A stretch of DNA of 64,000 nucleotides, taken from the NCBI GenBank assembly GCA_020137815.1, contig CM035359.1, positions 1,178,001 to 1,242,000 of the forward strand, read 5' to 3'. Every line of letters starts with the position of its first letter. The first letter of the stretch is position 1. Source of the stretch: Hormiphora californensis. Lineage: Eukaryota > Animalia > Ctenophora. Shown one piece after another: positions 1 to 64,000 of this stretch. The translations under genes were made by a program, and so were the position numbers. The notes beneath the pieces were generated by a model. It was not told the origin of the DNA. It saw nothing but the letters and a program-made list of their open reading frames with translations, and searched no databases.

Positions 1-649
1 ATTGGTTATAATAGGGTCTAATTGATCGAAATTACAACTTCTCCCCTGAAAACGCTATGAAGTCGTATGAGGGCACTATACCCACTGACTTGGATACCAT
101 GATTTACATGAGCATCTTTTCTAAGCTCTCAGAGATCGAGAAAGTGCTCTAATTGAGGATAATTGGGTCTAATTGACCGAAATTACAACTTCTCCCCCAG
201 AAACACTATCATGACATATTTAGGCACTTACCCCACTGATTTGGATATACGCTGATCCTCATGAGCATATTTTCTAAGTTCTCAGAGATCGATAAAGTGC
301 TCTAATTGAGGGTAATTGACCAAAATAATTACCACTTTTCCCTGTAATCCCTATAAGTTCATTTGGAGACACTTACCCATTTATTTTGATACCCTGATTC
401 ACATGAACAGGGCATGAGTATCTTTTATAAGCTCTTATTTGTCATGTGGAAAGAGTGCTCTAATTGAGCACAATTGGGTCTAATTGATCGAAATTACGAT
501 TCCTCTCAAGAAACGCTATAAATAGGTGTGAGGGCACTTTACCCACTATTTTGCATACCCTGATTCGAATGAACAACTATTCCAAGTTCTCAATGGTGGA
601 TAAAGTGCTCTAATTGAGCGTAATTGGGTCCAATTGACCAAAATAATTA

Positions 650-1496
650 CAGTCGGACCCCGATTTAACGGCCCCCGATTTAGCGGCACCCCGATTTAAC
701 GGCAGGATAAATTTCCCCCAAAAATTTTTTTTGGAATTTTTTTGAAAATTTTTGAAAATTTTTCAAAGGTATATCAACCACGTCCGAATCGTGTTTCGAA
801 TCGGTGCATCTTATTGCATGTCTTGCCGGTAATTAGACGGTTCGAACAGATATGTGATCCCCATGAGACCCATCGAATCGCAATTTTGACACTTGTTAAA
901 CTGGCTCCATGGGGATCACGTATCAGATCGTTTCGAACCGTCTAATTAGCGACAGGACGTGCGATAAGATGCACTGATTCGAAACACGATTCGGACGTGG
1001 TTGATATACCTTTGAAAAATTTTCATAAACTTTTTTTGCAAAATTTTACAGAATGATTGGTAATGCTTTGATCGGTGCTCCCCATGAATTTTCAGAGAAA
1101 AAGATATTTTAAATTCAAATTCTTCCTCACCCCGCTTAAAGTGCCCCGATTCGGCATGGTATCACGTATCGGTTCGTTTCGAACCGTCTAATTAGCGACA
1201 GGAGATGCGATAAGATGCACTGATTCGATAAACGATTCGGACGTGGTTGATATACATAGTACCTTAGAAATTTTTATAACTTTTTTTGAAAATTTTGAAT
1301 TTTTTTTCTAATCAGAAATGATCATGTAATCAATTCATGGACATTGCATTTAACACTTAGAGGTGTTTTAGTATAGCATTTTGGACAAAAATAGGGTTTT
1401 ATAGGCCAAATATGCTCTACCCCGATTTAACGGACACCCCGATTTAACGGACAAAACTCTTTCCCCCGAGGGTGCCGTTAAATCGGGGTCCGACTG
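650..1496. mobile_element. Tc1/mariner/pogo-like MITE (TIR CAGTCGGACCCCGATTTAACGG, TA TSD) with internal palindrome
   Basis: TA at 648-649 and 1497-1498. Removal restores AAATAATTACCACTTTTC, the uninterrupted unit seen near 323-340. Internal inverted repeat at ~755-865/909-1025. Confidence 0.9.
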
Positions 1497-1529
1497 TACC
1501 ACTTTTCATATAAGTTCATAAGTTCATTT

Positions 1530-2504
1530 TAGTCAGGGCATATATGATGGCATGGTGCCAAAAAATGCTGAAAAAGGACATAATTGTTATCAAGCTAATT
1601 CCACTTCTAGTAGGCTCTAATAGGTCCCTAGAAACACCAAAAAAATTGGCCGCGGTTTTATCAATGAAGAAGTTGGGTTTTTCGGCCACGCCCTTTTACC
1701 CATGTTTTTAGCCTTCTGGCGAAAACCAAAACAGGGCTTAGGAAAGGAGTAGAGGCAAATCTAAGGACACTAAAATGTGTAGCGTCCTCGCATTAGTGGG
1801 GGTAGGTGCGGAAATTAATTCTCTATCTCTACGGCTATAGCCACTCTGGAGTGGTTTAGAGACTTTTCACTGGTGCCATTTTGTTCAGAAGAAAAAGTTA
1901 AATCTAAGAGTTGTGAAGAAATTTATGGTCTATCTCTAACCGTTCTGTGGATATTTGCGATCAAAGTATGCCAACTTACTCATTTTTTGGCATTTTAGGC
2001 TACTTTTCGAGTACATTGGCATACTTTGACCGCAAATATCCACAGAACGGTTAGAGATAGACCATAAATTTCTTCACAACTCTTTGATTAACTTTTTCTT
2101 CTGAACAAAATGGCACCAGTGAAAAGTCTCTAAACCACTCCAGAGTGGCAATAGCCGTATAGCCAAAAAAACGGTTATGCGCATCTCCTGCTCATCTAAT
2201 TATCCAATTATCTAATTAACCAGATGAGATAGACTTAATTTCCGCACCTACCCCCACTAATGCGAGGATGCTACACATTTTAGTGTCCTTAGATTTGTCT
2301 CTACTCCTTTCCTAAGCCCCGTTTTGGTTTTCGCTAGAAGGCTAAAAACATAGGTAAAAGGGCGTGGCCCAAAAACCCAACTTCTTCATTGATAAAACCG
2401 CGGCCAATTTTTTTGGTGTTTCTAGGGACCTATTAGAGCCTACTAGAAGTGGAATCAGCTTGATAACAATTATGCCCTCATTTTGTCATCATATGCCCTA
2501 ACTA
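1530..2504. mobile_element. Near-fully palindromic non-autonomous DNA transposon with TAG termini and 3-bp TSD (Academ-like)
   Basis: Ends TAGTCAGGGCATAT / ATATGCCCTAACTA. TSD TTT at 1527-1529 and 2505-2507. Empty site AGTTCATTTGGAGACAC is present near 356-372. Superfamily is inferred from termini and TSD only. Confidence 0.8.
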
Positions 2505-4126
2505 TTTGGAGACACTTAGCACACTGATTTGAGAGAGAGAGAGGGCACCCTACAGGAGTCAAATGTTAATTATTCTGGTCAATTAGGCCCAATTGTGCTC
2601 AATTAGAGCACTTTTTCCACAAATAAGAGCTTTTAAAAGATACTCATGCCCTGTTCAAGTGAATCAGGGTATCAAAATCAGTGGGTGAGTGTCTCCAAAT
2701 GAACTTATAGAGATTACAGGGAAAAGTGGTAATTATTTTGGTCAATTGGACCCAATTAGAGCACTTTCTCGATCTCTGAGAGCCTAGAAAAATCCAGTAA
2801 ACAGGGGGTTATCCAAGTCCGGGGTTTGTGCCCTCATACACTTCATACGTTTTCAGGGGAAGTTGTAATTTCGTCAATTAACCCCATTAAAACCTTAGAA
2901 TCACTTTAAAACCCCCTGGGTCTTTTAAAAGTGCTCATGGGGTTTAGGCCTTTAAATTCGGTTTTTATTTTTTGCTTTATATCAATTTTTCAAATTTTTC
3001 TTTTTTATCACCTGCCCTTTCCCCCAGTTCTGTGAAGCAGAAAGGGGGGAAGGTCCCCCCCCCCTTTTTTGGTACTTGCCCCCACCTGAATTATAAATTT
3101 AAAAAAGGGGAGGGAAGAGATCATTTTTTTTACTTTTTAAAAATCCAATTTTTTAAAAACCCGTCATGTGATCAGATCACGTGTACTTTGGAAAACCCCG
3201 AAAATTCCCCCGGCGAAAAAAACCGCTTTTTTACTTATGTGGCATAGGCTCCCAGACGGTTGGGGCCCGGAACCCCAACGACCCGGGGGAAACGGGAGAA
3301 AATGCGATTTTGGATGACTCTGAGACGTTTTTTTTTGAGTTTCTATCTCAATTTTAGTGATGGCGGATAAAACCGTACCCCCCCCCCAAAAATGAAATAC
3401 CTAGAATAAGTTCCCCCGCGGGTTTAGATCACTGCAAACTTGGATCAAAACCCTTTTCCCCCCCCGGGTTTTTTTACAAGCATGGTGAAACCTTGTTAAT
3501 CCCACCCACAAAAAAAATTTGGGGAACTCCATCATTTGCACCCCGTGTGCCCTTTTGCAACCCACCCAAATTTCTTCTTTTGGGCCAAAAGGTTTCTTCT
3601 TTGGCGCCCCATTAGAACCTTTGGGGGGCAAAGAAACCCCTTTTTCCCCCCGAAAAGGGTTGCGCCCCTTCTTAAAAGGGAGAAAATCAAATTCCCCTGT
3701 GGGGGGTTGGGGGGTAAGGGGGCAAAGACAAAACCCCAAATTGCCCCCCAAATTTTTAAAAAAAGAATTTTTTTTCAAGAAAGGAGGGAAATTTTTTTTT
3801 AAATACCGAATTGTGGGAAAAACAAAATCCCTTTTTTAAAAATGTTTAACCCAAAACCCCGGGAAAAATGGTGTGGGGGGAAGGGGAAAAAATTAGAAAA
3901 TTAAGGGGGGCAAACCCTGATAAGGTCATACCTAAAAATAAAAAAATCCCCTTAAACTGACTTTATCTAACTAAAAACACCCCACCTTCTCCAAAAAAAT
4001 TAAAAAACTTTTGGTCTTTCTTCCTTTCCCTTCTCCTTCTGGCGGCCCAATCATTTCCCCCCCCTATAATACTCATTGTACTCACCGTTTATCCTCATCA
4101 CCCCCTATAATACTCATTGTACTCAC

Positions 4127-7100
4127 CGTTTATCCTCATCAGAGCCCATGACAGAACTATCATCAGCGGTCACAACCCTCGAACCAGCCGACCTTCCCCC
4201 AGTCTGACTCCGTGACACCCATCTCTTCTCCTCATCCGAGCCAACGACAGAACTCTCTTCCCCAGTCATACTGCTGTCCGCCTCGCTTGTCATGATACTG
4301 CTGGCATCACTACAGATCGAGCTGGCATCTGAGTCAATGCCACCGGAGTGCTTCCCTGGGTATCTGGGGAGAAGTTAATTGGTTATTTAATTGGTTATAG
4401 TTGGTTGTAATTGGAACGAATTCAAGAAGTCTATGTATAGCAGATTCAAGATCTGTTAGTTAACTCACTTCTTGTGGGTTCCGTTAGCAACTCCTCCGCT
4501 AGACGGGACAGCTGCTGATGGGGGTGCTGAAATTATTTGGGGTTGTTATACGTTGATATTAGTCGGTATTCCAAATGGATACACCTTTGATTTCATATCT
4601 TAATGGCAATTAAAATAACCTACAATGCATACATTGCATAGCCTCTAGTGCAATTAAATGTATCACTATCAAGTGTTCAGTAACACGCTTGAACGAACGT
4701 GTGTGTGTAGCTTGACATGCAAGGTGTGAAGACAGCTGCTGCAGCACACACACCCTACACACACTGAGCTCAATAACCCTAACTTGATTCTCTCTCTAGC
4801 GATAATATTGAATTTAGGGTAGTTTCAGCAGTAGTAGTATCAGCGGTATCAGTAGTTAGATACGTATCTAAACTAGTATCGATGCTACTACCTATTAGGT
4901 ACACATTACACAAGATCTACACAGCTATGGGCGGGATTATTTGACAATTAGTGGTTTATCCATGCAATTAGATAGAACACAACTCCCCTAATTGGGGGTT
5001 CTTAATTGGTTGGGAATTATAAGTATGTACTACTACATTTCAAATTAGCACCACCGAGAGTCTAGAAGATTACTTAAAATTACATCCCTTGATATTGTAT
5101 CATTCCCCTGATATTGTATCATTGTATTGCCCTAATTACATGTACATTATAACATAGCCAAAACGGCCAGATGGGAAAAGTCCAAATTATCCTTTTCTAA
5201 AGTGTGTGTGTAACTCACGTTGGTAGGTCGGATCAGGTGCAACCCAGGCTACAACACGTCCATTGTAGTACGGTAATTTTGCGGTGGTATCCTTTATCTC
5301 TTGTTTCACGATGATATCATCATCAACCGTCTTAAAATAGTACCTGGAATTATGACGTCATTGTTATTAAAATAGTACCTGGAATTATGACGTCATTGTT
5401 ATTAAATTAGTACCTGGAATTATGACGTCATTGTCATTAAAATAGTACCTGGAATTATGACGTCATTGTTATTAAAATAGTATCTGGAATTATGACATCA
5501 TTGTCATTAAAATAGTACCTGGAATTATGACGTCATTGTTATTAAAATAGTACCTGGAATTATGACGTCATTGTTATTAAAATAGTACCTGGAATTATGA
5601 CGTCATTGTTATTAAAATAGTACCTGGAATTATGACGTCATTGTTATTAAATTAGCACCTGGAATTATGACGTCATTGTTATTAAAATAGTACCTGGAAT
5701 TATGACGTCATTGTTATTAAAATAGTACCTGGAATTATGACGTCATTGTTATTAAAATAGTACCTGGAATTATGACGTCATTGTTATTGAAATAGTACCT
5801 GGAATTATGACGTCATCCCATTATGTATTTTTACCGTTCTCTAATCTATGATAAACATACACTACGAGGCAGGTCGGTAGAACTTCGACAGAATTTAGGG
5901 TAGGTTAATTTAGGGTAGGTCTGAATTTAGGGTAGGTCTGAATTTAGGGTAGGTGAATTTAGGGTAGGTCTGAATTTAGGGTAGGTCTGTAACGTATCGT
6001 TTATCAAAGCATTGCAATTCGACATTAGGTTCTGATTAGGTCGCTGAACCGTGTCCCGTATCTCGTATCAACTCATTTCGATTCGATCTTAGTCACCGAT
6101 TAGGTCGCTGAACCACGTCCCGTATCTCGTATCAACTCATTGAAATTCGAGGTTAGACACAAATTAGGTCCCTGAACCGCGTCCCGTATCTCCTATCAAC
6201 TCATTGCAATTCGATCTTAGTCACCGATTAGGTCGCTAAACCGCGTCCCGTATCTCGTATCAACTCATTGGAATTCGAGGTTAGACACAAATGAGGTGGC
6301 AAACGAATTTTTTTTCAGGTTTCAACTCAGGATGGAACTCTTAAAGTCTACGTGCATAAACTAATAAGTGAGCAGTCAAACAGTTCTAATTTCATTTGAT
6401 GCAATACAGAACACAGTCTACCGACCTATCACCTAACTCAGTTCACCTACTTTAAGTAGTACTTAGTCTCGGTGACTAAGATGGAATTGCAATGAGTTGA
6501 TACGAGATACGGGACGCGGTTCAGGGACCTAATTTGTGTCTAACCTCGAATTTCAATGAGTTGATACGAGATACGGGACGTGGTTCAGCGACCTAATCGG
6601 TAACTAAGATCGAATTGAAATGAGTTGATACGAGATACGTGTCGCGGTTCAGCGACCTAATCAGGATCTAATGTCGAATTGTAATGCTTTGATAAATGAT
6701 ACGTTACGGACCTACCCTAAATTCAGACCTACCCTAAATTCAGACCTACCCTAAATTCACCTACCCTAAATTCAGACCTACCCTAAATTGACCTACCCTA
6801 AATTCTGTCGAAGTTCTACCGACCTGCCCACTACGAAGACAAAAAGCAACTAAACATAAACTAAGGTGTATGATTGTGCTAAATACCTGTAGCCCTCCGT
6901 CTTGCTTATTTCACGGGTAAAGTCGCCAAGGGTTATCTCTGAAAATGGAGAGGTTTTAACAAACAACACAAAACAATACCAAAACAATACCAAAACATGC
7001 GCCATACAGTTCCAAGATATTGAATAACCATATGGAAAAACAAAGGTGCAGTAGTAAACTAACTGTCAGTACTCACAAACAAACAAATTACTAACCGTCA

Positions 7101-8317
7101 GTACTCACAAACAAACAAATTACTAACCGTCAGTACTCACAAACAAATTACTAACCGTCAGTACTCACAAACAAACAAATTACTAACCGTCAGTACTCAC
7201 AAACAAACAAATTACTAACTGTCAGTACTCACAAACAAACAAATTACTAACCGTCAGTACTCACAAACAAACAAATTACTAACTATCAGTACTCACAAAC
7301 AAACAAATTACTAACTGTCAGTACTCACAAACAAACAAATTACTAACTGTCAGTACTCACAAACAAACAAATTACTAACCGTCAGTACTCACAAACAAAC
7401 AAATTACTAACCGTCAGTACTCACAAACAAACAAATTACTAACCGTCAGTACTCACAAACAAATTACTAACCGTCAGTACTCACAAACAAACAAATTACT
7501 AACCGTCAGTACTCACAAACAAACAAATTACTAACTGTCAGTACTCACAAACAAACAAATTACTAACCGTCAGTACTCACAAACAAACAAATTACTAACT
7601 ATCAGTACTCACAAACAAACAAATTACTAACTGTCAGTACTCACAAACAAACAAATTACTAACTGTCAGTACTCACAAACAAACAAATTACTAACCGTCA
7701 GTACTCACAAACAAACAAATTACTAACCGTCAGTACTCACAAACAAATTACTAACCGTCAGTACTCACAAACAAACAAATTACTAACCGTCAGTACTCAC
7801 AAACAAACAAATTACTAACTGTCAGTACTCACAAACAAACAAATTACTAACCGTCAGTACTCACAAACAAACAAATTACTAACTATCAGTACTCACAAAC
7901 AAACAAATTACTAACTGTCAGTACTCACAAACAAACAAATTACTAACTGTCAGTACTCACAAACAAACAAATTACTAACCGTCAGTACTCACAAACAAAC
8001 AAATTACTAACCGTCAGTACTCACAAACAAACAAATTACTAACCGTCAGTACTCACAAACAAACAAATTACTAACTGTCAGTACTCACAAACAAACAAAT
8101 TACTAACTGTCAGTACTCACAAACAAACAAATTACTAACCGTCAGTACTCACAAACAAACAAATTACTAACCGTCAGCACTCACAAACAAACAAATTACT
8201 AACCGTCAGTACTCACAAACAAACCAATTACTAACCGTCGGGGCTGATAGGCACGCAAACCAGATAGGGCGTATCCTCGGCACCAACGTGATATACAACC
8301 TTAGTCCCCTCACTCAT
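4127..8317 (-). CDS. DVL: Dishevelled, 5' coding exons 8317-8236, 6938-6887, 5343-5219, 4526-4469, 4363-4127; gene continues toward and past position 1
   Basis: Spliced in-phase translation MSEGTKVVYHVGAEDTPYLVCVPISPDE ITLGDFTREISKTEGYR YYFKTVDDDIIVKQEIKDTTAKLPYYNGRVVAWV matches the N-terminal Dvl DIX domain. It is followed by Ser-rich DASSIMTSEADSS. All junctions are GT-AG. PDZ and DEP exons are not visible. Confidence 0.88.
5332..5816. repeat. 35-bp tandem array (14 copies) of the Dvl exon-3 splice acceptor
   Basis: Unit TTAAAATAGTACCTGGAATTATGACGTCATTGTTA. The minus strand reads ...ATAATTCCAG|GTACTATTTTAA, and the last copy is the real acceptor at 5343. Confidence 0.95.
5868..6828. mobile_element. 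Foldback non-autonomous transposon with GGCAGGTCGGTAGAACTTCG termini and 8-bp TSD (Merlin-like)
   Basis: TSD CACTACGA at 5860-5867 and 6829-6836. Long TIRs carry 17-bp GAATTTAGGGTAGGTCT sub-repeats and ~61-bp internal repeats. Confidence 0.88.
7058..8240. repeat. 32-bp tandem array (~37 copies) of the Dvl exon-1 splice donor
   Basis: Unit ACTAACCGTCAGTACTCACAAACAAACAAATT. The minus strand carries GACG|GTTAGT, identical to the real donor at 8236/8235, plus GTGAGT. Confidence 0.95.
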
Positions 8318-9572
8318 GACGTTGTACTACTCTTGTACTGCTACCACTACACCTTACATAATTCAACCAAACTACTGGACAGGGGTAAAAATGAATTGTT
8401 TCTCAAAAGTTTGGCTTAATGGAGTTCATTCAATATCAATTGTATGCGTCAAGTAAACGTGGTTTACATTTAAAGTCCTGTCGTCACGTTTAGAGATGGT
8501 TAGTATGAACTGACTTTTCATACTTTCCATCCTCAAAACGACTTCGAAACAGGGGGACACTGGACACAGATTAAAGATGTTTTTTTGTGCAGAAATGTTG
8601 TCGACTGGTTCAGTCGATGACGTATCTAATTGAGAGAAACTGCGTAAACGGTATTTAATCTTCCCAACGCAACTCAGACTATCCGCCAACCGAACTCTGG
8701 AGTGCATCACCGGCCACAGCCCCGTCCTTGTTCGGTGCCCTCGGAGGCCCCTCCCCTCGCTGAAGAACATCCCGAAATTTGATTTGACCCAGCTGAAAGC
8801 GAACTGTCCTCCAGGTACCTGGTGGCCGTTAAAAATGCGTGGAAGGGACTGCGACTTCCAAAGACCAAAAGGCAGAGCTGACGAAGAAGCTTCGACTTTT
8901 GTTGGCAAACGTTGCTGGCCCCGCGCGGGATAAGGTTGGCCTATGCTACAGGCCCTAAAGAAGCCGTGGAAAACGCGCGCACTTGGGGTCTGCAGCGCAT
9001 GCCAAGGGATAAGGCAGCGCTTTTCAACGACTTTTGGAGAAAAAAAAAAGAAAACGCTGTGTTGCACTTACTCGCGCGCTGAAATAAACCGATTCGATAA
9101 CGCGCACGCGCATTAAAATGGTTGTTCAAGAAATTATTTTCTCGCGTGTTACGTCTACTTTGCCTTAATATCACAGTTGGACCACGTCGATCCCCTCGGC
9201 CTTACCCTAAGCTCACACCCGACGGCCCGGTGTGAGAGCCGACATACTGGGAACATGTCAACTGACAGTCAGTGACAGTCTCGCAGTGCTGATTGTGCTG
9301 TTGCACCTCCCCCGCGTATGAACAATACAAAGTGCTGACCTCTTTTTGATCCTGGACACGACAGTCAGACAGTTAAATACAGTGCGCTCTGTCTAGTCTG
9401 GCGCCGCGACCCATCTGAGCGCACTGTCGCTCAAATGGGGTATGGCGCCGCTCGGATCTTGTTGACGGATCGGCACCTCCGAACAACTCAGAAGACAGAC
9501 AAGTAAAAAACTTGCCAATGCCATGCTACGCAGTCTATCTGTTCGGCACTTTAAGCGCCTCGGGCTCGCGTA

Positions 9573-10564
9573 TAGTCAGGACCACTATTGGTGCGCGGTC
9601 GTGCCCACGGAAGGAATGCTTGGATCATCTCGAAACCGGTTTTAAGTTAACTAATGCATATCCAAAAGTGTCTGTTGCTATTTGGGTGATGTTCTGACAA
9701 TCCAATCACGAGTTATTACCAAAAAAACAGTCAAAAAAGTCGTTTTAAAGTGACAAAAAGGAGGATCACAGCCCTTATATGAAGCCCTTATATGAAGGGT
9801 TGGGGCTATGAAACTTCTTGAGTGGACAGAGAATCGTCCAAATTTGTAGTGTCAACTTTGGAATAGTTTCTATCTTCTGTAGTTATCTAATTAGAGCCGT
9901 TTAAACATGTGAGAAGATGCTGTAGGGGCCTCTAACAGTGCTGCTTGTAGTCAAATTACCGTAATGAAAATACAGTAAGAAGACGCGCACGGTGCATAAC
10001 GCGCGGCAAAAAGTTCATGTGTCAGCACGTACTAGCGCCCTGATTGGTCACGGTTGCGCGTCGTCTTACTGTATCTTCGTTTTCCATTACCGTTTTCCCA
10101 CTACAAGCGACCGTGTAATACTGTGTATTCTTGCTTGTGAAGTGATCACTTGACTAGATTTACCCCATTAGAGAGCAGATTAAAGCATACAAGCGGTGAG
10201 AGCAAGCAATATGGGTCGGAAACAGTACCAAATTACCCTGTTTTGCAGATCGTCTCACATGTTTAAACAGCTCTAATTAGATAACAACAAAGTTGAGACT
10301 GCAAATTTAGACGATTCTCTGTCCACTCAAGAAGTTTCATAGCCCCAACCCTTCATATAAGGGCTGTGTTCAGGTCCTCCTTTTTGTCACTTTAAAACGT
10401 CTTTTTTGACTGTTTTTTGGTCATAACTCGTGATTGGATTGTCAGAACATCACCCAAATAGCTAGACACTTTTGGATATGCATTAGTTAACTTAAAACCG
10501 GTTTCAAGGTGATCCAAGCACTCCTTCCGTGGGCACGACCGCGCACCAATAGTGGTCCTGACTA
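9573..10564. mobile_element. Non-autonomous DNA transposon with ~340-bp TIRs, TAGTCAGG termini and 3-bp TSD (Academ-like)
   Basis: TAGTCAGGACCACTATTGG at 9573 and its complement ending at 10564. TSD GTA at 9570-9572 and 10565-10567. Confidence 0.85.
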
Positions 10565-11151
10565 GTAAGCCGACAGACAAGGAACATGTCAAGTAAAAAC
10601 ACGGGTATTTTGTTTGGTGTAACGATTGTAAAACCCTTTGAACAGCAAGTCATCACCCAATACCATCTATATTCTACACAATATGTCATTAATGTTAATG
10701 CCAACAACACACATAAAATAATGTCAGATAAAAAGCAATGCGGGTTCGGCACTCATGTCCTCATCTGTCATAATAATTGTGTAAGTTTAACTGTAACTAA
10801 GACTTTGACATGCTACACAGTCCCTTCGCTTAATCTGTGATCACAGTGGTAGCGAGGGACAGTCTAGCATGTCAACAAATACTACCCAATAATTATATTA
10901 TCCAAGAATACCATGCGACTCTTGAGGTACAGGGTAACCGTACTACCTACTAAATTCGTCAAGTTTAATATTGTACGGTTGCTTATCATCAATATATAAT
11001 TATAAGTGTATGGCTAGAGTCGGTTAAAAATAGGTTAGGTTAGGTTAGAGTTGGTCACCTCGCACCAGCTACTTCTTGCGAGTGAAGCGAAGATTGTTCC
11101 TTTGCGAGTTGAACAACAACAAGAATTTTAAAAAGCACGCTACACACTCAG

Positions 11152-11260
11152 CAGGAACCGACCGAAACAAGTAAACAACCAATCAGAACTCGTTATTTAG
11201 GTCACGTGACTGGCTATCAGCCAATCAGGGAGCAGTTTTTCCTGATTCGGTCGGTTCCTG
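11152..11260 (+). mobile_element. 109-bp hAT-like MITE
   Basis: TIR CAGGAACCGACCGAA; 8-bp TSD ACACTCAG. Confidence 0.93.
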
Positions 11261-11389
11261 ACACTCAGATTAGTTCACAGCTTTCTTATTTCCCCTTCTA
11301 AACTTGACATCAAATTACTTCGTAACATAATTATAACTTGCCCACATGTTATCTCCTCCGTCTTAGCAAGAACCACATAACCTGTTTAT

Positions 11390-11505
11390 CAGGAACCGAC
11401 CGAAACTAGTAAACAACCAATCAGAACTCTTTATTTAGGTCACGTGACTGGTTATCAGCCAATCATGAATCAGGGACCAGTATTTCCTGATTCGGTCGGT
11501 TCCTG
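11390..11505 (+). mobile_element. hAT-like MITE (same family)
   Basis: Same TIRs; 8-bp TSD CTGTTTAT. Confidence 0.93.
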
Positions 11506-11609
11506 CTGTTTATGTTGCCTAACAAATACATATCTGCCATTGTCCTTTCTAACACAATATGATCTACCCCCATCCTCCAAAATATATAATCAAAATAAGA
11601 AAGTCCCTA

Positions 11610-27546
<15,937 letters not shown>

Positions 27547-28024
27547 GGAGCTAGATATAGATGGGGAGAGATAATATATGGGGAGAGATTAGAGAAAGTT
27601 GGGAAGGGGGTAGGCGGATCGGGATTGTTATATGGGGAGGGGTTAGGGGAAGAGGTGGGAGATGCCGGTAACACACTTTTGTTGAGAGCATGCAGGACAC
27701 TAAATTGACATGGTACAACAGTGGTAGTATAGGGAATGGGCAGAATTACGCCGCAGAATTACGCCTTGTGCATACGTTGGGCCTGATAATAAAAGGCGTA
27801 ATTCAGCCTAAATTTTGCAGAATCCTGCCCATGGAACTAGGGGGTTAGGATCAGGATATCTGTGAAGTACCACCATGACGTACTCGGGATTTTATGCAAG
27901 CCCATTCGGAGTCAACCTACATGCACTTAGAGGTATGAAGTGCCGAACACGAGAGAGAGAGAGATAAAATGAACACTGAAAGTCTTCAGTAAATAGTGCC
28001 AGGGGCCGGGATGGGATCGGAACT

Positions 28025-28083
28025 TTGGTTACGAAGTCACCCCTATTATTGCATATAGCGCAGAGGGGGAATTTCATTACCAA
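28025..28083. mobile_element. 59-bp minimal DNA transposon with TTGGT termini and 9-bp TSD
   Basis: TSD ATCGGAACT at 28016-28024 and 28084-28092. It consists of the two ends of the 35387-35963 element. Confidence 0.88.
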
Positions 28084-28340
28084 ATCGGAACTGGGGGGGG
28101 GGGGGGGTAAACAAACTAATAAATAAGAAATTAAAATATATGCCATATATATCACAGCACATAAAGCATGTTCAACATAGCTCGGGTGAAAAAATGGTTG
28201 TTGCGTTTATTTTCTAGTCCTCCGGCTGATTGTCAATTTTGGAGCTCACTTCACTACGTAAATATGTGTTTCAATTGTGAAGAAGCGAGCACGAATAAAA
28301 GAGAAACATATAGATGTTCTGACAGGAGGAGGATCGAATT

Positions 28341-41229
<12,889 letters not shown>

Positions 41230-41625
41230 GCTAGTAGATAATTGTGTTTATGAAGGAGTAAAATATTGGCTTGTTTTATGAAGGAGCAGGGGAGTGGGGG
41301 AGTAACGATAACAGTGTTGTTCAAAATCGTGATTTACATATTTACAGTTGTCTATTTACACATGTCACTAAAATCTGTGAAAACTTTCTGTGATTCGCTG
41401 ACGGCGCTGACATAAAATTGTTCAGTTTGTTCTGCCATTTGTAGTTGTGTTCACTGATCAAATAATTTACAAAGTCTCTATAAATAGTTCCCAAATATCC
41501 CCTCATTTCCCCTGATCCTCCTGTAGAAATTCCCTCTGATTCCCAAAAAAATTTCCCCTGATTCCCCCTTAGGAATTCCCTCTGAAATTGTCCTTCCTTT
41601 AGAGTGGATTCCCCACAAACCCCTA

Positions 41626-43488
41626 CTAACCGCTCGCACCATCCCTAATCGATTCTCCACAGTTTTCATTATTGCTGCTCCTGTTTCGACCGCGACTGAA
41701 CGAACTGACATGCCGTAATTCAGCGTTAACAGACTTCTCCTTCTCTATCTGTTCTTTAGCAGCGGTTTTGAACAGATTCGATTCAAGTTGCAACTTTCGG
41801 AACCTGGAAGCAGGAGGAAAAGTAGATACACTGGTCACTGAATAAAATGAGGTAGGATTTAGTTATATGAGTTGTGTTATAAAATCCCGTAACTTGTCAA
41901 GTTGTCTTAAGAGGGAGGAACCCACCGGGCGCAAGGAAAAAGGGTCGAGCAAGACGGTATCCTGGATAAAACCAGGAACCGACCGAAACAAGTAAACAAC
42001 CAATCAGAAGTCGTTATTTAGGTCACGTGACTGGTTATCAGCCAATCAGGGACCAGTATTTCCTGATTTGGTCGGTTCCTGGATAAAACTTACTTCTCCC
42101 GTTCATCCAGTAACTCTTCTCTAAGTTCCCTGACTATTCGGTTACTGTTTACACTCTCTTTGAGGGCCGCTAATTCAGCTGAAACTTTCTTTTCCCTCTC
42201 CCGGGCTTTGTCTCGCTCATCCCGTAATTTCTTTGCGTGCTCTTCCTTCTCCTGCAGAGACAGTTAGTCATTAATCAGAGAGGGAAAGATCTAGCGGGGG
42301 GGGGGGGGGGTGAAGGCATGGAAAAGGGAAGTTTTTTTAAAATAGTGAGATGAGGAAGTGGGAGAGAAAAGGGGGAAGGTTTACAAATAGATAAATAGAA
42401 TGAAATACACAAAAAAAGAATTGGCTACATACCTGAACTAACTTTCCACGTCCAATAATTTGTTGTGTCAGGTCATCTAATTTTCTGTCCATTTCACCAC
42501 TTTTCAATTTCTCCTCCTGCAACCTCTCTTCATAACCCCGGATTCGCTCCTCAAACTTAACCACAGCCGCACCGTGCACTGTTTGTTCCTCTCTCAGTTC
42601 ACATGATAACGTTGATTCTCGAGTTATTAGATCTGATACTCGTGCATCCAGCCCCTTTATTTTTTCGTGCTATGGGAGACAAGAGTTTGTTAAAAAAAAG
42701 CCCCGAACCTAAACTTTCTCTACTTAGTAAAATTAACAATCTCTCCTATAACAGGGAGGTTACCATATAATTTGGTTTGCTGTTCCAGAGGAAATAATGA
42801 ACAATAACCACGTACTCACAAGAGTAATTTCGTATGATAGCTGTTTTTCCTCTCTCAATCTCATCTCGTTTAACGTTTTGGATAGTTTTTCAAACCGACG
42901 TTGCTCCGCAGCAATCGCAGCACTCTCCCCAGCTTCATATTTCTTTAGTTTGTCTGACAGCACCCTGCACCTCTCTTTGTAATCGTCCTGGAAATGTTTA
43001 GTATGTCCTAATTAGGAAGTATTGGTGACCTTATAAGGGAAACTGTGTCTAATACGATATCAGCGAGTTTAAAAAGTTACATGTTATGAACCACATAGGA
43101 AGCTAGTGAGATTTAATTTGCGTAGGTACCACACATACACTGGAACTTGCCATACTGCATCATGACTGTAACATCACGCACGCTTCGGCCTGGTTCAAGA
43201 AAACAAACAAAAACCTAAGTTTGTTTGTTGTTTAACTAACAAACAAACAAACAAACAAACAAACAAACAAACAAACAACTCCCTCACCTTTAAAACTATC
43301 ATCTCCTTGTGGTTCTCCGACAGTTGAACCCACCGAACCTCTAACGTAGCACACCTCTCAGAAGTTTTAGTGTACGCTCCCTTCAGCTTGCTCCTTTCCA
43401 ACTCCTGTTGTTCTATCTCTGCTTCACTCCTCTCCCATCGTTTAGTCATTTCGTCTAGCCGCTGTTTCAGAACGTTTATCAGCTCCAC
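41626..43488 (-). CDS. CCDC89: CCDC89-like coiled-coil protein. Exons 43488-43288, 42987-42820, 42669-42433, 42251-42094, 41803-41626; first exon(s) unresolved, possibly ~44230-44303
   Basis: ELINVLKQRLDE, LEVRWVQLSENHKEMIVLKDDYK and C-terminal EKEKSVNAELRH resemble CCDC89 motifs as recalled. Junctions are in-phase GT-AG. Confidence 0.65.
41973..42081 (+). mobile_element. 109-bp hAT-like MITE
   Basis: TIRs plus TSD GATAAAAC. Confidence 0.93.
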
Positions 43489-43541
43489 CTGAGAGAGTAT
43501 GGTGATGAAGGCTTTACCGCTGCGAGAAACATGAGTTGGAA

Positions 43542-44121
43542 GGTGGGCGGACTCTAGTGCTAACGGACTCTTTATCTAAATCCAAGGCGGACTCTATATC
43601 TAAAAACGGACTCTTTATCTACAGTTAGATTTTGAAAAAAGTTTAGATAAAGAGTCCTCCCTGTGTAGACTTTTTAGATAAAGAGTCCGCCCTGTGTAGA
43701 ATTTTTAGATATAGAGTCCTCTAGTACATTTTGGCGCCAAATCCTCCAACCCGGACTCTATGTCTAAAATCCTAACCCAACCCAAAACCTAACCCTAACA
43801 CTAACCCTAACCCTAACCTCGAACCCAAATAACGGCCCTAACACTTCTAAATTAGTATAGGGGTAGAGCAAACTCTCGTTTCCGGCCTAACGGCCGAAAT
43901 CTCGAGTTCGCGGCGAAAGGCGGACTCTATATCTAATTTAGATTTATGTAGATATAGAGTCCACTTTTTTTAGACTTTTTAGATATAGAGTCCGCCCTTT
44001 GTAGACTTTTTAGACATAGAGTCCTCCTAGAGTTTAGACTTATTTGGACTCTTTATCTAAATCTAAATTTAGATATAGAGTCCTCTGTAGACTTAGAGTG
44101 TAGCACTAGAGTCCGCACACC
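43542..44121. mobile_element. 580-bp MITE with GG termini, 9-bp TSD and an internal (CCCTAA)n-like tract (MULE-like)
   Basis: TIR GGTG(G/T)GCGGACTCTAGTGCTA. TSD GAGTTGGAA at 43533-43541 and 44122-44130. Repeated GGACTCT(T/A)TATCTA motifs. Confidence 0.87.
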
Positions 44122-44426
44122 GAGTTGGAAGAAGGGTCAGTGTCTTGGCTTGGGAGGGCGTGTGTGTGAGTGTGTACATCTGTGTGCGCGCGGAGAGAGT
44201 GTAGCGCCAAAATTGAGTGCTCCGCGCCGACCACCCTGTTCCAATGTCGCAAGTCGGCTAGTTTCTTGTGCGGGGACGCGGGGTCCCTTTCTGCTTTGAG
44301 CACCTACAAACATAACACCGTACTTCCCGTTCTAACATACTCTCTATCTCTCTTTCTTTCTCTCTCTTTCACAAACAGTGCGTGTCATGATATGTCATGC
44401 TTGATTGACGTGAAGTGTATCACAGT

Positions 44427-44945
<519 letters not shown>

Positions 44946-44954
44946 GAGAGAGAG

Positions 44955-47400
44955 ATACTTACTTTTTGATACTTTTGAGTTGTTCGTCATGATACGTCAG
45001 GTCATCCCAGGAACTCGGACCACCGTTTATTGAAACTGGCTCCAACACACCAGTCAGACAAAGAGTTTCTGTTTGGTGCTTGATATCCAGGTGTAGGGGG
45101 ACGGTCTGGGATATCACGGAGAAGGAGGTCCAGCTTATTTTTAAATAAATCGGGGTCCTCGATCTCCCTCAGATCATCCGGGAGACAGTTCCACAGTCTA
45201 GGACCAATGGAACCGAAGGAAGAGCTATACAGTGTGCAAGTTCTTTTGCTCTTCACCCTTGACAGGTCAGGTATCTCTGCTTTGACACCGTGGCGGGAGG
45301 TACGGTTGAAGCTAATATCGGTTTCATTCGGTATCAGCCCAAGATACTTCCAGGTCCTTACACACTTTAATGATATCATCATCGTGGAGTTCAATACCCT
45401 CGTCCAACCATGAAAGTTCAGGCTTATCGAAGGTTGGCTCCTCGGTCTCAGGGTGTTCGGGTCACTGAAAAACCCTACAGAATTCACTTTGAAAAGCGTC
45501 TGCGATCTCTTTGGGATCAGTTGCCATCGAACCCATCCTCCTTAGTGATTAGAGGAATGGTCGACTTTCCCTTTGCAAAAGATTTTGCAAAAGAGTAGAA
45601 GTACCGCCGGGTTCCGACTTCATCTGTCAGTATTGCCCGTCGCTCAGCGGTCATCTTTCCTAGCTAGTACCAGGTCTTTGGATCTCTAGGCAGACCTGAG
45701 AGAGATGCTCCTCTACTTCTTCTGCTGCTGCTACTTGGTCCTTACTTTTCAGGGCCTCTATACGTGCTCGGAGTTTGGTCTTCGTTCTCCGTAGCTTTTT
45801 GTAACAGTTCGGTTTCCCTTTAGGAGCTTTAACTTCCGGGAAAACCTCCTGGCAAGCAGAAAGAACTTCATGGGTGAAAGCAGCTGGAAAGCTCTGGAAA
45901 TCACTCTCGCTGTGTAGCTTTTCCCAGTTGGACTCAGCTAGTCTTTCTCGCAGAAGTTCGTAGTCCCCATTGTGCCAGTCTAGAGCTCTGAATCCTTCCA
46001 GTTTAGCTCGATGTCTCTGTTGTGGGCGGGTTGGGTGGAAAGTAAGACCCACTTGCACTAGTTCATGGTCCGACATCTCCGTGCTTACTACCTGAACTTT
46101 GCCCACCAGAGATACCTTGTTCACAAAGAACAAGTCCAGGATGTTTTGGCCTCTAGTTGGAGAGTCAACAACCTGTTGCAGAAAATACTTCTCCGATAAC
46201 TCAAGGAGATGTCGAGCTGACCGGGTGTTTTCTGCTGTCCTGCCTCCAATAGACAGGTGATCCCAATCAATTGTCGGAAAGTTGAAGTCTCCCATTAGGA
46301 AGAACTCCGTATCCGGATCCTTATCTAGGTTAGAACCCAAGAACTGGAGGACTCCGGAGAAACTGTCGTAGGGGGCATCAGGGGGTCGGTAGACTACAGC
46401 AATGCTCATGGAACAAGATGGGAGACGGCAGAAAACCGCCTCACATGTGCCATCGTCGTAGCTAGCTGACCATTTAATCGGAACACCTTCATCTACATAA
46501 AGAAGAGCACCTCCTCCCTGTCTACCTACCCTATCAGCTCGAATACACTGGTAGCCCGGCAGCTGGATTTGTGCATCAAGGTGAAAGTCCCTCAACCACG
46601 ACTCAGTGATACCTATAAAAAGGTCCACGAAGACTTGCCTATCCTCCCTAAGTGAGATAATCTCGTGGTTAGTAGAAATCTTTTCTTCCACTCGTATGCT
46701 GTGCGCCGCCGTATTGAAACCCCCAGCATTTAACCCAGGCAGGCTTACTCACTGAACTGAATCTGGCAATCTGGTGCTTTGTGTAGCCACATGTCGGCTT
46801 TAACGGAGGACCCTGTAGCCCTGCACCTGAAACCTGTTCAACTGACTTCTCCATGAGTCCATTCTCTCTCCACATCATGCCGTAGTTATAATCTCCGTTC
46901 CTCGAAACCGTAGAAAATCCTGGTATCCTGGCGAACTTTCCCGGTCTCCTCTAACGCTTTTTCCCTTCCTGCAGGTAGAGCTGGAGTGTGTGGTGGGGCA
47001 GGTTGGTTTTTTTGGTGCTGGGATCTTTTCTTCGAGTTAGCCAGCTTTTGTTGTGTCGAGCTTTGGACAGCTGCAAGCTCCTTCTCAACCTTGTTGTGTG
47101 AGCTCGACCCAAAAGATGTACAGCTTTTGCATTTAGAATTAAAACAGCATGCTTGCAGTTTGTACAAATTGTGCACTGATTTTGGTTGGAATAAGGGAAC
47201 ACTATTAGCGGTACGCCCTTTTGTGAAGTAACAATTTTCAGGCAAGGTTTGCAACTGTTAGATATCCGATCCTTACAAAGGTCCTAAAGTCTATACACCC
47301 ATACTCGCTTTGTCCCCCCTCGTCCCGTGTTGGCATACCCACTCAAGAATGCTTTCCACCACCTGCGGCTCTTTGATCCTGATGTCCTCCTCCTCCAACT
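44955..47400 (-). mobile_element. Internally deleted CR1-group LINE: ORF1 remnant, APE endonuclease (45660-46691) and ORF2 C-terminus (45002-45400); RT core missing
   Basis: GITESWL, GGGALLY, VYRPP, MGDFNFP, PTRGQNILDL, SDH; C-terminal GPRLWNCLP...FKNKLD...IPDRP; AAGT-type tail. Confidence 0.85.
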
Positions 47401-47809
47401 CTCGATCCTTTTCTTCCTTTTCCTCACCTTTTCCTCACCCAGAGATAGAGAGATAGAGATATAGAGATTAGATATAGAGATATATAGTATATACAGATAT
47501 AGATTGATATGCTATGAATATAATACTATATAGAACAATGATACGGTCCTCCCCTCTAACCTTATCTCCTCCTCCCATACCGTGCATCATTTGCTGTTTC
47601 TCTGTGACCTTTATATCACATACAATCATCTCTCTAGCGCTATCGTACCATATCTCTCTACTTCGTCTCTCTCTCTATTCCTTCCTCTCTCGCTGCCATT
47701 CTCTTTTGCTCTCTGTCTCTTCTCTTTCTTTGCTCTGCGCGCTACTTCTTTATTTCGTTGGTTTTCCTGCTCCTTTCTCACCTCTTCTACATCTCTTTCT
47801 AGAAAGAGG

Positions 47810-48365
47810 TTTTCTTTGTTTCTGTTTTCTTCTTTGGCATGTTTGCGGGAATCAACTAAAGTTTGGAAATTCCAAATCCGGAGAGATATCTCGGGTATGC
47901 TGGTGAAATAGCTGGCAACGCCTCCCCGTGGAGAGTGGAAAACTCTTACCCCCCTCCTCGGTATGGCACCAAAGGAATGACAATATGGATGATACTAAAT
48001 CCCAGCACAACTTTGCGATCTCACTAAACTGACCGTTTGGCCAAAACCCACCTTGGTCAGAAATCAATAATGTGGGAGTTTGATGGTACCAAGTTACGTC
48101 GAGTGTCCAAGAAGGAGAAGACGTATTGCGGTTTTGTCCACCGAAAATTCCCTTCGGCGATCTGGTCCAGTGTTCTGAAAGTGGGACACGGGATCTATCT
48201 TGATATTTTTTGTGAATCTCCTATAAATCATTGGAAATGAGGGTTGTTTGTGTTCCCGGCAGCAAGAAGTAAAGCTGGCGAAAAGATTGCGTTGGTTAAT
48301 TCCATCTGCGTGTAAGTACGAAGTTCTTACTTTTCGCTGAAAATTATAGTGCCCAGTCGGTACTA
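47810..48365 (+). pseudogene. Degraded duplicate of the 49750-50247 gene (probably an assembly artefact)
   Basis: Collinear similarity (TCCGGAGAGAT, CACTAAACTGACCGTTTGGCCA, GATATTTTTTGTGAATCTCCT) with many indels. Confidence 0.7.
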
Positions 48366-49502
48366 AACGTGTGAAAAGCTACGAGAACGCACGTCTCTTT
48401 AACAAACCTGTCTGGCATGTTTATAATCAATAAACCCTCCGGCCGCCCGCTAGGGTGATTCCTACTACCCACGACATACTACTGCCCTACCTGCGAATCC
48501 TGGGAGGGTGGTATATAGATCAGACATTATATTCAAGATATCTCGTCAGATATATAGCAGATACCTGACCTCCAGTGCAATTGCTAGGCATTTAGAAAAT
48601 CTCGCTAGTGCAAACGCTGCTGCAGTATAGCGTGGCCAGATTTTAGAGGAAAACACCGAGTAAGTTTGAAAAATAAAAAAATTAAAAATATGGGTGTGTT
48701 GCTGGTGAGAATCGTCGTGAAGAGTCCCCCAAATCCGTCTTCTTCTGTTTGAGTCTGCCTTACACCTGGGCCAAACCAAAAAACTTGGGAGTAGAACAAC
48801 GCCGAGCTCATATCTCCCTCCCAAATCTTAACTTCCATCACTCTGATATTTTGACACAATATTTGTATGGGTACTCATTCGAGGAATCCGGAGTTTCAGC
48901 CAAAAATGCTGCCCTAAACGAACTATTGGACTGTGCGTTGCCGGGGAGACTGCTCGCTGGTGACTGAGAGATCATATGTGCTCGAATATTGGTATTTGAG
49001 GCGGATTTAAGTTGCATTTTAGTGAGGGGGAGAGCTCTTATTGGTGTCTGAGACAAGCAAAAGTGAAACGAAATGCAACGTAACGAACGAGTAATCCCGT
49101 GTGAAACTTCCCCCTGTATATTATGAGACTGTCAAGTCTATAATTCGAAATTGAATGTGGGCAGTTAAGAGAAAGGGAACTTTGGTTACGTGTTATCATC
49201 AGTTTTTATGTTCCATGTTGTGGTGAGAGAGGGTCGAACAAGGCAAGTTATCAGTTGGTACATCGTAATATTGCCGCATTTTTACGTTCTCGCCTCCTGA
49301 TGGATTTATTGTACGATATCTAATATAGAGCAGAGAGCTCCCTATATGTATAACGAGGGATGTCCGCTTGTGCTGTCTAGAAGACAACGACATTAGATGA
49401 TTCAAACCAACTTGGGTAAGAGAGATGGGTAAGAAAGATGCAAAATAATGGAGAGATCTGTGTGTAGGAGGGTGGAGTCAAACCAACTTGGGTAAGAGGG
49501 AT

Positions 49503-49566
<64 letters not shown>

Positions 49567-49589
49567 TGAGTGAGTGAGTGAGAGAGAGA

Positions 49590-49663
<74 letters not shown>

Positions 49664-49749
49664 CGAGACATAGAGCTCCCGAGGGAGATAGGGATATCAG
49701 CTGCTTGTTCTTGTGCATCGCATTATTATATGTTTAGTATTTACGAAAG

Positions 49750-50247
49750 ATGTTTTTCGTTTTGTTTCTGTTTCTTGCATGTTGTGCAGGAGAGCAACAA
49801 AAGTTGGAATTCAAGTCCGGAGAGATGTCAGCAGTGCATGCTAGTGGAATAGCTGGGCGCGCCTTTGATGGAGATCTGACAACTAGTGCCCACTCGGCAT
49901 GCAACACGGCAGGAGAAGAAATATGGATGATACTAACTCTCAGCAAACTTGGAGATGTCACTAAACTGACCGTTTGGCCAACTCACTTGGAAGGATCCAA
50001 TAAGTGGAGGTTTAGTGGTACCAAAGTCTACGTACGAGTTGAAGAAGGAGAAGAACGGTATTGTGGTGTTGTCAGAATGCCTTCTACATCTGGTCAGGCC
50101 AGTTCTGATATTTTTTGTGAATCTCCTGGAATCACTGGGATCACTGGAAACGAGGTGGTGTTCCGGCTGCAAAAGAACGCTGGACAAGATGCGTGTATTC
50201 ATCTGTTTGAAGTGGAAGCTTACAGTTTTAAAATAAGTGAGTACTAA
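49750..50247 (+). CDS. Secreted single-domain protein with an F-type-lectin/discoidin (galactose-binding-like) fold
   Basis: Hydrophobic signal peptide, then AGRAFDG...AHS, W-x-x-L, YCG, IFCE, G-x-x-V and LFEVEAY pattern. AATAAA follows at ~50298. Confidence 0.75.
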   Translation: MFFVLFLFLACCAGEQQKLEFKSGEMSAVHASGIAGRAFDGDLTTSAHSACNTAGEEIWMILTLSKLGDVTKLTVWPTHLEGSNKWRFSGTKVYVRVEEGEERYCGVVRMPSTSGQASSDIFCESPGITGITGNEVVFRLQKNAGQDACIHLFEVEAYSFKISEY

Positions 50248-50390
50248 AGTGTGAAAACTAGAGAACACACTTTTTAAAACTGTCTGCATTTATAATCAAT
50301 AAACCCGGGCCGCCCTCTAGGGTGATTCGCTACACTACATACTGCCCGACCTGCGAAGCTGGGAGGGTGGTATATAGTCAGATATATATA

Positions 50391-53300
50391 ACGGGTGGCA
50401 ACTAAAAATTGTCACAAATTTAAAACGGCTGTAGAATTTTTCCCTTTTGAGATACAGCTTCGGGCCAGTGATAGAACGATTTTTTAGACAATTTTAAATA
50501 GGAACAATATGTAATCAAGGAATAAAATGCTCATTTTCATTGCGATAAGGCGCACGCATCATATCCTCTGATGACCCCACCCCACCAAGCAACGTAGTAC
50601 GGAGTTCTACACGGATTCTATTGATCAATAAACGACCTTGGGGGCACGGACCGGGAAAAGGAGGGGTGAAGAGAATGAGTGGGGTGGGTGGGATTGCTGG
50701 AGATGGATGAGTGCGGGCTTTGGAGGGTGTGGCGAGCGTGTGATTTTGTTGGGGCGTGAACATAGAGGAGGAAAGTTGGGATGGTTTTATGCTATGAGGT
50801 TGTTTCACGATTAGTCACGTATTTGGTACGGGGGCGAGAGAGTGTGGTGAATATGGGGTGTACCGTGGTTGTTAGTAATTAAGAATAGGGTGTGCAGAGG
50901 TAAGAGGGTGGTAGTCGGGTGATGTGGTGGTGGGTGAGGTGTGGAGCTGAGGGTTGGGTGAGTTAGCTGGTGTCAAGGGTGTGGTAGTGAGAAAGCCGGG
51001 GTGGTTATGGAGGATGGGAGGGGAGCAGGGTAGGTAAGTAGGTGGGGTGAGCTGTGTATGGGGGATGGAGGAAAGTAGATAGGGGAGGGTGAGAATTTGG
51101 TTGATCGTGGTTTAGGTGTTAAGGGCGGTAGTGTTGGATAGGGTTTATGGAGGTGTGGGGGTAGTTTGGGGTGTTGGTGTGCTGAGAGTTGGGGGGGTTG
51201 GTTAGAGTGGTATAAATTTTAGGGCAGTGGGTAGGTGGGTGTGTTAGGGAGGGGGTAGGGTGGGGGAGGGTTGGTTAGGGGAAAGGGGTCGAGTGTTGGG
51301 GGGGGGGCGGCGACCGTGATGTGTAGGGGCCAGTGGGGCTGTGTAGGGGGGGGGTGTTGGGTTGTAGGGGGGGTGGGGTGGGGATATGTGGTTTGGGGGG
51401 TTTGTTAGTGTTGGTGTTGTTTGTGTGTGGGGGGGTTGCTTGGGTGAGGGTTTGTAAGGGGGTGTTTTAGGGTGGGAAAGGAGGTGGGTGTGGGTATTTT
51501 TTGTGGGGTGTGTGGTTGAATTTTTGTGAGGGTATGTTTAGGGTTGTTCAGGGGGGGTTTCGGGTTGGGGGTATGGGATGTGAGGGATGGAGGCGGGGGG
51601 GCGGTGGTCTGTTGTTGGTGGGATGTGGGTGGCGCGATGGGTATTGTTGAGGTTGGTGAGGTCTGTTGCTTGTAGTATGCGGGTTGCAGTGGGGGATGCG
51701 GAGGCGGGTGTCGAATTAAGTGTAATGGTTCGGGGGGTTAGGTTGGGTGATATTTTTGGGTGTGTTGGTGTAGGGGAAGCGGTGGGTTCTGTATTGGTAG
51801 TGGTGGGTTTTCAGGGGGGGGGGGTGGTGGTGGGGTGGGTTGGGAGGGGGATGAGTAGGGGGGGTGAATGAGTTTGAGTGGGGTATGGGGAGGGTGGGAA
51901 CGGAGGGGAGGTAGATGGGGGAGGGTCTGTTTTGCTATTAGGTGGGGGGGGCTGGAGTAGAGGGGGGTGGTATGGAGTGAGTGTTTGGAAGGGGGGGAAG
52001 GGGATTTGTACGGGGGGGGATGTGGGGGGTGTGGGATGGGGTAGATAGTGGGGTGGGAAGGTTGTGTTAAGAGTATCGTGGTTTTTTCGAGGGAGGGAAT
52101 GAGATTGTATTATTGGTGGAGGGGTATGTATGTAGTGGTGGCAGGTTGGAGAGTAGGTGGAGGGGTTAGGAAAAGGAGGAGGTAGGTGGTTGGGGTTTGC
52201 GTATATAATTGGGGGGGTTGAGTTGTGGTTGCGTTGGTAGGTGTCCGGGTGCGGTGGGGTAGGGGCTTGTGACTATACGCTGGGGGCGAGGTCCTCAGGT
52301 GGTTATGGAGGGAGAGACTTAGTGAAGGTGAAGGTGGTGTGCTGGGGTTGAGGGGGAAGAGGTTGGTAATGGGTTGGGGGTGGTGCTAGTTGAATGATAT
52401 TGGGGAGGGGAGTCGGCGGAGGGACGGTGTTTTGTCGGTTGTTCTTTTTGTGTTTTGGGCGTTCTTTATTCATCTGCCTTGTGTTAGGAGTGTATCTCTC
52501 CCCGCCTGATCTTTGTTTTAGTCTTTGCTCCTAAGGTTTTCATCAGTATACAGTTGGTTGCTGGCTATGCGGCGGCATGGACTGATGTTGTGGTTGGGGA
52601 TGCTAGTGAGATATGGATACGGTGTGCGGGAGTAGCACGGAGTGTGGAAGAGGGGGGGTGATGTGAGTTAACGTAGGATGGTTGCTCGGGGGGAAGGTGG
52701 GCGGTGGTTGTAGTTTCTGTAGGGGGATGATGTTCGGTCGAGGTGAGAATCGGAGGGACTGGTGATGATGGAAGTGATTGGAAGGTGGGGGTGTTGGTTG
52801 GGTTTTAGGATTGGTGTGCTGGAGGAGGATGGGTGAGAGAGAGTTGGGGGTTTAGAGGGGGGTAACGAATGATTGAGGGGGGAGTATGTCGATTTTTGGG
52901 TGAGGTCTTGGTATGGGGTGTTGAAGGTAAATGGTTTTTTGTGATGGGGATTTTCAGTATATGAGGTGTGAAGATGGAAGTGGTGGGTTTTGTTGTTTGG
53001 GGGACGTGGGGGCGGGGTGGGGGGAGCGGGAACGGGGGAAGGGAGTTTTTATTTGGGATGATTTGAGGGGGTGGATAGTGTTGAGGCGTTGGGTTTATGG
53101 AAATGTGATGGGGTTATGAGGGAGGGGGTTGGTCAGTAATGCGTGAGGAGTGATATGTGGGGGTGGCTTACCAGGGTCGGGGGGGAGGTGTTTGGGAGCA
53201 CGAGCTGTCTTGAAGTAAGTGGGGAGATGATTGTGAGGGAGAGAGTTAGGGAATGTGTAGTTATTTTGTTGGGGGGGAATGTTGAGTTGGAAAGGGGTTA

Positions 53301-54576
53301 GTGTTTGGGTTGTGGAGGGGGATGAGTGATTAGATGGGGTGGGCAGGCGGGTGAGGGGGGGGGAGGGTGGGGAATAGTTTCTGGGGAGGTGTGAAGAGAT
53401 GTGTGGATTGGGGAGAATTGGGGGAAGGATTGGCGTTGTTCTGGTGTGTTGTGGGGAGTTGGTGTAATTTAGAGGAGTGTGACAGTTGGTAGTGGGGATG
53501 GGTTAGGGATGAAGTGGGAGGTGGGCGGGAAGGGTCGGGGGCAGCATGAAAACAGTATTTGTTAGAGTGGGGGGGGGGGAGGTTGTGAGGGCATGGGTGG
53601 TTGTGGATGGCTGAAAAGGAGTGGTTACGATTGTTGGGGTGAGTTAGGATGGAGGTGTGTGTGGAATGGAAAGGGGGGGTGGGGGGATGCGTCGGGTGTA
53701 TTGGTGTTGTTTGGGTGAGGAGGGTTGTGTGTGTACTGGGGGTGTGTGGTAGTGTGCGGATGGGGGGTGGTTGGTGGGGGGGGCCAGGTGTGTTTTGGGT
53801 GGAGGTGGCAGTTGGGTGGCTGTTGTGGGTATGGGGGGAGGGAGTGTGGGTAATGGAGGAAGGCGAGGAGGTGGGTAGAGTGTCTGGCTGGGGAAGGGTG
53901 GATTTAGGGCAGTGGGGGGTGGAGTTGTTAAGTAGTTAGGGTTGTGGGGGGTGGGGAGGTGGAGTGGATGTATGTTGTTGTGTGTTGACATAACCAGACC
54001 CACCAAGCACGTAGTACGGAGATTCGAAAGTTCTATGTGATCAGAAACGACCTTCCCGATGAGATAAAATTCTCAAAATTGGAAGTTTGATTGTTTATGT
54101 CATAACCAACATAACTGCCAAGTTTGAAAATTTTAGCTCATCAGGAAGTTGGTTTTACACGTCATAAATGTTTTGAGAGATCGTCGAAATGGCGATTTCT
54201 CAAATTACCTGTAAACTACGCTTTGGAGGGTTTGTTACAGAAGATTCTCACCAGGAAATTGAGTTTGAAATAAAGTTAATTTAGCTCCAAATTGTCTGAA
54301 AAATCATTTTATCACTGTCCCGAAGCTTTATCTCAAACAGAACAGGCGCTAGAGGTGCTAGAAAAGTGTGTAGATTTCATGTACTACGTGCTTTGGTGGG
54401 TCAAGAGGAAATGATGCAATATCGCAATGAAAATGAGCTTTTTATTTCTTGAAAACACATCATTCCTATTCAAAATTGCCTGAAAAATCATTCTATCACT
54501 GGCCCGAAGCTGTATCTCAAAAGGGAAAAATTCTACAGCCGTTTTAAATTTGTGACAATTTTTAGTTGCCACCCGT
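50391..54576. mobile_element. TA-flanked TIR element (Tc1/mariner-type MITE) whose interior is inflated by junk sequence
   Basis: More than 100 bp of TIR (ACGGGTGGCAACTAAAAATTGTCAC...) with TA at both flanks. It is absent from the duplicate copy near 48510-48560. Confidence 0.8.
50640..53990. other. G/T-rich, C-depleted aperiodic tract; probable basecalling artefact
   Basis: No periodic unit. It is flanked by a re-read direct repeat (CCCACCAAGCA.CGTAGTACGGAG...AAACGACCTT at ~50581-50639 and ~53999-54053). Confidence 0.75.
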
Positions 54577-54882
54577 TAGTCAGATATATAGTCAGATATA
54601 TAGTTAGATACCTGACCTCAAGTGCAATTGCTAGGCATTTAGAAAATCTCGCTAGTGCAAACGCTGCTGCAAGTATAGCTGTGCAAAGATATTTAGGAAA
54701 ACACAGATATTGAAAATAAAAAAGTTAACACTATTGGATGTGTTGACTGTGAGATCGGTCTGTGAGAGTCCCCCAATCCTCTTCTTCCCCTTATAATATA
54801 TATATTTGTAACGCGATCTTGTGGTAAGATATATCGTAACAATGCTCTTGATGTTGTGTCTGTAGGGCGTCTTGTAATCAAT

Positions 54883-55086
54883 TCAATTGATTCGATGTTG
54901 AGACTGATGATAACTTGACTGCTTCATCCGAGCGTGATATGCTGTTTCCTGAGTTGGAGATATAATTGGTGATATGATTTGTACTGTATTACCACTCCTT
55001 GACGTAAAGACTTGGCTGCTCCTATCCGCTAGTAAGTATTTATATCCGTTTATATTGTAAGAAACGATGTTGGCCGCCACCCCCAC
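54883..55086 (-). pseudogene. Possible decayed LINE endonuclease N-terminus
   Basis: NIVSYNING...QET motifs only. Confidence 0.3.
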
Positions 55087-56491
55087 TTTTAAAAAAAAAG
55101 AAACGAAAAATATTAAAATAAATTAAACCAATTAACCACTGTTTGTAAGATTGTTCGTTATCCTCTTGCCCTGGTATTGATGTTAACCTGCGGGCTGTAT
55201 TAAGTTGAGTGCAGGGCTCAACAATGCTACACAGGTTAGGCGTTAGCACGGAATATTACCTATGATGAACTTGTTTACAGATTGCTGTCTTGTTACTTTG
55301 TATTATTCGTTTCACTTCTCTTCTCCTGACTAAAATGCAGCTCAATTCTGTCTCAAGTTCTCATTTCCAACACACCTCCCAGTTACCACTGAACAGTCTC
55401 TCGGCCCTCGGGCCTTGCTAGTTGTATCACTAAATTACAGCTGAATTTTGTTCCGATATTATCGGTGGTTTTGTAGTTCATGGCTGCGGTGTTCCTCACG
55501 TTTTCCGGAGTTGGGTCAGACATTCCTGCCGGGCATTCTGCCGAAACGTTAAATCTTTGTTTTGAAAACAGATAGAATTTAGGAGGGAAAAGGGGTAGAA
55601 TAAATGGAAAAAGAGAATCAGGGAAGATTAATTGAAGGAGTACAATTTTATTAAGTAGTAGGGAAAAGAGATCGAGGGATGAACAGAGAAAAGAGAGGGA
55701 AATGTAACGTATGAACGATGGTCTGAAGTAGGGAGTAAAGATATAAGGTGTTGGTACATAATAAAAAAGATTTCAGATGTAATTAATTTGCCGATGTAAT
55801 TAATCATGATATCTTGGATCAATACACGTTAGAGATACAGATAGAGAGACCAAAGAGATGTAGAATCAACACTGCACACCTTGAACTAAATTACAAGGTT
55901 TGGTGCATGTATACTGCATGGTATATGTGTGAGGTAAATAAAGGTCGCTTACTGACCACTCTATCCGGAGGTAAACTGAGTAAATAACTCTAGATATAGG
56001 ATGAAACTAAAAAACACGGATCTTGTATTGATTGTGGAATCCGTTACTGATGTTTTAACAGTTCTTCTCTATGCTTGGACAACCACACAGGTTCAGAATC
56101 GTTGTGTGGAGGCGTTACACCACATATCTTAGCATGTGATGTAAATATTTTGAATAATCTTTTTACCGCCTAGTTTTTAGCTGGGATCAAGGGATCAAGG
56201 GATCAAGGGATAAGTTTCTTTCTGTAGTCTGGGTTTGCAGTGCGATCTACAAATTACAATAACACCAACAACAAGCTTTGGTTCCCAGGTATGTTACACA
56301 GCATGTGATATGTGAAGTGAATAAAGGTGACTTACTTATATAACATCAGCTCGGCAGAAAAGAACAAGAAGCAAAATGGCTGATAAAAAGGTAGTCTCTC
56401 TAAAGTGCACGTTTCAGAGTCTTACTGCACTTTAGGAAAAGAGAGAAACAAAATACCGGGGGGGGGGGGCAACTATATCACACACTAATTT

Positions 56492-56536
<45 letters not shown>

Positions 56537-57047
56537 GGTACCTGTTGGTCTATCCGGCTGTAGAGGACATCGATTTCTCGGATAGGAGCCTTCTCCTTGT
56601 TTCCGATTAACGGCGGAGAGAGGGAATGACTATCAGTTACCATTACTCCCGTTTGTTCGTATGCCATAAAACCCGCTAGAATTGAAGGCATGGTTAGAAC
56701 TTACAAAGGTCGGTTTGAACTTGGATCATGGTAAGATCTGTTTTTATTGTGTCGTTATCGACATTCGGAAAGTTGGGATCATAACAAAAAAAACTTGAAC
56801 AAATTTTTTCGTCCGATTTTGACGAAATAGTAGAAGCGGTTAGATCAGTCAGTATATAATATATCACAAACGTCGCACGGCACACGCTACCCTTTTTGTG
56901 CATTGTCATAACTCCTTCATTTCACATCCAGATATAATGACCTTCAAGTTTTCGATTGATCTCAATGAGAGATCTACAAAATACTTGGGATTCAAATTAT
57001 ATTCAATAAATTCAATGATTCATGAACCACTGAATTTATTGAATATA

Positions 57048-57130
57048 CAGTCGGACCCCGATTTACCGGAACCCCGATTTACCGGAACCCCGATTTACCG
57101 GGAGGATTTCTTTCCCCCGATTTTTTCGAA
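57048..57130 (+). mobile_element. Left end of a CAGTCGGACCCC MITE (a right-end fragment lies at ~28750-28826)
   Basis: TA|CAGTCGGACCCCGATTTACCGG followed by CCCCGATTTACCGG repeats. No matching right end was found nearby. Confidence 0.75.
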
Positions 57131-57724
57131 GTTTTGCCGGATTTTTTATCGGGAAAAACATTTAAACCGAAAATCATAAAAGCAATAATTTCGTCATATA
57201 TCTGTCGTCCTCCGGGTCAGGGCTCAACCAACGTGGCTTGTACGCTACCATGACAGGTCACACCCAACACAGTTCCATACTATAATAAAATAGATAAAAA
57301 AAATCCAACTGACAAGCACTAAAATCTCCACATCATAAGGTTTATTCTAAAAGTATAGGGATATTGCTAGGCAGTAGGCACTAGGCACTCACATACACTC
57401 ACAGACAAACAAACACACACAACACACACACACACACATACTCGCATACATACACACATAACACACACATAAAAAAAATTTCATAACTTTTTGCAAAATT
57501 TTACAGAAGACATCACACCTGACAGCCTTTGTCAAGAATTGCCGACCCTGCATTGAGAAGAAGGGGTTAGAATTTAGTCACATTTTATGAAGCACATTTT
57601 AGATGATTTAAATACATTTTTGACATCAAAACAATGATCACAATCTGACCCTGTCAGAGCATTGGCCTGACAGATCTGACCAGTGACACACAAAAATATT
57701 TTCTTGTTTTTGTAATTCTAGTAC

Positions 57725-57826
57725 CTGAACGTTGATGGGGATGATACCCTGCACATGGGGCAGTAACAGCTTATGAATGGGGTGCTGTCTAGGCAGGTTC
57801 CTGTAGGTCGCAACTCGCAATGGCAA
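57725..57826 (-). pseudogene. Isolated lipoxygenase-like exon fragment
   Basis: VATYRNLPRQHPIHKLLLPHVQGIIPINVQ followed by a GT donor. It fits the LOX segment AT-x-R-x-LP-x-x-HP-x-x-KLL-x-PH-x(6)-IN. Confidence 0.7.
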
Positions 57827-57872
57827 ACTTCACCAGGGTTACTGGGGTGATTTGGGTTACTAGGGTATGAAC

Positions 57873-57942
57873 TTGTTATGTTCTAACCCTCCTTTACATT
57901 TGTTTTGCGGGAGGGCGCGCGAAACACAGTCTAGCTAGGCAA
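57873..57942. mobile_element. 70-bp mini-element with 8-bp TSD; inverted relative at 29761-29817
   Basis: TTG...CAA ends with GTATGAAC at both flanks. Confidence 0.7.
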
Positions 57943-58115
57943 GTATGAACTATGAAGGAGCTGATATAAAGCCGGGGAACAAGTAATACCCACGTACTAC
58001 CATGTGCAGTAAGTGCAAGCCCACATTAGCACACAATTCCGCACTGTCAATGTTCTGACAGGTTCCGCAAGCCCACTAATATATTGTGGTTGTTGTATTG
58101 CTTGTGTGTTTAACG

Positions 58116-60309
58116 ATGATCCCACGACATGATAGTGTTAGTCTGGGTCTGATACGGTTGGCAACGTTTCAAGACATTTCAGCCCTAATCGAGGCAGGGA
58201 AATTAGAGGAGTTGGAAAGTCTTCTAAATCTCCACGGATCACGAGTCCAGATAGAGCCAAGATTTGGTTGCTCAGAGCTTCACTATTCCAGGTTTAATCT
58301 AGCCAACGTGCTGGATGAGAGTGGTATTGGGGACACACCCCTGATAGTTGCAGCACGATCCAGCCCCGAGGCAGTGACCCTGATCTTGGAATATGGTGGG
58401 AACCCAAACCATACTAACCAGGACGGGGAGAGCCCAAGGGGATATGTCCTCAATTGACACCCTGCTGAATGCTGGAGCCAACTTAGCAGCAGCTGTTATC
58501 AAACTCACATCAGCCCTGCGGGAGGCTGACTACGAAAGCGACGACCTGACATTCAGAATCCAACCCCTCCGGATTCTCTTAACTACTAAATCCTATCTGC
58601 AATGCCGGGACCCCATCAGTTCGGCAGTTGATGTTAGGAAAAGCATCTTAGATGTGGTCGATGTCAAAATAGAGTTTAAGAAAGAGTTACAGACTTTAGC
58701 AGCGGACGCAGACAAGTTTACCTATCAGTTCTTGGATTGTTGCGATCTAATGAGCGAGGCAAAGATAATATTCTTGGGGGAAAAGGGCCAGCATGTAATG
58801 AAACTTTCCATGGACAGCGGGAACAAGATGTTTATATCGCATCCCTTTACTCAGCGGCTAATTCGAGATCAATGGAACATGGATTTGAACAATTCCATAC
58901 CCCGTATTGCAGCAAAGCGGTTCTTTAGTTTCATTCTTCTACCTGTATACCTGGTACTCTTCTGGACAGGCCTCGATAAGAGAGGGTCCGGATCTATTCT
59001 AGAATCCCGGTTTGGAGAGCACATGCGATTTATCATGATCCCTAAAATCTGTTTCATAGCGGACTTTGTCAACTATTGCATCTTTGTCCTGATAGTGCTC
59101 GACCATGATTACTATCCTAACTCGTTTTATGCCATACCGGTGGCTGGCGTCTGTGCTCTGGTTCGGCTGATCCTCGCTGTTGACCAGTGCGTACACCAAA
59201 GATTCTCACGATACTTTGGAAACACATGGAACATTTTTGAAATGTTTATAACTCTTTTGTTCATCTTCGCAGCCCTCTTGTACATCCTTGGAAAAGCAGA
59301 CTCAGAACTTAGAAAAGAGTTGTCTGAAATGGCCAGTTATTTCTTTTCCGTTGCAATTTTTGGTCTGTTTGTTATTTGGTTGAGGTTCATAGAATATACT
59401 TTTGAGAAAGTTGGACCTCTCATTATATCCATCAAGTGCCTCCTGGTGGATATCCTCCGATTTGTAATTTTATTAATGTACACTGTAATGGCCGGGGCTA
59501 GCTTTTCCTTAAAATATGTCGTTACATCCGCAAAGGATATAAAAAGAGAATTCTCTTCGGGTGCCATGAATGCATCAAATAGCACAGAACCAAATAACAA
59601 ACCGTACTGGTTCTTACTTGGATTTATGATAAAGTCGACAGTCGGTGCAAGCGAACTAAGTGTGAGTAGAATGCAAACAGTGCAGTGTTAACCCTCCCCC
59701 CCCCCATGTTAACCCCCCTCCCTCTCCAGGATCTGGATGAGCTGGATATCGATGGAGAGTGGGGAAGCTACACTCGGTTTATGATTCAAGGCATTGTGAT
59801 TGTGTACATGACCATATCTGTGACAATCATGCTAAATATTCTTATTGCCATGCTAAACACTTCTTATGAGAGTATTCAGGAGAATAGTGATTTGGAGTGG
59901 AAATTCTCTCGGGCAGTTCTTCTAGCAGTAAGTGTAAAGGTCAGAGAAGATGTGCAACTGTTATACGATGTACTTGTAGAGCCTGAGAGAGATGTATATA
60001 CCCGTTGTGCCCGCTGGAGGCTGGTGAGTGTTTGATTCAATTCCGATACTGGCACTTAATAGACGCCTGTTTTAATTCCCATTTTCTCAGGACTACCGGC
60101 ACGGACAGCCCTTCATCTTTCCCTGGAACGTCTTCCTCCTGCCCCTGACATGCTGGTTTAGAAGCCAACTAAAATCTCAGCCAACACCAACAAAAGATCT
60201 GGAGGGTATGGAGAGCAGCAGAAAGGCTTTAATAGATAAACTGTGTGAGAGATATGAGAGAAGGAATGCTGACACTAGTAATATCTGCTCGAAATGTAAA
60301 ACTTGTTAA
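58116..60309 (+). CDS. TRPC-like cation channel (ankyrin repeats, 6 TM segments, TRP box). Exons ~58116-59661, 59730-59927, 60091-60309; frameshift near 58440
   Basis: GDTPLIVAA ankyrin, DPI...IEFKKE...KFTYQFLDCC, KMFISHPFTQ, MLNILIAMLNTSYE, TRP box EWKFSR, then FPWNV. The start codon is uncertain. Confidence 0.85.
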
Positions 60310-60689
60310 AACTTGTTTTGAAGTGGGTGATATTCCATAGATTTGTTAATCATATTGCGTTGTTTTAGAAATTATCAATTATATTGAGCCCGTTTATTAA
60401 TTTTACCAGTAGGTAAACTCATACAAAATGTTAGGCAGTACCAGTAGGAAAACCCCTACAAGTTGTTAATCTCGGGAGAGAGTCTGTAAGTACATTTTGG
60501 CTAGCATCCAGGAGAGGTATTCGTGGGAGTCCTCCTCAGCCTGTACAGGGGGAGGAAACCAGAACGAGGGAGCTGGGAGCCTCCTTACCATTCTTGTATT
60601 ATATTCTATCCTGGAGAGGAGGGGAGAAGAGGTAGTGGCAGGAGAGAGGGTCGGGTAATTGGGAGAGGGAGGGAAGATGGGGGAGCACG

Positions 60690-60903
60690 GATCTGGATCG
60701 TCCGTGGAGGGGAGTTGGGTCGGCGTCTTTTCCTTTCCGAGCAAGTGATTTAGTATTTGATACAAAGCAGCATGATTACCGTCTGCGGCCTGGAGACGCT
60801 GTTGGAAGAATTCTCTTCTAGTGCGATTGAATAACTTTTCGGCCATAAGAACTCTTTCGTGGCAAACTGGTTTGTTCTTTTGCTTCTGTTTAAGGGCTTT
60901 TTT
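60690..60903 (-). mobile_element. CR1/L2-like ORF2 linker fragment
   Basis: RREFFQQRL...ALYQILNHLLG...LP resembles KALQRKLNRLLG...LLP of the LINE at 36.5 kb. Confidence 0.55.
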
Positions 60904-61700
60904 GTACTTACTTACTTGATACTTGGTTCGGTCTCCTCAATCATTCGAGTGGCCGGCTCCAAGTATCCTCGCTCGTAGCGACGTGAGCTGTCTCCATTCA
61001 TTTCTGTTCTCTGCATGCAGTGTTAGTAATAGCACGGAGATACTGGGATTGACCCATAGCGTCTCGATAATCGTTCAGAACACAGGAAGTCCAGGTTTTA
61101 CGCGGTTTTCCTCTGGAACGTCTCCCATGACTAGGCACCCAGTGATAGAGTTTGTTAGGCACCCTACCCTCAGGCATTCTAATCAGGTGTCCAAACCAGC
61201 GGAGTCTCCCATTGCCAATGAACTTCGAGATTTGTTCTATCCCCGCCCTCTCCAGTACCTCCCTGTTAGATACTCTCCTAAACCACTGTATTCTCTGGAT
61301 TCTACGCAGGCACCGTTGGTGGAACGCCTCCACACGGCGATCTCGGACCTGTGTAGTTGTCCATGCCTCACAACCATAGAGAAGCACCGTCAGAACAGCA
61401 GCCCTGTAAATCCTAATCTTGGTACAGGTCCTGATAGTACGGTTGTACCAGATCCTACAGAGCATACTGAATGCACTATATGCCTTCCCTATCCTGATAC
61501 CCAGCTCCTTGTCGATGGTACCATCAGAGGACATAGCCGATCCGAGATAGGTAAAATTGGTCACCTGCTCAGCAGAATTGCCCTCCACAGATATGTTGAC
61601 CGTATCCGCCTCCGAAAAAGGACGCTGGTTAAGACCCTTAAATGCCATAACTTTAGTCTTTTTCGCATTGATCTTCAAACCAGCATACCTGATACCCTGC
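60904..61700 (-). mobile_element. 5'-truncated RTE-clade LINE
   Basis: INAKKTKVM, FTYLGS, KIRIYRAAVLTVLLYGCEAW, RLRWFGHLIRM, GKPRKTW; (AAGT)n tail at ~60905-60917. Confidence 0.9.
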
Positions 61701-61932
61701 GTATTTAGCCAGTAAATCCGTTGACTCCTGGAGCCCTTCCTCTGTTCGGGGTTATAACAATAACAATAACATTTAAAATATTTAAATCGCTTTTGAGCGA
61801 AAAGTGTTTATCTCGATCGACTTATATTAAAGCGTCCTTTCGATCAAAACTCGCTTTCTAAAGCGCATCTTCTTGTGATGTACTTTGAAAAGTCATTTGG
61901 AAAGGTTAAATAGAATGATGTGTTGTGTCATC

Positions 61933-62653
61933 TTACACACACTCTATTAATCCCTTTCTTAGTCTATATTGTTTATCTGAATTTTCACTCCTTAATCTTT
62001 TCAGGGACTCAAGAGTTTTACGTCTCAACTCCCTCTCCTCAAATGTCCTGTCCGGACCAATGTACACATTATGAAAATTATCCGACTGTCTCAGCTCCTT
62101 TGCCTTCTTCAACAAGGTTAACAGATTCTCCCTCGACGACAGGGTGGCAATCATTGGCCGAGTCTTGTTCTCAGCTTTTGCTCCAACACGCTTCACGTCG
62201 GTGAGTTTCATCCTTTCATTCAACTCCTCTAAAATTTTTTCTACAGATAACCTTGATTTCTATATCCATTTTACTAATTGAACCGGTACCCCGGCTTTCT
62301 ACTGCTTTATGGTCCTCTTTAGCAGTGGCGGCTGTATCAGCTGGACCCTTCTCCTCCTCAAGATTGAAGATCATAAGGTTACTGCTCCTGTCAACTTCAT
62401 CTGTGATCGGTGCAACCGATTTCTTGAGCACATTCTGTAACTTAGATGGGGCAGTAGCAGCAGCACAATTAGTCGAAATGACTGTGGAGAACGATTTCAT
62501 TTCTCTCTTGACAGTGTCTGTTACAGCTTTAGCAGCAGAGAGGCCCTCATCCTGAAGATCAATCACTTTTTTCTGCAACTCAATAACCTGCTTCTGACAC
62601 TTTAGCAACTCCTGCTCCAAACTTCGAACAACTTTCGAGTGTTCAATCTCCAT
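61933..62653 (-). mobile_element. Disrupted LINE ORF1 (coiled coil plus RRM/CTD type)
   Basis: DRSSNLMIFNLEE, RVG...RPMIATL, VYIGPDRTFEERELRR. Broken near 62220-62300. Confidence 0.7.
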
Positions 62654-62659
62654 TTCTTC

Positions 62660-64000
62660 TGCCGATTTCGATCTGAACTGTGTCTTGCGGGTCCAGGCCT
62701 GGGTTATTTCCCCAACGCTAAAAAGTCTATCCTCCTAGTTAAACCCCAATTCCTTGCTTCTGCCAAGTCCCTATTCAGTAACACAAACATTCAAATCCTG
62801 ACAGAAGGAACAAGGTATCTAGGCGCACCCCTTGGCTCTGATAGCTTCAGAGATCAGTTTGTCTCTGACCAAGTCAGTGGTTGGTGCCGTCAGCTAGAGG
62901 AGCTTTCATCTGCCTCCGAGACGGAACCCCAAGCGTCATTTTCAGCTTTCTGTGTAGGACTATCGAAAAAGTGGCTGTTCTTGATGCGCACTACGCCCTG
63001 TATATCACACCTCTTTCTCCCTCTGGAGCAAACCATCAGGACTCTCTTCCTTCCCAAAACCATAACTCCTCACTTTAGCGACACCCACAGAAACATTTTC
63101 AGCCTCCCTGCTAGGAATGGAGGTATTGGCATATCTGATCCCACCAAAATCGCGGATGACGAGTATGCTAGATCTGTTGAGGCTACTGCCCCCCTCTCTG
63201 AACTTATAAACGAACAGAATACACACATTACCTCAGAGAGAGCGGACAGAGCCACAGTGGATCTCAGTGTTGCCAAACACAAAGTTCTAACGGCTAAGAG
63301 AGCGAAACAGAAAGCTGAACTTGAAACTGCATCAGCTGAACTAGACCCCCGACAACAACGTCTCCACGAGGAACTGTGCCAACGCGGAGCCTCCACCTGG
63401 GTTACAACCCTCCCGCTCGCTGAACACGGCTTTCTTCTCAACAAAGGGGAGTTTCACGATGCTATGGCTCTACGGTATGATTTCCCAATTGAAGGTATAT
63501 CCCATACCTGCATGTGTGGAAAGCCTAACAGTATGGAGCACTGTCTCTCATGTCCCCTTGGTGGCTACGTTCATCTCCGCCACAATCAAATACGGGACCT
63601 CACTGCGAATCTTCTGTCCGAGGCTGGATGCACAGTCCACAGACGTTACTATTGAACCACATCTCCTTCCCATCACTGGAGAGCATTTCAAATACAAGAG
63701 TGCCAACACCGATGATCAAGCCAGGCTTGACGTGTCTGCTAGGAAGGTTTGGTAACGAAGTTACCCCTCCCTTGCCGGCGCGCGAAGCGCGCCAAACGAA
63801 GGCCGCGAAGCGGCCTGAGTGAGAGTGTGAGGTGTCTTGGATACCAATAGGAAGGTATGGGTTGACATGGACAAAACCTTCCTTGACATCAGAGTGTTTA
63901 ACTCACGTGCCGACTCCAACATCAAAAAGTCATTGAAATCGGCCTTGGCTTCTCACGAGAAAGAGAAAAAGAGGGTGTATAACGAACGAATCCTGGAAGT
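62660..64000 (+). mobile_element. 5'-truncated CRE-like non-LTR retrotransposon (RT thumb, Zn knuckle, restriction-like endonuclease)
   Basis: GYFPNAKKS, RYLGAPLG, LPARNGGIGI, GASTWVTTLP, CMCG...HCLSCPLGG, RHNQIRD, RLDVSAR, FLDIRVFN. There is a frameshift near 63635 and an insertion at 63749. Confidence 0.85.
63749..63847. mobile_element. 99-bp TTGGT-terminus mini-transposon with 9-bp TSD
   Basis: TSD TAGGAAGGT at 63740-63748 and 63848-63856. Removal restores DVSARKVWVDMDKTFLDIRVFN. Confidence 0.87.

Follow-up and report, generated by a model that had tools for sequence, protein, structure and literature searches.

Tandem copies of short segments that span an exon–intron junction have been described as mirages in amphioxus, in Adh3 and the globin genes BflGb6 and BflGb9 (PMC3087553). 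As characterized there, the copies lie at either exon end, the repeat unit measures 10–160 bp, copy number varies by haplotype, and one draft assembly was wrong at such an array. Mirage copies are described as leaving splicing undisturbed, with intron gain as a proposed outcome (PMC3087553). A related arrangement is the 37-bp VNTR in intron 7 of human F7, whose first unit spans the donor and in which splicing relies on the most upstream donor alone; once this first donor was mutated in F7 minigenes, the next copy took over and intron sequence was retained (PMC1557585). The notothenioid antifreeze glycoprotein arose from trypsinogen by amplification of a segment spanning an exon start into new coding sequence (PMC11687183). 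Boundary shifts were rare in one systematic survey, in which 28,256 introns of Cryptococcus yielded ten clear moves at most and not one case of de-intronization (PMC2740785), and the tandem duplications reported in Drosophila are exonic and create introns (PMC2891723). Here we analyzed 64,000 nt of the ctenophore Hormiphora californensis (contig CM035359.1; hereafter the window), where the end of a Dishevelled (Dvl) exon is duplicated in frame next to its donor.

Results

The 5′ part of Dvl occupies the minus strand in five coding exons bounded by AG acceptors and GT donors, which join into 184 codons (184 aa) without a stop. Exon 1 (coding part, 8236–8317) was placed by tblastn (74% identity over 23 aa) together with a weak Pfam DIX match under the cut-off, and exon 2 (6887–6938) by tblastn. 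Exon 3 (5219–5343) contains the end of the N-terminal DIX domain (PF00778, E 4.4e-8, 33.3 bits against a cut-off of 22.2). Exon 4 (4469–4526) is supported by an RNA joint (4363/4469) and by the exon phases. Exon 5 (4127–4363, 237 nt) encodes a Ser/acidic linker between DIX and the basic region and ends in phase 2; it is delimited by its open frame, the acceptor CCCCAG, the donor GTGAGT and an RNA contig of run X7. Four of the exons match Bolinopsis Dvl in order at 59–74% identity (tblastn), exon 5 at 59% over 44 aa. The best matches to the linker after DIX are Dvl proteins, the linker order is that of Dishevelled, and the closest named relatives are lobate ctenophores. No PDZ or DEP exon or match was found in the 64-kb window; the gene either exceeds its left end or enters unreadable sequence. 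Exon 5 has no Pfam family, and a homologue search with it alone gave 94 candidates, of which none was scored; the corresponding search with exon 3 alone returned no match. Scanned against metagenomes, exon 5 produced 597 pattern matches, none of them a relative, and an Atlas search gave no usable match.

Exon 5 encodes SSVVGSDEEKR and then, exactly 96 nt on, SSVMGSDEDKR directly before the donor GTGAGT at 4126. The underlying repeat consists of copy 1 of the exon end (MTGEESSVVGSDEEKR, 4223–4270) and copy 2 (VTADDSSVMGSDEDKR, 4127–4174), which at an offset of 96 are identical at 36 of 48 positions and differ at the remaining 12 (25%). Both 48-nt copies stop exactly at the donor position. Downstream of copy 2 lies the predicted live donor (4121–4126, phase 2), whose GTGAGT hexamer recurs at the donors of exons 3 and 4 and whose position matches an exon boundary implied by Bolinopsis isoform X3. 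Downstream of copy 1, in register with the live donor at the same offset, stands a dead donor, ATGGGT (4217–4222), with neither GT nor GC at 4222. The dead donor opens a spacer of about 16 codons (WVSRSQTGGRSAGSRV, 4175–4222; lower edge uncertain by a few bases), the putative former intron start. The whole 96-nt segment is a multiple of three with an open frame and no indel. In self-comparison, the best ungapped match in exon 5 scored 25, whereas 300 codon shuffles averaged 9.0 and never exceeded 14. The 96-nt duplication is therefore real, as the original prediction had held from the motif pair and from the AT in place of the upstream GT. That prediction had also turned former intron into all 32 added codons; since 48 of the 96 nt are copied exon, followed by a 48-nt spacer, only about 16 codons could have come from intron.

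Assembly quality is a concern at this locus, with a high homopolymer load from 2750 to about 4250, poor sequence left of about 4060, and no contig on 3800–4007 among those of four runs aligned to the window. An assembly artefact as the source of the 96-nt duplication is vanishingly improbable all the same: short-read contigs of X1 span 4162–4324 in two haplotypes, those of X5 span 4111–4215 and 4186–4303, and the copies differ at a quarter of their bases. The window sequence may itself derive from X1; X5 comes from another sample and another study and is by its record independent of it. The 96-nt unit is present in all haplotypes seen, and neither of the two joints listed for the X1 and X5 contigs skips it. 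This coverage refutes an artefact for the 96-nt unit; such an explanation applies to a 41-bp unit at the same donor only.

Between the two copies, 4.5 of 9.3 synonymous sites and 6.5 of 35.7 non-synonymous sites have changed; between the X1 alleles, the corresponding counts are 10 of 35.7 synonymous sites and none of 126 others. From these small numbers the duplication would predate the allele split, with perhaps only about twice its divergence. Gene conversion between the copies was also considered: the window allele of copy 1, unlike the other allele, agrees with copy 2 at three sites, too few to uphold it.

Relatives carry a single motif. In a pattern scan of 48 proteins of at least 300 aa, a set that is mostly vertebrate, includes several isoforms and contains one protein that is probably not Dvl (P0006), 43 had one motif, five had none and none had two. 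Three ctenophore-type lineages have a single motif with a basic run directly after it, namely Bolinopsis (P0017/L001), Mnemiopsis Dvl (P0018) and the more distant protein P0019. The L001 sequence, a complete Dvl mRNA taken from a public contig, shows 100% identity with Bolinopsis microptera Dvl across residues 1–200. In the Bolinopsis RefSeq isoform X3 (P0059), an alternative first exon is joined directly before ESRQRQ, which places an exon boundary after DEERSR, where both window copies end; the base following this junction in L001 is compatible with phase 2. The expectation that relatives should have one SSVxGSDE motif and an intron at the position of copy 1 was thus borne out, the motif count by all three ctenophore-type lineages and the intron position by one RefSeq model with a deduced phase. 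The relatives compared lie outside the genus and family of Hormiphora and so neither polarize nor date the individual steps.

In a tandem duplication the spacer has to derive from one of the two flanks, so the source should be either the upstream exon or the downstream sequence. A pure in-register exon duplication was rejected, the spacer being identical to the in-register upstream exon at only 7 of 48 positions. The original prediction had instead aligned the intron start with the sequence after copy 1. On the window sequence, whose intron bases are poorly assembled, this alignment does not rise above chance: anchored comparison gave p 0.18–0.39 in six of six settings and p 0.16 and 0.07 in a second round, and local comparison gave p 0.22–1.0 in five of five settings. 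The blocks GGAGTC and TGGGGGAA occur both in the spacer and in the intron as represented in the contigs. This contig version was assembled from table rows rather than taken from one record, and its position directly after copy 2 is deduced. In the first round it gave local p 0.011–0.051 and anchored p 0.05–0.28; with transitions scored apart, a scheme chosen after the first results, the five-G form of the contig intron gave local p 0.003 and 0.013 and anchored p 0.020 and 0.033. Among nine candidate sources, local p fell below 0.05 only for the two contig intron versions (0.003–0.017); the control introns after exons 1–3 had been cut 1–2 bases off their donors, which weakened their anchored but not their local scores. 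When the intron was shuffled in five settings, local p was 0.001–0.013 for the five-G form and 0.002–0.12 for the four-G form, the latter lying above 0.05 in two of the five. The five-G score was reached by 2 to 39 of 5087 window tiles. The match is modest and requires gaps. It gives moderate support to reading the spacer as about 16 codons of former intron start, the portion of the predicted conversion of intron into protein that may stand.

One alternative is an exon duplication in which the spacer is unrelated filler or a fully diverged exon copy, its likeness to the intron being chance similarity between G-rich strings. In its favor, among 594 G-rich tiles 2 to 29 reached the five-G score and 9 to 134 the four-G score; in addition, the spacer has a weak off-register match to upstream GGIDSD codons (p 0.07). 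We consider this quite unlikely, as the upstream flank agrees with the spacer at so few positions, the downstream flank is the best of the nine candidates, and the two copies terminate precisely at the donor. A second alternative derives the spacer from the downstream exon, either through recombination of a spliced cDNA fragment, in which the end of exon 5 is joined to the start of exon 6, into the region upstream of the donor, or through an exonic duplicate whose second half was later intronized. In its favor, EEKRWVSRSQ after copy 1 resembles EERSRESRQR in Bolinopsis and Mnemiopsis, with the tblastn match extending across, and the first spacer base, A, equals the base after the deduced junction in L001. 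Against it, S and R are common in the Dishevelled linker and the spacer has no basic run. Comparison with the exon 6 start of L001, used because the gene's own exon 6 lies outside the window, gave local p 0.32 and 0.20 and anchored p 0.34 and 0.14, a weak test given the distant species. An origin from the downstream exon is unlikely, and intron remains the preferred source of the spacer.

Allelic variation bears on translation of the added segment. All 14 allelic differences listed in exon 5 fall at synonymous third positions, including four of four in the added 96 nt (neutral chance 0.0035), three of three in the spacer (neutral chance 0.021) and one of one in copy 2; this set is incomplete, differences near contig ends being absent from it. 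All six indel rows lie outside exon 5. A contrary reading is that 4127–4222 is untranslated: a cryptic or non-canonical site close to copy 1 would serve as the donor, and copy 2 would be an old intronic mirage. This would accord with mirages normally remaining intronic, as described in PMC3087553, and with the RNA record, in which the one useful RNA contig, from a small share of run X7, joins exon 4 to 4363 and ends at 4261, run X9 contributes no contig, and no RNA contig was seen over 4127–4260. We nevertheless regard it as very unlikely. There is no GT or GC at 4222, the 96 nt contain neither stop nor indel, and their allelic differences are exclusively synonymous. The only in-frame GTs in the spacer, at 4216 and 4192, are both absent from the second X1 haplotype and are thus not needed as donors. 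Judged by these patterns of constraint, the added 96 nt are very likely part of the mRNA and translated.

The same gene contains further repeats across its junctions. A donor-spanning array at exon 1 (32 bp × 37.3; 7058–8239) and an acceptor-spanning array at exon 3 (35 bp × 13.9; 5332–5816), both on the minus strand, were identified by repeat scan. A younger donor-spanning repeat lies at the exon 5 donor itself (4043–4147, minus strand). In the window it appears as a 41-bp perfect tandem (two units, 4060–4141). All contig depth over 4061, by comparison, has 7 extra bases replacing a long G run (X1, 24.6 of 24.6; X5, 684.9 of 684.9), and both X1 and X5 contigs jump from 4147 to 4043; the younger unit therefore probably measures about 70–71 bp, with 21 exonic and 49–50 intronic bases. 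X5 contigs show variants of it, in two insertion forms and two joints. The predicted renewed duplication of this donor is thus present, whereas its 41-bp unit is not confirmed among the X1 and X5 contig pieces listed and may be a further variant. The younger unit and the two arrays each hold exon and intron sequence across a splice site, the arrangement that defines a mirage. The 96-nt unit lacks the donor at the ancestral position, and its copy shows coding constraint; with splicing no longer as it was, this unit would represent a derived state of a mirage and not an ordinary one, its intronic part being putative.

Across the window, 1080 donor-like and 1042 acceptor-like sites were scanned. 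Of the GTGAGT donors, only the one in Dvl has an upstream copy that is dead, in frame and open, and no second decayed junction duplicate was found in the 64 kb. The other rows of the scan are simple or coding repeats. One case in 64 kb, within one gene, does not establish junction arrays as a general source of protein, and the broad claim that such arrays create new protein sequence goes beyond these data.

We consider it likely that a stretch comprising the end of exon 5 and the start of its intron was copied in tandem, that copy 1 then lost its donor and splicing moved to copy 2, and that 32 codons were thereby added, about 16 of them an exon copy and about 16 putative former intron. The junction-spanning duplication would first have created two donors, the upstream one being used as in human F7. 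The copied intron start would next have shed its in-frame stops: eight codons of the present intron start, read in frame, include three stops, and the spacer has none. The spacer has TGG where the donor has TGA, and an A>G change at +4 may have removed this stop while also weakening the donor. The upstream donor would then have died, the stops being lost before it or together with it, and the longer exon would have become common or fixed. Two routes could account for the death of the donor. The intron opens with TGAGTA twice, 9 nt apart, and the best spacer alignment begins at intron +10 because of this repeat; the donor may therefore have been lost either through a G>A change at +1 or through slippage from one TGAGTA to the other, which would have deleted 9 nt and left ATGAGT. 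The proposed loss through GT>AT is accordingly one of two routes to the missing GT at copy 1. Both routes preserve the frame, and the data fit either. Later, the same donor would have been duplicated again as the ~71-bp unit, which has remained intronic. The takeover of the next F7 donor once the most upstream one is mutated fits this order of steps.

Discussion

The Dvl locus combines features of several described systems. It shares with the amphioxus mirages tandem copies across an exon–intron boundary, found here in three arrays of one gene; in amphioxus, as reported, splicing is intact, whereas here the oldest copy has no donor and the exon appears to have been extended. The F7 repeat resembles it in spanning a donor and in the shift of donor use to the next copy, but PMC1557585 concerns a disease allele and engineered mutants, and the F7 unit of 37 nt is not a multiple of three, while the Dvl unit of 96 nt is in frame and occurs in every haplotype seen. 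In the antifreeze glycoprotein, too, a short junction-spanning segment became new coding sequence; that unit, as described, is 9 bp long, lies at an acceptor, was amplified to many copies and belongs to a duplicated gene with a new function, whereas Dvl has a single copy at a donor and retains its role. The surveys of boundary movement and de-intronization offer a further parallel, in that intron turns coding when a boundary moves (PMC2740785) and tandem duplication alters gene structure (PMC2891723), but a duplicated donor as landing site does not appear in the passages of these two sources. Junction-spanning repeats and donor shifting within them are thus already known. A literature search conducted mostly at the level of abstracts, with few subscription papers, found no publication on a natural, fixed, in-frame exon extension via a duplicated donor.

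The disordered linker of Dishevelled would likely have become longer and gained a second acidic serine site, an effect that is probably near-neutral. The serine of the duplicated GSDE aligns with residue 192, the serine of DSDED, in P0004, a protein whose cluster includes chimpanzee DVL3, although the match is weak (E 0.28). In human DVL3, Ser-192 is reported as a mapped phosphosite between DIX and PDZ, and a mutant of the neighboring cluster, Ser-202 to Thr-205, left TopFlash activity unchanged (PMC4156093). A second acidic serine site is plausible, and the ctenophore motif is a putative phosphosite. Because the insert sits in a low-complexity linker, the functional stakes for Dishevelled are probably small, and a tolerated linker insertion is the simplest reading.

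A broader role for such repeats, which are abundant in this lineage, is a tentative and rather doubtful proposal: each in-frame unit deprived of its upstream donor would ratchet the end of the exon and the beginning of the intron into the protein and duplicate short regulatory motifs at exon ends, making junction-spanning repeats a recurring protein source. If this holds, a conserved phosphosite of a core Wnt scaffold would have been doubled, at a donor that already carries a new duplicate. The locus looks like the natural opposite of a silent mirage, as if the duplicated junction had provided a donor already formed and intron sequence had passed into the protein. The old and the young duplicate of this donor lie next to each other, which opens the route to testing, and its genome-wide signature would be diverged in-frame copies of exon ends followed by a dead donor.

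Allelic variation in Dvl was read from exon 5 of the gene (4127-4363, minus strand), the exon that carries the 96-nt duplication. Two haplotypes assembled from one DNA sequencing run (X1) differ at 10 of 163 bases across 4162-4324, every difference being synonymous, and silent heterozygosity in this stretch is thus very high. At 4318, a single synonymous base distinguishes the window from the entire contig depth of a second DNA run from a separate sample (X5) and from the contig of an RNA run (X7). A complete Dvl mRNA of a relative, including its poly(A), occupies positions 74-1999 of a public contig (L001); residues 1-200 of its product show no difference from those of Bolinopsis microptera Dvl.

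Homopolymer-rich or strongly skewed sequence occurs at about 2750-4060 and about 50000-54000 of the window. Both stretches look like low-quality consensus, any finding within them requires read support, and no contig of the sequencing runs was placed on 3800-4007. Elsewhere in the window, an array of six 30-bp units (20813-20991, minus strand) lies within a 188-codon open frame in which a peptide of 10 letters repeats; the array begins a few bases downstream of TTCCAG, a sequence that resembles an acceptor and lies near 20998, and may be a coding repeat. Minus-strand fragments at about 11600-18300 and about 29000-33000 presumably represent, from their motifs, a putative CLK/LAMMER-type kinase and a putative SF3B2-type splicing factor gene.

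Dvl intron 2 (5344-6886) lies at an AG|GT site and bears the 35-bp acceptor array. It also harbors a mirror-symmetric element (5891-6805), with 17-bp arrays at either end and 64-bp arrays internally, in opposite orientation, which by its architecture resembles a foldback or MITE-type insertion. In two genomic-looking ORFs of relatives (P0001 and P0061), GYRYYFK runs uninterrupted across the intron 2 position. Because both ORFs read through this site, Dvl intron 2 may be a lineage-specific gain, or else may have been lost in these relatives.

What the first reader, a model, noticed from the sequence alone, without database searches (positions are those of the whole stretch)
5332..5816. Fourteen CAG|GT ratchet-like sites ahead of the DIX exon
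Seen: nearly every unit reads TTCCAG|GTACTA on the sense strand, so it is an acceptor that regenerates a donor after splicing. Stopping at any upstream copy adds a multiple of 35 nt and gives a frameshift or stop. Inference: correct Dvl mRNA needs either strict exon definition or recursive splicing through the array, and copy number could tune Dvl dose via NMD.
Basis: inference. Interest (0 to 1): 0.7.

Follow-up and report, generated by a model that had tools for sequence, protein, structure and literature searches.

The report
Polymorphic splice-acceptor minisatellite in ctenophore Dishevelled
In a comb jelly's Dishevelled gene, one allele has copied an intron-exon boundary 13 extra times while another allele in the same sample has a single copy, so this is likely a tolerated repeat of a kind already called a "mirage" in lancelets, not a built-in stepwise-splicing device.

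Summary
The sequence is as described: 14 units of 35 nt, 14 of 14 with CAG, 13 with CAG|GT, 12 with TTCCAG|GTACTA; each of the 13 upstream copies gives a stop at codon 47-69. But the unit is the end of intron 2 plus the first 12 nt of exon 3, so the 'regenerated donor' is exon 3's own start, amplified once; 7 of 24 acceptors in the window are AG|GT. One DNA contig of run X1 bridges exon 2 to exon 3 across a 125-nt intron with one acceptor, no array and no 961-nt foldback insertion, beside contigs of the array allele: the array is dispensable and polymorphic. Four more of 49 splice sites here are duplicated the same way; two of them (CLK, SF3B2) are acceptors without GT, which re-splicing cannot rescue. 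This is an amphioxus-type 'mirage', found by this scan in other animals before, here in a ctenophore. Recursive rescue stays possible (donor scores mid-range) but is untested: no RNA covered the exon 2-3 junction. Dose tuning has no support.

The parts
5332..5816 (-). 35-nt minisatellite, 14 units; unit = last 18 nt of intron 2 + first 12 nt of exon 3 + 5-nt spacer (acceptor-side mirage)
5344..5345 (-). genuine 3' splice site (last copy), followed by exon 3
   Evidence: only join that keeps the DIX frame; matches ctenophore Dvl without insert; not seen in RNA of this species
5799..5800 (-). first decoy AG; keeps the upstream intron flank; diagnostic C in its exon part
5219..5343 (-). Dvl exon 3 (second half of DIX), begins with GT
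   Evidence: Pfam DIX; its donor at 5219 is confirmed by an RNA contig
6887..6938 (-). Dvl exon 2 (52 nt); donor CAG|GTATTT
   Evidence: homology; no RNA cover
8236..8317 (-). Dvl exon 1, coding part
5344..6886 (-). intron 2: 1543 nt in the window's allele, 125 nt in the second allele of run X1
5868..6828 (.). 961-nt foldback insertion with long inverted arms and an 8-bp target-site duplication (5860-5867, 6829-6836); absent from the second allele
7058..8239 (-). 32-nt array, 37 copies, duplicating the intron-1 donor (donor-side mirage)
4469..4526 (-). Dvl exon 4
   Evidence: both joints seen in RNA contig of X7
4127..4363 (-). Dvl exon 5
   Evidence: (9 loose letters)
4060..4141 (-). 41-nt duplication of the exon-5 donor

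Best explanation
The array is a head-to-tail amplification of the intron 2/exon 3 boundary of a ctenophore Dishevelled gene, present on one allele and absent from another, and the cell likely splices straight to the last copy and ignores the rest. Shown: unit anatomy, a single-acceptor allele, other duplicated junctions in the same window. Inferred: a 30-nt junction segment was duplicated with a 5-nt spacer and then expanded by slippage or unequal exchange; the last copy wins because only it is followed by the whole exon and its GTGAGT donor (exon-side definition); rare use of a decoy gives a premature stop and would be cleared by NMD or occasionally re-spliced. The GT is a by-product of an AG|GT junction, not a selected ratchet.
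For: (1) Unit = intron end + exon start. (2) One 245-nt X1 contig (depth 51.8, minus strand in both calls) maps letters 1-64 to 6892-6829 and letters 114-245 to 5361-5230; the two loose ends overlap and account for the 49 letters between: a 125-nt intron, one acceptor, empty insertion site. The same run holds the array/insertion allele (unit contigs; record 1, depth 40.7). (3) A second sample from another study (X3) carries the array with the window's right flank and the insertion; no empty-site contig was listed for it. (4) 5 of 49 hand-annotated splice sites have junction copies in the adjoining intron; the CLK (16342, AG|GC) and SF3B2 (29651, AG|GA) acceptor copies have no GT, and the 37 donor copies of intron 1 need the exon-adjacent site, so exon-side choice must work here without re-splicing if these alleles function. 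(5) 7 of 24 acceptors are AG|GT, two others AG|GTAC. (6) Relative's mRNA lacks the GT at this codon. (7) Amphioxus mirages, including acceptor-side BflGb6, are reported not to disturb splicing (PMC3087553; PMC3902484); the EJC represses regenerated donors in flies (PMC8184009).
Against: No RNA covered the exon 2-3 junction: the X7 contig stops at 5319, X7 and X9 gave nothing on exon 2, a metagenome scan with an exon-2 stretch found 0. So direct splicing on the array allele is not shown. The first copy keeps the upstream intron flank, and the foldback is predicted to pair (6833 with 5863), which would put it about as near the donor as in the ancestral intron; introns here are short (21 measured, 101-3895 nt), where intron definition and first-AG scanning could favour the first copy. 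Duplicated gamma-globin sites were reported to splice at the proximal copy, though another group found the opposite (as cited in PMC1557585). Folding does not expose the true acceptor more than the decoys. That the CLK and SF3B2 alleles function is assumed. Homozygosity of X3 is not proven: contigs show presence, not absence.
Confidence: 0.7

Rival explanations
1. Recursive rescue is the main route on the array allele: exon 2 is joined to an upstream copy (most likely the first, 5799), CAG|GTACTA is regenerated, and a second splice removes the rest of the array as a duplication-made intron.
For: 12 of 13 decoys have GT; the regenerated donor has 6 of 9 U1 matches and beats 10 of 25 authentic donors, several of which are of the CAG|GTAC type. 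First copy keeps its upstream flank; foldback predicted to shorten the effective distance. AGGT duplication can make a working intron, at 6-16% efficiency (PMC3265369); AGGT arrays are used as both sites in human UBC (PMC10809524); recursive splicing occurs in short introns too, mostly as a minor route (PMC10156609).
Against: The second step faces the same choice among the remaining acceptors. 5484 has no GT; 5379 and 5414 would leave 35 and 70 nt, shorter than any of the 21 introns measured (shortest 101). EJC represses regenerated donors in flies (not tested in ctenophores). GT-less acceptor mirages exist in the same window. No intermediate was seen, but none could have been with these contigs.
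Confidence: 0.17
2. The array allele is a leaky, mildly deleterious hypomorph: a sizeable share of its transcripts use a decoy and are destroyed by NMD, tolerated because Dvl output has slack or the other allele compensates.
For: All 13 decoys give early stops; the decoys are near-perfect; in human CBS and 6-16 some repeated donors are used (PMC1557585 introduction).
Against: The allele is in two samples from two studies, and X3 lists no other allele; F7 site choice did not change with repeat number (donor side).
Confidence: 0.1
3. Copy number is a selected rheostat of Dvl dose (via NMD, or via the 13 TGACGTCA palindromes acting as CREB/ATF-type sites).
For: 13 of the window's 15 TGACGTCA octamers lie in the array (the name CRE is recalled). 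Human VNTRs can alter splicing (ABCA7, MIR137; search listing only).
Against: Zero-copy allele; no conservation of the GT in a relative; the octamer is simply part of the copied intron end; the shuffle control does not model tandem amplification; no expression or population data.
Confidence: 0.03
4. Assembly artefact.
For: Sequence below about 4060 looks error-rich; copy number cannot be checked from contigs.
Against: Unit-to-unit contigs, including the variant unit, are present in X1 and unit contigs in X3.
Confidence: 0.01

Closest known systems
Amphioxus 'mirages' (Adh3, globins BflGb6/BflGb9, troponin C, PGBD5); PMC3087553 passages, PMC3902484 passage; the original Adh paper was not held
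   Same: Minisatellite-like tandem copies of an intron/exon boundary; BflGb6 copies an intron 3' end plus exon start, as here; unit size in the 10-72 bp Adh3 range; length differs between haplotypes; several per genome region.
   Different: Host is a ctenophore; a zero-extra-copy allele is documented; copies are AG|GT and sit beside a foldback insertion; correct splicing over the array is not shown here.
Human boundary-spanning VNTRs: F7 IVS7 (37 bp), CBS IVS13, 6-16, lamin B2 (PMC1557585: abstract, passages, Discussion)
   Same: Identical decoy splice sites from a junction-spanning repeat; polymorphic; the exon-adjacent site is used (F7, lamin B2). The intron-1 array here is the direct counterpart.
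   Different: Those repeat donors; this repeats an acceptor, where 5'-to-3' scanning would pick the wrong copy.
Recursive splicing at ratchet points (Drosophila, human); PMC10156609 section 9, PMC8184009 section 9
   Same: AG|GT motif able to regenerate a donor.
   Different: Ratchet points are intronic, single, typically in long introns; here the motif is the real exon start, repeated every 35 nt in a 1.5-kb intron, polymorphic, with no intermediates shown.
Dual-specific AGGT sites in tandem repeats (UBC, VCX3A; PMC10809524) and intron gain by AGGT duplication (PMC3265369)
   Same: Each unit has one AGGT that could serve as acceptor or donor; first GT to last AG removes a whole number of units.
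   Different: Those repeats are exonic or coding; here the array lengthens an existing intron, the unit is not a multiple of 3 and holds stops.

Membership tests
mirage (exon-intron boundary minisatellite) | tandem unit spans a genuine exon-intron boundary of the host gene | tested here: met
   boundary fixed by reading frame and homology
mirage (exon-intron boundary minisatellite) | copies keep the splice signal and lie in the adjoining intron | tested here: met
   13 of 13 extra copies keep CAG
mirage (exon-intron boundary minisatellite) | length varies between haplotypes | tested here: met
   one-copy allele beside the array allele in X1
mirage (exon-intron boundary minisatellite) | normal mRNA is still made | tested here: inconclusive
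   spliced Dvl RNA contig exists (exons 3-4-5) but stops at 5319 and its allele at the array is unknown
mirage (exon-intron boundary minisatellite) | somatic instability | not testable with these tools
   only contigs were available
recursive-splicing ratchet point | AG|GT that regenerates a usable 5' splice site | tested here: met
   by sequence only: mid-range score on a 25-donor matrix
recursive-splicing ratchet point | intermediates or lariats from the site | not testable with these tools
   no RNA over exon 2 or the junction
recursive-splicing ratchet point | conserved site | tested here: not met
   absent from a second allele; no GT at the matching codon in L001 (assumes the same intron position, not checked)
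recursive-splicing ratchet point | subdivides a long intron into removable pieces | tested here: not met
   intron 1543 nt, steps of 35 nt; shortest of 21 introns measured is 101 nt
intron gain by AGGT tandem duplication | new intron at a new position from first GT to last AG | tested here: not met
   the single-copy allele already has an intron at this position
Dishevelled | N-terminal DIX domain, closest to Dvl proteins | tested here: met
   exon 3 is 65-68% identical to Bolinopsis and Mnemiopsis Dvl versus 53-55% to three others tested
Dishevelled | PDZ and DEP domains | tested here: inconclusive
   no tblastn hit in the window; they would lie beyond 4127, in error-rich or absent sequence

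The most novel reading that the evidence does not exclude
On the array allele the first copy is the acceptor actually used, and because exon 3 happens to start with GTACTA the mistake is repaired by a second splice: a self-correcting mirage, i.e. recursive splicing born in one mutational step, segregating in a wild ctenophore population beside the ancestral one-step allele. AG|GT junctions would then tolerate longer acceptor arrays than others (here 13 extra copies against 2-3 at the two GT-less acceptors).
Probability: 0.17. Interest if true: 0.7.

Novelty: new member of a known kind. Interest (0 to 1): 0.3.

Why it matters
As it stands it extends mirages to ctenophores (none found in my searches) and gives a natural matched pair: one acceptor versus fourteen, in one sample, with exonic markers. 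That pair makes an old unsettled question directly testable, namely which of several identical 3' splice sites is chosen and whether AG|GT copies are repaired by re-splicing. If recursive rescue were shown it would be a route to recursive sites and new introns caught as a polymorphism. If not, it is an ordinary tolerated repeat.

Tried and rejected
No whole genome is held, so no genome-wide count. RNA: X7 has one contig over exons 3-5, none on exon 2; X9 laid nothing; lack of cover proves nothing. Exon-2 pattern scan of metagenome contigs: 0. Exon-3 word search: no candidate. RNA structure as the selector: the array folds better than shuffles (z -3.97) through the 10-nt palindrome pairing between units, but the true acceptor is no more open than the decoys (0.38 versus 0.32-0.49): rejected. 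I first read the X3 loose end at 5361 as a second single-copy allele; it is a right-flank contig starting in a unit and proves nothing. Copy number from contig depth was not used (the tool warns against it); weak hints only: the variant unit has depth 162 in X1 against about 35-55 for allele-level contigs, so the array may be longer than 14 there. Enrichment of arrays at junctions: 5 of 49 junctions against 625 of 3000 random positions shows none by position (random points fall inside arrays); a per-array estimate gave 5 of 8 against 0.9 expected, P about 0.0006, but arrays, periods and span were chosen by hand after seeing the data and exonic arrays are removed by selection, so it is a lead only. 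The Atlas search with a TRP-like ORF did not give the taxon. Searches for acceptor-containing VNTR units gave 0 papers.

Full report
Observation. The array is at 5332-5816, period 35, 13.9 copies, 96% matches. On the minus strand all 14 units have TCCAG; 13 are followed by GT, 12 by GTACTA. The last is the genuine acceptor; use of any of the other 13 gives a stop at codon 47, 66 or 69.

Gene. Exons 8317-8236, 6938-6887, 5343-5219, 4526-4469 and 4363-4127 translate to an open frame of 184 residues. Exon 3 is Pfam DIX, E 4e-8; exon 1 DIX weakly, E 0.009. The best phmmer hit of exon 3 led to a full-length mRNA-like contig, L001, whose protein is 99% identical to Bolinopsis microptera Dvl and 81% to a Mnemiopsis leidyi protein. 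Window exons match these two better than the three other Dvl proteins tried, so the window is most likely a ctenophore. Both read GYRYYFKT across the exon 2/3 position with no insert, which fixes 5343 as the coding start. One RNA contig (X7, depth 8.7) shows the 5219/4526 joint and 9 letters of exon 5, but ends at 5319.

What the unit is. Each unit is the last 18 nt of intron 2, the first 12 nt of exon 3 and a 5-nt spacer. The GT is therefore exon 3's first two bases. Of 24 acceptors that I annotated by hand in Dvl, a CLK kinase and SF3B2, 7 are AG|GT, including two unrepeated AG|GTAC junctions (the last SF3B2 exon translated with a break, so one boundary there is uncertain). In L001 the arginine codon is CGC, so that species would have no GT there if its intron is at the same place (not checked).

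A second allele. Run X1 has a 245-nt contig, depth 51.8, seen in both layings: letters 1-64 on 6892-6829 (record 2), letters 114-245 on 5361-5230 (record 8). Its two loose ends overlap by 11 letters and fill the 49 between; they resemble the window's 5817-5859. That gives a 125-nt intron 2 with one acceptor. It also has one copy of an 8-mer that in the window flanks a 961-nt foldback element on both sides (5868-6828). The same run holds the insertion allele (record 1) and unit contigs, including the window's variant unit. X1 may be the source of the window, so it is not independent for the array allele. X3, from another sample and study, has unit contigs, the window's right flank and the insertion end, and no empty-site contig among those listed (37 and 10 records were not shown). 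I laid 2 of the 6 DNA holders. So array and insertion are derived, linked and dispensable.

Context. A junction 18-mer scan found copies in the adjoining intron at 5 of 49 sites: Dvl exon-3 acceptor (13), Dvl exon-1 donor (22 within 3 mismatches; 37 units by TRF), Dvl exon-5 donor (1), CLK acceptor 16342 (2) and SF3B2 acceptor 29651 (3). The last two lack GT and cannot be repaired by re-splicing. I looked at the coiled-coil gene at 41-48 kb by eye only, noticed no such array, and left it out of the count.

Mechanism. Most likely (0.7) the spliceosome takes the exon-adjacent copy directly; this is inferred from the points above and from reports that amphioxus mirages leave splicing intact (PMC3087553, passages; PMC3902484, one passage) and that the EJC represses regenerated donors (PMC8184009, abstract and section 9). 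Against it: the regenerated donor is as good as many real ones here (above 10 of 25 leave-one-out scores on a small matrix); the first copy keeps the upstream flank and the foldback is predicted to pair and shorten the distance; duplicated globin acceptors were reported to use the proximal copy, with an opposite result from another group (PMC1557585, abstract, passages and Discussion; the primary papers not seen); AGGT duplications can be spliced out (PMC3265369, abstract and section 6; PMC10809524, abstract and passages); recursive splicing occurs in short introns, mostly as the minor route (PMC10156609, section 9). Recursion still has dead ends (5484 without GT; 35 and 70 nt remainders) and faces the same choice at its second step. 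I give it 0.17 as main route, a leaky allele 0.10, a selected rheostat 0.03. Folding does not single out the true acceptor.

Known kind. It meets the tested features of a mirage and fails two of a classical ratchet point (conservation, long-intron subdivision). The original Adh paper was not held. No supplements were read; the globin paper's alignments might show AG|GT copies. Searches for mirages (2 papers, both amphioxus) and for ctenophore + intron + tandem repeats + splice site (9 listed, none on this by title or abstract start) found no ctenophore case; the library lacks most subscription journals. Earlier notes of this scan report the same kind in annelids, urchins and abalone, some with RNA using only the last acceptor; these are unchecked and not counted as support. 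None named a ctenophore and none exist for this genome.

Verdict. Real, ordinary in kind, new host, with a useful built-in control allele. Interest 0.3.

Noticed in passing
window 5860-6836: 961-nt non-coding foldback element: terminal 30 nt identical in inverted orientation, arms up to 274 nt at 96%, internal 17-nt and 64-nt tandem repeats, 8-bp target-site duplication, presence/absence polymorphic. GG start, 8-bp TSD and internal repeats recall Merlin-type elements (recalled, not tested). It lies 43 nt from the array and both are missing from the second allele.
   Followed up: partly
window 7058-8239: 37 copies of a 32-nt unit repeat the intron-1 donor; each unit also holds a second GTGAGT. 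Present at high depth in X1 and X3; whether an allele lacks it is unknown.
   Followed up: partly
window 16330-16500 and 29640-29870: Acceptor-side mirages without GT in a CLK-type kinase and in SF3B2.
   Followed up: partly
window 5353-5815: 13 perfect TGACGTCA palindromes in the array; they drive unit-to-unit pairing in RNA and may have seeded the duplication.
   Followed up: partly
window 6881-6889 and 5341-5346: Both ends of intron 2 read CAG|GTA, the proto-splice pattern expected of an intron gained at a duplicated site; age of the intron not examined.
   Followed up: no
window 4372-4374: X3 has 42 inserted letters resembling the short repeat just upstream of the exon-5 acceptor: another length-variable repeat near a splice site.
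   Followed up: no
window about 2600-4060 and 50000-54000: Homopolymer-rich, strongly skewed sequence that looks like low-quality assembly; the rest of Dvl (PDZ, DEP) was not found in the window.
   Followed up: no
window 58384-59688: Long ORF with features of a TRP-type ion channel (Atlas 0.88, lead only).
   Followed up: partly
window 35910-37682, 45663-46748, 60920-63652: ORFs that look like endonuclease/reverse-transcriptase retroelement pieces (by eye).
   Followed up: no
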